Positions 1 through 64,000 of a stretch of 64,000 nucleotides of DNA are shown here, piece after piece. Both the position numbers and the translations under genes were made by a program. The stretch is from Escherichia phage SP15. Where the stretch lies: sequence record AP019559, one strand, 5' to 3'. The notes under the pieces are model-generated. The model was not told the DNA's origin. It made no database searches and saw only the letters and a program-made list of their open reading frames with translations. The first letter of the stretch is position 1. Each line of letters opens with the position of its first letter.

Positions 1-123
1 GGTGCAGTGGGTCGGGCGAAAATACTTAGTCTGCTAACCGCCACCCCCGTTACAATTACCATGCTAATTGTTTCACCCTGCAACCATTTTAATTGCAGGG
101 TGAAACAATTTCAACTTTAATTA

Positions 124-858
124 TTACGCAACTTTTAATTTCTCAATATATTGTTGCGGGCTGCAACTATATTCTGCGCGTTCTTCTTCGGTCATACTTT
201 CCCAACATAATTGCAGGCGGTCGGCTAGGAATTGATAATCATTATCATCGTCGAGCGATTCATCAATAAAGGTTTCACCTATCAATGTAACACCGATTGA
301 TAGAATATCGTTAATAGCTTGCGCGTCCAGCGTTTTAAATCCGTATGATGCCGCCGCTGATAGCACGCCTTTATGATCATCAATCATCGTAAAATCAGCG
401 TTCGGATATAACTGTTTAAATAACTCAAAATAATAAGATTTATAAACTGCGTCTTTGCTGTGGTATATTTCGCTAACTTTATCAGCTTCAAAATATTTGT
501 GCAGCGTGTCACGGGAGAACACGCGGATATTGCTGTTCCCACGCCCTCGCAATCCTTGCTTGCGTAGGAAGTAATAATCTGACTTGCTCATTAGTCGAGC
601 GGTGCAAATAATGTTTAAAGTATTTGCGTCATTCATGCACTGGCGCATATATGTAACAAGGGGCAATAAGGAATCTTGCATTATTAAATCATGTTTGCAG
701 GCTTCATTTTTATACTTATTTAAATCTAAATTGCCCTCGCTATCAAAGCAAGGCGCTACACGATGAAACGAATTAATGATAGTGCCGTCTAAATCCCAAA
801 TCATAACGCGGGAAATATGCGGGAAATTACGGGTAATATTCATTTTAACTTGATTCAT
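124..858 (-). CDS. dmp: 5'-deoxyribonucleotidase (HAD-superfamily dNMP phosphatase), T5 Dmp-like
   Basis: 244-aa ORF; N-terminal HAD motif I 'IWDLDGTI' (DxDGT); size and position match T5 pre-early dmp as I recall it. Confidence 0.8.
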   Translation of the reverse strand: MNQVKMNITRNFPHISRVMIWDLDGTIINSFHRVAPCFDSEGNLDLNKYKNEACKHDLIMQDSLLPLVTYMRQCMNDANTLNIICTARLMSKSDYYFLRKQGLRGRGNSNIRVFSRDTLHKYFEADKVSEIYHSKDAVYKSYYFELFKQLYPNADFTMIDDHKGVLSAAASYGFKTLDAQAINDILSIGVTLIGETFIDESLDDDNDYQFLADRLQLCWESMTEEERAEYSCSPQQYIEKLKVA

Positions 859-945
859 TTTGTTACGTTCTCCATTTAAGGGATTAGATTAATTCAATCT
901 AGCCCACTAATTATATTTTGTTAGTGGGCTATGTTTAATTAACTA

Positions 946-1344
946 TTAGAATGCTAGACCGAAAGCGAGAGCGTCGGCAATAAAGCTAACATCTTCACCT
1001 GATACATAGGAACGAATCCCCGCACAAGTATATACTTTTGCGCTGATCAATTGATCATCGAGGCAAGCGGGGCAAGGCGCGACAACTGCAAAGGCTAGGC
1101 CGGATTTTACAGCGTCGATGATAATCGTTTCTTGTTTCACCGTATCAATATAAACGCCTGCGGCCTTAATGTAACTACTTGCGCAGCCTTGCGTATAGGC
1201 AAAGGTAGTAACCTGCAAGGCGTCGTTAAATTCGATTAAATCATCGACAACGTGCCCCGCCTCGACGTGATAACGCTCACCATTAGAATAAACCAGAACA
1301 ATTGAGGATTGAGCGCGATCGAATGGAATATTTTGCTTTTTCAT
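946..1344 (-). CDS. hypothetical protein
   Basis: 132-aa ORF co-oriented in the compact pre-early array; no motif recognised. Confidence 0.5.
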   Translation of the reverse strand: MKKQNIPFDRAQSSIVLVYSNGERYHVEAGHVVDDLIEFNDALQVTTFAYTQGCASSYIKAAGVYIDTVKQETIIIDAVKSGLAFAVVAPCPACLDDQLISAKVYTCAGIRSYVSGEDVSFIADALAFGLAF

Positions 1345-1382
1345 ATTTATATAACTCCAATTAGTTTAATAAGGGGTTTAAT

Positions 1383-1640
1383 TTATTTGATAATAATCTG
1401 CATTTGATACGGCGTTAATTCACCGTTTACGGGTAAATTATTATCGCTTAGCCACTCATAAAAAGCACCATCATCATCAAAAGGGACAATATCGTTATCA
1501 CGGGAATCGACGGAAATAATACCATCCGTATTAGTTTTGGCGGCTAGGATAGGCCCGAAGCTGTAAACTTTATCAGATTCCATTTCATCCGGTGAAATGA
1601 ATACTTTTTCGTCCAATGTTTTGGGTAATGTAACTTTCAT
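1383..1640 (-). CDS. hypothetical protein
   Basis: 85-aa ORF, co-oriented, acidic. Confidence 0.5.
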   Translation of the reverse strand: MKVTLPKTLDEKVFISPDEMESDKVYSFGPILAAKTNTDGIISVDSRDNDIVPFDDDGAFYEWLSDNNLPVNGELTPYQMQIIIK

Positions 1641-1697
1641 TCTAATTTAGCTCCTGTAATAGCGGCTATATTTCAAGCCGCTAGGGTAATAATTTAA

Positions 1698-3362
1698 TTA
1701 TGCAAAGAATTTACCGTTCTTAAAGTCGATCAAAGTACGCTGACCGTTTGCATAGGTAATTAAATGCGTTTGTGTCCAGCTTGACGCGCCAACGTTGTAA
1801 CCCATATCCAGACTACCAGCTACGCCAGCGGTATATACCCCGCCGTAAATGCTGGCGGTATGAGTGTGCCCCGTGTTCAGTTTACCCAATTTCTTAAACT
1901 GTTTCGGATTGCCACGGCTGCCGTTTATGCCATTGTGACCGTGTACGCCGCATTCAATGCCTGCAATTTTAAATGATTGGTCAGTCGTTAGGAAAATGGC
2001 GTTAAACTCGCAACCTGCAACCTTACGCAGCGCATAATCTAGCACGTTGAAAGTATCGTCTTTTTCTGCAATAGCTCCATAAATCGCGGCATTAAGGCGG
2101 TGATATAGTTCCGCGTTTGCTGGGTCGTCTTTAATGTTAGCATTACGATCATCAAGCCAACGGGATAACGCCAGATCATGGTTAGATTCAACAATGATTG
2201 TTTGCGAGAAATCGCGCTCCATTGATTCCAGTACGCGCCCCGTATCGATGAGATCATCCAGAACTTTATCACGTCCGGAGGCATACTGTTTTGCTAGGAA
2301 TACACCCGAAGCGCGGTTGTGATGGTTGCGTGATGTAAAGTCGTGAACGTCATGGATAAACTGATATTTTGGTTTAAGAATATCAAGCAAGCTATTTTCG
2401 CCAGCCCATGACGCAGCGGCGCATTCTTCATCTAATTTTTCAGCGTGGATGTCGCCATATTGTAAACCTAAAACGTGCCCCGTTGTTTCATAGCATCCGG
2501 CAGGAGTAGCGCAAACATTCAGATCATAAAACACGCCGCTTTCGTCCATTGTTTCAAGCTGGCGAACAAAAAATTCCCCGTCCTCATCGAACTCAACAAT
2601 CAGCGCACCGAAATTATGCAGCGCCTCGGCCTTTTGTCCTGCTTTCTGCTGAATGTAATTTTTGAGCGTTGCCGTTCCGGTTGAATACATGCGGCGCACA
2701 ATTTCACCTTTTAAAGCTGGCACGCTTTCGGCGGTGATTTTAGCCGCTCCAATTGCCAGACCTTCCAGATTAAGCGCGGTTGCAGTTTCAGCGAATCCAG
2801 AAAGCGGATAATCTGCGGTTGGCAAAACATTAATTTCAGCCATGAAAGCAAAACGGCGGTTATTTAAAAACACGTTTTTATTGCAGATATATTTATCAAA
2901 AGCGGAATCATATTTGATTCCGTCTGCGCCCTCGCCATTTTGAAAACCGTTTTTGTTATAGATATATTTTGAAACGAGCAAATCAGCGCCGATATATTTA
3001 GCAAATTGCTCCAGTGAGGCTAAAAAGTTTTTATGCGGGAAAGTATTATTCTGAATCGATGTAATAATAAAGCGTTTGCCTTGTTTTACTTCCCAGCTTT
3101 CCACCGTGCTAGAAACAATCCCCGCCGCTTCTGGGCGCTCATCGTTTTTAATGGCTTTTGCTACTTTCGCCGCTTTCGGTTTAGCTGGTTTATTTGCTTC
3201 CAACCAGTCGCAGATAGCGGTCGAGTGTTTTGTTGTATCGTAGACCGCTTTTGATATATCGTCGCAGACCTCCAGTTTAGTAGCGCGCAGACGTTTACCA
3301 TAGAAATTAAAGTCAGCGGCCATTTTCAGGATAACGGTTTGTTTTTCTGCGGAAATAATCAT
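1698..3362 (-). CDS. A1: A1-like pre-early protein, calcineurin-type metallophosphoesterase (predicted nuclease)
   Basis: Track ORF extends to 3452; I place the start at the ATG at 3362 (MIISAEK..., GGAG about 10 nt upstream), giving ~554 aa; motifs 'GDIHAEKLD' and 'GHTHTASIYGG' typical of metallophosphoesterases. Confidence 0.7.
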   Translation of the reverse strand: MIISAEKQTVILKMAADFNFYGKRLRATKLEVCDDISKAVYDTTKHSTAICDWLEANKPAKPKAAKVAKAIKNDERPEAAGIVSSTVESWEVKQGKRFIITSIQNNTFPHKNFLASLEQFAKYIGADLLVSKYIYNKNGFQNGEGADGIKYDSAFDKYICNKNVFLNNRRFAFMAEINVLPTADYPLSGFAETATALNLEGLAIGAAKITAESVPALKGEIVRRMYSTGTATLKNYIQQKAGQKAEALHNFGALIVEFDEDGEFFVRQLETMDESGVFYDLNVCATPAGCYETTGHVLGLQYGDIHAEKLDEECAAASWAGENSLLDILKPKYQFIHDVHDFTSRNHHNRASGVFLAKQYASGRDKVLDDLIDTGRVLESMERDFSQTIIVESNHDLALSRWLDDRNANIKDDPANAELYHRLNAAIYGAIAEKDDTFNVLDYALRKVAGCEFNAIFLTTDQSFKIAGIECGVHGHNGINGSRGNPKQFKKLGKLNTGHTHTASIYGGVYTAGVAGSLDMGYNVGASSWTQTHLITYANGQRTLIDFKNGKFFA

Positions 3363-3451
3363 AGTATAAAACTCCATTAAAGGGACTAGGTTAATAACGG
3401 CAATATTGCCAAATATAACGCCGCAAATGAGTGGCGTTATAATTTGCAACA

Positions 3452-3649
3452 TTAATTTAAAGGTATAAGGCTAGAACTAACACCACAAGCAACGGCGGCA
3501 ATAAAACAAATCAGACCTAAACGCTTTGCCAATTTAGACTTACGTTTAAAATAATATGAATCTAAATCATTTTGAAAATAAGCGAATAGTAACGAGGCCG
3601 CCATAATAAATAAGCCTAGAATGAGGGATTCAGTAGGGTAAAAGATCAT
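3452..3649 (-). CDS. small two-helix membrane protein
   Basis: Track ORF 3452..3697 begins at a GTG inside an 18-bp palindrome; ATG at 3649 with GGAG upstream is the more likely start; two hydrophobic helices. Confidence 0.4.
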   Translation of the reverse strand: MIFYPTESLILGLFIMAASLLFAYFQNDLDSYYFKRKSKLAKRLGLICFIAAVACGVSSSLIPLN

Positions 3650-3679
3650 TTTAATAACTCCAGTCAAAGGGAAATTATA

Positions 3680-3697
3680 GTGGGGAATATTCCCCAC
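3680..3697. repeat. perfect 18-bp palindrome GTGGGGAATATTCCCCAC between the A2-like and A1-like genes
   Basis: Read directly; sequence is its own reverse complement. Confidence 0.8.
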
Positions 3698-3706
3698 TAA
3701 TTAAAT

Positions 3707-4123
3707 TTATTCGCCTGCGGCTTGTTTCACTTCATCGGCAACGCCTAACAGTTGCGCCACGGCGTCCAGCGTTTCCAGTTTTGCGCTTTCCAGTGATGCC
3801 AGATCGTCGGCGTCTTTGATAATGCCGGAATCGATGGCGTGTTTTGCAATTACGCGCACATAATGCGCTTTGCGGATTGAGCTACCGCCGCCAACTTTGC
3901 GCGGCTTATCGCTTTTCTGATACGCTTTCGCGCTGGTCAATTTTGAGCGAACGGACACGGGAGAAGCCGCGCCCACTGCTTTCGCGATCTCTTTCAGGCC
4001 GTCGCTATTTGCGAAATCTAAACCGTTTTCATTAATTAACTGCTGGTACATGGTAACAGCTTTTTGGGTGTTTTCTTCATTCCATGCAAATTTTGCGGAT
4101 TTTTCGGTTTTAACGTTAGCCAT
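3707..4123 (-). CDS. A2: A2-like pre-early DNA-binding protein (tentative)
   Basis: 138-aa basic/acidic protein immediately upstream (in transcription) of the A1-like gene; assignment rests on gene order and size. Confidence 0.5.
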   Translation of the reverse strand: MANVKTEKSAKFAWNEENTQKAVTMYQQLINENGLDFANSDGLKEIAKAVGAASPVSVRSKLTSAKAYQKSDKPRKVGGGSSIRKAHYVRVIAKHAIDSGIIKDADDLASLESAKLETLDAVAQLLGVADEVKQAAGE

Positions 4124-4221
4124 GATTGTAGCTCCTATTAGTTTAATTTAAGGGATAAGATTAACATAATGTTAATCGTTATATACCCCGAACTACTGGG
4201 GTATATAAAGTTAACACTAAA

Positions 4222-4473
4222 TTATAAAACAGCTTCCCATTTTTCGTTACGCTGGACAACCTTTACAACGTCGCCGGATTTAACGCGAACGCTAAAAACG
4301 GTTTTGCCGTTGTTACTACGTTCCGTTTCAGCGTATACCGCGTCGATTGTATCAAATGGCATAAGCGCCGCGCCTTTAATGCGTTCGGCCTTTCCGGTTA
4401 ATTCATCCGTTTTAGTAACGAAAGGAATAAAAACGGATTGACCAATTTTAGGCGTGGTAATAATGTTTTGCAT
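4222..4473 (-). CDS. hypothetical protein
   Basis: 83-aa ORF co-oriented. Confidence 0.5.
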   Translation of the reverse strand: MQNIITTPKIGQSVFIPFVTKTDELTGKAERIKGAALMPFDTIDAVYAETERSNNGKTVFSVRVKSGDVVKVVQRNEKWEAVL

Positions 4474-4671
4474 AGTATAAACTCCAAGTTATTTAGGGGA
4501 TTGTTCCGCATTACCTGCTAGAAAGTAGCAGGTAATAAGCAACAATCCGCTCGCCAATATAATCAATTTAAAGAACTCCACGCAGGCCGCTATATCCCAG
4601 TTAGGGGGCGGGGCACATTATGGTAAGTGCCGACCGTCAAATTTTATCAAATTATCGCTCTTATCGAACTG

Positions 4672-4960
4672 GGTACATCTTAAAGCCTATCGGCTAGGGT
4701 GTCAAACTATTTTTTGCAGTTTTTTATGGTTTTCCTTCAGGTCGATCATAATATTACGCCAGATCATTTCCAGACCTTGCTGGCGGCCTTTCTTGTACTG
4801 CGTGAATCGGTATTTTACCGATCTTTGCGCTACTGTCAACAAATTTTTTGTTTTGCTATCTAGTGCCTTGCTAGGCTTGCCAGTGATCAATAAAGTTTGT
4901 TTCATATCGTCGATTCCTTATAATGTATAAGTTTACCGCCGATAGGCTTTAAGATGTACC
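4672..4960. repeat. 22-bp perfect inverted repeat (4672-4693 / 4939-4960) flanking a 67-aa ORF
   Basis: GGTACATCTTAAAGCCTATCGG and its exact reverse complement, 245 bp apart. Confidence 0.8.
4702..4905 (-). CDS. hypothetical small basic protein
   Basis: 67-aa ORF lying exactly between the 22-bp inverted repeats. Confidence 0.4.
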   Translation of the reverse strand: MKQTLLITGKPSKALDSKTKNLLTVAQRSVKYRFTQYKKGRQQGLEMIWRNIMIDLKENHKKLQKIV

Positions 4961-4966
4961 CAATTT

Positions 4967-5191
4967 TTAAAGAGCGCGGCGGTAACTTCCCGCCGTGTAG
5001 TTCGTCATTGCCGTCCTACGTGATAAATAATAGGGGATTCCCGAAAATGGCGCAACCTTATTTTTGTAAAGAAACGTAAAGACACGATTCACCGCACGCC
5101 GTCCGGCGGCATGGGCGCGGCGCACTAAAATTAAAAGAAACGGGCGCGCGAGTACCACAAAACAGAGCAAATAGGCAAGTAATTTTTTCAT
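4967..5191 (-). CDS. hypothetical protein with hydrophobic N-terminus (doubtful)
   Basis: 74-aa ORF over a locally GC-rich patch; Arg-rich; coding status uncertain. Confidence 0.3.
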   Translation of the reverse strand: MKKLLAYLLCFVVLARPFLLILVRRAHAAGRRAVNRVFTFLYKNKVAPFSGIPYYLSRRTAMTNYTAGSYRRAL

Positions 5192-5362
5192 TTATATTTG
5201 CTTTGCCCTACTTGACAAAACTTAAAAAGCTCGTGGTAGCGATAAACGAGGGTAGGCAATGCAATGGCACGGCTAAAACTTTCATCGCGTTCTAGGGCGT
5301 TTTAGGCGCATTCTAGCCTTGTTGATAACTTATCCCCAAAAGCAAAAATGAAATTTTCCTAG

Positions 5363-5771
5363 TTATCCACTTGACTTTTATTTTCCAGTGGATAACTACT
5401 TATTTTATGAAATAAATTAATTGACTTTTATTTGTTAGTATGCATCGGAAGAATAGCAGACTAATAATTACTAGAATAATAATCATGCTGGTGGATTGTA
5501 ACGGCCTAAACTATCAGCAGACTATTAATCACGAAAAATCTCGTTAGCTAACTAACTATTTCATGATGTATAATATACATATAAATTAATGAGAAATAAT
5601 AATTATAATAAATAATAACTACAGTAAATAATAACTATAAGAAACTATCGGCCTAAGTGAGAACCACTATCATTTAAGTTATCCACAACGTTATCCACAG
5701 CACAAAATAATTTGACACGATAGGCGGCGATATAAGGGCTTATCCACAGACTTATCCACAGGTTATCCTAC
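5363..5771. promoter_or_regulatory. DnaA-box cluster A (six to seven TTATCCAC[A/T] 9-mers) with adjacent AT-rich low-complexity stretch
   Basis: Boxes at 5363-5371, 5387-5395 (opposite strand), 5679-5687, 5691-5699, 5740-5748, 5752-5760, variant 5763-5771; AT-rich tract about 5540-5640. Confidence 0.7.
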
Positions 5772-5786
5772 TGTATAAATATACAG
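5747..5786. repeat. left arm of a 40-bp inverted repeat (39/40 match with 9138-9177)
   Basis: Reverse complement of CAGACTTATCCACAGGTTATCCTACTGTATAAATATACAG recurs at 9138-9177 with one mismatch. Confidence 0.8.
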
Positions 5787-6053
5787 GGTAGAAAGGTAGT
5801 GTTAACAACTGCAATCAATTTTAAGCGGCCTAAAACGCTTTCTAACGAGCTAAATGCGGTGGGGTAATATTAAAGTAAAGCCTTCACCCGTCGCCCTGGT
5901 GGCTTCGCCGTGTTTTGCTCTTTATTGCACCGCTGCGCGGTTAGCATAAAACTAGGCGCTAGGCAAGGAAAATAAAAAGGTAAAATAATATTTGCCTATG
6001 TTAGAAAATTACCTTTATCATTCACTCACCGATTAACGAGGGAGGCCGAACAA

Positions 6054-7046
6054 ATGAGGCTATATAAACCAGATAACGCAACCGTCTTAAAAGGTGCGCT
6101 GCGTAACCTGCTGGACGGTAGCAGAACAACCAGCATCAAACATTTTGTTTTCAATATTGAAACTATTCATCAAAACTTTTTTGGTGATTATGATGCTTAT
6201 AATATGGATAGTTTTCTACCGTTATATAAACAAGGGGCAACGCTTGTTTTATATAATCAGGAATCTCACTTGCTTACTAGTCGAGGGCCAGATACTGATT
6301 TTATTTTAGTAAAAGGCAACACAGTAAAAGCCTATGATGCGGGGGCGGGCTTAGAAGTTTTCACAATAGAAAACTATGAGGCTAATGATAATGATCTTTA
6401 TGATGTAGAAAATTTTCTCGATTCATTTTGGCGTTATTTATCAGTTGGATGGAATCGATCAGATTATGACGGGTATCGTTTTGCGGCTGTAATGGCTTTT
6501 GATGATAACGGTAATTTTTTATTACCATCGGAATTATACCCGTATGTGCATAATGAGCTAGTACAAGAAGCGGGTTTTATTTTCTGGAAAGATGAAGATC
6601 AGATTATTGACAGCGTAGAAAACCATGCTGTAAATTCTAACACTCAAAGCGTTAAAACTCAAACTACTGAAAACAAAGGAAAAAACACCATGACCAAGAT
6701 CGCTAATATTGTTGCCGCTAATAAATCCGCTGTTGTAAACGCTGCAAAACTGGAAGCGGGTAAAATTGCACTGACTCAAATTACGAAAGTAGCGGCTAAA
6801 AAAGCACCGTTTATGATTAAAGGTTATATTGATACACCTATCGGTCGAGTAGTGATTGCCAACCTGCTGAGCGTAGCGGTTGACCAGTACGCCCCAAGTA
6901 ACCAAAAGGCGAAAGCGGTGGCAGGTGCAGCTATGGAAGCGGCTATGTTAGAAATGGTGCAAAGTTTTAACATCGCTGAGATGATTGATGAAATGGTAAA
7001 AGGTATTGATATTTCTACTTTTACCACTAGCACCGAAAGCGAGTAA
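6054..7046 (+). CDS. hypothetical protein
   Basis: 330-aa ORF; RBS GAGGGAGG upstream; first gene of the plus-strand cassette. Confidence 0.55.
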   Translation: MRLYKPDNATVLKGALRNLLDGSRTTSIKHFVFNIETIHQNFFGDYDAYNMDSFLPLYKQGATLVLYNQESHLLTSRGPDTDFILVKGNTVKAYDAGAGLEVFTIENYEANDNDLYDVENFLDSFWRYLSVGWNRSDYDGYRFAAVMAFDDNGNFLLPSELYPYVHNELVQEAGFIFWKDEDQIIDSVENHAVNSNTQSVKTQTTENKGKNTMTKIANIVAANKSAVVNAAKLEAGKIALTQITKVAAKKAPFMIKGYIDTPIGRVVIANLLSVAVDQYAPSNQKAKAVAGAAMEAAMLEMVQSFNIAEMIDEMVKGIDISTFTTSTESE

Positions 7047-7111
7047 TAATATTAAGCGGGGATTGTTACCCCGCTTTACTATTCCCTTGTTAACTAATAG
7101 GAGGCTAATAA

Positions 7112-7606
7112 ATGGCGGATGAAAAATATGGCTTCTCACTGGGAGAAGTGAGCACGGCAAAACATGATATGATCATTTTGGTCGATTGTCATACTGGCTA
7201 TTGCGGGGAAGGGAACACCGAGGAATATTTTGTTCCTACTGGTACGGATCTGGACGCTTTCGCTCAGGAAATGGCTATTGATAATGCCTCTCGTTTTGGT
7301 AGCGATGGTTACGAAGACGAAGAAACTGGCGAATGGTATGATAATGAAAACGTATATGCAAGCCTTTATCATTATCAATTAAGTAAATCCGGCACATATG
7401 TAAACGGCGGCGATCCTATTAATTCCGTCATGAGATTAATTATTAAATATGGCGGCGTCGAGATAATTGACAACAAAGCGGTAATATATGCAAACCGATT
7501 AAAACAGCTTGTTTATATTCCTGATAGTACCCGATGGGATGAATATGCTGTTTTGCATGACGAATTGAAACGATGTTTCAATATTGAATCCTTACAAGTA
7601 GTCTAA
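7112..7606 (+). CDS. hypothetical protein
   Basis: 164-aa ORF; RBS AGGAGG 7 nt upstream. Confidence 0.55.
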   Translation: MADEKYGFSLGEVSTAKHDMIILVDCHTGYCGEGNTEEYFVPTGTDLDAFAQEMAIDNASRFGSDGYEDEETGEWYDNENVYASLYHYQLSKSGTYVNGGDPINSVMRLIIKYGGVEIIDNKAVIYANRLKQLVYIPDSTRWDEYAVLHDELKRCFNIESLQVV

Positions 7607-7619
7607 TGTAAAGTTTTGT

Positions 7620-7651
7620 AAAGGTCGCCTTTTATGGTGGCCTTTTTTGTT
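7620..7651 (+). terminator. Rho-independent terminator candidate
   Basis: 10-bp stem (two G-U pairs) AAAGGTCGCC/GGTGGCCTTT, loop TTTTAT, then T-run. Confidence 0.5.
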
Positions 7652-7711
7652 ATAATGCCTTTACACCGTTTGAGGACGGTTGAAAATTTTCCCAAAAATT
7701 GGAGGCTTAAA

Positions 7712-7942
7712 ATGGTTGCTTACTCTTCTGCTAGTCATCTGTTCACCGCTCAAGGCTGGGTATCTAACCGCGTTATTATTCACGAAATGGTGCAAGAATA
7801 TGGCATTGCTAAAACTTACACTACCATTCAGGCGCTTTATGATAATGATCAAATCGATCAGCAAACGGCTGGCTTTTTGCTGGATACCCTGAAAGCAGAA
7901 CATTGCACCAAAAAACAAGCGGCTAAAATTGTTTTAATGTAA
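7712..7942 (+). CDS. hypothetical protein
   Basis: Track ORF 7634..7942 trimmed to the ATG at 7712, which has a GGAGG RBS and lies downstream of the terminator hairpin. Confidence 0.5.
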   Translation: MVAYSSASHLFTAQGWVSNRVIIHEMVQEYGIAKTYTTIQALYDNDQIDQQTAGFLLDTLKAEHCTKKQAAKIVLM

Positions 7943-7988
7943 TTAATAACGGGGGATATTATATCCCCCGCTAACTAGGAGGATGAAA

Positions 7989-8138
7989 ATGGTTATTTTT
8001 CGAGCTATTCTGGCGGGTATCTTGGGCGCTATTTTATCTTTATTTGCAATAGCTTTCGACGTTCACGCGGTTATTATCGGCGCGGGTATCGCTGTATTTT
8101 CTTATCTGCTGGGCTGCATGACTAGTAAAGGAGAATAA
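7989..8138 (+). CDS. small hydrophobic membrane protein (49 aa, below ORF-track cutoff)
   Basis: ATG with AGGAGG RBS; single long hydrophobic segment; stop 2 nt before the next ATG. Confidence 0.4.
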   Translation: MVIFRAILAGILGAILSLFAIAFDVHAVIIGAGIAVFSYLLGCMTSKGE

Positions 8139-8140
8139 AA

Positions 8141-8353
8141 ATGATCCGCAACGTTTCCCTTGCACGTTCGAAAGGCTTTAAGCTGGTGGACGTTAACACG
8201 TTCGAGCGTGAAGATTGTAAAATCGAATATGTAGCACGTAATAAGAATGCCTTTCGTGTTACCGAGAAAAAATTCGATAAGCGCGGCAACGTGATCGCTG
8301 AAACGGTTAAACACTTTGCCACCTTTTACGCTGCGTTTCGGGGAGTGTTATAA
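8141..8353 (+). CDS. hypothetical protein
   Basis: 70-aa ORF; RBS AAAGGAGA. Confidence 0.5.
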   Translation: MIRNVSLARSKGFKLVDVNTFEREDCKIEYVARNKNAFRVTEKKFDKRGNVIAETVKHFATFYAAFRGVL

Positions 8354-8354
8354 A

Positions 8355-8699
8355 ATGGTAATTTATGAAGGTAATCGTTTTGTTGCTAATTGCCGTCCGG
8401 CATTATTAGCAAACTATTTAAACCAGCTTTCACCAGCTTATAAGGGCGTTATTAATATTTATGAGGGCACGGCGCATTATAAAATCAATGCGGTCGTTGC
8501 CCGTGAACTAGCGTTTCAATTTTTGACCTTTGCATCTTGTGACGTTCAGGTTATGGGTGAAGCGTTAATTGCAGAAAATGAAGATGATTTTATTAATATT
8601 TTCCGCAAGATATGCACCGAGCGCCTGATAATGAAAGGCGCGTATATTCAATCCACTGCGGATAGTATTGAAACAGCGTTTCGAAAGGTGGCGCAATGA
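8355..8699 (+). CDS. hypothetical protein
   Basis: Track ORF 8316..8699 trimmed to the ATG at 8355 (MVIYEGN...) with GGGAG upstream. Confidence 0.5.
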   Translation: MVIYEGNRFVANCRPALLANYLNQLSPAYKGVINIYEGTAHYKINAVVARELAFQFLTFASCDVQVMGEALIAENEDDFINIFRKICTERLIMKGAYIQSTADSIETAFRKVAQ

Positions 8700-8799
8700 G
8701 ATTATATATTTTCGCGGGTAATGTTGAGGCTGCAAATGATTCCGCTGGTGGCGATAACGTTCGTCACTACTGGCAAAAATATATTTACTAGGGGTTATT

Positions 8800-8994
8800 A
8801 TGAGCAATAAAATTATTGTGACCAAAACTACCACAACGGTTGACGTTTTTTATGTGCCTGATACGCCGGAAAACCGGCAAGCGGTCGAGCGGGGCGAATA
8901 TGATAGCGTTATTTATGATCACGATGGTTACTACCAACATTTGGTGGATTCCTACGGGGAGGAGGAAAAAATCACGCATCAATTACCGGACTGA
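8800..8994 (+). CDS. hypothetical acidic protein
   Basis: 64-aa ORF, last gene of the plus-strand cassette. Confidence 0.5.
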   Translation: MSNKIIVTKTTTTVDVFYVPDTPENRQAVERGEYDSVIYDHDGYYQHLVDSYGEEEKITHQLPD

Positions 8995-9001
8995 CAACAA
9001 G

Positions 9002-9023
9002 CGGGGATCTGCTCCCCGTTTTT
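9002..9023 (+). terminator. Rho-independent terminator
   Basis: CGGGGA-tctgc-TCCCCG stem-loop followed by TTTTT directly after the stop at 8994. Confidence 0.7.
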
Positions 9024-9137
9024 CACGCCTCCAGTTAAATACCTCTTTGTTTTAGTATCCCCACCAAAATTAAACGCGTCAGAATGCGATCTAGGACGTT
9101 TTAGCGGTATATTAGAATTATTCACTACATAGGAATA

Positions 9138-9245
9138 CTGTATATTTATACAGTAGGATAAGCTGTGGATAAGTCTGTTAATAACGCTTCAAAATGGCTA
9201 GGATTCTGTCAAGTCAAATCGTGCTGTTAATAAGTCTGTGGATAA
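9138..9245. promoter_or_regulatory. DnaA-box cluster B (three boxes, opposite orientation to cluster A) including the right arm of the 40-bp inverted repeat (9138-9177)
   Basis: Reverse-complement TTATCCACA boxes at 9164-9172 and 9237-9245, variant at 9153-9161. Confidence 0.7.
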
Positions 9246-9255
9246 CTTAAATAAC

Positions 9256-9440
9256 AGTGTTTCTCACTTCCATTCTTAAATGAGAATCATTATCATTCGC
9301 ATTCCACTGTCTAACCGATAATCATTTCACTTTTTGAATAGTTCTCATTTCACTTCTTAAATGAGAATCATTATCATTCGCATTCCACTTCTTAAATGAT
9401 AATGATTCTCATTCAAAGTCGCAGGGCAATTGCCCTGCGC
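9256..9440. repeat. nested direct and inverted repeats ending in the perfect 18-bp palindrome GCAGGGCAATTGCCCTGC (9421-9438)
   Basis: 34-bp unit CTTAAATGAGAATCATTATCATTCGCATTCCACT at 9275-9308 and 9356-9389; inverted copy AATGATAATGATTCTCATT at 9395-9413. Confidence 0.75.
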
Positions 9441-9444
9441 TTTT

Positions 9445-10045
9445 GTGCAAATCCGACATTTGCCCCCATGGATTACGCGTGGGCATGTATGTGCAAATCC
9501 GACAATTTTTGGTAGTGTGCAAATCCGACCCGAAAAATTTTTATAGTGTGCAAATCCGACAATGAATTTTCCCAAAAACTCCAGCAATCACGAACTGCGT
9601 TCGAATCCTGTGGAATTAGCTAGAATATGTGCAAATCCGACATGTGTTGAGGTGTGCGAATCCGACAAGATTTTTATGACTTCGATGAGAAGGTGTGTGA
9701 TTGTATAGGTTTGAGGAAAAGATGAGAGAGCGAGAGAAATTTTGGGGCTAGAAGGATGTGGGCGCAGGATTGGTGCGGAGCACCTGATTTGCAGGTATTT
9801 TGGGGGAGAGTTGAGATAATTTGGGAAGATTTGAGATAGGTGCAGAAAAAGTAAAATTTTATTAGCTAAATGGGGCAAAATAGCTTGACAAGTGAAAATT
9901 CTTGTGGCTCTAAAAACTCAGGCAATCACGGGCCTTCGGCCCGAAATAATGCTGCTATTTTCAGGAGAGTAAGAGTTCCTAAAAACTTAGGCGTTTGTGC
10001 AAATCCGACCATAAATTTCTAGAAACACAATGTGCAAATCCGACA
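9445..10045. repeat. array of eight GTGCAAATCCGAC(A/C) 14-mers, irregularly spaced
   Basis: Copies at 9445, 9491, 9527, 9548, 9629, 9654 (one mismatch), 10007, 10032; a ninth copy inside a CDS at 11823. Confidence 0.8.
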
Positions 10046-10201
10046 GTAAAATCCAGAAATGTGTTTTCAAAAAATGTCTCCTAGAAATAACCGCCCTCCC
10101 TATAACCGCCCTATATTAACCGCCTATTGCTAGAGTTTCTAGGAACAATGAAAACCGCCTGAGTTGACTAGAGTTTTCCTAGAAACTTAGGAGTCTAGAA
10201 G
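10017..10201. repeat. TCTAGAAA-type palindromic motifs and four AACCGCC(C)T direct repeats
   Basis: TTTCTAGAAAC at 10017, CCTAGAAAT at 10081, AGTTTCTAGG at 10133, TTCCTAGAAAC at 10185; AACCGCC at about 10089, 10104, 10119, 10152. Confidence 0.6.
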
Positions 10202-10510
10202 AAAGTGTTGTGCCATCCTAGTAGATGAGCGGCAACAGGTGTATCATCTTGAACACAGATATTGCCTTTAAAAATATTTAAATAATATAAAGAAAAAGAG
10301 ACCCCCAATTTCATGAGAATCTCTCCTGGGGGCGCGTGATTAATTACGTGAGTACTCATGCCGTCATACCGCTGTTGCTAGGCCGCAAGCTATACGAGAC
10401 ATTCGTGTAATAATCATCGCCCCTAGAGTTAATCAACTAGAGTAGTTGTTAATCTATGAGATTATTATAACATGTTTGGGTATGAGAATGCAAGAACTTT
10501 TTGTTAACTT

Positions 10511-11224
10511 TTATTCCTCCTTCTTGGATTTGAGTTTGATGCCTAAGGATGCGAAGTAGATATAAGTTGCTAAATAGGAAGCAGTGGATCCTGTATCATC
10601 GTAATCCATAGTTCCACGAGCTGCTCTAGTATATTCAGGAGCATAGTTTAATATCGTGTAACTTGGCATTCCTAGCGACTTACATAGTTCTTTAAATGTA
10701 TCTTCGTATTTATGGCACATGAAATGCACAGCATTTTCTAATGGCGTTAACTCTAGATCTTTATGGAGAGCTACAGTCAAACTCGCTAGCATTGTGCCAA
10801 TCCCACGATAAACTTCATCTTTAACTAGAGTTGGTTTCTCTTTTTCTAGTGGAGGAAGGTGGGCATATTTCCCATGTTTGAAAGGGATAAGATCTTCGCT
10901 AGCTAATGCTTCTTTAAATGATGCTTCCTTAAATCTTGGGAGATCTTCATCGATTAGGATATGAATAGCATTAGAGGAGAAACCTTTTGCTTCAGGATCT
11001 AAAGCTTTCAACGCTTTATTCACTTCTACATATGAGCCTGACCAAACTACTTGTTTTGCATCTCGATCATACTTGATCTTACCTTTATCCCACCTAGCAG
11101 GATAATGATCTCCTAAAAACATTACTGCATATTTTTCTTCCTCAGTTAGCTGGGAAAGACTCTTTTGTGTAGCACCACGCGCTAACTGAATGAGACGTTT
11201 TAATTTTTCAGCTTCTTTAATCAT
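10511..11224 (-). CDS. hypothetical protein, possible GNAT-type acetyltransferase
   Basis: 237-aa ORF; 'VYRGIGTML' resembles a GNAT acetyl-CoA binding motif; weak. Confidence 0.45.
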   Translation of the reverse strand: MIKEAEKLKRLIQLARGATQKSLSQLTEEEKYAVMFLGDHYPARWDKGKIKYDRDAKQVVWSGSYVEVNKALKALDPEAKGFSSNAIHILIDEDLPRFKEASFKEALASEDLIPFKHGKYAHLPPLEKEKPTLVKDEVYRGIGTMLASLTVALHKDLELTPLENAVHFMCHKYEDTFKELCKSLGMPSYTILNYAPEYTRAARGTMDYDDTGSTASYLATYIYFASLGIKLKSKKEE

Positions 11225-11568
11225 ATATCAGACGCTTGCTCCCCTGTTTCTTTCTTTTCTGTCTTAGGTTTTCTTGCAACTTCTCCAAAGGTTCCTTTGG
11301 TTCTTTCTTTAGCTGGAAGATCTACTTTATACCATAGGATTCCTAATTGTTGCGCTAAATGGGCTATATTCTTTGGTGTTATACTTGGAACATCTTCCCT
11401 ATCAGAAACTTTAGAAATTATATCAAGTAACTCTCCTATTTTTGGCTTACTAGTAGTTATTAGAATATATTCTAATGTTTCTATTTCTACATTTTCATCT
11501 TTATAGTAAAGACTAAGAGTAATTAAATCGTCACCAGCAGAAGTTATTTTTGTTTTACCAAATATCAT
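11221..11568 (-). CDS. hypothetical protein
   Basis: 115-aa ORF, 4-nt overlap with the downstream gene. Confidence 0.5.
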   Translation of the reverse strand: MIFGKTKITSAGDDLITLSLYYKDENVEIETLEYILITTSKPKIGELLDIISKVSDREDVPSITPKNIAHLAQQLGILWYKVDLPAKERTKGTFGEVARKPKTEKKETGEQASDI

Positions 11569-12173
11569 TAACTACCTCTCTTATCTTCATTAAGAGCAGC
11601 TCCCAACGCTTCAAGGATAGTATCATTTATACTCCCAGGCCTAAGATTATTAAAGTGAGTAACATAGATGGGACTTCTAAAACCCTCAGCATCCGCAGGT
11701 GCTACGCTTCGCATATCAGATTCAAAAGCTTCTTGAGTATGTTGCAACTGTACAGAAGGGCCGTAATCTTCACCAACTCGATATGAGGAATTATTTTCTA
11801 TAACGCCACCACATGGAACATTGTGCAAATCCGACGTTATTTTAGGATTAAATGCGATACCACTTTTGGTCCAGGAACCTCCAACAGTCACAGGAGTACT
11901 AGGGCGGTTCACCTCAGTCTTTACGAGTTTATAACCAGCATCTATTAATGCGTTAATAAGGTTATCAGCTGGAATCCGAGCCTTGCCAAAGATCTTACGA
12001 GCTTCTTTTAATTTATGCTCAAGATCTTTACAGGCTTTAATATCAGTGTGCGCAAAGGTTAATTTCATAGATTTGAACTGTACAGTGGCAGTTAAGTCTT
12101 TAAAATCATAATCCCATGTATTTAATTCATGGTCTGGTACTACTTGAACAGGTTGTTGTGCATATAAAGTCAT
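11568..12173 (-). CDS. hypothetical protein
   Basis: 201-aa ORF; contains one copy of the 14-mer repeat at 11823-11836. Confidence 0.55.
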   Translation of the reverse strand: MTLYAQQPVQVVPDHELNTWDYDFKDLTATVQFKSMKLTFAHTDIKACKDLEHKLKEARKIFGKARIPADNLINALIDAGYKLVKTEVNRPSTPVTVGGSWTKSGIAFNPKITSDLHNVPCGGVIENNSSYRVGEDYGPSVQLQHTQEAFESDMRSVAPADAEGFRSPIYVTHFNNLRPGSINDTILEALGAALNEDKRGS

Positions 12174-12358
12174 TACTTATTCTCCAATTTGTCTAGTAGC
12201 TTGTGCGCTGCTATGTTATATTGTTTAAGTTCACGATTAAGGATTTGGTTTTCACACTTTAGCTCTAGATTCTTATTATTAAGAATATTGCAGATCAGTA
12301 GAAGTGCTAATATAACTAGCAAGGAACCTACGAGCATTAAAAGAAAAAGAGTTTCCAT
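12173..12358 (-). CDS. small membrane protein
   Basis: 61 aa, N-terminal hydrophobic helix then charged tail. Confidence 0.5.
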   Translation of the reverse strand: METLFLLMLVGSLLVILALLLICNILNNKNLELKCENQILNRELKQYNIAAHKLLDKLENK

Positions 12359-12591
12359 TATTTAACTCCCATGTAACGTTTGAGATATATGATGAAGTCT
12401 TCTGCTGTATGCTCTACGCTACCTTGAGCTACAAATAGTTTGAGGGCTTCACGTTGTAGTTTAAGAGCAGCCAACTCACCACGTAATTTTATTAGATCTT
12501 CTGCTAGTTCTTTAGCTCTGCGCATAATAGCAAATGATACAAATGTTACAATAAATAACATAACTGCTAAAATAATTACTATGATCTCCAT
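12358..12591 (-). CDS. small membrane protein
   Basis: 77 aa, N-terminal transmembrane helix and amphipathic helix. Confidence 0.5.
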   Translation of the reverse strand: MEIIVIILAVMLFIVTFVSFAIMRRAKELAEDLIKLRGELAALKLQREALKLFVAQGSVEHTAEDFIIYLKRYMGVK

Positions 12592-12869
12592 ATTAACATC
12601 CAGCTCTTATCATATATTTGGGCATGTTCTACTAATTCATTTATCGATGTAGAATTATCGTAGATACCCTCTAGTAAACGTTTTCTGTCAAATTTATCAA
12701 CCAAATACTCTGTGCCATTTATCACTACCCTATACAGCTCTGGAACTAAGGGGTGTTTGTTTGGTATTGGGCGACTACCTAAGTCTATTTCATTATATCC
12801 CCACGTTGTTTTAAATAGTTTGTTGCTAAGTGCTGCTAGTGGGTTTGACCATACAATATAGCTACTCAC
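12579..12869 (-). CDS. hypothetical protein
   Basis: 96-aa ORF co-oriented. Confidence 0.5.
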   Translation of the reverse strand: MSSYIVWSNPLAALSNKLFKTTWGYNEIDLGSRPIPNKHPLVPELYRVVINGTEYLVDKFDRKRLLEGIYDNSTSINELVEHAQIYDKSWMLIWRS

Positions 12870-13308
12870 TACTTATCTCCATTCTTAGCTTTGAAAACTT
12901 ATTATACCAAATTATATGATTATCGTCAATTACAAATTTATGGTAACATGCTGGTACGGTATAAGTTCCATAATCCGTGACACGCTGCACAACCTTGTGT
13001 GCACACAGTCGACAACCATGCCCTTCTAAATGAGATCTAGCAGTTTGCCAGTAATAACCATCGTGATCTGGACAATAGATCTCGACTTGCTGTTGCATTG
13101 TCTTATAATTTACACGCTCATATCCGAAGAAAGCCCCGTGAGCTGCAACGGCTTTCTTGATAAATATAAGGTTTAGTGCTTCTTGCTGGAAGTCGGGATG
13201 TAGCTGCTTAATCTTAGTTCTATTAATAGATCCATCCGATTTAATGAACCTATTTATTGGAAAGTTGTTAGCTTCCTCGATTAATAATTCATTTACTTTC
13301 TCTCTCAT
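12862..13308 (-). CDS. hypothetical Cys/His-rich protein
   Basis: Track ORF 12862..13410 trimmed to the ATG at 13308 (stop-start TAAtATG coupling with the upstream gene); 'CPDHDG...HGCRLC'. Confidence 0.45.
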   Translation of the reverse strand: MREKVNELLIEEANNFPINRFIKSDGSINRTKIKQLHPDFQQEALNLIFIKKAVAAHGAFFGYERVNYKTMQQQVEIYCPDHDGYYWQTARSHLEGHGCRLCAHKVVQRVTDYGTYTVPACYHKFVIDDNHIIWYNKFSKLRMEISSE

Positions 13309-13309
13309 A

Positions 13310-13588
13310 TTAAATAGTCTCACAGTTAAGGTAGAAACATTCGTAAGCATCTCCAGTAAACTCTTTATCTTGTAGTAAACACTTAGCTTGGTCTTCCGGT
13401 ACTCCAGCATCTAATAATTGTTGTTTACTTGGCTTTTCAGCGAATACTTTTACAAAATACTCACCATCCTGATTATACTCATTTATATCTCTGGTAAGGA
13501 CATATACTTGCATTTGAAGTTCCTTGAAAACATAAAAGGCCAGAACAATTAAGTCCTGGCCTCTAGAATTAATGAAGTTGTTTACCAC
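13310..13588 (-). CDS. hypothetical protein
   Basis: 92-aa ORF. Confidence 0.5.
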   Translation of the reverse strand: MVNNFINSRGQDLIVLAFYVFKELQMQVYVLTRDINEYNQDGEYFVKVFAEKPSKQQLLDAGVPEDQAKCLLQDKEFTGDAYECFYLNCETI

Positions 13589-13940
13589 TTCGTAACATAG
13601 TGGCTGTTTCCATAAGACCTAGCGTAGCATCACGCTTATTGATCTGTTTACCAAGTTCATCGGTACGTTTACCAATGTAAGCGTTAATAGCCATATTCAT
13701 AGCTGTAGCGAGATCTTCTTTGGTTATCTCTTCATCGTCTAAGGCTAATTTAGCCAAAGAATCAAATGTGCTAGAGAGTCCTATAAGATCTGAGGTTTCT
13801 CCAGCCAGAATAGGATTAATATTATCTACTGTTACTTCTAGCATGGAGTTAACAATATCTTCACCATCTATTAGACCAGATTCAATATTACTCTCCCACT
13901 CCTTCATCTGCTCCAATAATGGATTTTTCTTTTCTGTCAT
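13569..13940 (-). CDS. hypothetical protein
   Basis: Track ORF 13569..14006; ATG at 13940 with AGGAAA upstream preferred; start uncertain. Confidence 0.45.
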   Translation of the reverse strand: MTEKKNPLLEQMKEWESNIESGLIDGEDIVNSMLEVTVDNINPILAGETSDLIGLSSTFDSLAKLALDDEEITKEDLATAMNMAINAYIGKRTDELGKQINKRDATLGLMETATMLRSGKQLH

Positions 13941-14349
13941 GGTAGAGGTTTCCTGTGTCAGTCGGTAAGAAGGATGATTGAGCTTTAGGCGGATGTTGTT
14001 TAGCAATCCAGCTAAGAATCAGTACACGACTAGGAACAATATCAGTGTTGTACCAGAAATCATGAACCCATTGACGAGCATTCTCAAACTTACCAAATTT
14101 ATATGCTTTCTTAAACAATTCAAACCCAAAACAATCTGGTGTAAAGTCTACTTCACGATATTGAACTACTTTAGAACCAGTTAGGTCTTGGATCGCTGCA
14201 TTAATTTCTGTATGCGAGAATTTTGTTTCGTGAAACTTATTAAAGAATCGGTAGTTGAAGCGTCCGTTCGTTTCGACAAACAACTGGATGAAAAGATCGT
14301 TAAATTGGTTATCAAACCAGTAATTCTGTAGTTGTTGTAGTGCTGTCAT
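13888..14349 (-). CDS. hypothetical protein
   Basis: 153-aa ORF, aromatic-rich. Confidence 0.5.
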   Translation of the reverse strand: MTALQQLQNYWFDNQFNDLFIQLFVETNGRFNYRFFNKFHETKFSHTEINAAIQDLTGSKVVQYREVDFTPDCFGFELFKKAYKFGKFENARQWVHDFWYNTDIVPSRVLILSWIAKQHPPKAQSSFLPTDTGNLYHDRKEKSIIGADEGVGE

Positions 14350-14546
14350 TTACGAACTCCGTTAATTGCCACGATGATGCCTTCATACATAAAAGGAAGT
14401 AGTTCAGAAGTGTAGAAGATATTTTCCGTTATTCCTAGATGTCGAAAAAGTATATTAAATAATGCTGTTAGAAATACAATCTGGGGCAGTAATACAAAAT
14501 ACTCAGTTACAATCTTTGGTGCCCGATAAACAAGACGTTTTATCAT
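14346..14546 (-). CDS. small membrane protein
   Basis: 66 aa, hydrophobic. Confidence 0.45.
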   Translation of the reverse strand: MIKRLVYRAPKIVTEYFVLLPQIVFLTALFNILFRHLGITENIFYTSELLPFMYEGIIVAINGVRK

Positions 14547-14645
14547 TGTTTTTAAGTCTCCTTATTACTTTGGCCTGCTCCACAATAATGAAAACTGCGA
14601 GCACTAATAGTGCTATTAGCCCCGCAGTAATTGGTACTAAATCAA

Positions 14646-14972
14646 TCATGGGAGACGCCATACGTAATTAGCTGTCTGTAGAACCTTAGGTGTGTCATCA
14701 TGATACATTACTACAGACTTTGGTGAATAGCTATCAGCTAGCTCTTTACGAATCATCTTACATTCTTCACCAGTATCGATATTTTTAACTATCACTTTCA
14801 TATTAAGAGGTGTTAATACAGAAAGCGGTTTCCAGAAGTCCTCAATCTCAATTCCTACCTTTTTCTCGATTACCATGAGGACTTCTAGTGTATCATCTGG
14901 AATACTAATATTATTATTCACAAACTGTAATATCTCATGTAAGGTATTTAATTCATTAAAATTAAGCTTCAT
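14646..14972 (-). CDS. hypothetical protein
   Basis: Track ORF 14646..15023 trimmed to the ATG at 14972 to reduce overlap. Confidence 0.45.
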   Translation of the reverse strand: MKLNFNELNTLHEILQFVNNNISIPDDTLEVLMVIEKKVGIEIEDFWKPLSVLTPLNMKVIVKNIDTGEECKMIRKELADSYSPKSVVMYHDDTPKVLQTANYVWRLP

Positions 14973-15207
14973 CTTTAAGAATATCCTCAACCATATCACA
15001 GGACTGTTGCAATTCGTCAGCAATGCGCTTAATATCGGTCTTCGTCACTCTACCGATTAACATCACCAGTAACATAGAAAGTATAATAAGTGGGACTGGA
15101 ATAACAAATAAAGCTACCTTAACAACATTCTTTGGCGTCCATGTGTGGTACTTGGTAACCAGTACACCAACCACAATTAGATAAAACGCTAGAATAAACA
15201 TCATCAT
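14962..15207 (-). CDS. membrane protein
   Basis: 81 aa with two hydrophobic helices. Confidence 0.5.
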   Translation of the reverse strand: MMMFILAFYLIVVGVLVTKYHTWTPKNVVKVALFVIPVPLIILSMLLVMLIGRVTKTDIKRIADELQQSCDMVEDILKDEA

Positions 15208-15485
15208 TTTTTAATCTCCGTAATTATCTGTGCACGCATTACTTTATTAGGTAATTTTGTATTCCCAGCTATTGCTTCAATATTATTTAGTTTTTCTTTT
15301 AGAATATCTGAGCGTCTCTGTGCTAGTTCAATATCTTGTTCTTGTTCTATTAAGCGGCAGTGAAGTCCACTATTAGTAGTAAGCATACTCTCTATATTTT
15401 TTCGCATGCTTACAATACCAATAATCCCGCCAATCGCTACTAGTGTAGTAAGAACTAGTAACCCAATAAGAATTTCAATCAACAT
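15204..15485 (-). CDS. membrane protein with coiled-coil tail
   Basis: 93 aa, N-terminal transmembrane helix. Confidence 0.5.
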   Translation of the reverse strand: MLIEILIGLLVLTTLVAIGGIIGIVSMRKNIESMLTTNSGLHCRLIEQEQDIELAQRRSDILKEKLNNIEAIAGNTKLPNKVMRAQIITEIKK

Positions 15486-15507
15486 TAATTATATACTCCC
15501 TTAGTCC

Positions 15508-15777
15508 TTATTTCTTACCTTTCAGTTGCTTAACTTCACGCTCAAAAGATGCTGCACGACGTTCGGCAGTCGCTTGATGCTCTTTAGCAAAACGAGCTTC
15601 CTGTTTTGCAAGGTTGAACGCCATAGCATTCTTATTCAGAGAATCATACATCTTTTTCATCGCCGGAATAGACATCTTCATGAGCTGACCCTCAAAACCC
15701 TGCATGTCGAGGAGAATTGCCAGAACGTTAGCCATTTCGTTTTTAGTCATGTTTTCCATTAGAATTTCCTCTCTCAT
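15508..15777 (-). CDS. hypothetical protein
   Basis: 89-aa ORF directly downstream of an early promoter. Confidence 0.55.
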   Translation of the reverse strand: MREEILMENMTKNEMANVLAILLDMQGFEGQLMKMSIPAMKKMYDSLNKNAMAFNLAKQEARFAKEHQATAERRAASFEREVKQLKGKK

Positions 15778-15791
15778 TAACTTATGAACTT

Positions 15792-15820
15792 ATTATACAG
15801 AATTTTAAGGCTTAAAGCAA
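15792..15820 (-). promoter_or_regulatory. T5-type early promoter (sigma70-like)
   Basis: On minus strand TTGCTT, 17-nt spacer, TATAAT, AT-rich upstream. Confidence 0.6.
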
Positions 15821-15837
15821 CTGAATTTTTTAATTAC

Positions 15838-16269
15838 TTACCAATCGTTAACAACGCCGGAGAACTCAGAAGCAAAAACTTTTTCAAATTTCTCTGCAAT
15901 TTCAGGATGATCTTTGCAGATCAGCTCAATACATGCTTCTGGAGTCATTCCTTCATCTTCAGGATCACCATAGTATTTATCCCAAAGATCATCGGGAATG
16001 ATATGCTCCGCCAAATCTTGGAAAGAGACTAACTGATAACGTTCTGCCTCCTCAGCGATAAGAATTTCGCATAGATCTTTATCTATATCGCTACGATAAT
16101 CCGCAATTAATAAGGCATTGCAAGCATGACACTCCCAAACCATCAAGCGTTCAGAAATAGGATTAGACTTATCCTGTACGTAAGACTGAAACAGGGTTCG
16201 GAAAGTTGCCTTAACTTGTTCAAACTTATCTGCTGCTGCGAAAACTAGAGCTTTATCAACTTTGTTCAT
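15838..16269 (-). CDS. hypothetical acidic protein
   Basis: 143-aa ORF. Confidence 0.55.
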   Translation of the reverse strand: MNKVDKALVFAAADKFEQVKATFRTLFQSYVQDKSNPISERLMVWECHACNALLIADYRSDIDKDLCEILIAEEAERYQLVSFQDLAEHIIPDDLWDKYYGDPEDEGMTPEACIELICKDHPEIAEKFEKVFASEFSGVVNDW

Positions 16270-16299
16270 TTTGATTCCTTCTCATCAATTTATACAGTA

Positions 16300-16328
16300 A
16301 TTATACAGAAACTTAAGCATTTTAGCAA
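16300..16328 (-). promoter_or_regulatory. T5-type early promoter
   Basis: Minus strand TTGCTA, 17 nt, TATAAT. Confidence 0.6.
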
Positions 16329-16436
16329 ATAAAACTTTTAATTAAAATGCCTAATCCTGTGCCAATAGCAATACAAATGATTATAAGTATTGCTATCGCC
16401 TGTATGATTCGTTTAATAATAACCTCAGCTATATAC

Positions 16437-17027
16437 TTAGACATTTATATCGCCACGCAATACAGCAGCTACGTCTTCTCCTATTTGTAATACCTCGCCG
16501 GTAGTACAATTAACCACTCTATCGTAACTAGTAAACTTACCAGACACAATATCCTCTAGTGGAATTGGAGTTCTACTCATTTCAAATGAGACATTAATAT
16601 AACGTGGGTCACGTAAAGAAGTAGTATGTACATGTCCGTGAATATTTAGTTTGCCACGAAGTTCATTGGGATGCAAAGGGCAGTGAGATAGCCAAAACTT
16701 TTTGCCACCTCCAGTCTGTTTGCCTAGAGCTTGAATATCGTCATAAACTTCCGCTAAGTCCCTAATACTCAGTCCTTGACGCTCCGCATCATGATTACCC
16801 ATAATGAGTTGATTAGGGACATTGTGGATAACCGACTTTAATTTGGCCAGACCTTCACGACCTACTGCAATATCTCCTAGCAAAATAAGTTTTGTTCGTT
16901 TACCAATATGCTTGGACAAAGTATCTAGAATATACTCGTCGTGCTCTTTCATGTTCTTAAACCACGGACGGAAACGTAACGCTCCAGGGTGGTCTAGATG
17001 CAAGTCTGACCAGAATTTAACTTTCAT
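16437..17027 (-). CDS. calcineurin-like metallophosphoesterase
   Basis: Motifs 'DLHLDHPG', 'GDIAVG', 'GNHD'. Confidence 0.65.
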   Translation of the reverse strand: MKVKFWSDLHLDHPGALRFRPWFKNMKEHDEYILDTLSKHIGKRTKLILLGDIAVGREGLAKLKSVIHNVPNQLIMGNHDAERQGLSIRDLAEVYDDIQALGKQTGGGKKFWLSHCPLHPNELRGKLNIHGHVHTTSLRDPRYINVSFEMSRTPIPLEDIVSGKFTSYDRVVNCTTGEVLQIGEDVAAVLRGDINV

Positions 17028-17316
17028 TACTCTTTTCCTTATTCTGTATTAAACTATCAACCCAAGAGGTTAACACTTTGGTTTTAAACTCCTCGGGAGT
17101 CTCTCCTTCCTTAAGGTCTACCTCATTAAGGTAGGTAGTAAGCCTTGTTTCTATATCTATTTCAGTAGGAGAATTAAAACAAAAATTGACTGCTATTCCA
17201 GAATATATTACTCCGGTATCTCCTTTGACGAAAGCATTAACTAATGCCCTCCAACGAAGGGCATCAATACGCATTGCTCGTAATTCTTCTCGTACTTCTT
17301 TCATTCTATCATTCAT
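17017..17316 (-). CDS. hypothetical protein
   Basis: 99-aa ORF. Confidence 0.5.
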   Translation of the reverse strand: MNDRMKEVREELRAMRIDALRWRALVNAFVKGDTGVIYSGIAVNFCFNSPTEIDIETRLTTYLNEVDLKEGETPEEFKTKVLTSWVDSLIQNKEKSNES

Positions 17317-18191
17317 TAAAGAGTCCTCTGTACACCGCAGCTATTATTTTTGTCTGTGGTAAATGTGGTGATTTTGCCAGTTTCATCATTAACTTGCGCA
17401 ACCGTCAACTGCCCGTTGAAGACACCGCCAGTATCTAGGTAAACACGGTTTTTATAGAGAAGCGGGTAAGGTACTCCAGTATGCCCATGGAACACAAAGT
17501 CTACTCCACTAACTGGAGGTACTTCTACCATGTATTTTTCTTTAAATCCTGCATAACGCTGGAAATACGAGTGTTCCTCGCCATTTTTAGACAAATGGAA
17601 GCCTATTTCTTGGATTACATCTCGATCCCATAAGTATGGTTCAACATGGTATCCAGGATGGTCATGCGGGTCTTCCTTAGCTGCTTCTACTTGTGCAATA
17701 AGGTTATCCCATACTGGGGTTTCTACTTCGTTACCACATTCTTTGTACGTAAAAGGTACACCACCATGAACAACACCATACTTCTTACCACGATGTCTAA
17801 CAGTTAGGAATACTGGCATTTTTTCAGCCATGTCTTCGGCAATATTTTTAATGGTATCTGCATCTAGCTCATTCATAGCCCACATACCACCGTTATACAT
17901 CCAATTAGCCCAATCTCCCACAATCATAAACTGGTCGTGGTTTCCACGAACGCTACAAAAACGTGGATTATATAAGAATTTAGCTAAAACTTGTAGGTTC
18001 TGCGTGCCTCGATCAATTAAATCCCCCACGCATATAACGCAATCTTTCTTGCCGTTATAGCCAGCTAATTGTAGGGCATCTTCTAGCAAATCATTGCATC
18101 CATGAATATCGCCAACAAAGAATAAGTTAACATCATCAGGTACTACTAGTGTTTTATGCACATTAAATTCTTTTTTCATAATTATTCCCAA
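17316..18191 (-). CDS. Ser/Thr protein phosphatase (PPP family, lambda-phosphatase-like)
   Basis: Motifs 'GDIHG', 'GDLIDRG', 'GNHD'. Confidence 0.8.
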   Translation of the reverse strand: MGIIMKKEFNVHKTLVVPDDVNLFFVGDIHGCNDLLEDALQLAGYNGKKDCVICVGDLIDRGTQNLQVLAKFLYNPRFCSVRGNHDQFMIVGDWANWMYNGGMWAMNELDADTIKNIAEDMAEKMPVFLTVRHRGKKYGVVHGGVPFTYKECGNEVETPVWDNLIAQVEAAKEDPHDHPGYHVEPYLWDRDVIQEIGFHLSKNGEEHSYFQRYAGFKEKYMVEVPPVSGVDFVFHGHTGVPYPLLYKNRVYLDTGGVFNGQLTVAQVNDETGKITTFTTDKNNSCGVQRTL

Positions 18192-18427
18192 ATAACATTT
18201 AAAATAGTTGTGCCATATTCATTAGATAGTTGGAGAGTATAACCCTCTTTATTGAGGGCTTTTATAGCTTCATAACTAATTTCGTCACGGTTAAACTGCA
18301 CATAAGAACCTCCAATCTCTACAGAAGATACTATCCTCCGCTTAACCCATCTATATGTTTTCTTTCGGCTCTTAAGGGACGCGGCTCTATTTATCCTAGC
18401 TAAACGTTTTGCTTGCTCTGCTAACAT
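18182..18427 (-). CDS. hypothetical protein
   Basis: 81-aa ORF. Confidence 0.5.
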   Translation of the reverse strand: MLAEQAKRLARINRAASLKSRKKTYRWVKRRIVSSVEIGGSYVQFNRDEISYEAIKALNKEGYTLQLSNEYGTTILNVIWE

Positions 18428-18454
18428 TTAATCCTCCTATCAATCTATACAAAT

Positions 18455-18483
18455 ATTATACCAAAATTTTTAGCAAAAAGCAA
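18455..18483 (-). promoter_or_regulatory. T5-type early promoter
   Basis: Minus strand TTGCTT, 17 nt, TATAAT. Confidence 0.6.
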
Positions 18484-18524
18484 GTAAAATAAAAGCCTGA
18501 TCCGCTAAGATCAGGCTTGGTTTA

Positions 18525-18815
18525 TTAATCCTCTGGATTATCATCCAGGAAATTTTTAATAGCTTCGTGCATAGTTTCTTTACGAAGCTGACGTCCAATC
18601 AAAATATGATTAGCTTCTATTCGACCATTAGGTAAGCGATCTGCCAGAACTACTACAGGTACTTGACGTACACCAAATTTCTGCATTAATTCTGTATTAT
18701 CAGTCTCTTTATGGATTTCCAAATTATAGTCATTGACTACTTTATCAAATACTGGTTCGAAAAGTTTACATGGGTTACAGGTGGAACCTTTTAATAGATA
18801 GACTAATTTAGACAT
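18525..18815 (-). CDS. thioredoxin-fold redoxin (CxxC)
   Basis: Track ORF 18525..18842 trimmed to the ATG at 18815 (AAGGAAA RBS); 'CNPC' active-site-like motif. Confidence 0.5.
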   Translation of the reverse strand: MSKLVYLLKGSTCNPCKLFEPVFDKVVNDYNLEIHKETDNTELMQKFGVRQVPVVVLADRLPNGRIEANHILIGRQLRKETMHEAIKNFLDDNPED

Positions 18816-19314
18816 TTTTATTTCCTTTGCTGGCAAACTCACCGTGGAGTTCTTCTAGTTTTTCATCTCTCCATGCAATTGCTTCTTCCAAAGAACTGCA
18901 CGTTTTCATATAATTGATTCCTGCTCTAGAGATTTTTACTCTAAAAGACTTCCCTCTTTGAGATATATTTTTTAATCCCAATAGGTTATTTTTATTAGCC
19001 GATTTCCTATTAAAAGCATTTTGAGCTTTTGTAGCTTCTCTTAAGTTACCAATACGATTGTTTAGCGTATTGGTATCATCATGATCTACTATATCAGGTA
19101 AATAGCCTTTGTGCATAAAGAAGATTGCTCTATGCGCAAGTATTCGTTCTCCATCAATAGAGAGCATTAGATAGCCATCAGCATTAATAGACCCAGCAGG
19201 CATATTGTTAAGGCTAGTATTCCAACCTCTTGTACCTTCCGGTCTAGGTTTCCAGGTTAGAGTACCATCTTCGTGGTACTCTAATACCTCTAATAATCTC
19301 TCCCTAGTAATCAC
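18808..19314 (-). CDS. HNH homing endonuclease
   Basis: 'VDHDDTNTLNNRIGNLREATKAQN' HNH core; C-terminal tail shared with the ORF at 23623. Confidence 0.7.
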   Translation of the reverse strand: MITRERLLEVLEYHEDGTLTWKPRPEGTRGWNTSLNNMPAGSINADGYLMLSIDGERILAHRAIFFMHKGYLPDIVDHDDTNTLNNRIGNLREATKAQNAFNRKSANKNNLLGLKNISQRGKSFRVKISRAGINYMKTCSSLEEAIAWRDEKLEELHGEFASKGNKNV

Positions 19315-19739
19315 AATTTATTAATGGCCTCTAAGAAGTTTTTCATAGTTTTTACGGTTGCGGTGCTCAGATCAAGATTTACACCCAAACACTCGGTTAA
19401 TGCTTCCTGATAAGGAGCCTTTAATCTGCCTTCTGGGACTTCTACCTTCTTATACTCTTTATTTTTGACCTTTTTAATCATAGTCTCTAGTACAAGAAGC
19501 GGTAATTTAGCACCTTCAATATCAGTACCCAAAAGTTCAGTTAAAATTTTATTAAGATCAAGACGAGTTAACTTTTTGCCCTTAGACATAGATGCACCTA
19601 CCTTTGTATCAATAGATTTTTCCGCTTTCTTTTCGAGCTTTTTGTACTCAGGAGAGTCATGATCACGGAGTGCAATGTTTAGCTCGTAATGTGGTATACG
19701 AAAATGTTCCGCCATTTGAGTGTAGAAACGATCAGACAT
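19311..19739 (-). CDS. hypothetical protein
   Basis: 142-aa ORF. Confidence 0.5.
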   Translation of the reverse strand: MSDRFYTQMAEHFRIPHYELNIALRDHDSPEYKKLEKKAEKSIDTKVGASMSKGKKLTRLDLNKILTELLGTDIEGAKLPLLVLETMIKKVKNKEYKKVEVPEGRLKAPYQEALTECLGVNLDLSTATVKTMKNFLEAINKL

Positions 19740-19814
19740 AATATATACCTCTCTTAACTAATTTATGTATATATTATATAATAACTAGGGCTAAAAGTCA
19801 ACTACTTTTTTATC

Positions 19815-20231
19815 TTAATCTACTGCATGTATAAATCTTTTCCTAACTAGATACATAGTTATTGGGTAAATTGAGTACATAAGTATCGGGGAGAAAAGGG
19901 TGAAATACGCTGTAACTCCCCCAGCTAACATCAAAGGTATTAATGCTAGAGTAAGGGCCATAAGAATCATACCGAATGAAACAGCCAGAGCTATGGATAT
20001 AGGATTCTCTAGTTCCATCCATAACCAACAATATTTCGTATCTCTATGGCAATTGCATTTACAAACGCCGAATGAACCCATAATTATATACTCTAGTCCG
20101 TGAATAACCTTTATTAATAAGCTATTTCGGGTAGTTAATGCAATGATAGTAAAGACTATCATTAAAACGAATACTACTAGACTTATTTTCCAGATACCTA
20201 GCAGCATCATAGTGAATAGTTCTGCAAACAT
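19815..20231 (-). CDS. multi-pass membrane protein
   Basis: 138 aa with several hydrophobic segments. Confidence 0.45.
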   Translation of the reverse strand: MFAELFTMMLLGIWKISLVVFVLMIVFTIIALTTRNSLLIKVIHGLEYIIMGSFGVCKCNCHRDTKYCWLWMELENPISIALAVSFGMILMALTLALIPLMLAGGVTAYFTLFSPILMYSIYPITMYLVRKRFIHAVD

Positions 20232-20308
20232 GGCTTTCTCCTATCTTCAAAAATTATTAAAGCCCCCTTTGCCTAAAAAGGCGGGAATATTCCCGCCTAA
20301 GTTATTAA

Positions 20309-20722
20309 TTAAACTAGTTCGACATGACCGCCATCATAGGTACCACGTTTTATTTCATCGTGATAGTCTCCCGAAGCATTCCAATCAGCACCAAAACGAA
20401 GTTTAATGCCTAGCTCTTTACCAGCTTGTTCAAAAGCCTTTTTAACTGCCCAAAATGCTTCTAAGTCATTCCAATCAATTTTGCCATTAATATATGGAGC
20501 AAAATCAATAGCATCCCCAGTAATATGTTTGCTTTTACTAGGATCTTTTAGAAATGAAGTACCATTAGCAATGTTCTGGGCACTTTGTGCTACTGTACGA
20601 ATACCTTGCACGATTGTGAAATCATACGGAGATAGTTCTAAAGCCCTACGAGCTACTTTTTGTAGCTCGGGCTTAACGGTAGCTAATTGTTTTTCACTAT
20701 TTTTACCAAATTTAAAACTCAT
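20309..20722 (-). CDS. lys: endolysin, L-alanyl-D-glutamate peptidase (M15-type, EndoT5-like)
   Basis: 137-aa protein; length and sequence match what I recall of the T5 endolysin. Confidence 0.85.
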   Translation of the reverse strand: MSFKFGKNSEKQLATVKPELQKVARRALELSPYDFTIVQGIRTVAQSAQNIANGTSFLKDPSKSKHITGDAIDFAPYINGKIDWNDLEAFWAVKKAFEQAGKELGIKLRFGADWNASGDYHDEIKRGTYDGGHVELV

Positions 20723-21375
20723 ATTGATCTACCTAAAGATCTCTGTTGTGGGGAACAGAGCTTTGCTAAATATTCCTTGAACTGTTCAGAATCAGCTGTA
20801 TCTACCGGATTATCTTTCCAAGCAATACCAATGTACCCAGCATAGATATTTTTTAGATTGAAGTATGGACAAGTGTATATGTAATTAAAAGTAACGTTTT
20901 TAAACGCAGGTATATTTAACCCCATATATTTATTTACTCTTACACTTAAATCCGATGCGTAGTTAAAGCCCTCTAAATGACGTCTGTATAATTCAGACGT
21001 TTTATTTACCGCTTTATCGGCCAAGTCAGCCCTATCTAATTGCGCATTACTTTCCCATGCAATAATATTGGAATAATCATTGATAGCATCTGGTTTATAC
21101 TTGACTACAAAAACAGCATCTGCACCCGTTTGAGAGAAGAGAACCATGCTCTTTTCCCTCGCCACATTAGGGAAGTTATCTATCCTCTGGGTTTGTAAAT
21201 CTTGTAAAACTGCAGACGTGGAAAAAGTCTTTAAGAATGACATCACTTCACTAGTATTACTAACAAATAAGAAAATAATGACAGCAACTAAGATAGTTAG
21301 CAGACGTTTAAGAAGCGATGCTGGATCTTTCGCTTCTTGGAGCAGTACCGTTAATAATTGTAAGAACTTTTCCAA
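20719..21375 (-). CDS. holin-like membrane protein
   Basis: 218 aa with N-terminal transmembrane segment, directly upstream of and 4-nt overlapping the endolysin. Confidence 0.6.
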   Translation of the reverse strand: MEKFLQLLTVLLQEAKDPASLLKRLLTILVAVIIFLFVSNTSEVMSFLKTFSTSAVLQDLQTQRIDNFPNVAREKSMVLFSQTGADAVFVVKYKPDAINDYSNIIAWESNAQLDRADLADKAVNKTSELYRRHLEGFNYASDLSVRVNKYMGLNIPAFKNVTFNYIYTCPYFNLKNIYAGYIGIAWKDNPVDTADSEQFKEYLAKLCSPQQRSLGRSI

Positions 21376-21531
21376 TTGTAACCTCCTCTAACCAGTACCA
21401 TTATACTAATTTTGGAGGAAAATTACAATGTGTTTTTAAAGATCACTTCTGGAGCATAAAATTTTGTCGTTGTCAAGAAGAATTTTAGATAAAAGAAAAG
21501 CCAGGGTCGTTAAACCCTGGCTTAAAATTAC

Positions 21532-22131
21532 TTACTCTTCGTTATGCTCCTCGGATTGAGGTAACTGGGCTTTATTATATTGCTCAGATCGATATTTTGC
21601 CAAGATTTCAATACGCTTATGGATTTCTTTGCTATCTAGATAGATATTTTTGTTGTCTTTTACCATCTCGTCGATTTCGTCTATAGAGAAGAACGGATAG
21701 TAGACATCTAGCATCATATCTTCTACGAACTTGTTGTAAGATTCATAGGCTTTCTTGATTTCTTGACCCTTCTCACAGAATCCGCCAGAGAACGTGTGTC
21801 CCATTAGCGTAGCATGTGGATGTACTACCCATCCATGACAGGATAGGAAAATTGTGCAGTAAGCAGAAGCACTAGGACCAATCAGGTGTCCTATAACTGT
21901 TCCACGGCAATTAGCAATTAAGTTAGATAACTGTGCAGCAGTATCAACATAACCACCAGGGCCATTAATCATCAGATTAATTTCGTCGTCCTCATTTGCT
22001 TGCATAAGTACCATTGATAAATCACGGTATTCATCCGGCGGGCCTAATTCTTCATCAAAGAAAAAGGTATACTCATTAGACTGGCGAATGGAGTGAAACA
22101 GGTTAGTCTTTTCTTCTTTTTTATTAGTCAT
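21532..22131 (-). CDS. ClpP-like serine peptidase family protein
   Basis: 'INGPGGYV' and 'GPSASAY' resemble ClpP motifs. Confidence 0.5.
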   Translation of the reverse strand: MTNKKEEKTNLFHSIRQSNEYTFFFDEELGPPDEYRDLSMVLMQANEDDEINLMINGPGGYVDTAAQLSNLIANCRGTVIGHLIGPSASAYCTIFLSCHGWVVHPHATLMGHTFSGGFCEKGQEIKKAYESYNKFVEDMMLDVYYPFFSIDEIDEMVKDNKNIYLDSKEIHKRIEILAKYRSEQYNKAQLPQSEEHNEE

Positions 22132-22143
22132 AGCGATCCTTGA

Positions 22144-22896
22144 TTATCCAACTAGTGGTTCTAGCTCTAAGTCACAGAAGTTATAAACTTCTAGTTTAAG
22201 GTTATTGATACCATCGAATTTATTAACTAATTCGTGAGTAATATATTTTGCAGGAATACCACTTTCAGATGGATGATCTGATTTAATAGTGAACTTCTGC
22301 TCAGCGGGTACTACATTTACTATCAAAGAATCCATATCTAAATGGTTTGTTTCTCTGAGTAACTCTCCTTCATTGGGGAATCTAACATCTGTTATTACGG
22401 CGACATCTGGGTCGTCTTTAGCGATGGATTGCTCCAGAATTATGAGCCAAATGCGTTCATGTACCAGCTGCCTTCCTAGCTCTGTTCCTACGAGCTGTAA
22501 CATTTTTCTCGGAGAAATAAATAAACTATAAAGTCCGTCTTCTTTATTCTCTGAGATAAGTTGTTGAGGATTAAGATATTTTTCCTCAAAAATCGGCCAA
22601 ACGTACGAGAAGTCTTCAAACTTATTGATACCGTATTTAAACCATACGTCTCTAGCTCGCTCCAATTGAGATTGTGTGACCGTAAACCATTGGTCAATCT
22701 CTTTCCCCCTGCGCTCTCCTAGAAACTCTGGAGTTACACCGAGGATTACGGATGCAAGTTCATAAACGGGCTTAGCAAAACTATAACGACGGGGTAAACA
22801 CGTTGGATACGTGTCATTACACCAATCGATAATTAATTTTGCAACGGTATCTTTTCCCGAACCAGCTTCACCATGTAAACCGACTAATACTGACAT
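22144..22896 (-). CDS. dnk: deoxynucleoside monophosphate kinase
   Basis: P-loop 'GEAGSGKDT' near the N-terminus; 250 aa. Confidence 0.7.
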   Translation of the reverse strand: MSVLVGLHGEAGSGKDTVAKLIIDWCNDTYPTCLPRRYSFAKPVYELASVILGVTPEFLGERRGKEIDQWFTVTQSQLERARDVWFKYGINKFEDFSYVWPIFEEKYLNPQQLISENKEDGLYSLFISPRKMLQLVGTELGRQLVHERIWLIILEQSIAKDDPDVAVITDVRFPNEGELLRETNHLDMDSLIVNVVPAEQKFTIKSDHPSESGIPAKYITHELVNKFDGINNLKLEVYNFCDLELEPLVG

Positions 22897-23249
22897 TAAT
22901 CTTTCCTATTGTTAATTGGTGGATAATATACTAAACAACGTTTTTCTTGCAAATCTTGGCGGTAGAAGCAAACCATACTAGTCAGTCGTGAGATATATGA
23001 ATATTCTGCCTCACGGCATTTTGCCAACATATTCCAATCTTTGTATGGTACAACAACTACTACGCCATCTTCCCCATTTGTAGCTAATTTCTTTTCAAAC
23101 TTAAAGTCAAAGCTACAAGGCTGAAGTCCTTTAGGCCAATCCACATGGGCTTGCTTTAACTCATGTGACGGCTCTGGTACTACCGTTTCTGCACAGCCTG
23201 TGATTGTGATTGCGGCTGCGAGCAGTATTCCAAGTTTCCAGTTAAACAT
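22896..23249 (-). CDS. outer-membrane lipoprotein, o-spanin candidate
   Basis: Signal peptide with lipobox 'ITGC'; start lies inside the upstream gene. Confidence 0.5.
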   Translation of the reverse strand: MFNWKLGILLAAAITITGCAETVVPEPSHELKQAHVDWPKGLQPCSFDFKFEKKLATNGEDGVVVVVPYKDWNMLAKCREAEYSYISRLTSMVCFYRQDLQEKRCLVYYPPINNRKD

Positions 23250-23623
23250 GCTAATCTTTCCTCGAACTCCTTACTCTGCTTTTTAGCAATTAATGTAACC
23301 AATCCAGGCTTTGCAGCTATAATATCTTGGCGACTAAGAGCTTTGTCTAACTGCTTAATCTTTTTGTCTAGATCTGCTTGCGAAATATTATTCATTGTGA
23401 AATACTGATTCATTCTAGTCTCACGAAGTTCGCTTTCAGCTTTCACCTTATTGAGGGAAGTCTCTAGAGAAGAAATCTTTTTAGTAGCCACCGCAAGATC
23501 TCCTGCTAAAGTCTCCACTTTATCTACTAAGTGATAAGCACCGAACCCGATGCCTATCGCTAGACCTGCTCCCAGGATATACATCTTGTTATTCCAAACT
23601 AAGTCTACAAACCATTTCCGCAT
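23180..23623 (-). CDS. i-spanin candidate (type II membrane protein with coiled coil)
   Basis: N-terminal transmembrane helix then long coiled-coil; 3' end overlaps the lipoprotein ORF. Confidence 0.5.
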   Translation of the reverse strand: MRKWFVDLVWNNKMYILGAGLAIGIGFGAYHLVDKVETLAGDLAVATKKISSLETSLNKVKAESELRETRMNQYFTMNNISQADLDKKIKQLDKALSRQDIIAAKPGLVTLIAKKQSKEFEERLACLTGNLEYCSQPQSQSQAVQKR

Positions 23624-24120
23624 TAGCCTGTACTCGCAAACTCACCGTGGAGTTCTTTGAGTTTGGTATCCCGCCATTTTATAGCCTCTTCCAAACTCTT
23701 AAGTGTTTTCGAAACTTGCTTACCATGTTTGGTAATTCTTACTTGGTAAGTCCCATTTGTTTTTCTATGGATATTTTTAACGCCTAAATGGTTATCGCTT
23801 CTTACTTTTTGGTTACAAGCATTATCAGATCTTGTAGCAGGCCTTAGATTCTCAAATCTATCATTAGTTGAGTCTTTGTCCTTGTGATCAACTATTTCAG
23901 GCCATTCTCCAGTATGCCATGCATAGATTAATCTATGTGCCCCTATAGCTATGGAACCATTATATAGTTCAACTACTCTATGCCCTGTACTTTGTCTAGA
24001 TCCTGCTACTGTTCCGGCGAATATCTTATTAAAATGTTCGTCCCCTTCCCTGGGTTTCCAGATAAGATTACCATCTTCTTGGTAATCGAACATTCTTCTT
24101 AGCTCTTCCTTACTGATCAT
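23623..24120 (-). CDS. HNH homing endonuclease
   Basis: 'VDHKDKDSTNDRFENLRPATRSDN'; paralog of the ORF at 18808. Confidence 0.7.
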   Translation of the reverse strand: MISKEELRRMFDYQEDGNLIWKPREGDEHFNKIFAGTVAGSRQSTGHRVVELYNGSIAIGAHRLIYAWHTGEWPEIVDHKDKDSTNDRFENLRPATRSDNACNQKVRSDNHLGVKNIHRKTNGTYQVRITKHGKQVSKTLKSLEEAIKWRDTKLKELHGEFASTG

Positions 24121-24815
24121 CTTTTCATATTCCTAAAAGAAGTAACAGTATCAAATCCATGTGCAGCTAAGCGATCCTTATCGGAAATCGTAATAGTATT
24201 TGGTTCGCCGGTTCCTAACACGCCCCAGATATATTGCTCGATCATCTGGTGCAAACGGTATAAGTTACTTTCAATTTCCTGCCACGGAATACCTGACTGA
24301 TGGAAACGAATGTTAGTCTGAATCACGAAGTTACGAACATCATCGTTATCGTTCTTCTTGATACCTTTCACATATGCAATCGGTACACGCAGTTCGGACA
24401 AGATACGTTCTGCTTTAGGTTTTGCTTCAACGAGCAAATCACGCATTGTTTCACGAACATCTCCGCGACTCTTATCCATTAAGTAAGAGCGAGCATGCAA
24501 TCCCATCTCTTCCATTTTATCGAACATAGTGTCGAGGTTGAACGTTTTGAAGCTAAATGCTGGATGCCAGCAGTACAGCTCGTGTAACCAGTAAACTTCA
24601 CCTGCAACAAATAGTGGGTTTACAAAATATTCGAAATCACCACGGAAAGATAGCGAACCATCACGAAATACCTGACGACTATGCACGATGTTCTTTTCTG
24701 CATCATCAGTTACTTTAACCAGTAGCTCTTCAGTTTTACGCTCCCAAACACGATCTGCATCAAATAAACTGTTCTGCAAATCATATACATCGGCGAATTT
24801 AGAAATGATCCTCAT
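24117..24815 (-). CDS. hypothetical protein
   Basis: 232-aa ORF downstream of an early promoter. Confidence 0.55.
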   Translation of the reverse strand: MRIISKFADVYDLQNSLFDADRVWERKTEELLVKVTDDAEKNIVHSRQVFRDGSLSFRGDFEYFVNPLFVAGEVYWLHELYCWHPAFSFKTFNLDTMFDKMEEMGLHARSYLMDKSRGDVRETMRDLLVEAKPKAERILSELRVPIAYVKGIKKNDNDDVRNFVIQTNIRFHQSGIPWQEIESNLYRLHQMIEQYIWGVLGTGEPNTITISDKDRLAAHGFDTVTSFRNMKR

Positions 24816-24846
24816 ATTTAATCCTCTTGCCTCAATCTATAAACAT

Positions 24847-24874
24847 ATTATACAAAAGTTGGGCATCTAAGCAA
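24847..24874 (-). promoter_or_regulatory. T5-type early promoter
   Basis: Minus strand TTGCTT, 16-nt spacer, TATAAT. Confidence 0.55.
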
Positions 24875-24968
24875 CTAAAATTTTATTATAAAAATAGCCC
24901 AGTCGCAAAAGTGCAGGCTGGGCTTTGTCATTATTTGCTTTTGCTAGTAAGCTGACTTAGTGTCAATC

Positions 24969-25349
24969 TTATGTAATATTAGTTTCTCTAGCTTTGCGTA
25001 GTACCCCTGCATTTCTCCACAATTTGATGTCAGCAACTGTTTCTTTATAAGGAGCTATGGTAAAACCTAGTGGGCCAGCACTAAATAATCCTAAGAACCC
25101 TACAATACGCATGTAGAACAAGCATTCTTTGGCTGTCATATTATTTACTGCTTTTTTCTGCTTTTCATCTTTAAACTTCTGTTCTTGATCACCAATACGT
25201 AGATATTTAACAAACCATTCAGCAGAATGTTCGTCCAAATGTCTAATAATAGCTATCGCATATCCAGCACCGATTAAAAACCAAGTTGCAACAAGAATTA
25301 GTAATATAGTCATATTATCTCCAGTTAGGGCTAGCAGCCACCTCACCAC
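24969..25349 (-). CDS. membrane protein
   Basis: 126 aa, two or three hydrophobic helices. Confidence 0.5.
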   Translation of the reverse strand: MVRWLLALTGDNMTILLILVATWFLIGAGYAIAIIRHLDEHSAEWFVKYLRIGDQEQKFKDEKQKKAVNNMTAKECLFYMRIVGFLGLFSAGPLGFTIAPYKETVADIKLWRNAGVLRKARETNIT

Positions 25350-25423
25350 TTACCGCACTAAGGGGCACGACTCCCTTATCCGTAACAGTTGCAGGTGACG
25401 CAACTCGGTCCTACGCGAGTTCT

Positions 25424-25708
25424 TTAAGTATTCTGCATTTCAGCTTTAAATTTTTTCATATTACGAGTTTTTCTATAAAAGAAAAACACAGATGTTGGGC
25501 CTAGAAGAATATCCACAATAAATATCACAGATCTAGCACATCTGAGTAATGTTTTATCATCAAGAGGTGGCAGATCTAACGGTCGAGTTTTATGTATAAC
25601 GTATAATATTACATCTTTATTCTTAGAAATATAAAGATCATCAACCAAGCTGTAAATAGCAACCACAGATCCAATGACAAACCAAAGAGCAAATGGAGAG
25701 ATAATCAT
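25424..25708 (-). CDS. membrane protein
   Basis: 94 aa. Confidence 0.5.
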   Translation of the reverse strand: MIISPFALWFVIGSVVAIYSLVDDLYISKNKDVILYVIHKTRPLDLPPLDDKTLLRCARSVIFIVDILLGPTSVFFFYRKTRNMKKFKAEMQNT

Positions 25709-26001
25709 TTCAGATCCTTTTCATTAATTAGAATATTAGTAAACAGTGGAGTAACTCCTAGACTCATAGTAGGTCCAAACGTATTCATGGCTACCCATAG
25801 CTGCATAGTGATCATCCCATCTTTAATCTCTGGATCTTTATATTCTTCGATACGTTTCTTGGTAAAAGCAACTATATCTGGATTATTTTTATTTTCCTGA
25901 ATATAGTCATGCCAAAACTGAGTATTCTCACTACGTAGGAATGTTAAAACATCCTTAGTTGCTGGAATCTGCACTGTGCTGTTGATGTTTAGTCTTTTCA
26001 C
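25705..26001 (-). CDS. hypothetical protein
   Basis: 98 aa. Confidence 0.5.
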   Translation of the reverse strand: MKRLNINSTVQIPATKDVLTFLRSENTQFWHDYIQENKNNPDIVAFTKKRIEEYKDPEIKDGMITMQLWVAMNTFGPTMSLGVTPLFTNILINEKDLK

Positions 26002-26374
26002 GTTCTTCTCTCCGACGTTTGCGTTCTTTTATCATATGAGCTGCTACAACTTCATGGTAGTAGTCATTAATGTTATCTTCTGGCAAGAAATGCTTAATAG
26101 TCTCTAGCTGACAAATAACTCGATGAAGATGGTTATTTGGTAGACACAATTTTATACCTGCAACAAATCCAGAGAAGCCTGGAACACTGAACATGGGTTG
26201 GGCTTCTACTCTACCTTCAGAGTTGATATTAAGCTCAATTGAGATACCCATTTTCACGCTATAAAGCTGGCAATATTCTCCGTTACCAGACCTTGACCAA
26301 ACAGTGAAGTCCTCATCAATTTGATCTTGAATTTCTGTAATAGCAAATTTAATTCTAGGATCTAAATTATTCAT
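25955..26374 (-). CDS. hypothetical protein
   Basis: Track ORF 25955..26398; internal ATG at 26374 reduces overlap; start uncertain. Confidence 0.45.
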   Translation of the reverse strand: MNNLDPRIKFAITEIQDQIDEDFTVWSRSGNGEYCQLYSVKMGISIELNINSEGRVEAQPMFSVPGFSGFVAGIKLCLPNNHLHRVICQLETIKHFLPEDNINDYYHEVVAAHMIKERKRRREEREKTKHQQHSADSSN

Positions 26375-26666
26375 CTTCACCTTCAAAGTCGCAATCATAA
26401 CGACAAGTAAAAGAATCAGAACTATTAGTACGTTGAGTGGTTATTTCACCGCGTTTGCTAATAGTAACGGCTGGAGTAGAGAAGTTTTTATTAGTATATA
26501 TTTCTACTTTACCATTACGTTCCTTAACATCACGCACTTTACCATACTCGGTAATAATGCCGTTCTGTTGGACTTTAACATTACCATTTTTCATAGAAAC
26601 TTTGGTAGATGCCAGAGAACCGAAACTAACTGTGGAGATCATCAGTGCAATAATAAACTTATTCAT
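26367..26666 (-). CDS. secreted protein with signal peptide
   Basis: Track ORF 26367..26732 trimmed to MNKFIIAL... (GGAGG upstream); cleavable signal-like N-terminus. Confidence 0.45.
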   Translation of the reverse strand: MNKFIIALMISTVSFGSLASTKVSMKNGNVKVQQNGIITEYGKVRDVKERNGKVEIYTNKNFSTPAVTISKRGEITTQRTNSSDSFTCRYDCDFEGEDE

Positions 26667-26940
26667 CTTCATCCTCCCCACTACAATCACGACATACATC
26701 ATAATCGTTGAAAGAACGTTCGTGAGCTTCACACCACCAAGAACAAGAATCGCAGAGAAACATTTCGGTTTTCTCTAGTGCTTGACCTAAAAGATCATCA
26801 GCTTCCTCAGCAGTAATCTTCAATCCGCACACATCTGCCACACGTTCTTTAATTAAACGACCTGCTTCGTGATAAGACATACAGGTTCCCACAACATCAT
26901 GTTCAAGAACATGAACAGCACAGTCTAGACGAGTTTTCAT
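26659..26940 (-). CDS. Cys-rich acidic protein
   Basis: 93 aa with CxxC-like pairs and acidic tail. Confidence 0.5.
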   Translation of the reverse strand: MKTRLDCAVHVLEHDVVGTCMSYHEAGRLIKERVADVCGLKITAEEADDLLGQALEKTEMFLCDSCSWWCEAHERSFNDYDVCRDCSGEDEDE

Positions 26941-26970
26941 TTCAAACCTCTCTCATCAATTTATAAATAT

Positions 26971-26999
26971 ATTATAGCAAGAAAAGAGAGGTTTAGCAA
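26971..26999 (-). promoter_or_regulatory. T5-type early promoter
   Basis: Minus strand TTGCTA, 17 nt, TATAAT. Confidence 0.6.
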
Positions 27000-27016
27000 A
27001 TGAATTATTTCAGAAT

Positions 27017-27364
27017 TTAGTCATAGCACCACCATAATCCACGCTTACGCATGTCATGATCGCGATTATAATCATAATTTTCTGGATCTTTCATCACGCG
27101 GTGGAGTTCTTGACGATTCCCTTGACGAACCATTTTATTAGAATGCCACTTAACATTCTTACTAATAGAATTCCAGTTATAACCATCCTTTTTCTCATTA
27201 CGAATGGTTGCTTCCTTCATTTCCTGTTCTACATCATCCCAGGATTTAGCATAAATAACACGAATCCAGTAGCCATTTTCTTTGATGAAAGAATATTCTT
27301 GAGAGAATTGTTCTTTAGACTTCCACCACTGATCACCAGATTGTTTACGATAAGTACGGCTCAT
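27017..27364 (-). CDS. hypothetical basic Trp-rich protein
   Basis: 115 aa. Confidence 0.5.
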   Translation of the reverse strand: MSRTYRKQSGDQWWKSKEQFSQEYSFIKENGYWIRVIYAKSWDDVEQEMKEATIRNEKKDGYNWNSISKNVKWHSNKMVRQGNRQELHRVMKDPENYDYNRDHDMRKRGLWWCYD

Positions 27365-27485
27365 ATTACCTCCATTAAGTCTTTTAAATTAACCTAATGT
27401 GGATGAATTTTGTTATACATATATTATGTACCTTTATACAGAAAAACCCCAGACTACTTATTCAATAGCTGGGGTTTGTTATTAA

Positions 27486-27800
27486 TTACAGATCGGGGCG
27501 TTCATCTTCGAAACAGCCTGAGCTAATTCCTTCTCCGAATCCTACAAAGCCATCAAATTCATCATTTGAGATGCCCATAATCATTGCTTCCATTTTCCTA
27601 ATCTCCGAAATTTTCATGCCTGCTTTACTATTCTTATAATATTTGCGAGGGTTCCCGCACATCCAACAAGAACAGATGCAAGGAGTAGTAGTGATAATAC
27701 CTAACCGCTTAGGGCTTTCTTCATGTGGGAAGACTGTCCAATACTTCTTGCGGTTGTTCTTCACACGTTGCCGGTGATGGCGTCTTAATGCTCGATCCAC
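27486..27800 (-). CDS. zinc-ribbon-like Cys-rich protein
   Basis: 'CICSCWMCGNPRK' cluster. Confidence 0.5.
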   Translation of the reverse strand: MDRALRRHHRQRVKNNRKKYWTVFPHEESPKRLGIITTTPCICSCWMCGNPRKYYKNSKAGMKISEIRKMEAMIMGISNDEFDGFVGFGEGISSGCFEDERPDL

Positions 27801-27881
27801 ACATTTCTCCTAAAACTTGGGAGATAAACGGAGTTTGCTCGACTACCTTGCGTAGCTGGGAGAAATCATATCCAAACCCCA

Positions 27882-28250
27882 TTACATCGCCTGAGTAAAT
27901 GTACGACTAATAACGTCGTTCTGTTGTTCACGAGTCAGTGCATTAAATCGAACAGCGTAGCCAGAGACACGGATGGTCAACTGAGGATATTTTTCAGGAT
28001 GTTTCTGCGCATCCAAAAGCTGATCACGGCTTAACACATTGACATTTAGGTGCTGACCACCTTCGATTTGAGGGGCGACTTCCACCTTAACTTCACGGAA
28101 GGCTTCGGGATCGAATTGTGGTGTGATACCTTCTAGATCTTCAACTAGAACTTTCTGTTTAAGTTCACCATTGTCGGAGTATAGCTGAATAATCTGATTT
28201 TCATGAACAAGGTTAATTACGCCAGACTTAAGATTTTGATATGCTTTCAT
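27882..28250 (-). CDS. grcA: autonomous glycyl radical cofactor, GrcA/YfiD-like
   Basis: C-terminal '[10 protein letters not shown]...[17 protein letters not shown]' matches the glycyl-radical domain of E. coli GrcA as I recall it. Confidence 0.75.
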
Positions 28251-28292
28251 TAGATCTCCCTGATGTTAGAATTTGGCTCAGCTCTTTATTGT

Positions 28293-28487
28293 CTATAGTT
28301 TACCACGATATACAGAAACTGTCTTACCAGTTTGGTTCATAACGTATGCTACTTCATCTTCTTTTAAGAAGATTGCTTGATCTATTCCAGAAATAGCTAT
28401 GCTTTTATTTCTGGGATTAAACCCTACGCTTTTACCAACATGAATCTGCTCACCACCATCAGTGGACATTATTTTAACTGTTAACAT
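28293..28487 (-). CDS. hypothetical protein
   Basis: 64 aa. Confidence 0.5.
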   Translation of the reverse strand: MLTVKIMSTDGGEQIHVGKSVGFNPRNKSIAISGIDQAIFLKEDEVAYVMNQTGKTVSVYRGKL

Positions 28488-28524
28488 AATTGCTCCTATA
28501 TTTAGCTATCTCTAGCTCTTTTAA

Positions 28525-28600
28525 TGGTAGTTAGTAGTGGATTTGAACCACTGTAGTCGCTCCGTATGAAGGAGGTGCATAACCACTCTGCCAACTAACT
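28525..28600 (-). tRNA. tRNA, anticodon CAT (Met, or Ile if lysidine-modified)
   Basis: Hand fold: 7-bp acceptor, T-arm GGTTCAAATCC, anticodon loop TTCATAC, encoded CCA. Confidence 0.6.
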
Positions 28601-28696
28601 GTTATGTTTTACTAGACTAAGTAAGTATTCTTTATACTCTTTAGACCAATTAGCTTTTTTAAACTTTCCTGGACGCATAGTCTTAATTCCTAGATT

Positions 28697-28773
28697 TGGT
28701 ACTCCGGGAGGGATTTAAACCCCCGATCTCTCGGTTATCAGCCGAGTGCTTTAGATCGCTAAGCTACCGAAGT
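28697..28773 (-). tRNA. tRNA-Ile (GAT)
   Basis: Hand fold: perfect anticodon stem CTCGG/CCGAG, loop CTGATAA. Confidence 0.75.
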
Positions 28774-28788
28774 ATTAGAATATTTACA

Positions 28789-29079
28789 TCATACACTGTC
28801 TAAGTAAGAAGTATAATGGAATTTAGCTTCTCCAGTCTTATCTACTTCTACCTCAGTTCGTGGTACTTGACGAACCACACCATGAATCATCTTATAGCGA
28901 ATGCCTTTAGCTGGTTCATGATCTTTTGGGAATACTTGTTTAACCGTTACTACTTTATATCCTTCACGCGGTGTTAACACTACTACTTGATCACCTTCTT
29001 TGATTTTCCAAGAAGATGGAAATTCATAGGTATATCTTTGACCACCAGTTTGGAATACTACAGAAAGATAACGTTTCAT
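28789..29079 (-). CDS. hypothetical protein
   Basis: 96-aa ORF between tRNA genes with its own promoter. Confidence 0.55.
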   Translation of the reverse strand: MKRYLSVVFQTGGQRYTYEFPSSWKIKEGDQVVVLTPREGYKVVTVKQVFPKDHEPAKGIRYKMIHGVVRQVPRTEVEVDKTGEAKFHYTSYLDSV

Positions 29080-29109
29080 TTGGTTTCCCTCTCATTAATT
29101 TATATAGAT

Positions 29110-29138
29110 ATTATAACAAGAAATAAGAGAGAAGGCAA
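29110..29138 (-). promoter_or_regulatory. T5-type early promoter
   Basis: Minus strand TTGCCT, 17 nt, TATAAT. Confidence 0.55.
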
Positions 29139-29153
29139 ATGAATTTTTAAATT

Positions 29154-29228
29154 TGGTGCTCCCACCAGGAATCGAACCCGGTTCAGATGCTTACAAGGCA
29201 ACTGCATCGCCAGCAATGCTTTAGGAGC
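29154..29228 (-). tRNA. tRNA-Thr (TGT)
   Basis: Hand fold: loop CTTGTAA, acceptor GCTCCTA/TGGGAGC. Confidence 0.7.
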
Positions 29229-29395
29229 GATGATCCCGTTATTTCAACGGGATTTCTTTTTCAATAACAGGAGACTTATCAGTCATAACTGTCATTGCCA
29301 TTTGTTGTAGAAATTCAAAGGTGAAGGCTACACGTTCTTCACCAATCTCTACTTCTACACGTTTCTTTTGTTTATCAATCTTTACTTTTAGGTTG

Positions 29396-29617
29396 TCAGC
29401 CATCTTCGGGTTCTCGTTGCTGTACTACTTCTAGCCAGTCTGGTAGAAGAAACTTTGTACGAAATTCTTCGTAAGTTTCTTTGGGATAAAAGCTAAAACC
29501 TCCTTTCTCATCATTCAGGATAACAGAACCGTCAGTTTGTTCATATGCTCGATATGTTTCTCCAATAATGATAACTCGCTTATCAGTACTTTTATTATGA
29601 AACTCAAAAACGTGCAT
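29396..29617 (-). CDS. hypothetical protein
   Basis: 73 aa. Confidence 0.5.
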   Translation of the reverse strand: MHVFEFHNKSTDKRVIIIGETYRAYEQTDGSVILNDEKGGFSFYPKETYEEFRTKFLLPDWLEVVQQREPEDG

Positions 29618-29633
29618 AATGTTTCCTTAAAGT

Positions 29634-29709
29634 TGGAGCGGCTAGAGGGAATCGAACCCTACTCAGCGAGGCTTGGAAGGCCTGCGACACAACCCGTGTG
29701 CTTAACCGC
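29634..29709 (-). tRNA. tRNA-Gly (TCC)
   Basis: Hand fold: loop CTTCCAA; short D-arm. Confidence 0.65.
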
Positions 29710-29717
29710 TTATTATT

Positions 29718-29793
29718 TGGCTGGAGAAGGAGGAATCGAACCTACCATTAACGGAGTCAAAGGCCGTTGTGCTAACCGTTACACTACTCTCCA
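29718..29793 (-). tRNA. tRNA-Gln (TTG)
   Basis: Hand fold: loop CTTTGAC, U1-A72. Confidence 0.65.
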
Positions 29794-29799
29794 AGTATT

Positions 29800-29875
29800 T
29801 GGCTGGGATGCCACGGATTGAACGTGGAACCTTCGGAGTCAGAGGCCGACGATCTGCCAATTGATCTACATCCCA
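29800..29875 (-). tRNA. tRNA-Gln (CTG)
   Basis: Hand fold: perfect acceptor and T-stems, loop CTCTGAC. Confidence 0.7.
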
Positions 29876-29888
29876 ATAATTCTTTACT

Positions 29889-30083
29889 TTATGTAAATAG
29901 GGTAACTGGCTCAGGTTCTTCAAGGCGCTTACCTTCATGATCTACTCGAATGACTCCGCATCCTTCGCAAACCACAACTGCACCATAACCTTCTTTGACT
30001 TCGGCTTCTGTAATCAGACCAGATAAGTCACCAGTATCTCTGCCCCACATATTAATGGAGCATTGTTTGCAGAAATCAGCCAT
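29889..30083 (-). CDS. small zinc-ribbon protein
   Basis: 64 aa with CxxC...CxxC. Confidence 0.5.
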   Translation of the reverse strand: MADFCKQCSINMWGRDTGDLSGLITEAEVKEGYGAVVVCEGCGVIRVDHEGKRLEEPEPVTLFT

Positions 30084-30108
30084 ATTTTATTTCCTATTTA
30101 AGTTAATT

Positions 30109-30185
30109 TGGGGTGGCTAGTGGAATTCGAATCCACATAGGCCTGATTCACAATCAGGATCATTAACCAATTATGATATAGCCAC
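30109..30185 (-). tRNA. tRNA-His (GTG)
   Basis: Hand fold: loop TTGTGAA, discriminator C, all stems perfect. Confidence 0.8.
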
Positions 30186-30414
30186 AATTGAAAACTCGCA
30201 GGGTTAGCGAAACCTTCCTCAATTAGCATGTTCTAGAATACTAATCAAGTTATCTCCTATTGCACGCAGCTCAAGACGAGTACGAATTTTCAATTGTGGC
30301 AGCTCTCAGAAACTCTTCTATTCTAGCCCCAGAAGCTTACCCCCGAACGCATGTCGGGAAAGTCTTTCCAAGCGCATCAAATAGCACCGTTACACTTTGA
30401 GCCATTGATGTATC

Positions 30415-30499
30415 AAGGAACAGAAGGATTTGAACCTTCACGAGATAGACCATTTATCTCAACCGCTTTTAAGGTATATTTCTAGGAGTGGATGTTCCT
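30415..30499 (-). other. degenerate tRNA-like element
   Basis: Perfect 7-bp acceptor AGGAACA/TGTTCCT, T-arm GAAGG-TTCAAAT-CCTTC, variable-arm-like hairpin; no canonical D or anticodon arm; no CCA. Confidence 0.4.
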
Positions 30500-30552
30500 A
30501 GTAAACCTATTCGGCAGTCCCGTCTACCAATTCCGGCATATTCCAAGAATTT

Positions 30553-30726
30553 TTATAAACCAGCAGAAGCCTCATTTAAAGCATCAACAATAGCTTCACG
30601 TTGGGTCATTCCATACCCAGTGGAATCTAGGTGTGGCAAATAAGCCATCCATCCCTTATCTGTTTCATGAAGGCATGCTTTAAATTTTTTACCGTCCTTC
30701 ATTGTTACAGTAACTGTTTTGCTCAT
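30553..30726 (-). CDS. hypothetical small protein (57 aa, below ORF-track cutoff)
   Basis: ATG with AAGGAA RBS, fills the gap between tRNA genes. Confidence 0.4.
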   Translation of the reverse strand: MSKTVTVTMKDGKKFKACLHETDKGWMAYLPHLDSTGYGMTQREAIVDALNEASAGL

Positions 30727-30746
30727 AATGATTCCTTATAGTTAAT

Positions 30747-30836
30747 TGGAGGAAGGTAATGGAGTCGAACCATCACCGTATCACTACAGCGGGCTAGTTT
30801 TCAAGACTAGTTGCGTACCACTACGCCCTACCTTCC
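30747..30836 (-). tRNA. tRNA-Ser (TGA), class II
   Basis: Hand fold: loop CTTGAAA, long variable arm. Confidence 0.8.
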
Positions 30837-30843
30837 ATTTGTT

Positions 30844-30934
30844 TGGCGGAAGAGGAGAGATTTGAACTCTCAAGCCGTTTTACCAGTCAGCCACTTTCCA
30901 AGCGGTTTTCGTCGCCAATTCGATTTGCTCTTCC
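30844..30934 (-). tRNA. class II tRNA, anticodon unresolved (possibly Ser GGA)
   Basis: Acceptor GGAAGAG/CTCTTCC and T-arm resemble tRNA-Ser; D/anticodon region does not fold canonically by hand. Confidence 0.4.
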
Positions 30935-31046
30935 AAAAATAAGATGATGCCTCTATCACACCAGGCAGTTACGCCCCGCTGGGATTCGAACCCATTAAAA
31001 CAGCTCAACCGAGATAGTAGGTTTAATTTACTCTGACCATCAAATT

Positions 31047-31123
31047 TGGTGCGTGACAAGGGATTCGAACCCTCAAAACCCGACTTCTAAGGACGGTATG
31101 TATGCCAATTCCATCAATCACGC
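31047..31123 (-). tRNA. tRNA with anticodon TAG (Leu by anticodon) but class I architecture
   Basis: Hand fold: loop CTTAGAA, 5-nt variable loop, discriminator A. Confidence 0.55.
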
Positions 31124-31128
31124 GTATT

Positions 31129-31207
31129 TGGTGGAGGATAACGAATTCGAATCGTTCTGATGTCCTCGGTGCAAGCGAGGTGTCCACTCCCAGCAGACCC
31201 ATCCCCC
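31129..31207 (-). tRNA. tRNA-Ala (TGC)
   Basis: Hand fold: G3-U70 wobble in acceptor, loop CTTGCAC. Confidence 0.7.
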
Positions 31208-31492
31208 AAAATCTTTAGTTTACTAAGGCTATTAGCTCGGCGTAACTACAGCACCTTCGCTTCGAGCGGAAGGAACTACGTCATCTCGCAAACCCGATAC
31301 ACTATTCAGTTGCCGCTGAATCTAGTGGACTAATCTAGAACCTCTCCCGAGTCATAGGGATCGTGCTTTTTGGCAGCCAGTCCTAGGTCGAGCTAATACC
31401 TTAGTGAACTATGATGAGGATTTCTCCTCATCAATTTATATAAACATTATATCAAGAAATTAAGCATTAAGCAACTGAATTTCTTATTTAAT

Positions 31493-31566
31493 TGGTACTC
31501 AGTAGTGGAATCGAACCACTGCAACCACCGTGTAAAGATGGAGTTCTACCATTAAACTAACCGAGC
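31493..31566 (-). tRNA. tRNA-Val (TAC)
   Basis: Hand fold: loop TTTACAC. Confidence 0.7.
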
Positions 31567-31719
31567 AAAAGACGTTCTATAATATAGGCTTCAGTTATAA
31601 GCTCATAAAACCCTGCGAATATCATTGCAATAGTAAAATTATCTATGATTACTATTGGCTCTTTAATTTTTTGAATGATTAAATAAAACCAGATAGTCAT
31701 ATCTGACTTCCTCGTAATT

Positions 31720-31798
31720 TGGTAGATCGCCTGGGACTCGAACCCAGAACCTTCCGATTAAAAGTCGGATGCTACTAAACCTATTGAGCTAGCGACCT
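31720..31798 (-). tRNA. tRNA-Lys (TTT)
   Basis: Hand fold: perfect anticodon stem, loop CTTTTAA. Confidence 0.7.
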
Positions 31799-31987
31799 AT
31801 TAGTAGCCATTATATACTTCTTTAATAGAATGGACTTTTAAGTAAGGATGATTAATCCCAAACTCCGCCATTACTTCTTTTTCATCTTTTCCATAATGTG
31901 CAAGTAAGGATCTTGAGGTATTATTACCTAAACGTTTGTCATTTACTACTAATCGAAATACTTTCATTTCGAAATCCTCTATTAAAA

Positions 31988-32064
31988 TGGAAGCGGGTGC
32001 AGGAATCGAACCTACCTCTTTCTAGCTTATGAGACTAGCGATCTCTACCAGAGATCTAACCCGC
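31988..32064 (-). tRNA. tRNA, anticodon CAT (Met/fMet/Ile2 not resolved)
   Basis: Hand fold: loop CTCATAA; acceptor pairing ambiguous at the 1-72 position. Confidence 0.6.
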
Positions 32065-32071
32065 AATTGTT

Positions 32072-32147
32072 TGGTCAGTGCGGCAGGACTCGAACCTGCG
32101 ACCCGAAGCATCCAAGGCTCCCACGCTACCAACTGCGCTACGCACTG
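32072..32147 (-). tRNA. tRNA-Pro (TGG)
   Basis: Hand fold: perfect acceptor CAGTGCG/CGCACTG, loop CTTGGAT. Confidence 0.8.
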
Positions 32148-32156
32148 TTAATTCTT

Positions 32157-32354
32157 TTATTGTGGGGGGATATTAATAATTCGTCCATCTACACAATAAA
32201 CGGTACTAGGGATTGTACTGTATATGTAGAAATTCTTTATATTACTCTCTCCGCCACAGAAATTTTTAGCAAATTCATACTCTTTATTAATGGTTGAGTC
32301 AAGTTTAAAACAACCAGTAAGTAGGAATACAGATAGCAATAAAACTTTCTTCAT
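32157..32354 (-). CDS. small lipoprotein
   Basis: 65 aa, signal peptide with lipobox 'LLTGC'; early-type promoter upstream. Confidence 0.5.
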   Translation of the reverse strand: MKKVLLLSVFLLTGCFKLDSTINKEYEFAKNFCGGESNIKNFYIYSTIPSTVYCVDGRIINIPPQ

Positions 32355-32564
32355 TTTGCTTTCCTTCTCTTCACTTTATAAAATATATTATACAGAGAAT
32401 TAAGTAAAATAGCAAATGAATTTTTAATAAATTTACTTATTGTGTAGGCCACCTGGAGGCTATGAACCCCACGGCTGACAAAGAAGTTTGCGAGACTTCT
32501 CTTAAAAGCCAGAATAGACCCGCCGATCTATCGGAACCTACATAATAAGTAAACTTTATAGTGT

Positions 32565-32640
32565 CATTCTAGACAGGACTCGAACCTGTTATCACTTGTG
32601 CGGACTTACGAGAACCATTCTTTCACTCGAATCGAACGAG
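32565..32640 (-). other. degenerate tRNA-like element with two T-arm-like hairpins
   Basis: ACAGG-TTCGAGT-CCTGT and CTCG-TTCGATT-CGAG hairpins; no canonical anticodon arm. Confidence 0.35.
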
Positions 32641-32807
32641 CTTCTGCCCTAGCCAAGCTGGTTTCCCCATCAACCACGCTAGAATGTTTGATTGTTTTCA
32701 GTGCAAGAGTCCGAGTCTTGGACACGACCGCTTCGCAAGTACATAGGCAGCTTATCATGAGTCAGCACTTCCGAATTGCTAGCCCCGTGTTCTGCACTGA
32801 AATTTTA

Positions 32808-33155
32808 TTAGTTTAACCGTAAAGTATTATCTACTTCACCATTAATTGTTCGGCATTCCTCTGGGATTGCTGGTGTAGCCTTGTATTCCCACCACTCAGC
32901 ACCATCATATTCCCCACGTTCTAGCCAAGTTCCATCGGCAAACCATACATTACCATAAAGTAATTGTCCACCGTATCCAGAATCATATTCAAAGTCTAGG
33001 TTATTAAGAAACCCCTCAATGTCTTCTTCTGTATAACCTAAAGGTAATACCCAGACTTTTTTGTCCCCATAATACCCAAATTCTATTTTAATACACTTAA
33101 CTTTAGAATTGGTATTTTTTAAGGCGAGTAACAGCTCTTCTTTAGCATTACGCAT
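32808..33155 (-). CDS. hypothetical protein
   Basis: 115 aa, Trp/Tyr/Gly-rich. Confidence 0.5.
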   Translation of the reverse strand: MRNAKEELLLALKNTNSKVKCIKIEFGYYGDKKVWVLPLGYTEEDIEGFLNNLDFEYDSGYGGQLLYGNVWFADGTWLERGEYDGAEWWEYKATPAIPEECRTINGEVDNTLRLN

Positions 33156-33180
33156 AGTATATTCTCATACTGAATTAAGT

Positions 33181-33257
33181 TGGCGCGACCGATGGGATTT
33201 GAACCCACATTCTCTCCCGTGACAGGGGAGTACCATTACCAAGCCAGCCCCGGTCGC
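33181..33257 (-). tRNA. tRNA-Asp (GTC)
   Basis: Hand fold: perfect acceptor GCGACCG/CGGTCGC, loop CTGTCAC. Confidence 0.8.
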
Positions 33258-33266
33258 ATAATTCAT

Positions 33267-33452
33267 TTACTCAGCTTTGAGTTTTTCAATAGCTGCATTA
33301 AGTTCTTTAAGAAACTCTTTTCGTACATTAAGACGATTGAGACTTACTAGTATATCGTGTTTAAGTTCTTCGATGTATTTCTTTTCAACTTCAATATTGT
33401 TGATAGTGCTATCACGATGAACTTCTAGCTGCGCAATTACATTCTTGGACAT
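33267..33452 (-). CDS. small coiled-coil protein
   Basis: 61 aa. Confidence 0.5.
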   Translation of the reverse strand: MSKNVIAQLEVHRDSTINNIEVEKKYIEELKHDILVSLNRLNVRKEFLKELNAAIEKLKAE

Positions 33453-33554
33453 GCTTGTTTCCTCAGTTATTAATGAAAATGGTATCTGTGGCTGAATTCG
33501 ATGTCAGCAATGATAGCTGGTTGGCTACCGGTTTACTTAACTCTACACAGAATT

Positions 33555-33637
33555 TGGCGGGCCGTGTAGGATTCGAACCTACGTTGTCTTTCGACATGGA
33601 TTAACAGTCCACCGCCAAACCGCTTGGCTAACGACCC
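33555..33637 (-). tRNA. class II (long variable arm) tRNA with anticodon GTT (Asn by anticodon), discriminator G
   Basis: Hand fold is clean: D-stem GCCA/TGGC, anticodon stem GTGGA/TCCAT, loop CTGTTAA, variable hairpin GTC-GAAA-GAC, T-arm GTAGG-TTCGAAT-CCTAC. Confidence 0.6.
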
Positions 33638-33789
33638 TAAATTTATATTGCTGACTAGGATTTTCACCTAGACGGAGTTAGCACCGTAGCGTGTAGCGGC
33701 ATACCTCTCCAAACCGTGCCTCATCTTTCAATTACGGAGACAGTGTTCCTACGCGTGCCTGAATTGATTCAACAATTCTTCCAGCAAAT

Positions 33790-33865
33790 TGGACGACCGC
33801 ATGAGATTTGAACTCACATAAAAAGGATTTGCAATCCTTCGCCTAAGCCCTTCAGCCAACGGTCG
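33790..33865 (-). tRNA. tRNA-Cys (GCA)
   Basis: Hand fold: perfect anticodon stem AAGGA/TCCTT, loop TTGCAAA. Confidence 0.75.
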
Positions 33866-33934
33866 GTTTATCTTGTTCTGTCATGTTGCTTCTCCAGTTC
33901 AATTTATGTAATTATTATACAGAACTTTTGGAAA

Positions 33935-34207
33935 CTAAGCAACTACATTTTTTAAGAATTTGATGCCTTTCTTTTTCTTCTTATATTTCCACGTTAATGG
34001 ATTCTGTCGATTATGAACGCTTGAGATCTTTGTCTCGTCAAAGTTCTTCAATATCATGTAATCACAGGATAATTGTTCTAGTAGAATGTGATCACCGTCA
34101 AAAGCGTATACATAAGGCTGTTGACTAACACGATAATGATAGACTTTGTTAATTCTACGTTTCAGCGACTTATCAGCGCAGTAAATAAAGAAGTTTTCAG
34201 GATGCAT
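33935..34207 (-). CDS. hypothetical basic protein
   Basis: Track ORF 33935..34222 (TTG start) trimmed to the ATG at 34207 with AAGGAG RBS. Confidence 0.5.
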   Translation of the reverse strand: MHPENFFIYCADKSLKRRINKVYHYRVSQQPYVYAFDGDHILLEQLSCDYMILKNFDETKISSVHNRQNPLTWKYKKKKKGIKFLKNVVA

Positions 34208-34224
34208 CAGCAGCTCCTTCAATT

Positions 34225-34299
34225 TGGTGCACCCTGTTCGTATCGAACGAACCTCTCAAGCTCTTCAGGCAAGCGCTAATCCATCTCAGCTAAAGGTGC
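34225..34299 (-). tRNA. tRNA-Phe (GAA)
   Basis: Hand fold: U8-A9, D-stem GCTG/TAGC, loop CTGAAGA; two U-U mismatches in anticodon stem. Confidence 0.55.
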
Positions 34300-34305
34300 A
34301 AATTT

Positions 34306-34382
34306 TGGCAAACCTACTAGGACTCGAACCTAGACCGTACGGTTTTGGAGACCGACATGCTGTCCAGTAACACTCTAGGAAT
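34306..34382 (-). tRNA. tRNA-Trp (CCA)
   Basis: Hand fold: loop CTCCAAA, perfect T-stem; acceptor has two U-U mismatches. Confidence 0.55.
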
Positions 34383-34390
34383 GCAGAAAT

Positions 34391-34467
34391 TGGCGTCCTG
34401 TGCGGGGATCGAACCCGCAAATCCTACCTTGAAAGGGTAGTGACTTTACCAGTTTGTCTAACAGGAC
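34391..34467 (-). tRNA. tRNA-Glu (TTC)
   Basis: Hand fold: all four stems perfect, loop CTTTCAA. Confidence 0.85.
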
Positions 34468-34474
34468 TTAAATT

Positions 34475-34565
34475 TGGTGTTGGATGATGGAGTCGAACCA
34501 CCCGAGACCCTTCCGAGTCGGCAGATTTACAGTCTGCTTCGCTACCTCTACGATACTAATCCAAC
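34475..34565 (-). tRNA. tRNA-Tyr (GTA), class II
   Basis: Hand fold: perfect acceptor GTTGGAT/ATCCAAC, anticodon arm GCAGA-CTGTAAA-TCTGC, long variable arm. Confidence 0.75.
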
Positions 34566-34630
34566 ATATTTAGAAGTATTCAAAAATTCTCATTTAAACA
34601 CTTTTAAATATGTTTTCAAATTAGGTAACT

Positions 34631-34687
34631 ATTATACCAAGTTTTAAGGCACTGAGCAAGTCAAATTTTAAAGAACTTGCTCAGTGC
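34631..34687 (-). promoter_or_regulatory. early promoter for the tRNA cluster overlapping a 13-bp perfect inverted repeat
   Basis: Minus strand TTGCTC, 17 nt, TATAAT (34631-34659); inverted repeat GCACTGAGCAAGT 34649-34661 / 34675-34687. Confidence 0.55.
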
Positions 34688-34695
34688 TATATTAG

Positions 34696-34971
34696 TTAGT
34701 CGAACTTAGGAGTGACAGTTAAGGAGAACGGAAGTTCGAAAACTTCTTCACCCTCATTACTAACGGTAACTACACGACCTTTAAGTTCAGACATTAAAAT
34801 ATCAATATCAGCTTTTGCATCTGGAGCCATACCAGCTTCAACACATTTAGCTTTAACTTCCGGCAGAAGTTCGACATCGTAGAAATAAAGCCATTCAATC
34901 TCACCTTCCCAGCCTTCCCAGGATTTACAGATTGCACTTTCAATACCAGTTGCTACAACACGATTTTGCAT
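34696..34971 (-). CDS. hypothetical acidic protein
   Basis: 91 aa. Confidence 0.5.
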   Translation of the reverse strand: MQNRVVATGIESAICKSWEGWEGEIEWLYFYDVELLPEVKAKCVEAGMAPDAKADIDILMSELKGRVVTVSNEGEEVFELPFSLTVTPKFD

Positions 34972-35061
34972 TCGTTAACTCCTTCATCAATTTATACAAC
35001 TATTATATCAGAAATTTAAAGCAAAAGGCAAGTACATTTTTAAAAATTCTGTTTGGAGGAG

Positions 35062-35268
35062 CTAAACTCCAGATTCTTCAGCTAAGTCTAGGCTAATAAG
35101 AGTTATAGCCATAATTGCTGCACCGTGTTCTTTTTCTCCGGTGTTTTTAGCAGAGTCTATAATAGTCTTAATCTGTTCGTAATAGCCTTTTACTTCTTGT
35201 TCAATACCTGCCTCGGCTATCATGCCTTTAGTCATGATTCGTTGCATAGTAATTTCACGGTTAGCCAT
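35062..35268 (-). CDS. hypothetical protein
   Basis: 68 aa. Confidence 0.5.
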   Translation of the reverse strand: MANREITMQRIMTKGMIAEAGIEQEVKGYYEQIKTIIDSAKNTGEKEHGAAIMAITLISLDLAEESGV

Positions 35269-35428
35269 GATGTTTCTCCAGCTTCATTTTTAATAGTTTA
35301 CAAATGAAATCAACGTCTTCATCTGTACCTAGATCTCTATCTTCAAGAGTTGCCTTGAAGTTTTTAGTCAATTCCATGAGGATAACTTCTCTAGAACGAC
35401 GTGTTGGCGGAGGTGGATGTCTATACAT
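35261..35428 (-). CDS. hypothetical small protein (55 aa, below ORF-track cutoff)
   Basis: ATG with AAGGAAATAAG RBS; 8-nt overlap with the downstream gene. Confidence 0.35.
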   Translation of the reverse strand: MYRHPPPPTRRSREVILMELTKNFKATLEDRDLGTDEDVDFICKLLKMKLEKHHG

Positions 35429-35443
35429 CTTATTTCCTTAGTT

Positions 35444-35520
35444 TGGTAGGGGTGGTGGGATTCGAACCCACAAAACCTGAATTTTAAGTCCAGTACCTAT
35501 GCCAATTCGATTACACCCCC
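35444..35520 (-). tRNA. tRNA with anticodon TAA (Leu by anticodon) but class I architecture
   Basis: Hand fold: good acceptor and T-stem, loop CTTAAAA, 5-nt variable loop, discriminator A. Confidence 0.55.
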
Positions 35521-35527
35521 GTGTAGT

Positions 35528-35716
35528 TTAGTCAATTACTTTTGAGGCTTCAAGGTAGTCGATATAGTGTATGTTTTCTACCGTAATCATATAATCTGTC
35601 ACTTTATCCATAGCTTGGGCTTCAGAGGTAGCTCTGGCTAACCTATATCCTTTTTTATATTCATCCGGGTATTCTCTATCTTGGATAAACACAACATAAA
35701 CTATATATAGATCCAT
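35528..35716 (-). CDS. hypothetical protein
   Basis: 62 aa. Confidence 0.5.
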   Translation of the reverse strand: MDLYIVYVVFIQDREYPDEYKKGYRLARATSEAQAMDKVTDYMITVENIHYIDYLEASKVID

Positions 35717-35735
35717 TTGTGACCTCTATTTAATT

Positions 35736-35813
35736 TGGTGGCTCCCCGAGGATTCGAACCTACGTACCTTCCGGTTATGAGCCGGGTGCTCATACCATAT
35801 GAGCTTGAGAACC
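35736..35813 (-). tRNA. tRNA, anticodon CAT (third copy)
   Basis: Hand fold: perfect D-stem GCTC/GAGC, loop CTCATAA; weak T-stem. Confidence 0.5.
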
Positions 35814-35819
35814 AGAATT

Positions 35820-35908
35820 TGGCGGAAGAAGCGGGAATCGAACCCACAAGGCTATATTTCAAACCGACAGATTAGCAATCTGCTGCAATACCGTTATGCT
35901 ATTCTTCC
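35820..35908 (-). tRNA. tRNA-Ser (GCT), class II
   Basis: Hand fold: perfect acceptor GGAAGAA/TTCTTCC, loop TTGCTAA, long variable arm. Confidence 0.75.
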
Positions 35909-35929
35909 GAATTTATAAGATATATTATA

Positions 35930-36448
35930 TTAGAAATTTAGCTTCATAGCAAGAAAATTTTTCAAGTTTTCGGTAGACATCTCATCCACATCTACGGGAG
36001 AAACAAAGCCGTTTAATTTTCTAGCAAATTTTTCACCCGCAGGATCATTATCTCCGACAGCTACCAATTTAAAAGGTAGTAATTTCAGTTGCTTTAATAA
36101 CGCTTTTCCTGGAGAAGAACCCAACATTGCTAGGGCTGGATAACCAGCATTATGTAACGCAACTGCCTTAAATACAGATTCAGCAATCAATACTACTTTT
36201 TCATCTCCATTGAGAGTTTCTAGTCCCCATACACACTGGGTAGTAGAATAAGTAAAGTATTTAGCTTCAAAGGGGCACTTACCATGACCTTTTGGAGCAG
36301 AAGGATTATAAGTTTGATAGCCCCTCAACATCCCAGAGAAGTCATACAACGGGACTGTTAGCCATCCTTCCGGACTTAACCAGCAATGATATTTATCTGT
36401 ATCAAATCCTCTAGATAAGAGGTGCTGTGTTAGCTCATCAACATTCAT
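35930..36448 (-). CDS. TOPRIM-domain protein (small primase or nuclease-like)
   Basis: Track ORF 35930..36499 trimmed to the ATG at 36448 (AAGAGGAA RBS); conserved Glu in 'LIAESVF' and 'VGDNDPAGE' DxD motif. Confidence 0.5.
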   Translation of the reverse strand: MNVDELTQHLLSRGFDTDKYHCWLSPEGWLTVPLYDFSGMLRGYQTYNPSAPKGHGKCPFEAKYFTYSTTQCVWGLETLNGDEKVVLIAESVFKAVALHNAGYPALAMLGSSPGKALLKQLKLLPFKLVAVGDNDPAGEKFARKLNGFVSPVDVDEMSTENLKNFLAMKLNF

Positions 36449-36623
36449 ATTTGGTTCCTCTTTCAAATTTATAGATATATTATACAGAGAATTTAGCATT
36501 CAAGCAATCAAATTTTTTAACTTTTTAGAGGAAAATCATAGGGCACTTAAGGATAGCAGATAAGTGGTGAGGACCAAAATTTGTGACCCCACTAAAAATT
36601 CAGGGGCAATTTTTAAAGACCCC

Positions 36624-36652
36624 TTGACATTTTCGCTGGGGTAGTGTAAAGT
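36624..36652 (+). promoter_or_regulatory. sigma70-type promoter for the plus-strand three-gene module
   Basis: Consensus TTGACA, 17-nt spacer, TAAAGT. Confidence 0.55.
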
Positions 36653-36713
36653 ATATGTTATGGATGAGTGATCAAAGAGACACACATTTTCTATATACTA
36701 GGAGGTGTCAAAA

Positions 36714-37697
36714 ATGACAGAAGAAGTAGCTAAGAGTCCTGAGACCGTCGCTAGCGTTGCAGCAGAACTGCACCGTCACGAGGAATCAGATAAGAAAAAG
36801 TGGGAGAAGGTCAGAGCCTACGAAGAAAAACATCGTGAACACGATGATGAAGAAGATGACGATGAACATTGTCATAAATATGGAAAACATAAAATGCAAG
36901 AACCAGTAAACGTATTTACTAGTGGCTTCCCTGGCCTACTGGGTGGTTACCCAGCAAACGCAGGTGCTTTCGGTGGTGAAGGTATGGGACTATTCGGAGC
37001 TATCCTAATCGGTGCTCTATTAACAGGCGGATTCGGTGGTTTCGGTGGATTCGGTGGACGTGGTGTAGTTGGTGATGGTACCGCAGTTGATGCAGTACTT
37101 CAGAACCAAGATACCGCTAGTATTCTAGCAGCTATTAACACTACTCGTACAGAAGCTAACCAGGGTACTGGAGCTGTTTTAAGCGCAGTTAACAATGGGT
37201 TTAGCCAGACATCCCAAAACCAGAGCCGTGATACTCAGTCTGTACTAACTACGATCTATGGTACAGGTGCTAATCTGTCTAATCAGATCTGTCAGGAAAC
37301 TCGCAACGTTATTCAGGGTCAGTTCGATCTTTCTCGCCAGATTGATCAATCTTTCGCAGCTAATCAGATAGCTCGTGCACAAGATAAGTTTGATTCTGCA
37401 CAGATCGCTTTCCAGCAGACTTTACAAACTAATAACCAGTTTGCCGCTGTTCAGGCTCAGATGTGTGCTAACCAGAACTCTCTGGAACGTCAGATCGCTG
37501 AATGTTGCTGTGAACTTCAGACTGCTATCGCTGGTGTAACTACTGCTCGTATTCAGGATGAGTTAGATGCATGTCGCCTACGTGAAGCAATCGCTGCGGG
37601 TAACGGTGCTAACGGTCAGGTAATTAATCAAATCGCTGTAAGTCTTGGTGCTATCACTCAGACTCTGGCTGGTCTGCAGGCTAAACTGCCGGCTTAA
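36714..37697 (+). CDS. glycine-zipper membrane protein with long Q/N/A/T-rich helical domain
   Basis: Track ORF starts at a GTG at 36705; ATG at 36714 has AGGAGG 8 nt upstream; 'GGFGGFGGFGG' hydrophobic Gly-rich segment; 'CCC' near the C-terminus; host-like codon usage. Confidence 0.6.
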   Translation: MTEEVAKSPETVASVAAELHRHEESDKKKWEKVRAYEEKHREHDDEEDDDEHCHKYGKHKMQEPVNVFTSGFPGLLGGYPANAGAFGGEGMGLFGAILIGALLTGGFGGFGGFGGRGVVGDGTAVDAVLQNQDTASILAAINTTRTEANQGTGAVLSAVNNGFSQTSQNQSRDTQSVLTTIYGTGANLSNQICQETRNVIQGQFDLSRQIDQSFAANQIARAQDKFDSAQIAFQQTLQTNNQFAAVQAQMCANQNSLERQIAECCCELQTAIAGVTTARIQDELDACRLREAIAAGNGANGQVINQIAVSLGAITQTLAGLQAKLPA

Positions 37698-37718
37698 TAT
37701 TAAGGGGAGGAGCCCATT

Positions 37719-38135
37719 ATGAGTAAATATGGTTTTGTAAATAACGGACTTAATCAAAGTATGGGCTCCCAGCAGCCCATTCCGGGTCTGGATAACCCCT
37801 ACTTACAACAATTGCAACAGCGTTTAGCAGAAGCGCAACAGATGCAACAACAACTCCAGCAAAACCCTGGAAGTGTGAGTCCTATGCAAATGATGCAGCA
37901 AATGAGCGGGCAGTCGCAAATGCCTCAACAAATGCAGCAACAGATGCCGCAGCAGCAAGTTCAGCAGCAAACCCAACAACCGCAGGTTTCTGCGGAAGGA
38001 CAGGCAGTACTAGCCCTTTTCGAAGACTTCACAAAGACAGAGGATGGGAAGCAGCTTGTATCACTTATGGGTAAGTTTAATAGCTTCTGCCAAAGCCAAG
38101 TTGCAAAAGCTCAAAATGGTGGTAATAACTCCTAA
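37719..38135 (+). CDS. Gln-rich low-complexity protein
   Basis: 138 aa with poly-Q/M stretch; RBS GGGGAGGAG. Confidence 0.55.
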   Translation: MSKYGFVNNGLNQSMGSQQPIPGLDNPYLQQLQQRLAEAQQMQQQLQQNPGSVSPMQMMQQMSGQSQMPQQMQQQMPQQQVQQQTQQPQVSAEGQAVLALFEDFTKTEDGKQLVSLMGKFNSFCQSQVAKAQNGGNNS

Positions 38136-38144
38136 GGAGAAATT

Positions 38145-38339
38145 ATGTGTTGCAGAAAACCTGTTTCGTGCTGCCCAATGCCTGTAGCACGTTGTTGCTC
38201 TCCAGCAATGTTTACACAAATACCGGCGTTCAATCCCTTTGCCTTTAAGCCTACTCTTATCCTGCCCCCTAGAGTAGATTTTCAGTCAAGATTGGCCTCC
38301 CGTATGGGTGGTTGCTGTACACCGAGAGTGTGGTTCTGA
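38145..38339 (+). CDS. Cys-doublet-rich small protein
   Basis: 64 aa with four CC doublets; RBS AAGGAGA. Confidence 0.5.
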   Translation: MCCRKPVSCCPMPVARCCSPAMFTQIPAFNPFAFKPTLILPPRVDFQSRLASRMGGCCTPRVWF

Positions 38340-38354
38340 AGAACCAAACAATAA

Positions 38355-38390
38355 AGCCCCTAGTCGAAAGACTTAGGGGCTTTTCTGTAT
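38355..38390 (+). terminator. Rho-independent terminator
   Basis: 11-bp stem with one bulge around a GAAA loop, followed by TTTTCTGTATTT. Confidence 0.65.
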
Positions 38391-38394
38391 TTAA

Positions 38395-38436
38395 GATAAA
38401 AGAAAAGCCCTGCGCTCTCCAGGGAACGCAGGGCTT
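38395..38436 (-). terminator. Rho-independent terminator for the SPFH gene
   Basis: 10-bp stem AAGCCCTGCG/CGCAGGGCTT; on the minus strand followed by TTTTCTTTT. Confidence 0.65.
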
Positions 38437-38459
38437 ACTTCAGATGTTACATGCGGATA

Positions 38460-39407
38460 TTATTTATTACGCATATCCATGATCATTTGACCATCGTAGC
38501 CAGTACCTACCACAGTCTGTGGTACACCACCTTGATATTTCTGAGCACGAATCATTTCGACTTCCAGTTGTTTCCAACGAATCATCTCAGGAGTAATGGT
38601 ACGTTGCAGTGCGGCGTTAGCTTCAGCTTCTTTCTTAGCTGCGTACAGTTTAGCATCTGCGTCACGTTCATTAGCGATAGCTTGGTTGTTGCGAGCTTCA
38701 CGATCTGCTTCTGCTTGTTTAACTTTTTGCTGTGCTTCCTGTTCAACACGAGCTAATTCAGCTTTAGCAGCATTAACCTGTTCTTCACGAACTTTGGTAT
38801 TCTGTACCTGTTCCATGATTACCGGTGGCAAAGTAATATCCTGAAGGAATACCTGCTTAACTGTGTAACCATATGGGCGTGCATACTCTTCAACTTCCTG
38901 TTGAATTGCAGTTTGCAATTGAGCCTGAATTTTAGCATCAAACAAATCTTGTGCTTTAGGTACAGACTTACCAAACTCACGAATAGTAGACAGTAATTTT
39001 TCAGTTACATATTTGTCTAACGCTTGATCCTGAGTACCTGCGTTAATACGGTTAATTGGTGCCTTAGAACCATCAAACTGCAACATAACAGTCAGGTCAA
39101 CAGTGGATTTAAACTTATCCTGGCTAGGAACCTGAAGTTTATCTAATTTTACAGCAATATCTTTTGTACTAAAAGTGTCGAAAGATGCAAATGGGTTTAC
39201 AAGATGGAAACCTGGTAATACTGGGTTAGGATCTACTTTACCCAGAAATGTTTGGGTTTTAACCGTACCATCAGAAACAATAGTATATGAATTAAAGGCT
39301 AGAATCAAGCCTGCTAAACCAACTACAGCACCAATACCCCAACGTTTAATAGTACGAATTACTTTCTGCTCAGAAGTCAGTTCTTTCATATTTTTAGTAT
39401 TAAACAT
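38460..39407 (-). CDS. SPFH/band-7 (stomatin/prohibitin/HflK-C-like) membrane protein
   Basis: N-terminal transmembrane helix, central SPFH-like region, C-terminal A/E/Q-rich coiled-coil; host-like codon usage. Confidence 0.7.
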   Translation of the reverse strand: MFNTKNMKELTSEQKVIRTIKRWGIGAVVGLAGLILAFNSYTIVSDGTVKTQTFLGKVDPNPVLPGFHLVNPFASFDTFSTKDIAVKLDKLQVPSQDKFKSTVDLTVMLQFDGSKAPINRINAGTQDQALDKYVTEKLLSTIREFGKSVPKAQDLFDAKIQAQLQTAIQQEVEEYARPYGYTVKQVFLQDITLPPVIMEQVQNTKVREEQVNAAKAELARVEQEAQQKVKQAEADREARNNQAIANERDADAKLYAAKKEAEANAALQRTITPEMIRWKQLEVEMIRAQKYQGGVPQTVVGTGYDGQMIMDMRNK

Positions 39408-39441
39408 ATATTTCCTTTGTTTTAGTTACAGTTAATAAAAT

Positions 39442-39516
39442 TGGCCGAGGTGACAGGATTCGAACCTGCATAAAGGAATTTAGAAGACTCCTGCCTCTCC
39501 CTTAGACTACACCCCG
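39442..39516 (-). tRNA. tRNA-Arg (TCT)
   Basis: Hand fold: acceptor CGGGGTG/CACCTCG, loop CTTCTAA, discriminator G; isolated from the main cluster. Confidence 0.7.
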
Positions 39517-40018
39517 TTTAAATATTTTTAAGAACTCTCGTAAAAACTCTTAAAAATACAGACGATACCGGGAGAGTCATAAGTCTCACTCATTAAGTAT
39601 TTCAAGACAAAATACAGTAACGTCTATTATTTTCCAGTTTAAGTCAGGGTGACTTAGTGGTTAGGTCCTGCGGTATATTGAGGACTCGGTTAGGCTTGGG
39701 GTCATGACTTCCCGCCTTTTGCTGCTACTCAACAGGAGTTATCGCGAATTACCTGTGCTATTGTGCACCATTAGTGACATCTCTCATGTCAGCATTTCCC
39801 ACTTTGTGGATAGCTTGAAAAACTACTCCGATATGGAGAAAAAACTTCACTATCCTAGAATACCTTCTAAAGTTCTTCTTTAGCCTGGACATAGTTAAAT
39901 CGTAATAAAACTATTCAGCAGACTGGTTGGTTAGCCTGGAACCAACTACCGCGTGGTTTAGGCAGTGCGCAACTAACCTCGGAAGCTTTTACGTTAAAAG
40001 CATCAGTTATCCAGTTCT

Positions 40019-40090
40019 TACCGACCGTAGGATTCGAACCTATATCTTCCACCAGTTACGGCTTGATAATACCAATTATACTAGGACGGC
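40019..40090 (-). other. degenerate tRNA-like element inside an ~800-bp non-coding region
   Basis: Acceptor-like pairing GCCGTCC/GGTCGGT and T-arm TAGG-TTCGAAT-CCTA; no canonical anticodon arm. Confidence 0.35.
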
Positions 40091-40328
40091 AGTGTTACTA
40101 CATAAGTGATTTCCACACCCCACTATTTATAAATTAGAGAAGAGTTTAGGGGAGAGGTTTCAGACGCCTCATTTTACACGTTCTAGCCACTAACCGGGAT
40201 TGCCGCCCCCTGTGTACTAGTTTTACAACTAACCTACCGACTCTATTCAACGAATCTTAGTGCTCGACGCATCTTACATTAAGACAAGTTCAGCGTAATC
40301 GGCTCGCTGTTCTCTAATTTATGAATAT

Positions 40329-40357
40329 ATTATACAGAATTTATAAGCATTTAGCAA
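40329..40357 (-). promoter_or_regulatory. T5-type early promoter reading into the non-coding leader, tRNA-Arg and the SPFH gene
   Basis: Minus strand TTGCTA, 17 nt, TATAAT. Confidence 0.55.
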
Positions 40358-40365
40358 ATAAATTT

Positions 40366-40809
40366 TTAATTAAATTCACCAGCAATCTGAGCAGCAGTAC
40401 CACCATCATAACGCCCAGGAAATTCTTCCTTAATCGCTTTCATCAGCATACCTTTTGTAATTCCAGGGTTTAGCTTAACTAATTCTGCAAAGTATTTACG
40501 AATCTCAGTATCAGATAACTGAGGGGGCAGATACTCCTGCAACCACTTATTTAGAATGTACTCATACTGAGCGGACTGCAAGCTATAACTATCAAGATCT
40601 TGACCATGAAGTTTAGCTTTCATCTGGTTAATGCTTTTTAGTTGAGCTTTGAGATAAGACACAAATTGTTCAGAAGTGATGAAATCTTTATTAATACGCT
40701 GAAGATCCCCGATTATGGTCTGATAGCTTTTAGCGACTTCTTTATCAGAACCATTAAACTTAGAATCCTGCAAAGCTCTACGCAAAACATCTAAAATATT
40801 CTCTTCCAT
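40366..40809 (-). CDS. hypothetical protein (possible GatB/YqeY-like domain)
   Basis: 147-aa ORF; weak similarity impression at the C-terminus. Confidence 0.45.
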   Translation of the reverse strand: MEENILDVLRRALQDSKFNGSDKEVAKSYQTIIGDLQRINKDFITSEQFVSYLKAQLKSINQMKAKLHGQDLDSYSLQSAQYEYILNKWLQEYLPPQLSDTEIRKYFAELVKLNPGITKGMLMKAIKEEFPGRYDGGTAAQIAGEFN

Positions 40810-40979
40810 TATTTCATTCCTAACGCTTGGTTAAAAGATTGTTCTGTCATAACTGCTGAGACTTTGGCGAAATCAAACTTTTTAGGGTTCGTAGTGATCT
40901 CAGCAACGTTAGAAGTTTTAACAATTTTCGTAGTACGAATACCGCGAGTGTTAACACCAATAATTACAACTGATTTCAT
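40809..40979 (-). CDS. hypothetical small protein (56 aa, below ORF-track cutoff)
   Basis: ATG with GAGGAAG RBS; TAATG stop-start overlap with the downstream gene. Confidence 0.4.
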   Translation of the reverse strand: MKSVVIIGVNTRGIRTTKIVKTSNVAEITTNPKKFDFAKVSAVMTEQSFNQALGMK

Positions 40980-41047
40980 ATTTCGCTTCCTCTCATTAAT
41001 TTATGGAAGTATTATACGGAAATTTAAGTATTTAAGCAAGTAAATTT

Positions 41048-41515
41048 TTAAGTTTTAGTGACAACAGGTTTATAAAACGTATGTCCCTTAATCTTAGTTG
41101 TTTTCTTAAACTTCTTTGTCCAGTAAGGTTTATCTTTACCACTATGGAAGTATAGTGCTCCATGTGTAGGATCTTGTGGTAAATCAACGTAGTATATCAC
41201 TCTAGCTAAATTCTTAGCGGTTTGCCAAGCCTCATCAGTTTTATCAACTTTTGGTCTCTTAGATACCCAAGAGAACTGGTTAGACTGATATACTACTTTA
41301 CAGTAGGAATCTGGGAATTTACCGGAGTTTACACGGTTTTTAGTAACGTGTGCAATCGCCGTCATTCCCTTTATGCCCTCACCACGACTTTCGAAATAGA
41401 TATTTTTAGCAATGCAATCTATTTCTTTTGCATCGTGCGATGCCTGACTACTAAAGCTGAAGGTAAGGGCAGCTACTAAAAGCAAAGCTGCCTTCATTCT
41501 TTTTACTCCTGCCAA
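41048..41515 (-). CDS. secreted cell-wall hydrolase, SleB/CwlJ-like
   Basis: Signal peptide; 'FESRGEG...AIAHVTKNRV...VVYQSNQFSW' resembles the cell-wall hydrolase family. Confidence 0.6.
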   Translation of the reverse strand: MAGVKRMKAALLLVAALTFSFSSQASHDAKEIDCIAKNIYFESRGEGIKGMTAIAHVTKNRVNSGKFPDSYCKVVYQSNQFSWVSKRPKVDKTDEAWQTAKNLARVIYYVDLPQDPTHGALYFHSGKDKPYWTKKFKKTTKIKGHTFYKPVVTKT

Positions 41516-41820
41516 TCATATTCAACACGATTGGGGTTTTCTTTGTACCCTAAGTCAAGCAAATCATTACGCATATGTTGCTTAGCTACTGGGTTCGAGG
41601 TTACTAGTACCACTTTCTTTGGTCTCTGCCCAAATTCTAAGAGTAAACGAAGAATTTGATAACCTTCCATACCATCTACAGCCAAGTCATTATCCATATA
41701 AACGAAGTGGCCTGTGGTATCAGTTTTATTCAGAAACTCGACAGCGGCTTCTGGGGTTCGAATGATAATGTCCATTCCGTGAAGATTACGCACATCATCA
41801 ATCAAAATATGAAAAGTCAT
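41503..41820 (-). CDS. hypothetical protein (possible receiver-like fold)
   Basis: 105-aa ORF; assignment weak. Confidence 0.45.
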   Translation of the reverse strand: MTFHILIDDVRNLHGMDIIIRTPEAAVEFLNKTDTTGHFVYMDNDLAVDGMEGYQILRLLLEFGQRPKKVVLVTSNPVAKQHMRNDLLDLGYKENPNRVEYDWQE

Positions 41821-42262
41821 AATAGCCTCGTTTCATCAATTTAAAAATATATTATACAGATAACTTAGTAAATTAGCAAATACATTTTTAAATTGTGAAA
41901 CTAGTAAACCGATAAACAGCCTAGAGGCGCCACAGGCCATATCTTATGAGCCATGTACCTTTGATCTAGGGTTTGAATCATCAACGAATACTTTGCATCT
42001 TTTAGCTTTAGAAGTTTAGAAGTTTGAGTTCTTTAAACTTTTCAGCTTTCATACTTAAATGTTGATCTTTGAAGTTGTGTCGGTAATATCAACGACGCTT
42101 TGTTCTTACGTGTCAGCTTAAAAGGCTGGTGTAATAAACATAATCTCCAATAGATTATACTTTATAGTATGGTCAGCGGTCTTATTTAACCTCGTATTTC
42201 AACCGCTGCTGCGAGGTAAGATGCTTGGGCTTTCGTCTACCGATTTACTAGCTTTTAAATTA

Positions 42263-42901
42263 TTACTCTACTTCAATGAAGGTAGAGGCGTTAGACTCGG
42301 ACAGAACAAAGTCAACATTTGTTGCAAAGTCCTGGTATTCCTCGTCATGCTGCTTAATCAGCTTTTCCAGTTCCAGCGGATCAATCAAGAATGGAGTATT
42401 CTTGAGTTCCAGCAGGTTGAGCTGCATTTTAACTTCATCTTCGGAAGTTTTCTTATCGCGGGTAGCCATGCTATCCTGCAAACGCTCATATTTAGCATCA
42501 AACTGTGCTTTCTGCGTATTAAACTTAACCGTAGCGGCATGGAACTGCTTACGCATGTTAGCCAGCAGTTGAGCTTTAAGTTCCATAGAACGCTTAGCTT
42601 CAATTGCTTCCGCAACAGTCATCTTACGAGAACCGATCTCAACGATTGTTTCTGCATTGCTCTTAATCAGAGCAGATTTAATACGATCACGCCGAGACAT
42701 CATATCCAGCAGAGATTGGAAATCAGTCTTAATACGAGTAGACAGATCAGCTACTTCGATTGCAGCGCCAACTACAACCTGGTTTTTATCCTTACCTTCA
42801 CCAACAGCAATCAGAAGATGTTGTTCAGTAGCTTTACGGATTTTAGCTTCCAGAGATTTGATAGTTGCCAGAGCGCGAGTTTTAGAAATACGAGTAGTCA
42901 T
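42263..42901 (-). CDS. hypothetical coiled-coil protein
   Basis: 212-aa ORF with good codon usage; the overlapping plus-strand 237-aa ORF is rejected. Confidence 0.55.
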   Translation of the reverse strand: MTTRISKTRALATIKSLEAKIRKATEQHLLIAVGEGKDKNQVVVGAAIEVADLSTRIKTDFQSLLDMMSRRDRIKSALIKSNAETIVEIGSRKMTVAEAIEAKRSMELKAQLLANMRKQFHAATVKFNTQKAQFDAKYERLQDSMATRDKKTSEDEVKMQLNLLELKNTPFLIDPLELEKLIKQHDEEYQDFATNVDFVLSESNASTFIEVE

Positions 42902-42954
42902 TATTTGCTTCCTTATATGAAGTTTGAGATTTGAATTTGTTTAAAGTTGGCCTA

Positions 42955-43137
42955 TTACAGACCAATTGCCAGCAGAGTGCGCAGAACAGTATCATTACTG
43001 TTATCAATTTTAGGATTAGCACGATTTAGCAGATCAAAGATTTTCTGGATACCTGATTGACGTTCAGCCATACGACGGATACCAAGATTACGAGTAGCTT
43101 TCTTACCATTTTTACGAACATTTTTAGATACTGGCAT
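42955..43137 (-). CDS. small basic protein
   Basis: 60 aa. Confidence 0.45.
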   Translation of the reverse strand: MPVSKNVRKNGKKATRNLGIRRMAERQSGIQKIFDLLNRANPKIDNSNDTVLRTLLAIGL

Positions 43138-43207
43138 ATTTGTTTTCCTTTTATTGTTTTCTCAAATTTATGAATATATTATACAGAATTTTGGAGCCGG
43201 AAGCAAA

Positions 43208-43909
43208 TCAAATTTTCATTTTTTCGATCATAGCTGCAACACAATAGCTTTCAACTAAGGCATCAAATGCAGGATCATGCTTAACAGGATAGATCCCATA
43301 ACGAATAGTGTCCATCTTCTCCATTTTAGCTATTGCCCAGCTAATACCTTCGGTCTCTAGAGCCTTATAACTGTATCCAGCTTGCATCCAGAGATTACGG
43401 AGAGATCTAACATTACCCAAGTTCCAGAATTTCCACGGAACTATTTCTTCATTGGTTCCAGCATGGAAAGTGTTTGCAGAGTAGATAGTCATATCAAACT
43501 CTGGGCCATTGCCATAATACAAAGCATTTTCGCCTAGAGCCAACTCCATAATATTTTGAGCCATAGAGAAGGCAGCATGGTTAGAGCCAAGTTTATTAGT
43601 GCAATGATGTTTACCATTTTGGAAGGCAATCAGTTTTGGATTACGCTCATTCATAGCTTCCATAATGTGGATAGCAGACGGGCTATGTTTAGCCTGATCC
43701 ATCCAGAATGCTAGAGTAGGTGCTGTAACTTTGGCACCAGAATTAAGTTGATCTTGTACATCTAAAGTAACAAATACTAGATCAGGGTCTTTATCAATTC
43801 CATGCATAGCCACAAAAGCGAATGAAGGCATTACGATATGAGTAGTACCACAATCTCCTGGAGTTCCTAGAGATTCAATATCTAGCATACCAAATGGTTT
43901 TACTTTCAT
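43208..43909 (-). CDS. DEDD-family 3'-5' exonuclease (DnaQ-like)
   Basis: N-terminal 'FGMLDIESLGT' Exo I motif. Confidence 0.55.
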   Translation of the reverse strand: MKVKPFGMLDIESLGTPGDCGTTHIVMPSFAFVAMHGIDKDPDLVFVTLDVQDQLNSGAKVTAPTLAFWMDQAKHSPSAIHIMEAMNERNPKLIAFQNGKHHCTNKLGSNHAAFSMAQNIMELALGENALYYGNGPEFDMTIYSANTFHAGTNEEIVPWKFWNLGNVRSLRNLWMQAGYSYKALETEGISWAIAKMEKMDTIRYGIYPVKHDPAFDALVESYCVAAMIEKMKI

Positions 43910-43937
43910 AACTTATCCTTTATTGTGTAGAAAACTA

Positions 43938-44174
43938 TTAAAGAGCTGTCTCTTTAATAGACTCCCACTTCTTGGGGTCTTTAAAACCAGGGAGCATATC
44001 CTCACTGACATCCCAGTTCTCTTCCATAGAGAAGTCGGGCCATTCATTCCAGCTACCTTCCAGCTCTTCATAAGAGGTATCCATTACCTCATGACTAGAA
44101 AGTCGTGTATAATCCCTAGCTGACTTATGTGTGCTAGCACGGTTAAAATCATTCTTTGCTACAAAATTACGCAT
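43938..44174 (-). CDS. hypothetical acidic protein
   Basis: 78 aa. Confidence 0.5.
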   Translation of the reverse strand: MRNFVAKNDFNRASTHKSARDYTRLSSHEVMDTSYEELEGSWNEWPDFSMEENWDVSEDMLPGFKDPKKWESIKETAL

Positions 44175-44215
44175 AGTTTCTCCAAATAAGAGGGGCTTTC
44201 GCCCCCTGATTTAAA

Positions 44216-44431
44216 TTACTTGCCCAGCAGTTTAAGGATATTTTCCATAATAGTTTGGGCAGATTTTTCACTCTTGTTGGTTTCAGCCAACTTTAAAGCG
44301 AGTTCTTCCTGCTGTTTCTGAATATCCGCAGCAATTTTTTGATCAGCCTCAATACGAGCTTGAAGCTCATCAGTGATAGTGGTAAAGGAAGCAACGATTT
44401 CAGTAACGGAACGTGGTTTCTTAGAGAACAT
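44216..44431 (-). CDS. hypothetical coiled-coil protein
   Basis: 71 aa. Confidence 0.5.
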   Translation of the reverse strand: MFSKKPRSVTEIVASFTTITDELQARIEADQKIAADIQKQQEELALKLAETNKSEKSAQTIMENILKLLGK

Positions 44432-44496
44432 AAAAAAATATCCTTGATTAGTTAGAGAATCAGTAGATTGTAGGGGCTCTCGCCCCTATTTATCTG

Positions 44497-45012
44497 TTAC
44501 TTCGCTTTACGCTTGCGCGCTGGTTTAGCAGATTTACGAGCAGAATCACCCGTGAACTTAATGCCTACACCGTAACACAGAGCACGAACATTATCTTTAC
44601 TATACTCTACGCCAAAGATATTTGGCTTAACAGAGCCAAACTGTCCACGAGTATCACGCAATACATCTGCTGTTGGTTTACGCTTCTGGTTAACTGCCTT
44701 CTCATAGTCTTTCATAGACATACCATTACGAGAGAACAATTCAGCCCCAGCGTTGAAGCTCAGGGAAACTGGGACAGATTTGTGGCCGTAATTTTCTACA
44801 TACATAACCATTTTGTAGGATTTACGGGTAGCATTTTTAGCTTTAGGCTTCTGACGAATCGGAGCCGGATTATTCAGTGCTTGCGCAGCCTGAGCATCGG
44901 TAGGATGCTTACGCAGGTGACGTTCCAGGCGAGCTTTGCGATTAGCCTCAGTCTTCTGGAAAGTTTTAACTGCCGGAGCTGCTTGAGTTTTTGCGTTTTT
45001 CTGCTTAGCCAT
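44497..45012 (-). CDS. basic protein, possibly nucleic-acid binding
   Basis: 171 aa, Lys/Arg-rich termini. Confidence 0.5.
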   Translation of the reverse strand: MAKQKNAKTQAAPAVKTFQKTEANRKARLERHLRKHPTDAQAAQALNNPAPIRQKPKAKNATRKSYKMVMYVENYGHKSVPVSLSFNAGAELFSRNGMSMKDYEKAVNQKRKPTADVLRDTRGQFGSVKPNIFGVEYSKDNVRALCYGVGIKFTGDSARKSAKPARKRKAK

Positions 45013-45095
45013 TATTTGTTTTCCTTTTTGTTTATCAATTTATGAAGTATATTATACGAGAATTTGAAGCGTTTAGCAAATGAATTTTTTAAAAA

Positions 45096-45374
45096 TTATC
45101 TACCAACCATCTTAGCTTGTTCGGCATCTGAGACATATTGATACGCTCCTTTATTATATGCTGGAGCAGTACACATTTTCTTACGCTCAATCTCTTCTTG
45201 AGCTTTTCTTTCGCGTTCAGCTAATTCTTCGTCCAGATAAACTAAACGTTGTTCTGGAGGAGGTGGAAGACGTGTTTCTGGCTCACCAATATTAGCCTTT
45301 CTTATTTGACGAGGTGATTGTGCACGTTTTCTCAATGGTTTAAATCCTAATGAATTTGAGTTATAAATTCGCAT
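45096..45374 (-). CDS. hypothetical protein
   Basis: 92 aa. Confidence 0.5.
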   Translation of the reverse strand: MRIYNSNSLGFKPLRKRAQSPRQIRKANIGEPETRLPPPPEQRLVYLDEELAERERKAQEEIERKKMCTAPAYNKGAYQYVSDAEQAKMVGR

Positions 45375-45449
45375 AAAGCCCCCTCACTTTCAATACGAAT
45401 ATTATACTAAATTAGGGGGCTTTAAGCAAGTGAATTTTTAATTTATTTA

Positions 45450-45926
45450 TTACATCTCGGCCATTTCAGCTTCAGTAATAACTGTGTTACACAGTGCATC
45501 TACAGCTTCATTACCACTAATACCAGAATGCCCTTTAACCTTAATAAAGGTAGGATTAGTATTATGAAAGTTGATATACTGCTGTGTTAATTTAAATGCT
45601 TCCTGCCAAAGTTCTAGATTAAGAGGAACTTCACCATCTGCTTTCTTCCAGCCTTTCCTTTGCCAAGAAAACATCCAACTTTCCATACCATTTTTGCAAT
45701 AAGCAGAATCAGTATAGATAGCAATTGGTCTATTATCTTTTTTAACAGACCAACGTAGAGCTTCTATAATAGCTGTGAGTTCCATCTCATTATTTGTAGT
45801 TTTAGGATTATAACCAGATTTAGAACCTAAACGATCGTCGTTATCATCATAGACAATAAAACCCCAAGCACCTGGACCTGGATTAGACTTACAAGCACCA
45901 TCTGTGTAAATGTGGAAAACCGACAT
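45450..45926 (-). CDS. rnh: ribonuclease H
   Basis: 'IYTDGACKSNPGPGAWG' RNase H motif and 'KVKGHSG...NEAVD' C-terminal block. Confidence 0.8.
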   Translation of the reverse strand: MSVFHIYTDGACKSNPGPGAWGFIVYDDNDDRLGSKSGYNPKTTNNEMELTAIIEALRWSVKKDNRPIAIYTDSAYCKNGMESWMFSWQRKGWKKADGEVPLNLELWQEAFKLTQQYINFHNTNPTFIKVKGHSGISGNEAVDALCNTVITEAEMAEM

Positions 45927-46189
45927 TATTTTTCACCTTCTGTTACAACTCTAGTTTTTGGCGGAGTAGGAGGCATTGGTGGAACTCTTGGGTACTCTCT
46001 TTGTGGACCATTTGATGCTAAAGACGGCTCAGGAGGCTTAGGTTTTATAACCTCTAATTCCCTATCCAAGAATTCCTCTATTGCTCTATCTACAAAGTAG
46101 TCATAAGGTAAATGATAGTATTCTGATAGAGTAAGAAGTTTGTGTTCTTGCCTTTCTGTTAAATAAATTTTCTTTCTAAAGAGTCCCAT
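45926..46189 (-). CDS. hypothetical protein with Pro-rich C-terminus
   Basis: 87 aa. Confidence 0.5.
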   Translation of the reverse strand: MGLFRKKIYLTERQEHKLLTLSEYYHLPYDYFVDRAIEEFLDRELEVIKPKPPEPSLASNGPQREYPRVPPMPPTPPKTRVVTEGEK

Positions 46190-46283
46190 ATGTGTACCTC
46201 CAATTTATAAAATATATTATATTTAAATTTCACTAAATAAGCAAATGAAATTTAAATATAATAGCCCCGAAGGGCTATTTAAA

Positions 46284-47123
46284 TTAAGAAGACATTTTAG
46301 CTTTAAGAGCTGGATGCGGATCATATCCTTCAAGCTGGAAGGACCAAGCCGCAGTATTATTCTCTAATAAATCATAAAGGTCTACAAATTCTGGCATTAC
46401 TAGAGTTGGCAGATGACGTGGTTTACGTTTCAGTTGCTCCTCTACTTGCTCTATATGATCACTGTAAATGTGTGTATCTCCACCACTAAAGATGAGATAA
46501 CGAGGTTTTAGCCCAGTCAGTTTTGCCAGGATATGTGTTAATAAAGCATAACTAGCAATATTGAAAGGTAGGCCTAGAAAACAGTCTACAGAACGTTGTG
46601 TCCATTTAAGATCTAAGTATCCATCATTACTTACGTAGCACTGAAAACCATAATGACATGGTGGTAGTGCCATCTTATCCAGTTCAGCAACGTTCCATGC
46701 AGATACTAGGTGTCTACGACCATGTGGATTATTCTTGAGTCCCTCAATGAGTTCTAAAATCTGATCTCGTCCACCAAAGTTGCGCCATTGTTTACCATAT
46801 ACTGGTCCCAGATTACCCCTGTCATAACCCATGCTTATGGCTTGGTCTTCATAATTTGGAGTCCAGATAGTCCACTGTCCTTCGTCACGCCCAAATGTGA
46901 ATACTCGCAGATCATGGAGATTTGTAGATCCAGATAAAAACCATAAGAGTTCTCCAACTACCGATTTCCAAGCTAGACGTTTAGTGGTTACGGCAGGGAA
47001 CCCCTCACGTAGATCGAACTTAGCATAGGAATCAAAAATTGAAACTGTGCCTGTTCCTGTACGATCATTACGTGGTTCGCCTAGTAGAATTACATCTGTT
47101 AGAATTTTTAAATATTGTTGCAT
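46284..47123 (-). CDS. thyA: thymidylate synthase
   Basis: Blocks '...RLAWKSVVGELLWFLSG...', 'PCH' active-site Cys and 'GDTHIY'. Confidence 0.9.
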   Translation of the reverse strand: MQQYLKILTDVILLGEPRNDRTGTGTVSIFDSYAKFDLREGFPAVTTKRLAWKSVVGELLWFLSGSTNLHDLRVFTFGRDEGQWTIWTPNYEDQAISMGYDRGNLGPVYGKQWRNFGGRDQILELIEGLKNNPHGRRHLVSAWNVAELDKMALPPCHYGFQCYVSNDGYLDLKWTQRSVDCFLGLPFNIASYALLTHILAKLTGLKPRYLIFSGGDTHIYSDHIEQVEEQLKRKPRHLPTLVMPEFVDLYDLLENNTAAWSFQLEGYDPHPALKAKMSS

Positions 47124-47656
47124 TAATAAGTAACCAATTCCTGTACAAATCGCAGGCTGTTATCACTGTTTGCGCCAGTTGCGTAAACTAAACGAGTAGA
47201 TTCATAGTTGTAATCTAGAATCGTATTATCCAGATGTACATCTGCCTCTAGTTTTTGATTACTAAAGATTGTGGATACAAAAGCACTTTCGATATGTCCA
47301 TGAATGTACATTTCGTACAGTAATGTTGCGCCACCTAAAACCACTGTCTGTTGATCTTTTAAGAATGTAGGTAATGTATCCCCAATCTTAGAAATTGGAG
47401 TGTAAATATCATGTGTAATATCGTCTGGCAGTGGACGATCAGCACGAATAAATAGGTCAGAAGCTCCAATCATACGTTCTCTAACGGCGTATGGAAGAGC
47501 TAAATAAGTACCCGCACCAATGATGATGTTATCTGGATTCAACACGTCCAGTTGAGAATAGAAAGCATCTAGTTCTTCTTTGAAGGAACCCCATGGAAGT
47601 TTACCACGGAGGCCGAACTCTCCATTCGGCCCAACTGCGTACATTGCTGTAATCAT
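47123..47656 (-). CDS. frd: dihydrofolate reductase
   Basis: N-terminal 'MYAVGPNGEFGLRGKLPW' DHFR motif; overlaps thyA start by 1 nt. Confidence 0.75.
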   Translation of the reverse strand: MITAMYAVGPNGEFGLRGKLPWGSFKEELDAFYSQLDVLNPDNIIIGAGTYLALPYAVRERMIGASDLFIRADRPLPDDITHDIYTPISKIGDTLPTFLKDQQTVVLGGATLLYEMYIHGHIESAFVSTIFSNQKLEADVHLDNTILDYNYESTRLVYATGANSDNSLRFVQELVTY

Positions 47657-48798
47657 AAGAAATCTCCAAATTCATTACCCAGATCTTTCAGAGTATCAGT
47701 AGAGGTCTCAGTTACCTGACCTACACGGTAAGCTGCACCAATCTGGATTTCTTGTGGAGCAGGCTGTAAAGAAGTGGTATCCAACCAGTTCATGATCCAC
47801 GGAATAGGGTTTTTGGTGATTACTGGTAAATGACTAGGCCATTCTACACCAATGTGCATAAATGCATTACGCCCCACAAAGTACAGATATTCTTCTAGAA
47901 GTTCTGCATTCAAGCCAATCAGACTACGACCTTTGAAAATGAAATGACCCCATTCAATTTCAGTTTTCAGAGTTTTCAGGAGCTGTGCTGGTGCTTTAGC
48001 CACTGCTTCATCTACCAGATCTTTGTCAAACTGCTGGAACATAATCTGGATGATTGTTTTAGACATCTGAGTATGTAGGGCTTCATCTTTAGCAATCAAT
48101 TGCAGATTTTTAGCAATACCTTGCAGAATATCGTTCTCTGCTAACGCAAAGGTACATGCAAAGGATGCGTAAAACTGCATTGCTTCCAGACCATAGATAG
48201 CAAAGTAAGCGTCTAATAGTTTAGCCTGAGTTTCACGTTTAACTTCAGGGAACTCCGTTTCTGGGTATGTATTGTCGCCACGATGATCGCGTACTGCGAT
48301 GAAATACTGACCTAACTGGTATAGTTCATCGAATAGTTCAACAGAATCAGCGATGCGTGCGAATGCTTCTTGGTTTTTGGTTACAGAATCAATAAATTCT
48401 GCTGGATCAGTCAGAACATTACGAATAATATTGCTATAAGCACGACTATGCAGGTCTTCAAAATAGCTCCACTGTTTGAGCATACCTTCCAATTCTGGAC
48501 GACTTACAAGCGGCATAATAGCTGCTTCAGGGGCACGACTGATAAAGGAATCAGTTTGAGTCTGCCATGCTAAGTTCAGGAGTGTAATTTCCTGAATTTC
48601 ACGCGGGAGATTAGGCCATTGTTTCTTATCTGCTTCCAGACTGATTTCAGTTTCAGTCCAAAATTGAGAACGTTGCAGAAGTGCCAGACGTTCTAGTTCT
48701 GGATGTGCTACACGTACATAATCTGCGATACCGAGAGAATCTCCCAGGAAAAGGTCAGCGTTAGTATGATCCCAATTCAGGTTTAGTAAAGTAGTCAT
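47653..48798 (-). CDS. nrdB: ribonucleoside-diphosphate reductase beta subunit
   Basis: Di-iron ligand blocks 'EALHTQ', 'EGMLKQWSYFEDLH'; adjacent to nrdA. Confidence 0.85.
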   Translation of the reverse strand: MTTLLNLNWDHTNADLFLGDSLGIADYVRVAHPELERLALLQRSQFWTETEISLEADKKQWPNLPREIQEITLLNLAWQTQTDSFISRAPEAAIMPLVSRPELEGMLKQWSYFEDLHSRAYSNIIRNVLTDPAEFIDSVTKNQEAFARIADSVELFDELYQLGQYFIAVRDHRGDNTYPETEFPEVKRETQAKLLDAYFAIYGLEAMQFYASFACTFALAENDILQGIAKNLQLIAKDEALHTQMSKTIIQIMFQQFDKDLVDEAVAKAPAQLLKTLKTEIEWGHFIFKGRSLIGLNAELLEEYLYFVGRNAFMHIGVEWPSHLPVITKNPIPWIMNWLDTTSLQPAPQEIQIGAAYRVGQVTETSTDTLKDLGNEFGDFL

Positions 48799-48904
48799 TG
48801 ATTTTCCTCTTTCTCACTATTTCAGGAATATTATAGCAAATCTGATAGCGATTAGCAAGTAAAATTTCAAAGAAAAAGGAGACCCGAAGATCTCCTTGTT
48901 TTTA

Positions 48905-51235
48905 TTAAATAGTACAACCACCTGATGCACAACCGGCTGCTTCTTCTCCAGCACCACCACCATTTGCGGTGTTGAAGTTAGCATAATACCAAGTTTTCCA
49001 CCCGTATTTAACAGCAGTCATGAAATCACGAACTACTACTGGGCCAGGAATAATTTCATTCTCAAACTTGGTGTAGTCGTAGTACATATTCGTACTGATA
49101 GACTGACTGAAGAATTTCTGCATAGTTGCTACCCATTTGATCCACTCGATACGATCTACATCATAAGCCAGTTTATAGCTCATTAAAGTTTCCCAATCGG
49201 TTGCACCTGGAGCAATTGCAATTACTTTATTCACTGCACTACCCTTGATAGACACAATCTTACGAGGTGGTTCAATAGAGTTAGTAACCCCTAACAGAAC
49301 GGAAGAACTTTCTCCCGGCATCTGCGCAGTCAGAACAGAGTTACGCATACCATATTTCAGAATATCTGCACGTAGAGACTCCCAATCCATTTCTAGACCT
49401 ACGGATACCAGTTCATCAACAGTTTTCTTGTATGTGTCGATTACCAGAATTCCTTTAGATGGTTTAGTACGATCAAACCACTCACATGCACCCTGTTCTT
49501 TAGCTAGGCGTACAGAGGCTTTATGCAGGAAGTAAGACAGTTTTTCAGCCTCACGGTGAATCCAGTTACGGGCTTCAATACCTTCATAAGCCAGACCTTC
49601 TGCTGCCATTGCACCTGCTGCGTTCATCAGGCCAATACCAACATTACGACGTTTCTTAGCCGTATATTCCATAGTTGGGAACGGATAATCCTGAATTTCA
49701 ATAATTGTATCAACGAATTTCAGGAGGATGTAGCAAGTTTTTTCCCACTCAGCCAGAGATTCCATGCGTCCAAGTACAACACCACCTAAGTTACATAGAG
49801 ATACTTCACCAATATCCTCCGGCTTCATTTGATCAAGTTGTTCTTTTGTTTTATACAGTTCCGTGATATGGTGGAACGGGCGTGTAGGCTGAGTAATCTC
49901 AACACAAAGGTTTGTCATACGGATCGGATCAAGGAAATTACCGTGACGATTAGATTCCCCGATGTGATGCGCATACATACGTCCTGTTTCCATTCGGATA
50001 CGTAGCCAAGTATCTAGGATTTCTTTTGCAGAGACTTTAGGAGCTGCTGGAACTGTTTTTCCTTCGTGGTCGATCTTTGTAAGAGATGCCACACGTTTCT
50101 CCGCTGCCACGTAGATTTCTTCAAATTTAGCCTCGTCATCACTATAAAACGCTTCATGAACTTCTGGAGCATAGAAGTATGACATTAGCGTAATATCTTC
50201 GTTTTTAAGATAACGTTTTAACAAAAGATTGTTGAAGCTCAGAGAATAATCCATCTTATCGATTTTATTCTCATCTGTAGCACGTTGTTGCTTAACCTGC
50301 ATCAATTGAATGATTTCAGGGTCGAAGTATGGATAAGATACTGTAGCAGAACCACCACGAGTTTGCTGAGTATTGGCCTTTACTGAGCGGTCAATGTGTC
50401 GATAATATGGCAGTTTTCCGGAATGCGGGAATGCCCCATTTCGCACCGGATCAGCAATTGATCGGCTTTCAAGATGATACCCGATTCCCGCTCTGGCTGC
50501 GACCATTTTGAAGACGATGTGCTCGGCGGTGTCGATTGAATCCAACGTGTCAGTGGAATCCACGAGACAGCAACTAGCAAATCCACGGTCACTAGAGCGC
50601 AGACCAACCAGTGGCGGCGTAGGAACGTTGATTTTGTGGAGTGACATTGCGTTGTAGAGGTCGATTGCATCTAGAATTGTCCAGTTAGGTTGAGAAAGCA
50701 TCGCCATTGCCATACCCATGTAGGCAAACTGCGGGGTTTCATAAATTTCACCAGTGGCTATATTACGACGGGAATACTTATCAAAGAACTGCTTCAGCCC
50801 ACCACTAGTAAAAAGACGGTCACGATCATGGTCGATAACCTGATTCAGAGCCTCAAATTGCTCATCGGTAATCCATGCACTCATGTCTTCCCATGCACCT
50901 ACGCTAACCATGTGGTCATGGAAGAAGCGTAGAGAAGGCGGTTCGAAAGAGTCATAAAGGCGTTTACGCATTTGCGCAAGACGTAATTCCTTTGCTGGCA
51001 CATCGTATGCTGGGTTATCTTTGATAAGACTTTCAGCAGCTTTAATTAATGCGTCCATCAGAGTGTCGGAATCTACAACCCCTTTAGGTAGAGTTTTTTG
51101 AGCAGCCATAGTAATGGCGGACCAACTTACATCAACTGTTTTGCAACCATACTCTGCCCAACCATTGAGTTTTTCAGGAGCAAAGTCTTCTACAGTACCG
51201 TCACGTTTAATTACTTTTTCAATGCGATGGCTCAT
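48905..51235 (-). CDS. nrdA: ribonucleoside-diphosphate reductase alpha subunit
   Basis: Track ORF 48905..51340 trimmed to the ATG at 51235 (AAGGAAAG RBS, MSHRIEKVIKRDG ATP-cone start); class I RNR catalytic blocks. Confidence 0.85.
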   Translation of the reverse strand: MSHRIEKVIKRDGTVEDFAPEKLNGWAEYGCKTVDVSWSAITMAAQKTLPKGVVDSDTLMDALIKAAESLIKDNPAYDVPAKELRLAQMRKRLYDSFEPPSLRFFHDHMVSVGAWEDMSAWITDEQFEALNQVIDHDRDRLFTSGGLKQFFDKYSRRNIATGEIYETPQFAYMGMAMAMLSQPNWTILDAIDLYNAMSLHKINVPTPPLVGLRSSDRGFASCCLVDSTDTLDSIDTAEHIVFKMVAARAGIGYHLESRSIADPVRNGAFPHSGKLPYYRHIDRSVKANTQQTRGGSATVSYPYFDPEIIQLMQVKQQRATDENKIDKMDYSLSFNNLLLKRYLKNEDITLMSYFYAPEVHEAFYSDDEAKFEEIYVAAEKRVASLTKIDHEGKTVPAAPKVSAKEILDTWLRIRMETGRMYAHHIGESNRHGNFLDPIRMTNLCVEITQPTRPFHHITELYKTKEQLDQMKPEDIGEVSLCNLGGVVLGRMESLAEWEKTCYILLKFVDTIIEIQDYPFPTMEYTAKKRRNVGIGLMNAAGAMAAEGLAYEGIEARNWIHREAEKLSYFLHKASVRLAKEQGACEWFDRTKPSKGILVIDTYKKTVDELVSVGLEMDWESLRADILKYGMRNSVLTAQMPGESSSVLLGVTNSIEPPRKIVSIKGSAVNKVIAIAPGATDWETLMSYKLAYDVDRIEWIKWVATMQKFFSQSISTNMYYDYTKFENEIIPGPVVVRDFMTAVKYGWKTWYYANFNTANGGGAGEEAAGCASGGCTI

Positions 51236-51377
51236 TTGGCTTTCCTTTTTATAGTTATCAGGATTTAAGGAATATTTTACTTTATTATCGGTCATTAGGC
51301 AAATAAAATTTTCTGATAGAAAAGGCCCGAGTATTTTCATACCCAGGCCCTGTATATTACCAGTCTAGCTTTTTAGC

Positions 51378-51599
51378 TTATTCAATTACTTTAGCTCTAG
51401 CTACTTCTTTTAATAGAATATCTATGGAGGTGCTCAGCTCGTTATAATTGAATGGTTTATTTGGATTTGAGGTTACAATTTTCCACGCTAGGGTTGTCTT
51501 AGGACTTTCTTCCCCTTCCTTACGTGTAATCATATTAGCAGCACTCAGTGAAGTACGATGTATTTTAGTTTTACGGCTCAGATGAACGACGTTTCCCAT
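51378..51599 (-). CDS. hypothetical small protein
   Basis: Track ORF 51378..51650 trimmed to the ATG at 51599, directly after the phoH stop. Confidence 0.4.
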   Translation of the reverse strand: MGNVVHLSRKTKIHRTSLSAANMITRKEGEESPKTTLAWKIVTSNPNKPFNYNELSTSIDILLKEVARAKVIE

Positions 51600-51600
51600 A

Positions 51601-52362
51601 TTACACCTTCCCCATGTCTTTAAAGATGTCATAGAATGCTTTAGACTCAACAGAACGAACGTTATCCATCAATTCGATCATTGAGAATGGGGCATTTTCG
51701 TATTTCTCATAGACTTCCATAAGGAGTGCTAGACCTGAGTCACCTTTAATGTCTTTCTGAGCTATATCTCCGCAGATAATTAAACGGCAGTCTTGTCCTA
51801 CACGAGTTAGGAGACAAATCATTGCCTCAACGGAAATATTCTGAGCTTCATCGACAATTACATAGGAGTTGTTGAAAGTTCTGCCACGAGCATGTTCGAT
51901 AGCCAAAAATTTAATTTTCTGACGTTCGACATATCCCTTATAGGCATGTTCGCCGATGGCCCATTTCATACCATCAGCTATTGGCTCCAACCAAGGCTCT
52001 AGCTTTTCTGCTAGATCACCAGGAAGCATACCAAGAGACTTACCTAGAGGTTCATTAGGACGTACGAGGATCACTTGCTCAATATCTGAGTGAATGTCTA
52101 CGAGTTCCTGAGCTGCAAGAACGGACGGAATAAAGGTTTTACCAGTACCTGGCTCACCGATACCCACAGTCACTGTGTTGTTCTTGATCATATTGATATA
52201 TGATTTTTGCTCGCGGTTTTTACCTACTAGGGATTTAGCAACTGGGTTAGCGTAATCATTAGAAAAATCAGCCTGAATTACGTTATTCTCATACTTGTTG
52301 CCACGCTTTCTTGAACCATTGCGGTTCTCTCTTTTTTGACGTGCTTTTCCCATAAATAACAC
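51601..52362 (-). CDS. phoH: PhoH-like ATPase
   Basis: Walker A 'GEPGTGKT' and PhoH-like length. Confidence 0.8.
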   Translation of the reverse strand: MLFMGKARQKRENRNGSRKRGNKYENNVIQADFSNDYANPVAKSLVGKNREQKSYINMIKNNTVTVGIGEPGTGKTFIPSVLAAQELVDIHSDIEQVILVRPNEPLGKSLGMLPGDLAEKLEPWLEPIADGMKWAIGEHAYKGYVERQKIKFLAIEHARGRTFNNSYVIVDEAQNISVEAMICLLTRVGQDCRLIICGDIAQKDIKGDSGLALLMEVYEKYENAPFSMIELMDNVRSVESKAFYDIFKDMGKV

Positions 52363-52647
52363 TCCTATAGTGTACTTCGCTAACAGAGGATCAACAAAAA
52401 GATCTTGTTTATCAACTTACAAATATATTATACCAATATATACAGTAAAAAGCAACTACAATTTTAAATAAGCCTATGATATTGCATTTAAATAAAAAAT
52501 TTGCTTGCTTTTAACGTGAGATGTGTGATACTAGATAATCATTTTATATCGCGTGCACGAGTGCGTGATTATACAATTTTTAATAGAGATTGGCAAATAA
52601 AATTTTTTGACTCAGATCATGTTACAGAACTTTATAGTAAAATATTG

Positions 52648-52676
52648 TTGACATCCGCCCTCGAATGAGTTATAAT
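52648..52676 (+). promoter_or_regulatory. consensus sigma70-type promoter driving nrdD
   Basis: TTGACA, 17-nt spacer, TATAAT; AAGGAG RBS before the ATG at 52706. Confidence 0.75.
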
Positions 52677-52705
52677 AGTAGTCTTAGTTAGAGAAGGAGA
52701 GTATA

Positions 52706-54580
52706 ATGAATCGCAATGAAGAACTGAAGTATAAAGAAATGCAGGCGTTAATTAGAAACTGCAAAGAGATTATCGAAGGGTCAGCAGATGAAGAGCTGCT
52801 GTTTAATAATGCCAATAAACCCTCAGAACGTTTCCCTACACAAAGGGATATGCTTGCAGGTGAGTTGAGTAAGTATCTAATTCTAGAAGAAATGCCAATT
52901 CAGATTCGAAATGCTCATATGATTGGGGATATTCATTTCCATGATGCTGATTATGCTGCATTAGGCATGACTAACTGTTGCCTGGTAGCTCTGGAAGATA
53001 TGTTGAAGAATGGTATGAAGGTTGGTAATGCTGAAATTAGCACTCCAAACTCTATCACTACTGCGGCGGCTATCACTGCTCAGATTATCACTCAAGTTAG
53101 CTCCCATCAGTATGGCGGTACTTCTGTAGATCGCCTTGATGAAGTATTAGCCCCTTATGTTCGTAAATCCTATGACAAAAATCATGCGTTTGCAAAACGT
53201 TGGACTAAGGATGAAGCCAAAGCATCCGTAATGGCTACGGAGATGACTGAAAAAGAAGTCTATGATGCTTGTCAGGGTCTAGAGTATGAAATCAATACGA
53301 TGTTCAACTCTAATGGTCAGAGTCCGTTTATTACCTTTGGCTTTGGTCTGGGAACTTCTTGGGAGGCACGTCTAGTACAGAAAGCAATACTGAAAGTACG
53401 TATGGATGGTTTAGGTATCAATAAACGTACAGCTATCTTCCCGAAACTGGTATTTGTGCTTCGTGATGGCGTAAATATGAAACCAGGAGATGTTAATTAT
53501 GACATCAAGAAGTTAGCTATGAAATGTACTGCTGAACGTATGTATCCAGATTATATCAGCTATGACAAAGTTGTAGAAGTTACTGGAGACTACAAAGTTT
53601 CTATGGGCTGCCGTTCATTCCTAGCTGCTACAGAAGATGGTGAAACTGCCGGTCGTAATAACTTAGGTGTTGTTTCTGTAAACTTGCCTAGAATTGCTAT
53701 CGAAGCTGAAGGAAATATTGACCTATTCTTTGATTTGCTTGAGCTACGTGTGGATACAGCGTTAAAAGCATTGGAGTGGAGAGTTGATCGCTTAAAATAC
53801 ATTCAAGCTAAAGCTGCGCCCATCCTCTATATGTCAGGAGCCTTTGGACTGCGCTTGGAGCCTGATGAATATGTATTCGATCATTTCTATAACCGTGCTT
53901 CTGTATCTCTAGGGTATATTGGTTGCCATGAAATGCTACAGTTCATGTTTGGCAAAGATGTAGACACAATGTCCGAGACCTGCATCAAGTTTGTTCAGCG
54001 TGTATTGCAGTACATGCGGGATAGAGTAGATCAGAAGAAGGAAGAAACTAAGTTAGGTTATAGCCTGTATGCTACACCATCAGAGTCCCTGTGTGACCGT
54101 TTTTGTCGTCTAGACCGTGAATATTTCCCGGAGCATGAAGATATTCTGTCCAAAGGATACTACACTAACTCTCACCACCTTGATGTGGAACGTAAAGTTG
54201 CTCCTAACGTCAAATTTGATTATGAGTCTAACTTTACTCCTATTGCTTCTGGTGGGTGCATCTCCTATGTAGAATTACCGGATATGAAACGATTCCCAGA
54301 TGCACTGGAATGGGTTATTAATTATGCTGCTAGTAAGGTTCATTACTTCGGTATTAATACTCCAGTGGATTCTTGTGGTAAATGTGGATTCTTAGGTGAA
54401 ACAATAGCATCCGAAGATGGATTTAAGTGCCCTATCTGTGGTAATCATGACCCCGAAACTCTTGAAGTAACTCGCCGAGTTTGTGGGTATCTTGGAAATC
54501 CAGGTGCTCGTCCATTTAACCCCGGCAAACAGCACGAGGTGATGGGTAGAGTTAAGCATCAGGATATTCGAGCTAAGTAA
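52706..54580 (+). CDS. nrdD: anaerobic ribonucleoside-triphosphate reductase
   Basis: C-terminal 'CxxC...C' zinc ribbon and glycyl-radical motif 'RVCGYLGNPGARPFN'. Confidence 0.85.
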   Translation: MNRNEELKYKEMQALIRNCKEIIEGSADEELLFNNANKPSERFPTQRDMLAGELSKYLILEEMPIQIRNAHMIGDIHFHDADYAALGMTNCCLVALEDMLKNGMKVGNAEISTPNSITTAAAITAQIITQVSSHQYGGTSVDRLDEVLAPYVRKSYDKNHAFAKRWTKDEAKASVMATEMTEKEVYDACQGLEYEINTMFNSNGQSPFITFGFGLGTSWEARLVQKAILKVRMDGLGINKRTAIFPKLVFVLRDGVNMKPGDVNYDIKKLAMKCTAERMYPDYISYDKVVEVTGDYKVSMGCRSFLAATEDGETAGRNNLGVVSVNLPRIAIEAEGNIDLFFDLLELRVDTALKALEWRVDRLKYIQAKAAPILYMSGAFGLRLEPDEYVFDHFYNRASVSLGYIGCHEMLQFMFGKDVDTMSETCIKFVQRVLQYMRDRVDQKKEETKLGYSLYATPSESLCDRFCRLDREYFPEHEDILSKGYYTNSHHLDVERKVAPNVKFDYESNFTPIASGGCISYVELPDMKRFPDALEWVINYAASKVHYFGINTPVDSCGKCGFLGETIASEDGFKCPICGNHDPETLEVTRRVCGYLGNPGARPFNPGKQHEVMGRVKHQDIRAK

Positions 54581-54587
54581 GATAATC

Positions 54588-54625
54588 AGCCGGGTTGCTA
54601 GTCGACCTGGCTTTTATTTTATTTG
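54588..54625 (+). terminator. Rho-independent terminator after nrdD
   Basis: 8-bp stem AGCCGGGT/ACCTGGCT then TTTTATTTTATTT; abuts the next promoter. Confidence 0.55.
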
Positions 54626-54651
54626 CTTTCAGCCAAAAATTTATATATAAT
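54623..54651 (+). promoter_or_regulatory. T5 early promoter, P_N26-like
   Basis: TTGCTT, 17 nt, TATAAT, then ATAAATTTGAGAGGAG; near-duplicate of the 62066 promoter. Confidence 0.7.
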
Positions 54652-54679
54652 AGATTTATAAATTTGAGAGGAGAAAGAT

Positions 54680-55060
54680 ATGGAATTAAAGCCCTATATA
54701 GTTGAGTCTACGTGTGGTAGTTTCCATCTGGGCGTGGATGATATTGCTGAAGCTGTCTTTGCTGCCACAGGTGATTACTCGCATATAGAGGGTGTTGCAT
54801 ACCCTACCATTATTGGCGATTGGGTGGGAACAAATCTAGATGTATCGCCTTATAACCCATATTGCTTGTTTGATGAAGACAGAGATGAAGTAAAATGTAA
54901 TCTTGAATTTGTGTATAATAGAGTGTTAAAAGTATACCAACGTAGCCCCAATGGATACGAAGATATTACTTGGAGTATTAAACAGTATCTTAAAGATGTA
55001 TACTCTAGTTTTTCTGACGAAGACCTAGAAACAGTTGCAGTGGAGTTTAATAATGACTAA
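54680..55060 (+). CDS. hypothetical acidic protein
   Basis: 126 aa, first gene after the promoter. Confidence 0.5.
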   Translation: MELKPYIVESTCGSFHLGVDDIAEAVFAATGDYSHIEGVAYPTIIGDWVGTNLDVSPYNPYCLFDEDRDEVKCNLEFVYNRVLKVYQRSPNGYEDITWSIKQYLKDVYSSFSDEDLETVAVEFNND

Positions 55061-55259
55061 GAATGTAAAACATCTTAAATATCGCTTAATTTATAACGGA
55101 CGTATGGAAACAGAAGATCTGGCCCAGTTAGCTATTAATTCTAATGAGGTTACAGTGCGTGCGCTGGCAATTGAAAAGTTGCGTGCCTCTTATGAAAATC
55201 GTGTTATGGAACTAGAGGAGAAACTTTATGGCATTCTCGAAGCCGATGCTACCAGATAA
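55053..55259 (+). CDS. hypothetical protein
   Basis: Track ORF 55035..55259 trimmed to the ATG at 55053. Confidence 0.45.
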   Translation: MTKNVKHLKYRLIYNGRMETEDLAQLAINSNEVTVRALAIEKLRASYENRVMELEEKLYGILEADATR

Positions 55260-55449
55260 GGGTTTAAACGCCGCTTTGGAAAACGCATTAATGCAGCACT
55301 GGGAAACTGGCTATAAGGATGGTGTTGAATCCTGCGCTACTATGCTAGAAGTTATTGCTAATACCTTAATGGAGAAAGGCAATAAAGAATTAGCTGAGCT
55401 ATTAGACAGTATTGGGCAAAACTTCAGAGAACAGGTGAAAAATGCGTAG
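55228..55449 (+). CDS. hypothetical protein
   Basis: 73 aa; start may be the internal ATG at 55246. Confidence 0.45.
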   Translation: MAFSKPMLPDKGLNAALENALMQHWETGYKDGVESCATMLEVIANTLMEKGNKELAELLDSIGQNFREQVKNA

Positions 55450-56260
55450 ATTAATTATTATTAGCGGTGCAGGTTTGAGTGTTGAAAGTGGTGTACGAGC
55501 TTTTCGTACTGATACTGCTAGTGGTAAAGCATTGTGGGATGATTATGATCTAGAAGAAGTATGTAATATTCATGCCTTTCGTGGTAATTTTTATCATAAA
55601 ACCCATATGTTTTACAACAAGCGTCGTGAAGAGCTAAAAACTGTTGAACCTAATCTTGCTCATTTGCGTATTGGTGAGTGGTATAAACAATATCCAGGTC
55701 AAGTAGTAAACTTGACTACCAACGTTGATGACCTTATTGAGCGTGCTGGCGTTCCACATAGTGACATTCTGCACATTCATGGGTACTTAAAAGAGGTTGT
55801 TGTGGCTGATAGTCACAATAGTAGTAATAAACGAGTTATTGATGTAGGATACAATTCTATTGATCCAGATGACTATAAATGGGTTAAACCTAATGTAATC
55901 TTCTTTGGGGAGCATGCTCCAGCATATGCAGAAATGTACAATATTTTTGATGGTATTACCAATCAAGATATGATCATTGTGGTTGGTTGCTCTAACCAAG
56001 TAATTAACTTCTACTGGGAATTATTTCCTATTCTTAACCGTACTGCTGCCAAGCTAATGGTAGTTAACTACTATGATAGTGCCCTAGCGGCAGAACCAGG
56101 CTATCAAGGTATGACTCGTAGTGAGATGTACCAGCTGGAAGAACGCGGTATCCCTTACTGGAGTAAAGGGGCTGTAGATGCCTTCAGTGATCCTGATTTT
56201 ATTGCTCGTGTAGAAGCTCATCTAGAGGGTAGACCTTATGTGTCAGGAAGTAAGAAATAA
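55442..56260 (+). CDS. Sir2-family NAD-dependent deacetylase / ADP-ribosyltransferase-like protein
   Basis: 'ISGAGLSVESGVRAFR' (GAGxSxxxG...FR), 'TTNVDDLIERAG', 'HIHG' Sir2 blocks. Confidence 0.7.
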   Translation: MRRLIIISGAGLSVESGVRAFRTDTASGKALWDDYDLEEVCNIHAFRGNFYHKTHMFYNKRREELKTVEPNLAHLRIGEWYKQYPGQVVNLTTNVDDLIERAGVPHSDILHIHGYLKEVVVADSHNSSNKRVIDVGYNSIDPDDYKWVKPNVIFFGEHAPAYAEMYNIFDGITNQDMIIVVGCSNQVINFYWELFPILNRTAAKLMVVNYYDSALAAEPGYQGMTRSEMYQLEERGIPYWSKGAVDAFSDPDFIARVEAHLEGRPYVSGSKK

Positions 56261-56423
56261 TGAATGGGATATTTTCATAACTGAGTCTGGTACTTGGTGC
56301 TATAGATTTGCCTATAGGTTTCCTAGTGTAAGAAAACGGCTGGGGTACACATATAAAATTATCTACACTACAGATAATATATGGTTGTCCTCTGGAGATG
56401 AGGGGAAACAGATATGTCCATAG
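56238..56423 (+). CDS. hypothetical small protein, paralog pair member
   Basis: 61 aa; shares 'DIF..G.WCYR' with the next ORF. Confidence 0.4.
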   Translation: MCQEVRNNEWDIFITESGTWCYRFAYRFPSVRKRLGYTYKIIYTTDNIWLSSGDEGKQICP

Positions 56424-56596
56424 TTAAATCTGTGTATACACATCCCGATGATATATTTGTATGGGCGGATGGTAGTTGGTGCTATCGATGTGAGCTATGG
56501 GAAATGGACTATAAATCTGATGACTATGGTGTCATATATGTTGATACGGTTGAGTATGATACGTTCTTAGAAAGGGACAAAAATGGAAATAAGTAA
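56414..56596 (+). CDS. hypothetical small protein, paralog pair member
   Basis: 60 aa; 'DDIFVWADGSWCYRCELW'. Confidence 0.4.
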   Translation: MSIVKSVYTHPDDIFVWADGSWCYRCELWEMDYKSDDYGVIYVDTVEYDTFLERDKNGNK

Positions 56597-57089
56597 TACT
56601 CCAATTATTTTTCTAGACATTGATGGGGTGCTTAATTCGAGCATCTCCCACCATCATGCACCTGATGATGAAAAGATTTTCTTTGGAAGTGACTGGGTTT
56701 TTAAGCCACTTCTCAAGGCTTTTCAGGACTTTATTCGTCCTTCTCCAATAATGATTGTTGGGGTATCTTCATGGTTCTCTGTCAGGAATGAGATGGAGAA
56801 CGTTCAGATTATGACCGGATTAGATCTTATCGATCGTTTTCTTGGTACAACGGATTTTACTGGTGGTGGGCTATCTAGGGGTAATTCTGTTCTTCGCTTC
56901 GTTGAAAAGCATAAGCTCAAACATTGGTGTGTGCTGGATGACGCTGGTGCTATGATGTATCAGTATCCAACTGTTATAGTCAATGGTAGAATTGGAATAA
57001 ATCTTCAAGATTTAAGAGCTGTTAGCTATATGTTAGAATTTAGTCCAGATCTTGAAATGTGTAAAGCCCTACAACAATTTAAGGTGTAA
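56583..57089 (+). CDS. HAD-superfamily hydrolase
   Basis: Motif I 'IIFLDIDGVLN'. Confidence 0.55.
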   Translation: MEISNTPIIFLDIDGVLNSSISHHHAPDDEKIFFGSDWVFKPLLKAFQDFIRPSPIMIVGVSSWFSVRNEMENVQIMTGLDLIDRFLGTTDFTGGGLSRGNSVLRFVEKHKLKHWCVLDDAGAMMYQYPTVIVNGRIGINLQDLRAVSYMLEFSPDLEMCKALQQFKV

Positions 57090-57091
57090 AT

Positions 57092-57520
57092 ATGTTCAAT
57101 AATGTGTTCTCTAAAGAAGCTAACCCAATATTAGTTAATTTTTGGCGTACTCTTCCAGCCAACCTGTACAATGAGGCTATTAATGCTCTGAAAATATGGT
57201 GTGAGAATAATGAAATCTCCTTTGCTTTTAAAGGCGAGGTTGAAGAGGCTCCCTGTATTGGTTTAATTGTGCAGGTGGAGGATGGTCTTGAAGAGATTGT
57301 CGGCTGGAAAGAGTTGGATGAAATGGGCTTGGTTTTTGCGTTAAACTATAAGCTGTTTATGCCCAATAAACACCGTATTGTTGTTAACTATAAAACCAAT
57401 GAATCTCCTGGTTTTCAAGTTAATGAACGGTATGGTTGGTCTTACTCACCGGAAGAGGTAAATGATGGTATCCAGAAACTTCGTCGTTTTGGTTATCAAA
57501 TTCCGGGTTTAACTGCCTAA
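57092..57520 (+). CDS. hypothetical protein, tandem paralog A
   Basis: 142 aa; shares 'PCIG', 'MGL.ALN..LF.P', 'IPGL' with the next ORF. Confidence 0.5.
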   Translation: MFNNVFSKEANPILVNFWRTLPANLYNEAINALKIWCENNEISFAFKGEVEEAPCIGLIVQVEDGLEEIVGWKELDEMGLVFALNYKLFMPNKHRIVVNYKTNESPGFQVNERYGWSYSPEEVNDGIQKLRRFGYQIPGLTA

Positions 57521-57529
57521 GGAGGCACA

Positions 57530-57922
57530 ATGGAACAAGTATATTGGCGTCAGATCGACCCTAGTTTGGTGAAGCGTGCAGAGAAGCTGCTACAACGTTG
57601 GTTGGGGGTAAGACAAGCCTCCTTCACTTTTCCGGAGCAGCAAATAGACGATCCCTGTATTGGTGTTTTCCTATCAGGCTACGCTAGGGAATGGGAATTG
57701 GATTGGAATGAATTGTCTGCTATGGGTTTAATTGTTGCACTAAATTTCTCTTTGTTCCATCCACGTGGTTTGGCCATATGTCGTGTGCCTGAGGACGGTT
57801 GTTCGCCCCATCTTTTACAGGTGGAAGATGATATTTGGGAGTACACTCCAGATATTCTCAAAGAAGCCAAAGAACAATTAAACCGTGTTGGAATTTATAT
57901 TCCAGGCCTGAATGATGAATGA
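57530..57922 (+). CDS. hypothetical protein, tandem paralog B
   Basis: 130 aa; same motif set. Confidence 0.5.
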   Translation: MEQVYWRQIDPSLVKRAEKLLQRWLGVRQASFTFPEQQIDDPCIGVFLSGYAREWELDWNELSAMGLIVALNFSLFHPRGLAICRVPEDGCSPHLLQVEDDIWEYTPDILKEAKEQLNRVGIYIPGLNDE

Positions 57923-58061
57923 TTTTTATTGGTTGACCTCTATAATCCGGGCTATTAGTGCTCGGATTATTGCCTAATCTTTCCAGCTAATTGACAGCAT
58001 GAATAAATTGTCATTGACAAATTGAATAGATTATGTAATAATATGTGTATTGGAGGTAAAG

Positions 58062-58514
58062 ATGTCGCTCACACAACAAGAACTTTTAGATAATTTCCGA
58101 TATGAAGATGGAAAATTATTTAGAACCACAGGAAGAAATGCAGGCAAGGAATGTTGTGTTTCAACGGGAAATGGGTATTATCGTATTTCTCTAGGTAGTA
58201 AAACTATGCTCCGACACAGAGCCATCTTCTTAATGCATCATGGTTATCTCCCTGATTTAGTAGATCATGAGAATACTATAAAAGGTGATGATCGTATTGA
58301 AAATCTTAGAGAGCAGACAGTATCCGGTAATCTAAGAAATATCAAATATAAGAAAGGAATGCATGTTTACCCTTCTGGTAGTAAGAACTGGCAAGTAGTA
58401 TTTACTATTAACCGTAAACGTATAGTTAAAGGAACATATGACAACTATGAGGTTGCATGTTCTATGGCCAAGATGTTTAGAGGTCAATTATACGGTAGGG
58501 AATCAATCCAGTAA
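58062..58514 (+). CDS. HNH homing endonuclease
   Basis: Track ORF starts at a TTG at 58050; ATG at 58062 has GGAGGT upstream; 'VDHENTIKGDDRIENLRE'. Confidence 0.65.
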   Translation: MSLTQQELLDNFRYEDGKLFRTTGRNAGKECCVSTGNGYYRISLGSKTMLRHRAIFLMHHGYLPDLVDHENTIKGDDRIENLREQTVSGNLRNIKYKKGMHVYPSGSKNWQVVFTINRKRIVKGTYDNYEVACSMAKMFRGQLYGRESIQ

Positions 58515-58522
58515 AATTTCAT

Positions 58523-58552
58523 TTGCAAGGGAGTATTATTTTATAGTATAAT
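58523..58552 (+). promoter_or_regulatory. candidate sigma70-type promoter preceding a ~480-nt leader
   Basis: TTGCAA, 18-nt spacer, TATAAT. Confidence 0.4.
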
Positions 58553-59049
58553 ATTCCCATAAATGAGAGATATTAGTAAAAATTGATTTTGCTAATTTTT
58601 CTTGTTTACAATCCGCGATACGGAACAGTTAGGCTGCCCCATTAAGGGTTGTTTTAACTGTTACGTGTTAGTTTTTAAGCAAATAATTAATAGAATACTT
58701 AGCGATCTGCGTCCCGTAGGAACCCTGGTAAGGCCTCGAAGCAACCTAGATAGAGGTGGTTGTGAAGTGAGACGGGAGGAGTGAAAAACTCCGAGACGTG
58801 ATTCTGTAAGTTATATTGCATCTAGTATGAGCTAGTATATGAAGCATTAGGTGAGCAAATCTGGCTTAGCGGCCATCCTCAAGGATTTGTGCGGTATAGC
58901 AAAGCAGCAGCGCAGCGTGAAAGTGGAAGTTGCCACCCCACTTCAGTATTTGCGATTAATTTGTTGAGAAATTGACAGTAACAGTTGTTCTATTCTTTCT
59001 GAATAGTCCTAAAGAAAACTTATTTCATTTCCAACACAGGAGTATTGTT

Positions 59050-61839
59050 GTGTTTTCAATCCTACAAGGTCATGCAGGATTTCATCGCGATTTAGCCACA
59101 GGCAATTGGCGAGAAGTTAAGGCAGAAGATTATCTTTTTGCTAAAAGATTTTCCTCAAAGCATCCCGAAGGTAAACCAGCTTCAATGCCCTTCAAGTTTG
59201 ATGTAATTGATGAAGTTGATCCTCAAACCCTAGTAGAAATGCTTCCTCTTATGAGACGTTTAACGTCTGACCCTCATATCGTTGCGGTACGAGGTCGATG
59301 TCTTGCACCTAAAAATAATGTGCGACGTAAGAAGGGCAACTTTAATGTATCTAATCCAAGTCATATAATCGCAATGGATGTGGATGGTATTGTAGATACA
59401 GGAGGTTGTAACAAGTTTGATCTTGTTGGCATGGCGCGTCATATTATTAGGATGTTGAATAGTATTAGTGAGGATATGTTTCCTCTTGATGCAGGGTTTA
59501 TTGCTCATGCATCATCTTCGGCTGGCCTAAAACCAGGTATCCGAATGCACTTAATACTAGAATCTAATGTTAAAGTTACACAGGGTCAGATCAAGTTCTT
59601 ATTTACATCTATCAACGAAAGTAGTAGACAAAAGTATGGCTTTGATATTGCCGACTTAGCTTATTACTCTTCCGTACAGCTCCACTATTTTGCAGATCCT
59701 TTATTTACTGATGGTATAGTTGATCCGTTTAAAGCGGAGGGTGCTTCACGTCTGGTATTTGTTAAAGGCTCAAAAGTAAATTTACCTAATAATCTAGTTG
59801 ACTATGAAACAACTAGAGGAGAGTTTAAAGAGGAATTCTACTCTTTACTCGATCAAATTAAAGGTAAAAAAGCCGCCTCCGATAAAGTAGAGGAAACTAT
59901 CAGCGAACTAGAAGAAGCTGAGGATGGAGTGTATCTACGTATTATTCCTAAACTCTATCACAGGGCTTTAGAGGATGGTGTTGATTTTGCATGGCTAGAA
60001 AAAGAAATCCGCCCAGCCTTATCAGAGTATATTGCAACTAAAGATAATAGTCGTAATATTCAAGATTATTTTAACAACGGTAGAAAACAGGCTCTGAAAG
60101 CGTTTGTTAATAATTCTAAACGTGATATACCGGATGTTTTAAAAGGTATTCCACTTAAAAAGCTAGAAACTAACTCTCTAGAGACTGATAACTTCTTGAA
60201 ATTAAATACTGTACCACCAGAAGGTTATATGACTTTTGTAAAAGCAAGTCTAGGTACAGGTAAAACTACGGCGGTTGTGCGTTGGTTAGATTCAGGAGTT
60301 ATTAAGGGTAATTTCTTAGCAATTACCAATACTCGAGCACTGGTATCTTCAAATGCTAAGAAATTTAGTGCAGGACAATATGATAAGTCTGTAGATATGC
60401 TTAATTTTAAGCGTGGCGCTATTGACCGTATGTCCACAACTATACATTCTTTGCATAAGTTCAAGAGTTTTATTGGTCAAATCGATGCAATCTTTATCGA
60501 TGAATGTGACGCTGTAATGAATGACCTATTATTCGCCCCGGTTGTTAAACAACGTCGTGAATGTATTCAGGTTCTTCGGGATATTCTTGCAACTGCAAAA
60601 ATCATTATATTATCTGATGGTGATATTAGTGCTGAAACAATTGAAGCATATGGTTCTTTGATTGAGTTTGATAAACCGGTTGCATTTTATAATCATCACC
60701 GTAAGATGCTGTCAAAAGCTCATGCTTATGAGTTCCCTGATGAATCTAGTATTTGGGTTGCACTTCAGACCTCTCTAGAGATGGGTGAGAAATCTATTCT
60801 GGTATCTGATTGTGGGCCGGATGAGCTGAATGAGAAAGGTATGGCACTGCGTCGTAATACGGGTGCGTTAGTTAAGGAAATCCATTCAAACTCTACCTCA
60901 GATGTGGATATTAGACGTATTCTGGATTACACAACTAATGAACTAATTGATCAACAAATTGATTGTTTATTATGTAGTCCATCCGTAACGAGTGGTGTTG
61001 ACTTTAACTATTTTGATAACGTATTTGTTATTACTAGAACTAGTAATCAAGCGCCAAACATGCGTTTCCAAGCAATCAGGCGCGACCGTGGTGCTCAGAA
61101 TATCTATTATTTTATTGATAAATCCACTAGTGGATTCTCCGCAGGTTCTGAACAATATAATATTGATGAGGGTTGGCTGGAGTTAGCACAGCAATTATAC
61201 GCACGTCGCAGGGAGCTGGAATCTAGGAACTATACTAGTACTTTACGTTATTACTTACTTGATCAGGGTGCAACTATTGATATTTTCAGTGAAAGCTGGG
61301 GAACTATTGAAGGTGCTGGTAAAGAGTATACAGAAGAGCGAATCAAAGCTATTCTGCACTCAACTCCTGATTATTGTGCTCCACGTCATGCGGATGCGTA
61401 TGAAGCTAAACTACTTCTTGTTCGCTATTATCATCTGGAGTCTATTAAAGATGTAACCGTTGAGCATGTTGAACAATATATCAAAGATAAGCCGAATGAT
61501 CGAGCTGCATTCTTCCATAAGATGCATGAGATGTTCTGGGAAGATATTAAGAAGTGTTCAAATGTCACTATCAAACCTTTCATAGAAGCTCTGAAAGGTA
61601 AGAAGAAAGATTTCTTCCTTAAAACAGGTCAGAGTGCTAACCCAAAATATGCTAGAATGTATCTTGGTATGATGGGTATTGGTAAAGATATGAACACGGA
61701 GAATATCGTAGACTGGTACAGAACCTATTGTAAAATCGAGTGTATGCCAATTCCTTTCAAATTCATGACAGAGGAAGAACGTCAGATGCACGAGGAAGCA
61801 ATGTCAGAGCTAGGTGCTAGAAATGACAGTGAAGAATAA
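59050..61839 (+). CDS. primase-helicase-like protein (AEP-type primase/polymerase-like N-terminus fused to P-loop NTPase)
   Basis: Track ORF starts at 58972; GTG at 59050 has AGGAG 7 nt upstream; 'IIAMDVDG' DxD motif, Walker A 'GTGKTT', Walker B 'IFIDECD'. Confidence 0.55.
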   Translation: MFSILQGHAGFHRDLATGNWREVKAEDYLFAKRFSSKHPEGKPASMPFKFDVIDEVDPQTLVEMLPLMRRLTSDPHIVAVRGRCLAPKNNVRRKKGNFNVSNPSHIIAMDVDGIVDTGGCNKFDLVGMARHIIRMLNSISEDMFPLDAGFIAHASSSAGLKPGIRMHLILESNVKVTQGQIKFLFTSINESSRQKYGFDIADLAYYSSVQLHYFADPLFTDGIVDPFKAEGASRLVFVKGSKVNLPNNLVDYETTRGEFKEEFYSLLDQIKGKKAASDKVEETISELEEAEDGVYLRIIPKLYHRALEDGVDFAWLEKEIRPALSEYIATKDNSRNIQDYFNNGRKQALKAFVNNSKRDIPDVLKGIPLKKLETNSLETDNFLKLNTVPPEGYMTFVKASLGTGKTTAVVRWLDSGVIKGNFLAITNTRALVSSNAKKFSAGQYDKSVDMLNFKRGAIDRMSTTIHSLHKFKSFIGQIDAIFIDECDAVMNDLLFAPVVKQRRECIQVLRDILATAKIIILSDGDISAETIEAYGSLIEFDKPVAFYNHHRKMLSKAHAYEFPDESSIWVALQTSLEMGEKSILVSDCGPDELNEKGMALRRNTGALVKEIHSNSTSDVDIRRILDYTTNELIDQQIDCLLCSPSVTSGVDFNYFDNVFVITRTSNQAPNMRFQAIRRDRGAQNIYYFIDKSTSGFSAGSEQYNIDEGWLELAQQLYARRRELESRNYTSTLRYYLLDQGATIDIFSESWGTIEGAGKEYTEERIKAILHSTPDYCAPRHADAYEAKLLLVRYYHLESIKDVTVEHVEQYIKDKPNDRAAFFHKMHEMFWEDIKKCSNVTIKPFIEALKGKKKDFFLKTGQSANPKYARMYLGMMGIGKDMNTENIVDWYRTYCKIECMPIPFKFMTEEERQMHEEAMSELGARNDSEE

Positions 61840-62056
61840 AAAATGGGAAACAAGGAAGTTTCCAGTAAAAGAACGCAAAGTTCCTGTTTATGATACTTCG
61901 GAGAAGCTATGTAGGGTGGTACCGCATAGATTAGCTGGTATCCCTAACATATCCGAGTGGTTACTTAAACAACGGAGGACTAACGTATCTCTTCGCGTAG
62001 GGTTTGAGTTAGATAAAGTATATGCTGAACTTTCTTCTTTGCTCAAAGAATCATAA
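61823..62056 (+). CDS. hypothetical basic protein
   Basis: Track ORF 61814..62056 trimmed to the ATG at 61823. Confidence 0.45.
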   Translation: MTVKNKKWETRKFPVKERKVPVYDTSEKLCRVVPHRLAGIPNISEWLLKQRRTNVSLRVGFELDKVYAELSSLLKES

Positions 62057-62065
62057 AAAATTTAT

Positions 62066-62094
62066 TTGCTTTCAGGAAAAATTTTCTGTATAAT
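62066..62094 (+). promoter_or_regulatory. T5 early promoter, P_N25-like
   Basis: TCATAAAAAATTTATTTGCTTTCAGGAAAAATTTTCTGTATAATAGATTCATAAATTTGAGAGAGGAG matches my recollection of the classic T5 P_N25 promoter; TTGCTT, 17 nt, TATAAT. Confidence 0.8.
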
Positions 62095-62125
62095 AGATTC
62101 ATAAATTTGAGAGAGGAGTTTAAAT

Positions 62126-62830
62126 ATGGCTGGTTCTCGCAGAAAGAAACATATCCATGAAATCCCGGATGAAGTCTTTAAAAAAGTTATAGAGCACCTG
62201 GAGAACGGTGGTACTAAGAAAGCAGCATGTGAAATGCTCGGCGTATCATCCAATCCAACTATGGAAAGGATGATAGAAGAGTGGCAAGACCGGCAGATCC
62301 AAGTTGCCGAGATGAAGAAAAAGAAACGCGGTACACTCATTGAAGGCATTGAGTTGGCCAACGTTATTGAACAGTATCTATCTGGTGATTCCTTTGAGGA
62401 GATTGCCGATCGTAATTATCGTTCTGTAGCAATGGTTAAATCTGTTCTGGAACGCTATGGTGCTCTGCTTCGTTTGAACGATATTGTAGATCCATTGAAC
62501 CCACCAATTATTCCTGATGATGCTGTAGCAGAAGAATTTGAGGTAGGTGAGCTTGTTTGGGTTCCTGGATACCAGTGTATCGGTGAAATCAAAAAAGCAA
62601 TGGATAACCCTGTCGGTTGTTACCGTGTATGGCTTCTATCAGAAGGCAAACAACAGAACGTTCATTATATGAATTACGAGCTGGCTTCTGTTAAACATCT
62701 GGAAAAGTTAGGGGTTGATGTAAAGTCTCTGGGGTACAAATGGTCCCGGGAAGAAGTTATCACACTGATTAACGAAGCTGTTAAGGCTGCCCTGAAACTT
62801 GATAAAGAAAAAGGTAAACGTCGTGAGTAG
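62126..62830 (+). CDS. helix-turn-helix DNA-binding protein
   Basis: N-terminal 'GGTKKAACEMLGVSSNPTMERMIEEW' HTH-like segment. Confidence 0.55.
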   Translation: MAGSRRKKHIHEIPDEVFKKVIEHLENGGTKKAACEMLGVSSNPTMERMIEEWQDRQIQVAEMKKKKRGTLIEGIELANVIEQYLSGDSFEEIADRNYRSVAMVKSVLERYGALLRLNDIVDPLNPPIIPDDAVAEEFEVGELVWVPGYQCIGEIKKAMDNPVGCYRVWLLSEGKQQNVHYMNYELASVKHLEKLGVDVKSLGYKWSREEVITLINEAVKAALKLDKEKGKRRE

Positions 62831-63074
62831 ACTAACTGATTTACTTAAAGATGGGGAAGTAAAAACGCTATATCGTAGAAGCTGGGATAACGATAATAAC
62901 GGCTTAGTGTTACTAACTTTAGATGCTGACTCGGATGTAGCTACTCAGCATACCTGGGTAGCCGGTAACTATCCATATAGCGAGGTTGTTTCATTAACAG
63001 TATGCGAAGCTATTGCGGACGATTGGGAGGTTGCCAGCATTGATGATATGCTCGCTGTTGGCCTGGTGGAGTAA
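62823..63074 (+). CDS. hypothetical protein
   Basis: Track ORF 62799..63074; in-frame GTG at 62823 overlapping the upstream stop preferred; start uncertain. Confidence 0.4.
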   Translation: MSRLTDLLKDGEVKTLYRRSWDNDNNGLVLLTLDADSDVATQHTWVAGNYPYSEVVSLTVCEAIADDWEVASIDDMLAVGLVE

Positions 63075-63177
63075 CTACTTAAAAATTTCAGTTGCTTAAT
63101 CCTATAATTCTTGATATAATATTCTCATAGTTTGAAAGAACTATTCTGTTTAATTCTTAATTAAGGAAATATAAAAT

Positions 63178-63588
63178 ATGACTACTCCAACTCAGTGGAC
63201 TGATGAACTGTTTGAAAAAATGTCTTCCGAATATGTTGCTCGTATGGAGCAATTCCCAGAGGATGAACGTCCGGGTGTTAGCATGGAAATTGTTAGCGAA
63301 ATTGCCCAGGAAAATGGTGTAACTCCGAACGGTTTTCGTATGAAGCTGACTAAAGCAGGTTTGTATATCAAGAAAGCTGCTGGTTCTACTTCGAAATCTA
63401 GCGCATCTACTGGAGAAAAAGCTTCCGGTGGTTCTCGTACCTCCAAAGCTCAAGCCCATGCCGACCTTCGTTCAGCTTTCTCTGATGCTGGCTTAGCACC
63501 AGATTTTCTGGATGATGCAATTATCGACAAACTGACCGGTAAAGCGGCTGCTCATCTGGCAGAAGCAATCCGAGCTATCACTAAGTAA
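63178..63588 (+). CDS. hypothetical protein
   Basis: 136 aa; RBS AAGGAAA. Confidence 0.55.
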   Translation: MTTPTQWTDELFEKMSSEYVARMEQFPEDERPGVSMEIVSEIAQENGVTPNGFRMKLTKAGLYIKKAAGSTSKSSASTGEKASGGSRTSKAQAHADLRSAFSDAGLAPDFLDDAIIDKLTGKAAAHLAEAIRAITK

Positions 63589-63625
63589 TATTTAGATAAA
63601 TCCACCAACAAAAGGAACTATAGCT

Positions 63626-63922
63626 ATGACTAAAGCTGAAATTATTGCACAGTGCGAAAAATTTGGTGAGTTTTATCTTCATTACGAGAAACTTCGTCAG
63701 AAAGGAACCACGTACCTTCAGGGTACAATGGAATTTGATCCAGCCCAAGATAAATATCTGGCTGAGCGTATTAAACGTGAACGTATTCGTAAAGCGAAAG
63801 ATGATGAAATCCTTGTCTTCTCTCGTACTAATGATAGCTTCCGTTTTATTCCTGTCGAGAAAGTTCGTCGTGTGACTAGCCTCCAATCAGAGTTAGATCG
63901 TGCTTCTCCAGTAGGCCGATAA
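63626..63922 (+). CDS. hypothetical protein
   Basis: 98 aa; RBS AAAGGAA. Confidence 0.55.
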   Translation: MTKAEIIAQCEKFGEFYLHYEKLRQKGTTYLQGTMEFDPAQDKYLAERIKRERIRKAKDDEILVFSRTNDSFRFIPVEKVRRVTSLQSELDRASPVGR

Positions 63923-64000
63923 GAAAACAATTAGCCCCTATATGGGGCTTTTTGTGTATTTGGGATATGTAAATGAGCGAACAGGTAAATCAAAACTATG

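What the first reader, a model, noticed from the sequence alone, without database searches (positions are those of the whole stretch)
30415..40090. Degenerate tRNA-like elements retaining acceptor and T-arm
At least four elements (30415-30499, the T-arm hairpin near 30972-30993, 32565-32640 and 40019-40090) keep a TTCRANN T-loop hairpin and often a 6-7-bp acceptor-like pairing but lack a canonical D/anticodon domain and CCA. They could be decaying tRNA genes, processing signals for RNase P/Z within the polycistronic tRNA transcript, or small structured RNAs. Unassigned gaps at 30186-30410 and 31210-31440 may hold further small RNAs.
Basis: seen in the sequence. Interest (0 to 1): 0.55.

Follow-up and report, generated by a model that had tools for sequence, protein, structure and literature searches.

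The report
Known phage T5 tRNA-like stable RNAs
The odd "broken tRNAs" in this T5-like phage are the conserved tRNA-shaped non-coding RNAs already annotated in phage T5 as stable RNAs of unknown function (RNA1, RNA2, RNAX), plus one unannotated relative; they are maintained by selection, not decaying, but what they do is still unknown.

Summary
The window is a T5/BF23-like phage whose minus-strand tRNA cluster spans 28.5-40.3 kb. All four elements are real. Five TTCRANN hairpins lie outside tRNA genes in the cluster, far more than chance predicts.

Three elements are 96-99% identical to features annotated in T5 GenBank AY543070:
- RNA1 (30404-30547)
- RNA2 (32562-32686)
- a module inside RNAX (40019-40090)

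The two "gaps" hold T5 RNAIII, RNAI and RNA2H. The fourth element (30935-31046) is an unannotated spacer RNA found in 247 phage records.

RNA1, RNA2 and the RNAX module are full cloverleaf mimics. Their anticodon loop is replaced by an extended or stunted hairpin, and none encodes CCA.

Comparison across Tequinta-, Epseptima- and Sugarlandvirus shows 9-17 compensatory base pairs per element, against 0-3 in slid controls. They are therefore selected structured RNAs, not pseudogenes or ordinary tRNAs.

RNA2 also has homologues in three ~165-kb, T4-sized phage genomes or contigs (one an annotated T4 relative).

Most likely they are cut out by the host tRNA-processing enzymes and act through the replaced anticodon domain. 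The target is unknown.

Verdict: already known; function open.

The parts
30415..30545 (-). RNA1 tRNA-like core (the T5 RNA1 feature maps to 30404-30547). Layout: acceptor 30545-30539 / 30422-30416; Leu-type D arm 30536-30520; anticodon stem 30518-30514 / 30466-30462, enclosing a 47-nt insertion whose apical loop ACAUCCAC is invariant in all but one of 22 sequences (30495-30488; T5 itself has ACAUCCGC); long variable arm 30460-30442; T arm 30439-30423; discriminator U at 30415; no CCA.
   Evidence: 97.9% identical to T5 RNA1. Rfam tRNA 25.9 bits with a 47-nt insertion. In 22 sequences, 95.1% of cells pair and 11 pairs are compensatory, against 1-2 in slid controls; RNAalifold predicts the same helices. 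Found in 491 phage records.
32562..32686 (-). RNA2 tRNA-like RNA. It has an 8-bp acceptor (CAUUCUAG/CUAGAAUG), a 5-bp D-like arm and an anticodon-like stem. That stem opens into an inner domain of about 45 nt containing a second T-loop hairpin (32625-32641) and the conserved core GAAUGGUUCNCGUAANUCC. The T arm is 32573-32589. The 3' end reads G-ACA instead of CCA.
   Evidence: 96% identical to T5 RNA2. In 18 sequences, 97.7% of cells pair and 17 pairs are compensatory, against 0-3 in slid controls. Found in 481 phage records. Model R1 finds homologues in Acj9 (58 bits), L096 (103 bits) and L180 (53 bits).
40019..40090 (-). tRNA-like module inside RNAX. Acceptor GCCGUCC/GGUCGGU (with a U.U at 5:68 in this phage), canonical D arm, stunted 3-bp/6-nt 'anticodon' hairpin, T arm 40027-40043, discriminator A, no CCA.
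   Evidence: Rfam tRNA 28.3 bits against a gathering score of 29. In 13 sequences, 85.8% of cells pair and 9 pairs are compensatory, against 1-3 in slid controls. Annotated 'tRNA-OTHER' or 'tRNA-Sec(tca)' in some Epseptimavirus records.
39517..40320 (-). RNAX: a non-coding leader of about 800 nt running from promoter P16-17 (about 40311-40368) to tRNA-Arg.
   Evidence: 91-98% identical to T5 RNAX, which is annotated 'stable RNA with unknown functions'. Four or five blocks remain alignable with Sugarlandvirus.
30935..31046 (-). Unannotated spacer RNA between tRNA-Leu(UAG) and tRNA-Ser(GGA). Terminal pairing UGAUG/CAUCA, a T-loop hairpin at 30979-30995, and a following 7-bp hairpin.
   Evidence: Found in 247 phage records, always between tRNA-Leu and tRNA-Ser. 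It carries no feature in BF23 record AJ604530, and T5 has the hegC gene at this position. Four compensatory pairs separate the two clades. The single-sequence fold is not better than shuffles.
30297..30403 (-). RNAI: 107 nt, acceptor-like stem GGCUC/GAGCU followed by G-CCA.
   Evidence: 99% identical to T5 RNAI. Alignment and fold.
30187..30292 (-). RNAIII: 106 nt, a 12-bp terminal stem plus three hairpins (cloverleaf-like four-way junction).
   Evidence: 99% identical to T5 RNAIII. Fold z-score -2.9. Nearly invariant in 21 loci.
31227..31398 (-). RNA2H: 172 nt with a 10-bp terminal stem.
   Evidence: 95% identical to T5 RNA2H. Fold.
32441..32543 (-). RNAIV: 103 nt, terminal stem plus three hairpins.
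   Evidence: 98% identical to T5 RNAIV. Fold z-score -3.0.
33480..33552 (-). RNA3: 73-nt tRNA-like RNA. 6-bp acceptor plus U.U, a 6-nt 'anticodon' loop, a T-like arm with an 8-nt loop, and an encoded A-CCA.
   Evidence: 100% identical to T5 RNA3, annotated 'putative tRNA-like RNA'. Fold z-score -3.0.

Best explanation
The elements are genuine, selectively maintained, tRNA-derived non-coding RNAs of T5-like phages. They correspond to T5 RNA1, RNA2 and the tRNA-like module of RNAX, plus one unannotated spacer RNA. They are not tRNAs and not pseudogenes.

Shown here:
- Each keeps the upper half of a tRNA: acceptor stem and T arm, and for three of the four (not the spacer RNA) also a D arm.
- The decoding end differs. 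RNA1 has a 47-nt extended arm with an apical loop that is all but invariant. RNA2 has a nested domain carrying a second T-loop. The RNAX module has a short hairpin of variable length.
- These helices are kept by compensatory substitutions across genera. RNA2 is also kept across phage families.

Inferred, not shown:
- The RNAs lie on the tRNA strand, downstream of the promoters annotated in T5, so they are probably co-transcribed with the phage tRNAs.
- Their acceptor/T-arm minihelix probably makes them substrates for the host tRNA-maturation enzymes. These are RNase P at the 5' end, and 3' trimming with possible CCA addition, as for the T4 tRNAs that lack an encoded CCA. Excision would give compact species protected by their paired ends, the 'stable RNAs' of the T5 literature.
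- They cannot decode. The conserved replacement domain probably carries the function, by binding a host or phage factor that normally handles tRNA.
- They are accessory and dispensable in the laboratory.

The molecular target is unknown.
For: Identity and synteny with the annotated T5/BF23 stable RNAs.

Excess of T-loop hairpins on the tRNA strand only.

Covariation:
- RNA1: 11 compensatory pairs, 95% of cells paired, against 40-50% when partners are slid. RNAalifold predicts the same fold independently.
- RNA2: 17 compensatory pairs, 97.7% paired.
- RNAX module: 9 compensatory pairs.
- Further compensated variants in L174.

Conservation:
- The RNA1 apical loop, D loop and variable arm are invariant or nearly so.
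- DNA-level conservation against Sugarlandvirus is comparable to that of tRNAs.
- The elements occur in 481-491 phage records, and the spacer RNA in 247.
- RNA2 homologues lie in or beside the tRNA clusters of Acj9 and L180, and stand alone in L096.

Other points:
- Every neighbouring T5 'stable RNA' also pairs its two ends.
- Dispensability: T5 st0 lacks RNAX and RNA3. Deletions in the tRNA region are described as non-essential in PMC11464382 and PMC12483538, both citing Glukhov et al. 2018.
- An analogous pair of stable RNAs sits at the end of the T4 tRNA cluster, and T4 rnaC has a canonical T arm.
Against: - No expression, end-mapping or RNase P data could be examined here. 'Stable RNA' rests on GenBank notes and on a 1982 paper known only from its citation.
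- The first acceptor pair is U.U or G.U in RNA1 and the RNAX module. The window's RNAX module also has a U.U at 5:68. Both could weaken recognition by RNase P.
- The spacer RNA has weak support: in effect one divergence event, an invariant terminal stem, and a single-sequence fold no better than shuffles.
- No binding partner or complementary target was found.
Confidence: 0.8

Rival explanations
1. They are decaying tRNA pseudogenes, relics of duplicated or disrupted tRNA genes that drift neutrally and only happen to keep a T arm.
For: - The tRNA region is a deletion and recombination hotspot.
- Ob_P carries a chimera of the RNAX module with the tRNA-Lys 3' end.
- CCA is lost, and RNA2 ends in ACA, one mutation from CCA.
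- RNA1 clearly derives from a tRNA-Leu-type gene.
Against: - There are 9-17 compensatory pairs per element.
- The sequences are retained in about 490 records across three genera, at tRNA-like conservation.
- The inserted, non-tRNA parts contain the most invariant motifs: ACAUCCAC in RNA1 and GAAUGGUUCNCGUAANUCC in RNA2.
- RNA2 is conserved in unrelated T4-like phages.
Confidence: 0.03
2. They are purely cis-acting punctuation: tRNA-like RNase P/RNase Z sites that cut the polycistronic transcript and so set the ends and stability of neighbouring mRNAs and tRNAs. The excised RNA itself has no function.
For: - RNA1 starts 7 nt after the stop codon of the upstream small ORF (30553-30726).
- The elements sit between ORFs, tRNAs and promoters.
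- An acceptor/T-arm minihelix is enough for RNase P (established knowledge).
- Several elements directly abut one another, for example RNA1-RNAI-RNAIII-tRNA-His.
Against: - A processing site needs only the acceptor and T arm. Here the D arm, variable arm and distal inserted domains are conserved and covary too.
- RNA2 occurs in L096 with no tRNA gene within 10 kb.
- The T5 annotation records accumulating stable species.
Confidence: 0.12
3. They are functional but unusual tRNAs: for example RNA1 as an intron-containing tRNA-Leu, or the RNAX module as a suppressor or Sec-like tRNA, as some genome annotations state.
For: - Some pipelines label them tRNA-Leu, tRNA-OTHER or tRNA-Sec(tca).
- Removing 40 nt from RNA1 in this phage would leave ACUGC-CUUAAAA-GCGGU, a perfect Leu(UAA) anticodon arm (read).
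- The Rfam scores fall just below threshold.
Against: - The putative anticodon loops are not conserved. The RNA1 stretch reads CUUAAAA, CUCAUAAA or CCGAAAAC in close relatives. Column 76 of that stretch covaries as part of a helix.
- The RNAX 'anticodon' hairpin varies from a 3-bp stem with a 6-nt loop to a long hairpin.
- There is no CCA.
- No splicing system for 40-nt introns is known in E. coli (established knowledge).
- ARAGORN rejects all four.
Confidence: 0.03
4. They are tRNA decoys or anti-defence RNAs. They keep the tRNA body that host tRNA-targeting immune nucleases recognise, but lack a cleavable anticodon loop. They would therefore titrate those nucleases or other tRNA-binding host factors. 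Candidates include PrrC/RloC, PARIS AriB and retron-Eco7 PtuAB. This is one specific version of the function left open in the best explanation.
For: - T5 tRNA-Lys and tRNA-Tyr are documented counter-defence tRNAs (PMC11464382; PMC10644984).
- The elements keep the body and alter exactly the anticodon arm.
- They are accessory and dispensable in laboratory hosts.
- They are conserved in several tRNA-rich phage lineages.
Against: - There is no direct evidence, and nothing was found in the literature.
- In the PARIS complementation only tRNA-Lys was needed. The fragment that rescued (31885-32870) held tRNA-Pro, fMet, Lys and Val, and the other fragments tested had no effect.
- The conserved inserted loops suggest a specific new interaction rather than simple mimicry.
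Confidence: 0.15
5. The conservation acts on the DNA rather than the RNA, for example as homing-endonuclease target sites or recombination sequences.
For: - HNH homing-endonuclease genes are interspersed in the cluster.
- In T5, hegC occupies exactly the site of the spacer element.
- T-arm repeats mediate deletions, as in Ob_P.
Against: - Compensatory changes preserve base pairing rather than sequence.
- G.U pairs are tolerated on one strand only.
- All the elements share the orientation of the tRNAs.
Confidence: 0.03

Closest known systems
Bacteriophage T5 / BF23 'stable RNAs' RNA1, RNA2, RNA3, RNAX, RNAI, RNAIII, RNAIV and RNA2H (GenBank AY543070, AY692264, AJ604530; Ksenzenko et al. 1982, BBA 697:235)
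   Same: These are the same genes. They are 95-100% identical, in the same order and on the same strand between the same tRNAs. RNA1 and RNA2 are annotated 'tRNA-like stable RNA with unknown functions'.
   Different: The spacer element 30935-31046 and the unit 32687-32807 carry no feature in those records. In T5 the spacer site holds the hegC gene. RNAX is annotated only as one 719-nt RNA, with no mention of the 72-nt tRNA-like module.
Phage T4 species 1 and species 2 RNAs (rnaC, rnaD)
   Same: They are small stable RNAs of unknown function at the end of a phage tRNA cluster, on the tRNA strand. rnaC has a canonical T arm (CCGGG-UUCGAAU-CCCGG), paired ends and long inserted hairpins. The architecture is the same and the open question is equally old.
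   Different: They are not detectably homologous. The RNA2 covariance model does not hit rnaC or rnaD. Only a short GGUUGAGAUAYGG similarity to the Klebsiella-phage RNA2 was seen.
tmRNA tRNA-like domain
   Same: An acceptor stem and T arm without an anticodon arm, processed by the tRNA machinery (established knowledge).
   Different: There is no tag reading frame and no pseudoknots. ARAGORN and Rfam find no tmRNA. There is no encoded CCA or G3.U70 alanine identity. The sizes are much smaller.
Bacterial Y RNA YrlA and other tRNA mimics (mascRNA, viral tRNA-like structures)
   Same: These are non-coding RNAs that copy the tRNA elbow and are handled by tRNA enzymes (own knowledge).
   Different: In YrlA the RNA termini form the Ro-binding stem, at the anticodon-equivalent end of the tRNA-like module, not at an acceptor stem. 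No Rfam family other than tRNA or tRNA-Sec matched the four elements meaningfully (the few other sub-threshold hits scored 9-14 bits), even at E-values up to 10.

Membership tests
Canonical tRNA (Rfam RF00005 / ARAGORN) | Scores at or above the family gathering threshold (29 bits), or is called by ARAGORN | tested here: not met
   RNAX module 28.3 bits. RNA1 25.9 bits, and only with a 47-nt insertion. RNA2 and the spacer element have no tRNA hit. ARAGORN calls none of them.
Canonical tRNA (Rfam RF00005 / ARAGORN) | 5-bp anticodon stem closed by a conserved 7-nt loop (U33, anticodon, purine 37) | tested here: not met
   RNA1 has a 47-nt extended arm. RNA2 has a nested domain of about 45 nt. The RNAX module has a 3-4-bp stem and a 6-nt loop whose sequence and length vary between relatives.
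Canonical tRNA (Rfam RF00005 / ARAGORN) | Acceptor stem plus T arm with a TTCRANN loop; D arm with GG | tested here: met
   This is what makes the elements tRNA-like.
Canonical tRNA (Rfam RF00005 / ARAGORN) | Encoded 3' CCA, as in the genuine tRNA genes of this phage | tested here: not met
   The 3' sequences are UUGA (RNA1), GACA (RNA2) and AAGA (RNAX module). The EH5 and Sugarland copies of RNA2 do end in N-CCA.
T5 stable RNAs RNA1 / RNA2 / RNAX | Sequence identity and synteny with the annotated T5/BF23 features | tested here: met
   Identities of 97.9%, 96.0% and 91-98%, with the same neighbours.
T5 stable RNAs RNA1 / RNA2 / RNAX | Accumulates as a discrete stable RNA in infected cells | not testable with these tools
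   This rests on the GenBank notes and on Ksenzenko et al. 1982, seen only as a citation.
tmRNA | tRNA-Ala-like domain plus a tag reading frame; detected by ARAGORN or Rfam | tested here: not met
   No tmRNA is reported.
T4 species 1 RNA (rnaC) | Detectable homology in sequence and structure | tested here: not met
   Model R1 (RNA2) gives no hit on rnaC or rnaD at E-values up to 10.
T4 species 1 RNA (rnaC) | Stable RNA gene in a phage tRNA cluster, with a T arm and paired termini but no anticodon | tested here: met
   for T4. for this window.
RNA2 family (defined here) | tRNA-like scaffold with a nested T-loop hairpin and the core GAAUGGUUCNCGUAANUCC | tested here: met
   Model R1 scores: window 155 bits, Sugarlandvirus 118, L096 103, Acj9 58, L180 53.

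The most novel reading that the evidence does not exclude
The tRNA-like RNAs, above all the RNA2 family, may be trans-acting tRNA mimics used in the conflict over the host tRNA pool. RNA2 is shared by T5-like phages and several T4-sized (~165-kb) phages and carries a second, nested T-loop/D-loop-like 'elbow'. They could act as decoys for tRNA-targeting defence nucleases, or as RNA partners of the phage GatB/YqeY-like tRNA-binding protein encoded next to them in three lineages. That would finally give a function to the T5 (and by analogy T4) 'stable RNAs', which have lacked one since the 1970s-80s.
Probability: 0.15. Interest if true: 0.8.

Novelty: already known. Interest (0 to 1): 0.4.

Why it matters
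Large lytic phages such as T5 and T4 carry, inside their tRNA clusters, stable tRNA-shaped RNAs whose role has been unexplained for about 45 years. Phage tRNAs are now known to be weapons against tRNA-cleaving bacterial immunity. Non-decoding tRNA mimics under strong selection are therefore obvious candidates for a related role.

This work adds no new kind of element. It does show that the elements are under RNA-level selection. It defines their folds and invariant loops, which are the places to mutate. It shows that RNA2 crosses phage families. It also flags unannotated members, and the annotation errors these elements cause ('tRNA-Sec', 'tRNA-OTHER', spurious ORFs).

Tried and rejected
- Ordinary tRNAs, tmRNA or any other Rfam family: rejected.
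- RNA1 as an intron-containing tRNA-Leu(UAA): rejected. The pseudo-anticodon loop is not conserved and overlaps a covarying helix.
- RNAX module as a Sec or opal-suppressor tRNA, as some records annotate it: rejected. The hairpin is variable and has a 6-nt loop.
- Base-pairing target for the RNA1 apical loop within the window: none beyond chance.
- Homology of RNA2 to T4 rnaC or rnaD: not detected with the covariance model.
- RNA1 outside T5-like phages: an IMG/VR pattern scan gave only T5-like contigs plus chance hits.
- RNA2 core in bacterial genomes: four pattern hits, of which only one phage-like 167-kb contig is real.
- YqeY-like neighbour as a consistent partner. It is present beside RNAX in the window, near the RNA2-like element in L096, and near the one in L180. 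The window and L180 Pfam scores fall below the gathering cut-off. It is absent from the 2.4-kb Acj9 locus. This remains only a lead.
- Literature on function: nothing found beyond annotations and papers on deletion mutants.
- Single-sequence folding is uninformative for RNA2, the RNAX module and the spacer element (z-scores -0.9, -0.3 and -0.1). Only the comparative analysis carries weight there.

Full report
**What the window is**

ARAGORN finds 23 tRNA genes, all on the minus strand between 28.5 and 39.5 kb. Rfam adds one more. Megablast places the region in T5-like phages (Demerecviridae): 636 records match, with best identities of 94-98%. The T5 record AY543070, its st0 deletion derivative AY692264 and the BF23 tRNA-region record AJ604530 annotate more than tRNAs here. 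They also list a series of misc_RNA features: RNAIII, RNAI, RNA1, RNA2H, RNAIV, RNA2, RNA3 and RNAX. The notes read 'stable RNA with unknown functions' or 'tRNA-like stable RNA with unknown functions'.

**Mapping the finding onto T5**

I used BLAST to place the T5 features on the window.

| T5 feature | Window coordinates | Identity | Relation to the finding |
|---|---|---|---|
| RNAX | 39517 to about 40320 | 91-98% | contains element 4 (40019-40090) |
| RNAIII | 30187-30292 | 99% | first 'unassigned gap' |
| RNAI | 30297-30403 | 99% | first 'unassigned gap' |
| RNA2H | 31227-31398 | 95% | second 'unassigned gap' |

Element 2 lies in a 112-nt spacer (30935-31046) between tRNA-Leu(UAG) and tRNA-Ser(GGA). 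This spacer carries no feature in the BF23 record. In T5 the same site is occupied by the homing-endonuclease gene hegC. So three of the four elements and both gaps are already-annotated T5 RNAs.

A scan for hairpins with a stem of at least 4 bp and a TTCRANN loop finds 30 on the minus strand. Of these, 23 lie in tRNAs. Five lie outside tRNAs but inside the cluster: 40027, 32625, 32573, 30979 and 30423. Only three occur anywhere else in the window on either strand. Shuffled sequence gives 7.4 per 128 kb.

Rfam at relaxed thresholds gives sub-threshold tRNA hits, against a gathering score of 29 bits:
- 28.3 bits for 40019-40090
- 25.9 bits for 30415-30545, which needs a 47-nt insertion in the anticodon arm

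ARAGORN calls none of the four. None has an encoded CCA, whereas the genuine tRNAs read here do.

**Anatomy**

RNA1 (30415-30545) is a class-II, tRNA-Leu-like cloverleaf:
- a 6-bp acceptor stem plus a U.U
- a D arm reading GGAAUUGGUAGAC
- a 5-bp anticodon stem that continues into a two-helix extension ending in the 8-nt loop ACAUCCAC
- a 6-bp variable arm
- a canonical T arm and discriminator U

RNA2 (32562-32686) has an 8-bp acceptor, a 5-bp D-like arm with a GGGG loop, and an anticodon-like stem. That stem opens into a domain of about 45 nt. The domain contains a second T-loop hairpin and the motif GAAUGGUUCNCGUAANUCC. A 4-5-nt variable loop and a canonical T arm follow.

The RNAX module (40019-40090) is a 72-nt cloverleaf with good acceptor, D and T arms. 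Its 'anticodon' hairpin is only 3 bp with a 6-nt loop.

The spacer element pairs its ends (UGAUG/CAUCA). It has a central T-loop hairpin followed by a 7-bp hairpin.

**Are they selected RNAs or decaying genes?**

I collected homologues from several sources:
- 20 T5-like IMG/VR contigs
- annotated genomes of Epseptimavirus (bastian, S147, EH5, 26175IV, YZU-L1, Ob_P)
- annotated genomes of Sugarlandvirus (Sugarland, AmPh_EK80)

Each of the three main elements occurs in 481-491 phage records, at identities down to about 75%.

Pair counts on the structures I specified:

| Element | Sequences | Cells paired | Pairs changed on both sides | Same measure, slid controls |
|---|---|---|---|---|
| RNA1 | 22 | 95.1% | 11 | 1-2 (40-50% paired) |
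| RNA2 | 18 | 97.7% | 17 | 0-3 |
| RNAX module | 13 | 85.8% | 9 | 1-3 |

RNAalifold independently recovers the same helices for RNA1 and RNA2.

Some examples make the pattern concrete:
- The RNA1 acceptor GGAAUA/UGUUCC becomes GAAGUA/UGCUUC, and then AUGCCG/CGGGGU (a G.G at the third pair) in Klebsiella phages.
- The RNA2 acceptor AUUCUAG/CUAGAAU becomes UACGGGG/UCCCGUA.
- The U.U at position 5:68 of the RNAX module in this window is an A-U in T5 and a U-A in BF23.

The most invariant stretches are in the non-tRNA insertions. Against Sugarlandvirus, almost the only DNA in this 13-kb region that still aligns is the following: tRNAs, promoters, a few coding pieces, RNA1, RNA2, the spacer element and blocks of RNAX. 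This excludes neutral decay.

Support for the spacer element is weaker. It has four compensatory pairs that come from essentially one split, an invariant terminal stem, and a single-sequence fold no better than shuffles.

**Beyond T5-like phages**

A BLAST hit of RNA2 in Acinetobacter phage Acj9, a relative of T4, lies directly after its tRNA-Gly and under a 'hypothetical protein' ORF. A pattern scan of IMG/VR and a covariance model built from the RNA2 alignment gave the following:
- A full-length homologue in a 164-kb contig: L096, 103 bits, with a fully compensated acceptor GACUUUG/CAAAGUC.
- Acj9 at 58 bits.
- One real hit from the scan of bacterial genomes: L180, a 167-kb phage-like contig, 53 bits. 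It sits next to a tRNA(cta) in a 14-tRNA cluster.

RNA2 is thus a cross-family phage RNA. T4's own stable RNAs, rnaC and rnaD, occupy the analogous position, and rnaC has a canonical T arm. The model does not detect them, however. They are analogues, not demonstrable homologues. RNA1 was found only in T5-like contigs.

**How it most likely works**

Shown: these are tRNA-shaped RNAs that cannot decode and are under purifying selection. They lie on the tRNA strand, between the promoters and tRNAs annotated in T5.

Inferred from established tRNA biology:
- The acceptor/T-arm minihelix should recruit RNase P and the 3' maturation enzymes. E. coli RNase BN plus the CCA-adding enzyme mature the T4 tRNAs that lack an encoded CCA.
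- Excision would release compact RNAs with paired ends.

This fits a wider pattern. Every neighbouring T5 'stable RNA' also has a terminal helix:
- RNAI: GGCUC...GAGCU-G-CCA
- RNAIII: 12 bp
- RNAIV: 8-9 bp
- RNA2H: 10 bp
- RNA3: 6 bp plus A-CCA
- the unannotated unit 32687-32807: 11 bp

The conserved replacement of the anticodon domain argues that the excised RNA acts in trans through that domain. The RNAs are accessory. The viable T5 st0 strain lacks RNAX and RNA3. Deletions in this region are described as non-essential (PMC11464382, PMC12483538).

The function is not known. A decoy or anti-defence role is attractive, because T5 tRNA-Lys and tRNA-Tyr neutralise PARIS and retron Eco7. No evidence for it was found.

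One lead came up. A GatB/YqeY-like ORF lies next to a tRNA-like RNA in three places:
- the window (40366-40809, just upstream of RNAX)
- L096
- L180

Two of the three Pfam scores fall below the curated cut-off, and Acj9 lacks such an ORF in the stretch examined.

**Rivals**

- Pseudogenes are rejected by the covariation.
- Pure processing punctuation is possible as part of the story. It does not explain why the distal domains are conserved, nor the stand-alone RNA2 in L096.
- Unusual functional tRNAs (the Leu-with-intron reading, or the Sec/suppressor reading in some annotations) are rejected. The pseudo-anticodon loops are not conserved, and one overlaps a covarying helix.
- DNA-level conservation is rejected, because the changes preserve pairing on one strand.

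**Verdict**

The finding rediscovers the T5 tRNA-like stable RNAs. It is a real feature and already known, and its function is still open.

New here:
- RNA-level covariation evidence and defined folds
- the tRNA-like module within RNAX
- two unannotated structured units (30935-31046 and 32687-32807)
- the cross-family RNA2 family

Noticed in passing
window 29634-29709 (-), 30845-30934 (-), 35736-35813 (-): ARAGORN misses three genuine phage tRNAs. They are tRNA-Gly(UCC), 100% identical to T5; the BF23-type tRNA-Ser(GGA); and tRNA-Ile2(CAU), 97% identical to T5. Rfam places the first two only weakly under tRNA-Sec (30.9 and 19.7 bits), and the third at 40 bits.
   Followed up: partly
window 32687-32807 (-): The 121-nt stretch between the T5.067-like ORF and RNA2 carries no feature in the T5 or BF23 records. 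It is 97.5-100% conserved in 20 T5-like loci. It folds into an 11-bp terminal stem plus three hairpins (z-score -2.7), so it is probably another stable cloverleaf-like RNA.
   Followed up: partly
window 40366-40809 (-); L096 3005-3508 (+); L180 6131-6583 (-): GatB/YqeY-like ORFs sit next to tRNA-like RNAs in three phage lineages: RNAX in the window, and RNA2-like elements in L096 and L180. Pfam scores are 25.4, 58.6 and 22.7 bits against a cut-off of 27. No such ORF is in the 2.4-kb Acj9 locus. This protein is a candidate partner but remains untested.
   Followed up: partly
L089 (Obesumbacterium phage Ob_P) 12524-12614: Here the RNAX tRNA-like module is fused at its T arm to the 3' end of tRNA-Lys (…CCCAGGCGGTCTACCA). 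A natural deletion has removed most of the tRNA cluster by recombination between T arms. RNA1 and RNAI are retained.
   Followed up: partly
window 31047-31123 (-): The BF23-type tRNA-Leu(UAG) is only 77 nt and has no long variable arm, whereas T5's is 85 nt. The BF23 record says its amber derivative is an effective suppressor. A class-I-shaped tRNA-Leu is unusual for bacteria.
   Followed up: no
L095 (Acinetobacter phage Acj9) 1151-1381; Sugarland L088 12356-12958; several Epseptimavirus records: These RNAs cause annotation artefacts. 'Hypothetical protein' ORFs are drawn over the RNA2-like and RNAX elements. The RNAX module is labelled 'tRNA-Sec(tca)' or 'tRNA-OTHER'. RNA1 is labelled 'tRNA-Leu' in JLBYU40.
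   Followed up: partly
L180 7053-7127 (-): The phage-like 167-kb contig carries a tRNA with anticodon CUA, which ARAGORN calls 'tRNA-Pyl'. It could be an amber suppressor. It lies immediately upstream of the contig's RNA2-like element.
   Followed up: no
window 30297-30403 (-) and 33480-33552 (-): RNAI and RNA3 differ from RNA1, RNA2 and the RNAX module in that they do encode a 3' N-CCA after an acceptor-like stem. In principle they could be aminoacylation or CCA-enzyme substrates. Divergent RNAI homologues exist in Epseptimavirus (nhmmer E-value about 1e-6).
   Followed up: partly

What the first reader, a model, noticed from the sequence alone, without database searches (positions are those of the whole stretch)
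31047..35520. Two class I tRNAs with Leu anticodons (TAG and TAA)
The tRNAs at 31047-31123 and 35444-35520 have 5-nt variable loops but anticodon loops CTTAGAA and CTTAAAA. Bacterial Leu tRNAs are normally class II, so these are either unusual Leu isoacceptors or tRNAs whose identity differs from the anticodon reading.
Basis: partly seen in the sequence, partly recalled or inferred. Interest (0 to 1): 0.5.

Follow-up and report, generated by a model that had tools for sequence, protein, structure and literature searches.

The report
Short-armed leucine tRNAs of phage T5
The two genes are real, already catalogued leucine tRNAs of T5-family phages that lack the long extra arm bacterial leucine tRNAs normally have but keep every feature the E. 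coli leucine-charging enzyme needs, and this design is common in phages.

Summary
ARAGORN and Rfam place two 77-nt tRNAs at 31047-31123(-) and 35444-35520(-). They have anticodons UAG and UAA, 5-nt variable loops (GUUUU) and an encoded CCA.

They are not new. Both are 100% identical to tRNAL1 and tRNAL2 of the hand-curated T5-family record AJ604531, which notes that the UUA tRNA becomes an effective amber suppressor. Both are near-invariant in hundreds of T5-like genomes.

Leucine identity is well supported. Both carry:
- A73
- A15 and U48
- G18G19 and A20a
- the tRNA-Leu D-arm (3-bp stem, 13•22 mismatch, 9-nt loop) shared with all five E. coli tRNA-Leu families and almost absent from non-Leu tRNAs (3/1539)

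E. coli LeuRS is reported not to need the long arm. UUA and CUA together make 45% of the Leu codons in this window's ORFs, versus about 17% in E. coli.

The wider context is more interesting. About one fifth of sampled viral tRNA-Leu loci are short-armed, versus 3 of 120 bacterial loci. The same phages keep the long arms of Ser and Tyr tRNAs.

Verdict: these are known genes of a known kind. The design is under-described in phages. Charging with leucine was not tested here.

The parts
31047..31123 (-). tRNA-Leu(UAG), 77 nt including the encoded CCA. It reads CUA (and CUG). It is class I, with a 5-nt variable loop. It equals tRNAL1 of AJ604531.
   Evidence: ARAGORN; Rfam 47.5 bits with a full-length cloverleaf; domain parse; 100% identical to curated tRNAL1; 129 phage records at >=99% identity.
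31087..31089 (-). Anticodon UAG (the + strand reads cta), inside the loop C32 U33 U34 A35 G36 A37 A38. Position 37 is A, where the host leuW has G (the m1G37 site). The anticodon stem has a U30-U40 mismatch.
   Evidence: A37 is frequent in viral class I Leu(NAG) tRNAs (42/64) and rare in bacterial class II ones (2/85).
31075..31079 (-). 5-nt variable loop G44 U45 U46 U47 U48. U48 is the expected partner of A15 (Levitt pair).
   Evidence: U48 is invariant in all 116 class I Leu tRNAs although the search pattern did not specify it.
31098..31114 (-). Leu-type D arm: A10 U11 G12 / C23 A24 U25 stem (3 bp), a G13-A22 mismatch, and the 9-nt loop A14 A15 U16 U17 G18 G19 C20 A20a U21.
   Evidence: All five E. 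coli K-12 tRNA-Leu families have the same architecture. It occurs in 3/1539 non-Leu viral tRNAs and 0/80 bacterial non-Leu tRNAs.
35444..35520 (-). tRNA-Leu(UAA), 77 nt including the encoded CCA. It reads UUA (and UUG). It is class I, with a 5-nt variable loop. It equals tRNAL2 of AJ604531.
   Evidence: ARAGORN; Rfam 57.4 bits; domain parse; 100% identical to curated tRNAL2, whose note says a CUA-anticodon version is an effective amber suppressor; 291 phage records at >=99% identity.
35484..35486 (-). Anticodon UAA (the + strand reads tta), inside the loop C32 U33 U34 A35 A36 A37 A38. The A36-A37-A38 run is the same as in host leuZ.
35472..35476 (-). 5-nt variable loop GUUUU, identical to that of the UAG tRNA and ending in U48.
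35495..35511 (-). Leu-type D arm: A10 U11 C12 / G23 G24 U25 stem (3 bp), a G13-A22 mismatch, and the loop AAUUGGCAU, identical (9/9) to the loop of the UAG tRNA.

Best explanation
These are the two functional leucine tRNAs of a T5-family phage (tRNA-Leu1, reading CUA, and tRNA-Leu2, reading UUA). They are transcribed within the phage tRNA cluster. I infer that host enzymes process them and that the host leucyl-tRNA synthetase charges them. They lack the long variable arm. They keep the elements reported to specify leucine identity in E. coli: A73, the A15-U48 pair, G18G19 and A20a in a 9-nt D loop on a 3-bp D stem, and a normal T loop for the elbow contacts. E. coli LeuRS reads neither the anticodon nor, according to the published mutagenesis, the long arm, so the arm can be lost without losing identity. 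Their job is to supply decoding capacity for UUA and CUA, which the AT-rich phage uses heavily and the host rarely. Shown here: the genes, their fold, the identity elements, the codon demand and the absence of a phage LeuRS. Taken from a database note: suppressor activity of an anticodon-changed Leu2. Inferred: charging with leucine by host LeuRS, and the reason the arm was lost.
For: - Two independent tools give the same cloverleaf and anticodons.
- Both genes are 100% identical to the curated tRNAL1/tRNAL2 of AJ604531. Its note says replacing the Leu2 anticodon with CUA gives an effective amber suppressor, so the tRNA is expressed, charged and used by E. coli ribosomes.
- The D-arm architecture, A73 and U48 are shared with all five E. 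coli tRNA-Leu families and with none of the other 22 tRNAs in the window. This D-arm occurs in 3/1539 non-Leu viral tRNAs and 0/80 bacterial non-Leu tRNAs.
- Among 121 viral tRNAs of this layout, all have A73 and Leu anticodons. U48 and U8 are invariant although the pattern did not specify them.
- A published review lists E. coli Leu identity as A73, A15-U48, G18G19, A20a and the D/T tertiary contacts, with the long arm and anticodon not required (PMC9976931).
- In 118 viral loci with short Leu tRNAs, Ser stays long in 83/84 and Tyr in 38/41 (Fisher p = 2e-39 for Leu versus Ser). This fits loss only where the synthetase tolerates it.
- UUA is 25% and CUA 20% of Leu codons in 51 window ORFs. 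Textbook E. coli values are 13% and 4%.
- No LeuRS is encoded in the window. Only 61 of 50,697 phage records show any LeuRS-like match, at most 4 of them from Escherichia or Salmonella phages.
- Both genes are near-invariant across hundreds of T5-like genomes.
Against: - No aminoacylation data were produced here. The suppressor note shows function but not which amino acid is inserted.
- PMC6614811 reports that E. coli LeuRS could not charge the Streptomyces type I tRNA-Leu(CAA) and describes EcLeuRS as charging only type II. That tRNA has C48 rather than U48, so it lacks an E. coli identity element that the T5 tRNAs keep. The result therefore need not carry over to T5.
- The same paper cites crystal contacts of the EcLeuRS C-terminal domain with variable-arm nucleotides 47f-47i. 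Charging of the armless phage tRNAs may therefore be less efficient.
- Outside the D arm, sequence similarity does not separate Leu from non-Leu tRNAs. Descent from a long-armed tRNA-Leu is not shown.
- The UAG tRNA has a U30-U40 mismatch and A37 instead of G37.
- From my own knowledge, T5 mutants with deletions in the tRNA region are viable in the laboratory, so the benefit is conditional.
Confidence: 0.85

Rival explanations
1. Leucine tRNAs whose armless shape and altered anticodon loop exist mainly as a counter-defence. On this reading they replace host tRNA-Leu that a host or prophage tRNA nuclease or tRNA-modifying toxin destroys, and they escape it because the recognised feature (long arm, G37) is gone. 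Decoding is still leucine, but the selected function is immunity evasion rather than codon supply.
For: - T5 tRNAs are documented counter-defences for other isotypes: Lys against PARIS (PMC11464382), Tyr against retron Eco7 (PMC11555353) and Thr against OLD (bioRxiv 10.64898/2026.07.10.737580), listed.
- Short-armed Leu is enriched in viral versus bacterial DNA: 24/120 versus 3/120 loci, p = 2e-5.
- A37 replaces the near-universal G37 in 42/64 viral class I Leu(NAG) tRNAs, versus 2/85 bacterial ones.
Against: - None of the three defence papers I searched (PMC11555353, PMC12409363 and bioRxiv 10.64898/2026.07.10.737580) mentions tRNA-Leu or the variable arm as a target; PMC11464382 has no such mention either.
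- The codon-usage match explains the choice of UAG and UAA anticodons without invoking defence.
- T4, on the same host, keeps a long-armed tRNA-Leu of 87 nt.
Confidence: 0.08
2. The tRNAs have an identity that differs from the anticodon. A synthetase other than LeuRS charges them, so UUA or CUA codons are partly recoded or mistranslated during infection.
For: - Class I shape with Leu anticodons is atypical for bacteria.
- One published test found EcLeuRS inactive on a type I tRNA-Leu from another organism.
- A few pipelines label the UAG gene 'tRNA-OTHER' (H36).
Against: - All reported E. coli Leu determinants are present, and the D arm is essentially restricted to Leu-anticodon tRNAs.
- No G3-U70 pair (Ala) is present: both tRNAs have G3-C70.
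- No long arm for SerRS or TyrRS is present.
- The anticodons UAG and UAA are the same as those of host leuW and leuZ, so they add no new risk of misrecognition.
- Recoding 45% of Leu codons would be catastrophic for phage proteins whose homologues use leucine normally.
Confidence: 0.04
3. They are decaying or non-functional tRNA-like relics, or processing or punctuation elements of the tRNA-cluster transcripts, rather than working adaptors.
For: - The T5 tRNA region contains several annotated tRNA-like stable RNAs of unknown function (RNA1, RNA2, RNA3 in AJ604531).
- The UAG tRNA has one mismatched anticodon-stem pair.
- Single-sequence folding is not better than shuffles.
Against: - Both genes are near-invariant across 129 and 291 records.
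- The cloverleaf is complete, with encoded CCA and canonical U8, U33, G18G19 and a T54-U55-C56 T loop.
- The wider family shows compensatory changes at all 20 pairs.
- The database note records suppressor activity.
Confidence: 0.03

Closest known systems
tRNA-Leu1 (CUA) and tRNA-Leu2 (UUA) of phages T5, BF23 and 'phage 5' (GenBank AJ604531, curated tRNA gene region)
   Same: Both sequences are identical over all 77 nt. They have the same position in the tRNA cluster: Leu1 lies 5 nt downstream of tRNA-Ala, and Leu2 lies between small ORFs upstream of the Ile2/Ser3 pair.
   Different: Nothing in the genes themselves. The window's phage is closest to vB_EcoS_FFH1 (99.3% over 30900-35700) and differs from AJ604531 in the surrounding ORFs and in some neighbouring tRNAs.
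E. coli K-12 tRNA-Leu isoacceptors leuW (UAG) and leuZ (UAA), plus leuV, leuX and leuU
   Same: Same anticodons as leuW and leuZ. Also shared: A73, U8, the 3-bp D stem with an R13-A22 mismatch, the 9-nt D loop AAUYGGYAN (6-7 of 9 positions identical), and a U at the last variable position.
   Different: The variable region is 5 nt instead of 13-15 nt with a hairpin. The T loop is UUCGAAU instead of UUCAAGU. The UAG tRNA has A37 where leuW has G37. Stem sequences are unrelated.
Streptomyces coelicolor type I tRNA-Leu(CAA) (PMC6614811)
   Same: It is a bacterial-world tRNA-Leu with a 5-nt variable loop that coexists with type II tRNA-Leu and a single LeuRS. Five nucleotides were found to be the minimum loop length for good charging.
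   Different: The Streptomyces tRNA has C48 (loop ACAGC), and its synthetase does not use A73. E. coli LeuRS did not charge it. The T5 tRNAs have U48 and A73, the E. coli-type determinants. I did not compare the full sequences.
Animal mitochondrial tRNA-Leu(UUR) and tRNA-Leu(CUN)
   Same: They are class I leucine tRNAs recognised through A73 and A14 without a long arm (PMC9976931).
   Different: They are charged by a dedicated mitochondrial LeuRS, have a floppy, mismatch-rich structure and have a different evolutionary origin. The T5 tRNAs have a canonical elbow and presumably use the host cytosolic enzyme.
Engineered E. coli tRNA-Leu variants lacking the variable arm and/or anticodon arm (minimalist substrates, summarised in PMC9976931)
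   Same: They are armless yet still leucylated, provided A73 and the D/T tertiary contacts are intact. The T5 tRNAs look like the natural counterpart of that experiment.
   Different: Those are laboratory constructs assayed in vitro. The T5 genes are natural, conserved and used in infection.
Phage T4 tRNA-Leu
   Same: It is a phage-encoded tRNA-Leu within a tRNA cluster, on the same host species.
   Different: The T4 gene is 87 nt, so it is class II with the long arm.

Membership tests
tRNA (Rfam RF00005) | Full-length match to the tRNA covariance model above the gathering score | tested here: met
   47.5 and 57.4 bits against a gathering score of 29, model positions 1-71 of 71. ARAGORN agrees.
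Bacterial (E. coli-type) tRNA-Leu | Leucine anticodon (NAG or YAA) | tested here: met
   UAG and UAA in 7-nt loops with U33.
Bacterial (E. coli-type) tRNA-Leu | Discriminator A73 (the major LeuRS determinant) | tested here: met
   Both have A73. So do 121/121 viral tRNAs of this layout and 117/117 bacterial tRNA-Leu sampled.
Bacterial (E. coli-type) tRNA-Leu | A15 and U48, able to form the reverse Levitt pair | tested here: met
   A15 and U48 are present in both. U48 is invariant in 116/116 although not part of the search pattern. The three-dimensional pairing itself cannot be tested here.
Bacterial (E. coli-type) tRNA-Leu | D arm with a 3-bp stem, a 13-22 mismatch and a 9-nt loop placing G18G19 and A20a | tested here: met
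   The architecture is identical to leuZ, leuW, leuV, leuX and leuU. It occurs in 3/1539 non-Leu viral and 0/80 non-Leu bacterial tRNAs.
Bacterial (E. coli-type) tRNA-Leu | Long variable arm (class II shape) | tested here: not met
   The loop is 5 nt (GUUUU), against 13-15 nt in E. coli. In the bacterial sample 113/117 are long-armed. The arm is a structural hallmark but is reported not to be an identity determinant for E. coli LeuRS.
Bacterial (E. coli-type) tRNA-Leu | Aminoacylation with leucine by LeuRS | not testable with these tools
   The evidence is only indirect: the curated note on amber suppression, the listing of tRNA-Leu among biochemically mapped T5 tRNAs in PMC4810235, and the absence of a phage LeuRS.
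Type I (class I) tRNA-Leu, as in animal mitochondria and S. coelicolor tRNA-Leu(CAA) | Leu anticodon combined with a 4-5-nt variable loop | tested here: met
Type I (class I) tRNA-Leu, as in animal mitochondria and S. coelicolor tRNA-Leu(CAA) | Common descent with the Streptomyces or mitochondrial type I genes | not tested
   Only one difference is known: Streptomyces has C48 and the loop ACAGC, against U48 and GUUUU here. I made no sequence comparison.
T5-family tRNAL1/tRNAL2 genes | Sequence identity and synteny with the curated genes | tested here: met
   77/77 identity for both, with the same neighbours.

The most novel reading that the evidence does not exclude
Short-armed (type I) tRNA-Leu may be a widespread and largely unrecognised phage design, not a T5 curiosity. 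Roughly one in five sampled viral tRNA-Leu loci are of this type, with all six Leu anticodon types, always with A73 and U48. It is coupled to frequent loss of the m1G37 site, and the same genomes retain the Ser and Tyr arms. If so, ordinary bacterial LeuRS enzymes, including that of E. coli, routinely charge type I tRNA-Leu in infected cells. That would be contrary to the statement that EcLeuRS charges only type II and that Streptomyces LeuRS is the only prokaryotic enzyme charging both types. The scattered type I tRNA-Leu genes in bacteria (Streptomyces, mycobacterial tRNA arrays, Gordonia, Herbiconiux) may then be of phage origin.
Probability: 0.4. Interest if true: 0.5.

Novelty: already known. 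Interest (0 to 1): 0.3.

Why it matters
For this window, the result removes a possible false alarm. The two odd-looking tRNAs do not signal recoding. They are the phage's ordinary supply of adaptors for UUA and CUA, two codons it uses about 1.6 and 4.4 times as often per 1000 codons as the textbook E. coli values.

More broadly, they are a natural counterpart of the laboratory finding that E. coli LeuRS ignores the long variable arm. Phages discard the arm of tRNA-Leu, yet the same genomes almost never discard the arms of tRNA-Ser or tRNA-Tyr, whose synthetases use them.

That matters in three ways:
- For annotation: some pipelines call these genes 'tRNA-OTHER' or miss them.
- For statements in the synthetase literature that bacterial LeuRS outside Streptomyces handles only type II substrates.
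- For anyone designing compact leucine or suppressor tRNAs for E. coli.

Tried and rejected
1. Single-sequence thermodynamic folding did not give cloverleaves, and the z-scores were about -1.3. I rejected it as uninformative for tRNAs and used covariance models and comparative pair counts instead.

2. A structure-aware identity comparison outside the D loop did not place the phage Leu tRNAs nearer to E. coli tRNA-Leu than to unrelated tRNAs. I therefore make no claim of descent from a host tRNA-Leu by arm deletion.

3. The bare D-loop 10-mer AATYGGYANA turned out not to be Leu-specific. About 2% of non-Leu tRNAs carry it in a different register, with a 4-bp GCUC/GAGC stem and an 8-nt loop. The claim holds only when the register is enforced.

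4. I used all ten literature searches. None found a paper in the held library that links phages with type I tRNA-Leu, or that describes the T5 suppressor experiments. The Glukhov 2018 paper on T5 tRNA-deletion mutants is not held. The 1980s T5 tRNA sequencing papers are not searchable, so I cannot say whether the short arm was remarked on then.

5. I looked for tRNA-Leu or the variable arm as a target in papers on tRNA-cleaving defence systems and found no mention.

6. I considered a phage-encoded LeuRS and rejected it.

The pattern is restricted to AATTGG-type D loops and TTCRANT T loops, and viral contigs can include host flanks. It is an estimate, not a census.

Full report
**1. What is there**

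ARAGORN finds 23 tRNA genes on the minus strand between 28.5 and 39.5 kb. They include tRNA-Leu(tag) at 31047-31123 and tRNA-Leu(taa) at 35444-35520. Rfam's tRNA model matches both over its full length, at 47.5 and 57.4 bits against a gathering score of 29. It places the anticodon loops at CUUAGAA and CUUAAAA and a 5-nt variable loop, GUUUU, in each. No other register or anticodon was offered by either tool. Both genes are 77 nt and encode CCA.

**2. What genome this is, and whether the genes are known**

The region is 99.3% identical to Escherichia phage vB_EcoS_FFH1 and 88-98% identical to hundreds of T5-like phages (Tequintavirus). AJ604531 is a hand-curated record of the tRNA region of a T5 relative. 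It annotates the same two genes as tRNAL1 (codon CUA) and tRNAL2 (codon UUA). For tRNAL2 it adds that replacing the anticodon with CUA 'converts this tRNA into effective amber suppressor'. The window's sequences are identical to those two genes at all 77 positions.

Across the phage collection, 129 records hold the UAG gene and 291 hold the UAA gene at 99% identity or more. Nearly all of them label it tRNA-Leu. A few say 'tRNA-OTHER', annotate nothing, or lay a homing-endonuclease CDS over it. A review table also lists tRNA-Leu among the T5 tRNAs mapped in the 1970s-80s (PMC4810235). So the genes and their leucine assignment are established.

**3. Are they really leucine tRNAs?**

I fetched the five E. 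coli K-12 tRNA-Leu families and parsed all sequences domain by domain. The phage tRNAs share the following with every host tRNA-Leu:
- a D arm that is unusual among tRNAs: three stem pairs, a purine13-A22 mismatch, and a 9-nt loop A14 A15 U16 Y17 G18 G19 Y20 A20a N21
- A73
- a U at the last variable position (U48)

The two phage tRNAs have identical D loops (AAUUGGCAU) and identical variable loops. None of the other 22 tRNAs in the window has this D arm.

The bare loop sequence also occurs in about 2% of non-Leu tRNAs, in a different register. With the register enforced, the architecture is found in 3 of 1539 non-Leu viral tRNAs and 0 of 80 non-Leu bacterial tRNAs, against most tRNA-Leu of either class.

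These are the features that a recent review gives as the E. coli leucine identity set: A73, the A15-U48 pair, G18G19, A20a and the D/T tertiary contacts. The review states explicitly that neither the anticodon nor the long variable arm is required, and that variants lacking the arm stay active (PMC9976931).

No other identity signal is apparent. Both tRNAs have G3-C70, so there is no G3-U70 pair for Ala, and there is no long arm for SerRS or TyrRS. The anticodons are the same as those of host leuW and leuZ.

The phage does not bring its own enzyme. E. coli LeuS finds nothing in the window. Only 61 of 50,697 phage records show any LeuRS-like match, and at most four of those are from Escherichia or Salmonella phages.

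**4. The apparent contradiction in the literature**

PMC6614811 describes a type I tRNA-Leu(CAA) in Streptomyces coelicolor. It reports that E. coli LeuRS could not charge it, and calls the Streptomyces enzyme the only prokaryotic LeuRS that charges both types. It never mentions phages. That tRNA has the variable loop ACAGC with C48, and its synthetase does not rely on A73. It therefore lacks an E. coli determinant that the T5 tRNAs retain, and the negative result need not apply to them.

The same paper cites crystal contacts of the E. coli LeuRS C-terminal domain with C56, A20a and arm nucleotides 47f-47i. The first two are present in the T5 tRNAs and the arm contacts are not, so a lower charging efficiency cannot be excluded. 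I could not test aminoacylation. This remains the main inferred step.

**5. What they are for**

The window is 39% G+C. In 51 non-overlapping ORFs of at least 120 codons, UUA is 25% and CUA 20% of leucine codons. Per 1000 codons the values are 21.5 and 17.1, against textbook E. coli values of 13.7 and 3.9. The two phage anticodons therefore match the two leucine codons for which phage demand most exceeds host usage. This is the classical codon-supply role of phage tRNAs.

A counter-defence role is documented for other T5 tRNAs (Lys, Tyr, Thr). It has no support for Leu in the papers I could search. I keep it as a minor rival.

**6. The wider picture**

I scanned viral contigs with a degenerate pattern fixing the Leu D loop, a NAR anticodon, class I spacing and the T loop. 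The scan hit its 120-locus limit. Of 137 matches, 121 form complete cloverleaves. All 121 have A73, which the pattern did not specify. They carry the anticodons UAG (56), CAA (29), UAA (25), AAG (7), GAG (3) and CAG (1), on very diverse acceptor stems.

114 distinct sequences plus the two window genes align without a gap, and U8, U48 and A73 are invariant. On the class I cloverleaf, 98.7% of cells pair and all 20 pairs show changes on both sides. The comparison values are 59% for shuffles and 35-45% for slid partners. I had pre-filtered the acceptor stem at 6 of 7 pairs or better. The other three helices were not filtered.

A class-agnostic version of the pattern gave the following:
- Viral sample: 120 stretches, of which 24 were loci already found by the class I scan and 96 were new loci holding long-armed genes.
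- Bacterial genomes: 113 of 117 verified tRNA-Leu genes were long-armed. The four short ones lay in three loci.
- The difference, 24/120 versus 3/120 loci, has Fisher p = 2e-5.

In the 118 viral loci that hold short Leu tRNAs, ARAGORN finds 172 short and 46 long Leu genes. Ser is long in 83 of 84 cases and Tyr in 38 of 41. Phages thus shed the arm specifically where the cognate synthetase is reported not to need it.

Related short Leu genes are present in cultured Felixounavirus, Vibrio, Pseudomonas and Cronobacter phages. T4 keeps an 87-nt long-armed gene. A short-loop tRNA-Leu(TAG) in a mycobacterial tRNA array has been noted in passing (PMC6582537).

**7. A second systematic difference**

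Position 37 also differs. In CUN-reading tRNA-Leu, bacterial long-armed genes have G37 (the m1G37 site) in 83 of 85 cases. Viral short-armed genes have A37 in 42 of 64, as T5 Leu(UAG) does (p = 2e-18). I did not pursue what modification, if any, replaces m1G37.

**8. Verdict**

The finding is real and correctly read. It concerns genes that have been catalogued as tRNA-Leu for this phage family for decades, and the kind (type I tRNA-Leu) is known from mitochondria and Streptomyces. For the finding as given, the novelty class is 'already known' and the interest is modest.

The part that may deserve a short follow-up is the generalisation: short-armed tRNA-Leu appears to be a common phage design. 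It implies that ordinary bacterial LeuRS enzymes charge type I substrates, a point the synthetase literature I could search does not acknowledge.

Noticed in passing
window 33555-33637 (-): tRNA-Asn(GUU) is 83 nt, with a 13-nt variable region GUCGAAAGACAAC (a GUC/GAC hairpin with a GAAA loop). This is a class-II-like arm in an isotype that is normally class I, the mirror image of the Leu case. About 10% of Asn tRNAs in the viral loci are also 80 nt or longer.
   Followed up: partly
window 35736-35813 (-): Rfam finds a tRNA here (40.3 bits) that ARAGORN missed. Its anticodon loop is CUCAUAA (CAU). AJ604531 calls the equivalent gene tRNA-Ile2 (lysidine type), while the FFH1 record calls it tRNA-Met.
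   Followed up: partly
window about 29630-29715 (-), next to tRNA-Gln(UUG) at 29718-29793: AJ604531 has a tRNA-Gly(GGA) immediately downstream of tRNA-Gln1. Neither ARAGORN nor Rfam reports any tRNA-Gly in this window, so this phage appears to lack it or to carry something else there.
   Followed up: no
window 31047-31123 (-), tRNA positions 30, 40 and 37: The Leu(UAG) tRNA has a U30-U40 mismatch in the anticodon stem and A37 instead of the G37 (m1G37 site) of host leuW. A37 occurs in 42/64 viral class I Leu(NAG) tRNAs, versus 2/85 bacterial class II ones.
   Followed up: partly
L012, L014, L040, L070, L084, L103, L110 (viral contigs): Seven short-armed viral tRNA-Leu genes have the anticodon AAG (A34, loop CUAAGAA). 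That anticodon did not appear among the 117 bacterial tRNA-Leu genes sampled. It may imply inosine at position 34 or unmodified A34 decoding.
   Followed up: no
L249 (Gordonia sp.), L285 (Herbiconiux sp.), L300 (Planctomycetota MAG, 3550-3912): These are the only short-armed tRNA-Leu genes in the bacterial sample. There are two single UAA genes in actinobacteria. In the Planctomycetota MAG there is a tandem of three short Leu genes (CAG, UAA, GAG) followed by a 100-nt tRNA-Tyr. I did not check whether they lie in prophages or tRNA arrays.
   Followed up: no
phage records H33, H39, H42 and H36, H53: Some public T5-like and related records annotate an HNH homing-endonuclease CDS across the tRNA-Leu(UAG) gene, and others label it 'tRNA-OTHER'. 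These are annotation inconsistencies, probably caused by the atypical class I shape.
   Followed up: no
L001 (AJ604531) 787-1148, 1828-1999, 3272-3374, 3743-3867, 4670-4742: The curated T5-family tRNA region lists several stable RNAs and 'tRNA-like RNAs with unknown functions' (RNAI, RNAIII, RNAIV, RNA1, RNA2, RNA2H, RNA3) interspersed with the tRNAs. I did not examine their counterparts in this window.
   Followed up: no

Follow-up and report, generated by a model that had tools for sequence, protein, structure and literature searches.

The gene on the minus strand at positions 33555-33637 of the window, i.e. of the whole 64,000-nucleotide stretch of Escherichia phage SP15 DNA (AP019559) that was analysed, is very likely a functional tRNA-Asn that decodes AAC and AAU, is charged by asparaginyl-tRNA synthetase (AsnRS), has a rebuilt body with a long variable arm, and is one of two alleles found at its locus. 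Long-arm tRNA-Asn is a widespread family whose members occur across many phage lineages and tRNA arrays, and also in one bacterial clade or more. The gene itself is already known and correctly named; the new part is its architecture, the breadth of the family and the Asn-type identity signature. Reviews list only the Leu, Ser, bacterial Tyr and Sec tRNAs as long-arm (class II) tRNAs (PMC7609411). The long-arm architecture of tRNA-Asn was not described anywhere in the literature searched, a search that left outside most subscription journals and the Russian T5 tRNA papers of the 1980s-2000s, and an earlier mention of the odd cloverleaf of the T5-family gene in the older T5 literature is quite possible.

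The features of the gene are as follows.

33555..33637, minus strand: complete tRNA-Asn(GUU) gene, 83 nt with the encoded CCA (ARAGORN, Rfam RF00005)
33631-33637, minus strand: acceptor 5' strand GGGUCGU, giving G1-C72, G2-C71 and G3-C70
33614..33628, minus strand: D arm GCCA-AGCGGUU-UGGC, 4-bp stem and 7-nt loop
33603..33605, minus strand: anticodon GUU (tRNA positions 34-36), within the loop CUGUUAA at 33601-33607 (sequence)
33583..33595, minus strand: long variable region GUCGAAAGACAAC, 13 nt (fold, covariation, shuffle test)
33559..33565, minus strand: acceptor 3' strand ACGGCCC, pairing with GGGUCGU
33558, minus strand: discriminator G73 (read from the sequence)
33555..33557, minus strand: encoded CCA 3' end (read from the sequence)

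The first half of the molecule reads GGGUCGU-UA-GCCA-AGCGGUU-UGGC-G-GUGGA-CUGUUAA-UCCAU and the second half GUCGAAAGACAAC-GUAGG-UUCGAAU-CCUAC-ACGGCCC-G-CCA. ARAGORN calls the minus strand of 33555-33637 as an 83-nt tRNA-Asn(gtt) with the anticodon at gene position 33. The match to Rfam RF00005 is full-length (59 bits, E = 7.8e-13, against a threshold of 29), and its alignment places a 10-nt insertion in the variable region while the cloverleaf is otherwise standard. In the minimum free energy fold this cloverleaf returns with an added hairpin in the variable arm, and every helix is intact. The long variable arm, the GUU anticodon and G73 had all been read from the letters in the first-pass annotation, and ARAGORN, Rfam and the fold bear them out; the covariance-model check suggested there returned the cloverleaf with a variable insertion and no other fold. 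Within GUCGAAAGACAAC, a 3-bp GUC/GAC stem closes a GAAA tetraloop and is followed by an unpaired 3' tail of 3 nt, AAC. A variable region of at least 10 nt folded as a stem-loop is a mark of the class II architecture, and the SP15 gene has it; its 13 nt set it apart from the 4-5 nt variable loop of class I, a descriptive feature and not an identity element. The acceptor stem (7 bp) and T stem (5 bp) are canonical. A class-II-type core would have G9, a 3-bp D stem and an enlarged D loop; the core here contains A9, a 4-bp D stem and a 7-nt D loop, compared with 3-bp stems and GAGCGG-type loops in CHI14 and nepoznato, and the D arm resembles the class-II D arm of CHI14, GCUGAGCGGUUUAAGC, minus one base.

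From the ARAGORN results, the gene lies in a cluster of 23 tRNA genes on the minus strand at 28.5-39.5 kb of the window, all with a genomically encoded CCA, and it is the sole tRNA-Asn in the window. The variable regions of the other non-Ser/Tyr tRNAs in the cluster are 3-7 nt long, compared with 13 nt here. A separate tRNA-Tyr(GTA) with A73 is found at 34475-34565.

The window comes from a T5-like phage. A 601-nt stretch around the gene shows 100% identity with both Escherichia phage vB_EcoS_FFH_1 and AJ604531, the curated 'Bacteriophage 5 tRNA gene region', and the gene is named tRNA-Asn in the annotated records listed, including AJ604531 and KJ190157. In the AJ604531 annotation, promoter P14b lies upstream of tRNA-Cys, and tRNA-Asn is followed two nt downstream by a 'tRNA-like RNA3'. 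Its curated note also states that replacing the anticodon with CUA yields an amber suppressor. The molecule has thus been the subject of experiments, and, as far as the CUA form goes, it is expressed and matured, receives an amino acid and serves the ribosome.

In E. coli, asparagine identity consists of the three anticodon bases and G73, and it also works when transplanted into the body of a tRNA-Lys (PMC9976931). All four AsnRS determinants (G34, U35, U36 and G73) are present in the SP15 tRNA. Its anticodon arm, GUGGA-CUGUUAA-UCCAU, differs from the E. coli GCGGA-CUGUUAA-UCCGU by one compensated pair, and the arms of CHI14, KpV477, nepoznato and PA1C match E. coli at 17/17 positions. Because Asn identity lies only in the anticodon and G73 and is transferable to another body, we infer from these elements that the SP15 tRNA would be charged by AsnRS, on the assumption that the enzyme tolerates the long arm. 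Class II synthetases such as AsnRS approach the tRNA from the variable-arm side. A mechanism consistent with these elements is that the complete bacterial AsnRS identity set and the near-host anticodon stem-loop would keep Asn decoding, while the tRNA-Asn body may have been rebuilt with a short Tyr-type variable-arm hairpin, an insertion that would be tolerated if Asn identity is independent of the tRNA body.

The identity positions were then compared across sets of tRNAs, as listed below.

Long-arm Asn (n = 149 distinct): G73 93%, A73 1%, U1-A72 74%, G1-C72 21%, C2-G71 50%, G2-C71 34%
Class-I Asn (n = 141): G73 99%, U1-A72 73%, G1-C72 21%, C2-G71 52%, G2-C71 36%
Ser (n = 141): G73 78%, A73 7%, G1-C72 80%, G2-C71 94%
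Tyr (n = 71): A73 97%, U1-A72 3%, G1-C72 82%, C2-G71 14%, G2-C71 77%
Leu, long arm (n = 109): A73 98%, G1-C72 38%, C2-G71 70%, G2-C71 15%

At these positions the long-arm tRNAs are like ordinary tRNA-Asn and unlike the Ser, Tyr and Leu tRNAs. Isotype profiles were also built on 32 positions, with A31, the anticodon loop, U39 and most of the T loop excluded as these are fixed by the scan pattern. For 148 long-arm bodies, the best profile was Asn in 67, Gln in 47, Ser in 6, Tyr in 6 and Leu in none. Gln shares U1-A72 and G73 with Asn. For the SP15 gene taken by itself, the profile scores (Trp 21.3, Asn 19.4, Tyr 13.5) are ambiguous.

The SP15 allele has G1-C72, the 21% minority state of the long-arm set, together with G2-C71, G73 and C11-G24, the last also a feature of E. 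coli tRNA-Ser. U1-A72, which belongs to the transamidation route through ND-AspRS and GatCAB, is thus replaced by G1-C72 in the SP15 tRNA; the long-arm tRNA-Asn of Pseudomonas phage PA1C has U1-A72, as does 74% of the long-arm set. Enterobacteria have AsnRS, and hence the transamidation criterion is irrelevant there.

The resemblance to tRNA-Tyr deserves separate treatment. The SP15 arm is as long as that of the host tRNA-Tyr and has its GUC/GAC stem and its 3-nt tail, and the anticodon is one base away from that of Tyr, which could suggest a tRNA-Tyr with a GTA-to-GTT change or a decaying tRNA-like pseudogene. We regard this as extremely improbable, and the reading is effectively refuted: the discriminator is G73, whereas Tyr has A73 in 97%; the anticodon stem is of the Asn type with a G27-U43 wobble pair; outside the loops there is no similarity to the SP15 tRNA-Tyr; all helices are intact and the CUA derivative is functional; and identical or near-identical copies occur in more than 260 records. 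G73 is moreover an antideterminant against TyrRS and LeuRS (PMC9976931, Table 3 for TyrRS). The 'mutated Tyr' reading entertained earlier thus gives way before the Asn-type anticodon arm, G73, the presence of a separate tRNA-Tyr and the conservation of GTT in hundreds of genomes. GTT is no sequencing quirk, as a copy at 99% identity or more is present in 206 phage records.

A second alternative holds that the identity is dual or shifted, so that SerRS or another anticodon-independent enzyme charges a meaningful fraction of the molecules and the phage, by design or as something it tolerates, places Ser at Asn codons. The long arm, G73, G1-C72 and G2-C71 of the SP15 tRNA are all Ser features. 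In E. coli tRNA-Ser, identity lies mainly in the variable arm and the tertiary shape, G1-C72 and G2-C71 are conserved and G73 is a determinant in vivo; C2-G71 acts as an anti-SerRS element (PMC9976931). The amber data also speak for this alternative, as the CUA form of the long-arm allele suppresses whereas that of the T5 class-I allele does not. From this difference, the long-arm body permits some charging without the Asn anticodon, by SerRS, TyrRS or GlnRS. The E. coli tRNA-Asn(CUA) becomes active only on weakening of its 1-72 pair, and it then inserts Gln (PMC9976931); the strong G1-C72 pair of the SP15 tRNA therefore argues against GlnRS as the suppressor-charging enzyme, and SerRS, or TyrRS acting on the CUA anticodon and the Tyr-like arm, remain candidates. 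However, the suppression evidence concerns the CUA form, and with GUU the full AsnRS set is present and AsnRS would compete.

The geometry of the arm also argues against seryl charging. At 13 nt, with a stem of 3 bp and a 3' tail of 3 unpaired nt, it is of the Tyr type and not the Ser type, and it is shorter than the variable region in 140 of the 141 sampled Ser tRNAs. A tRNA-Tyr is reportedly turned into a SerRS substrate, in work by Himeno et al. from 1990, only when its arm is lengthened and G73 is introduced. Furthermore, the acceptor stems of the long-arm set are Asn-type and half of them carry the anti-SerRS C2-G71, the phage encodes no second Asn tRNA, and in a bacterial clade a relative lies beside the housekeeping dnaG as a chromosomal gene passed on vertically. 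Taken with these points, a meaningful share of seryl charging appears improbable. SerRS charging with miscoding of Asn codons had been raised in the first-pass annotation; it is unlikely, given that G73 is itself an AsnRS determinant, the arm is Tyr-type and the acceptor stems are Asn-type. The 'atypical Asn tRNA' named there as an alternative is the right one, in view of the identity set and the Asn-type positions across the family.

When compared with known kinds of tRNA, the functional tRNA-Asn proposed here combines features of several. It shares GUU, the loop CUGUUAA, G73, the G27-U43 wobble and the expected synthetase with the class-I tRNA-Asn of E. coli (asnT/U/V/W), which differs in having a 5-nt variable loop, U1-A72 and another D arm in place of the 13-nt arm and G1-C72. 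With bacterial tRNA-Tyr it shares the 13-nt variable region, the GUC/GAC stem, the 3 unpaired 3' nt, G34, U35, G1-C72 and the D-loop AGCGG; tRNA-Tyr differs in A36, A73 and the anticodon stem, where SP15 has U36 and G73, and thus neither the GUA nor the A73 of a tRNA-Tyr is present. The long arm, G73, G1-C72 and G2-C71 are shared with bacterial tRNA-Ser, but the Ser-type arm length and orientation are absent: the SP15 arm is much shorter, with another count of unpaired bases at its base, the D arm combines a 4-bp stem with a 7-nt loop, and the anticodon is read by another synthetase. The allo-tRNAs (Mukai et al. 2017), as outlined in PMC7609411, have 8/4 or 9/3 acceptor/T-stem arrangements with Ser or Ala identity elements. 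In that outline they resemble the SP15 gene in joining a long arm to a non-Ser/Leu/Tyr anticodon, and both kinds were found mainly by genome or metagenome mining. SP15 differs from them by its canonical 7/5 architecture, neither 8/4 nor 9/3, and by its full Asn identity set.

The locus around the gene consists of the following parts.

33790..33865, minus strand: tRNA-Cys (ARAGORN), immediately upstream in the same transcription unit; left boundary of the swapped cassette
33638..33789, minus strand: spacer of 152 nt between tRNA-Cys and tRNA-Asn, unrelated to its T5 counterpart (alignment)
33480..33552, minus strand: RNA3, a tRNA-like stable RNA that begins 2 nt past the CCA; right boundary of the cassette

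In the alignment of SP15 with T5, the two are identical through tRNA-Cys and then unrelated; identity resumes at the last bases of tRNA-Asn (CCGCCAAATTCTG...) and continues through RNA3. This pattern of identity, an unrelated stretch and identity again indicates that a cassette was exchanged, and since T5 has another, class-I tRNA-Asn in the slot, the SP15 gene is one of two swapped alleles. RNA3 is 100% identical in T5 and folds at -17.9 kcal/mol (z = -3.0). The T5 counterpart of the spacer holds ORF T5.069, which is homing-endonuclease-like and for which the Bas31 annotation reads 'putative homing endonuclease'. The T5 gene (T5t17, NC_005859) shares with the SP15 gene the slot between tRNA-Cys and RNA3, the anticodon, G73, G1-C72 and G2-C71. 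It differs in being a 78-nt class-I tRNA with a 5-nt variable loop, the loop UUGUUAA and a mismatched anticodon stem, in being overlapped by ORF T5.069, and in a CUA form that is annotated as non-suppressing for amber, unlike the SP15-type allele. Alignment with T5 annotations had been expected to help in judging the gene; T5 proper has the different, class-I allele there. In the phage collection, about 267 records carry the long-arm allele at 95% identity or more (206 at 99% or more), and about 134 carry the T5-type allele.

The arm is a genuine helix. When 12 relatives are aligned, 97.5% pairing is seen over the cloverleaf and a 4-bp arm stem, the observed values are reached in no shuffle out of 500, and compensatory changes occur in 3 of the 4 arm-stem pairs. 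Run against 98 sources, a covariance model of the long-arm clade recovered every tRNA and gave a mixed alignment unsuited to the arm, whose helix was judged by direct hairpin statistics. Among 138 distinct variable regions, 82% have an uninterrupted Watson-Crick stem of at least 3 bp, against 42% of shuffles, and the mean arm stem is 3.25 bp against 2.44 +/- 0.06 in shuffles. These regions contain 74 different arm-stem sequences, and their loops are mostly GNRA. The usual geometry of the long-arm Asn tRNAs, a stem of 3-4 bp with about 3 unpaired 3' nt, is Tyr-like; 50 of 71 Tyr tRNAs have 3 unpaired 3' nt. In Ser tRNAs the median variable region is 18 nt, stems are mostly of 4-7 bp, and 90 of 140 leave a single 3' nt unpaired.

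The core is altered together with the arm. G9 is found in 40% of the long-arm Asn tRNAs versus 7% of the class-I Asn tRNAs, and in Leu tRNAs it is found in 95% of those with a long arm and 34% of those with a short arm. In several long-arm Asn members the D arm is GCCGAGYGG...GGC, resembling that of Ser and Tyr tRNAs. An arm once inserted would need to stay folded as a stable hairpin within a class-II-type core, which is the most likely reason for its retention.

We also examined how far the long-arm form extends. The IMG/VR database was scanned for an Asn anticodon loop and a T loop with a long spacer between them, giving at least 120 matches. ARAGORN confirmed a long-arm tRNA(gtt) in nearly all of the matches listed, whose variable regions are 9-22 nt long and highly diverse in sequence. 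When the spacer was left unconstrained, 11 of the 120 stretches listed were long (9%) and 109 had class-I spacing. Close relatives of the SP15 allele, all annotated as tRNA-Asn, are found in cultured phage groups: T4-like phages of Serratia, Klebsiella, Enterobacter and Cronobacter (CHI14 is 88% identical), the Phapecoctavirus coliphage nepoznato, and phiKZ-like Pseudomonas jumbo phages. Long-arm tRNA-Asn is thus present in at least four cultured phage groups.

The same long-spacer scan was applied to one genome per prokaryotic species, with counts taken among the matches listed. Many of the true matches listed sit in dense arrays of 10-36 tRNAs per 8 kb, and others are lone genes. At least seven of the lone genes lie 0.6-0.9 kb from a full-length dnaG, in Solirubrobacterales and similar metagenome-assembled genomes. 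DnaG identity among seven such loci is 38-65%, and the loci keep the arm, with a compensatory stem change from GUCC/GGAC to GCCC/GGGC. Retention of the arm despite the divergence of DnaG is the mark of vertical inheritance of a chromosomal gene. Tandem tRNA-Asn genes of Labilibaculum manganireducens are identical save for a 14-15-nt hairpin in the place of AGGGTC, which shows that the arm can arise by simple insertion. Both long-arm and class-I tRNA-Asn occur together at 28 of 154 loci. A recent within-phage duplication of class-I tRNA-Asn was considered as a general origin and rejected, since the same-locus pairs are about as similar as random ones (median 0.53 versus 0.50). The pair on the Labilibaculum chromosome is the only exception. 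Within viral loci, long arms also occur in about 5% (23 of 438) of the other, normally short-arm isotypes.

An Asn tRNA with class II architecture adds to the textbook list, and this form makes up about 1 in 10 of the sampled viral tRNA-Asn. It is a natural test of the tolerance of AsnRS for a long arm, and a test case for how Ser, Tyr and Asn identities are kept apart when one tRNA carries elements of all three. Even a neutral arm would leave the finding useful, since it corrects how tRNAs are classified and annotated.

The functional tRNA-Asn may have a further benefit from its arm, in that host factors which target tRNA-Asn could see the phage molecule as different. In E. coli, the PARIS nuclease AriB cleaves tRNA-Asn(GUU) between positions 40 and 41, although cleavage of tRNA-Asn is weak in vitro, and the T5 tRNA-Asn is needed together with tRNA-Lys and tRNA-Thr for the rescue of growth and of some phages (10.1101/2025.02.04.636281). 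One may ask whether the arm was selected for making the phage tRNA-Asn a poor substrate of host tRNA-Asn nucleases, while it stays Asn-charged and host-like in the anticodon loop. Besides the host tRNA-Asn being an AriB target and the T5 tRNA-Asn part of the rescue, the two alleles themselves point in this direction: the T5 class-I allele departs from the host at positions 39-41 (UAAGU/UGA, the slash marking the cut), and the SP15 allele retains the host site U36AAUC/C41 exactly, its main difference being the arm that starts three nt downstream. The frequency of long arms in the sampled viral tRNA-Asn (about 9%), their spread across unrelated phage families, and the loci that hold both types, mutually unrelated apart from one locus, are also consistent with selection. 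On the other hand, the PARIS rescue used the T5 class-I allele, and the long-arm copy of Bas34 is broken; AriB cuts tRNA-Asn only weakly in vitro; and the long arms in other viral isotypes and in ordinary bacterial chromosomes imply that the arm need not be an anti-defence device. On this evidence, selection for nuclease escape is possible but rather unlikely.

The broader form of the idea, that long-arm tRNA-Asn is an unrecognised recurrent phage class in which host-like decoding and AsnRS identity are combined with a class-II body that shields the tRNA from tRNA-Asn nucleases and toxins, is put forward only speculatively, and we consider it unlikely. If shielding were true, it would act against, for example, AriB-type enzymes, whose cut in the 3' anticodon-stem strand lies next to the exit of the arm, and the two T5-family alleles would be alternative escapes, by anticodon-stem substitutions in T5 and by an added arm in SP15. 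The same logic might then explain why phage tRNAs of other isotypes have long arms and why phage tRNA-Leu has lost its arm. As the host tRNA-Asn is a proven PARIS target and one locus offers two allele structures, the locus provides a system for testing escape by body shape. The question that it poses is whether body shape, beyond the sequence of the anticodon loop, is a route past tRNA-targeting immunity.

The published rescue was considered as direct functional evidence for the SP15 gene and set aside, because the T5 allele used is the different, class-I one. In the same study, Bas34 needed the T5 tRNA-Asn in trans despite encoding its own (10.1101/2025.02.04.636281). In the Bas34 genome (SelmaRatti, MZ501103), the 3' acceptor strand of the long-arm gene has been replaced, so that ACCCGCU stands opposite GGGUCGU, and ARAGORN makes no call. 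Judged by its letters, this copy is probably a pseudogene; a broken copy would explain the published puzzle and teaches nothing about protection. The OLD tRNase was likewise considered as an attacker of tRNA-Asn and dropped, as its targets in the preprint are the Thr, Val and Pro tRNAs and not Asn. Neighbouring ORFs match the Pfam family cREC_REC and a YqeY-like family, which would fit a tRNA-conflict context and so counts in favour of selection on the arm; the cREC domain is linked to RNA repair.

The five tandem tRNA-Asn genes on the chromosome of Labilibaculum manganireducens capture a recent arm insertion in a bacterial chromosome.

L151 (sampled locus) 3113-3692, five tandem tRNA-Asn genes, Labilibaculum manganireducens chromosome

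Three of the five genes are class-I. The other two are long-arm and identical to these three apart from a 14-15-nt hairpin (TCCCGACGAGTCGGT) that stands in place of the variable loop AGGGTC. In at least seven genomes, a lone long-arm tRNA-Asn is located 0.6-0.9 kb away from a full-length housekeeping dnaG; the seven such genomes among the matches listed (sampled loci L149, L170, L171, L172, L173, L176 and L235) are MAGs of Solirubrobacterales, Acidimicrobiia and unclassified bacteria. Their DnaG proteins share just 38-65% identity, and a compensatory change is present in the arm stem of the linked tRNA-Asn. This gene appears to be the native chromosomal tRNA-Asn in a bacterial clade. The matches listed also include six loci where the long-arm gene is placed within dense arrays of 18-36 tRNA genes per 8 kb, namely L137, L142 and L185 from Verrucosispora / Micromonospora and L139, L143 and L150 from Planctomycetaceae. 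The arm UCAGGYGNAAGCCUGGU is common to the actinomycete arrays (L137, L142 and L185).

Extra arms may be a general trait of viral tRNAs, beyond Asn alone. In the viral loci L242-L350, which were selected solely for the presence of a class-I tRNA-Asn, a variable region of at least 9 nt was found in 23 of the 438 tRNAs of normally short-arm isotypes (Asn excluded), and many of these 23 show clear hairpins with GNRA caps. Such long regions occur, among other isotypes, in Met (6/47), Cys (3/18), His (3/15) and Pro (3/30).

Bacterial tRNA-Leu normally has a long arm, whereas both tRNA-Leu genes of the window phage, with anticodons UAG and UAA, are without it.

31047-31123 (-), tRNA-Leu, 77 nt, 5-nt variable loop
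35444-35520 (-), tRNA-Leu, 77 nt, 5-nt variable loop

When compared to the 77-nt short-loop gene in the window, tRNA-Leu(UAG) in the corresponding T5 slot is an 85-nt long-arm gene, and this is a further structural allele swap. Across the sampled loci, the arm is absent in 86 of the 195 tRNA-Leu genes, and where it is absent, position 9 is A9 in place of G9.

The cassette swapped between the window phage and T5 has RNA3 as its right boundary.

33480-33552 (-), RNA3, annotated tRNA-like stable RNA

RNA3 starts 2 nt past tRNA-Asn, ends in ...UACCA, and folds into a 6-bp acceptor-like stem with an anticodon-arm-like hairpin (6-nt loop) and a T-arm-like hairpin; it was called by neither ARAGORN nor Rfam. 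It is 100% identical between the window and T5 despite the swapped neighbour tRNA-Asn.

The tRNA-Asn of Bas34 (Escherichia phage SelmaRatti, MZ501103; locus L362) is also a long-arm allele.

L362 about 6598-6681, 'tRNA-Asn' of Bas34, annotated as 77 nt

Its 3' acceptor strand is replaced, with ACCCGCU facing GGGUCGU, RNA3 and tRNA-Asp are absent downstream, and ARAGORN made no call for it. This copy has probably lost its function. That would account for the finding, in the study of the PARIS nuclease AriB, that Bas34 required tRNA-Asn in trans although the phage 'encodes' one (10.1101/2025.02.04.636281).

Other genes in and near the tRNA cluster of the window are as follows.

35739-35813 (-), tRNA, Rfam 40.3 bits, no ARAGORN call
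40366-40809 (-), 147-aa ORF adjoining the tRNA cluster, YqeY-like (GatB-tail-type) domain match
41503-41820 (-), 105-aa ORF, Pfam cREC_REC match, 54.8 bits

The tRNA is placed between tRNA-Ser(GCU) and tRNA-Leu(UAA), a position that makes it the equivalent of the curated tRNA-Ile2 (anticodon CAU) in AJ604531. The 147-aa ORF, with a YqeY-like match of 25.4 bits, slightly under the Pfam cut-off of 27, appears from its position to be the counterpart of T5.081, labelled 'tRNA amidotransferase' in the T5 annotation; a tRNA-binding role is possible. Pfam describes cREC_REC as 'Cyclic-phosphate processing Receiver domain'. The 105-aa ORF would fit a phage region given over to tRNA conflicts if, as general background suggests, this domain is tied to RNA-repair systems.
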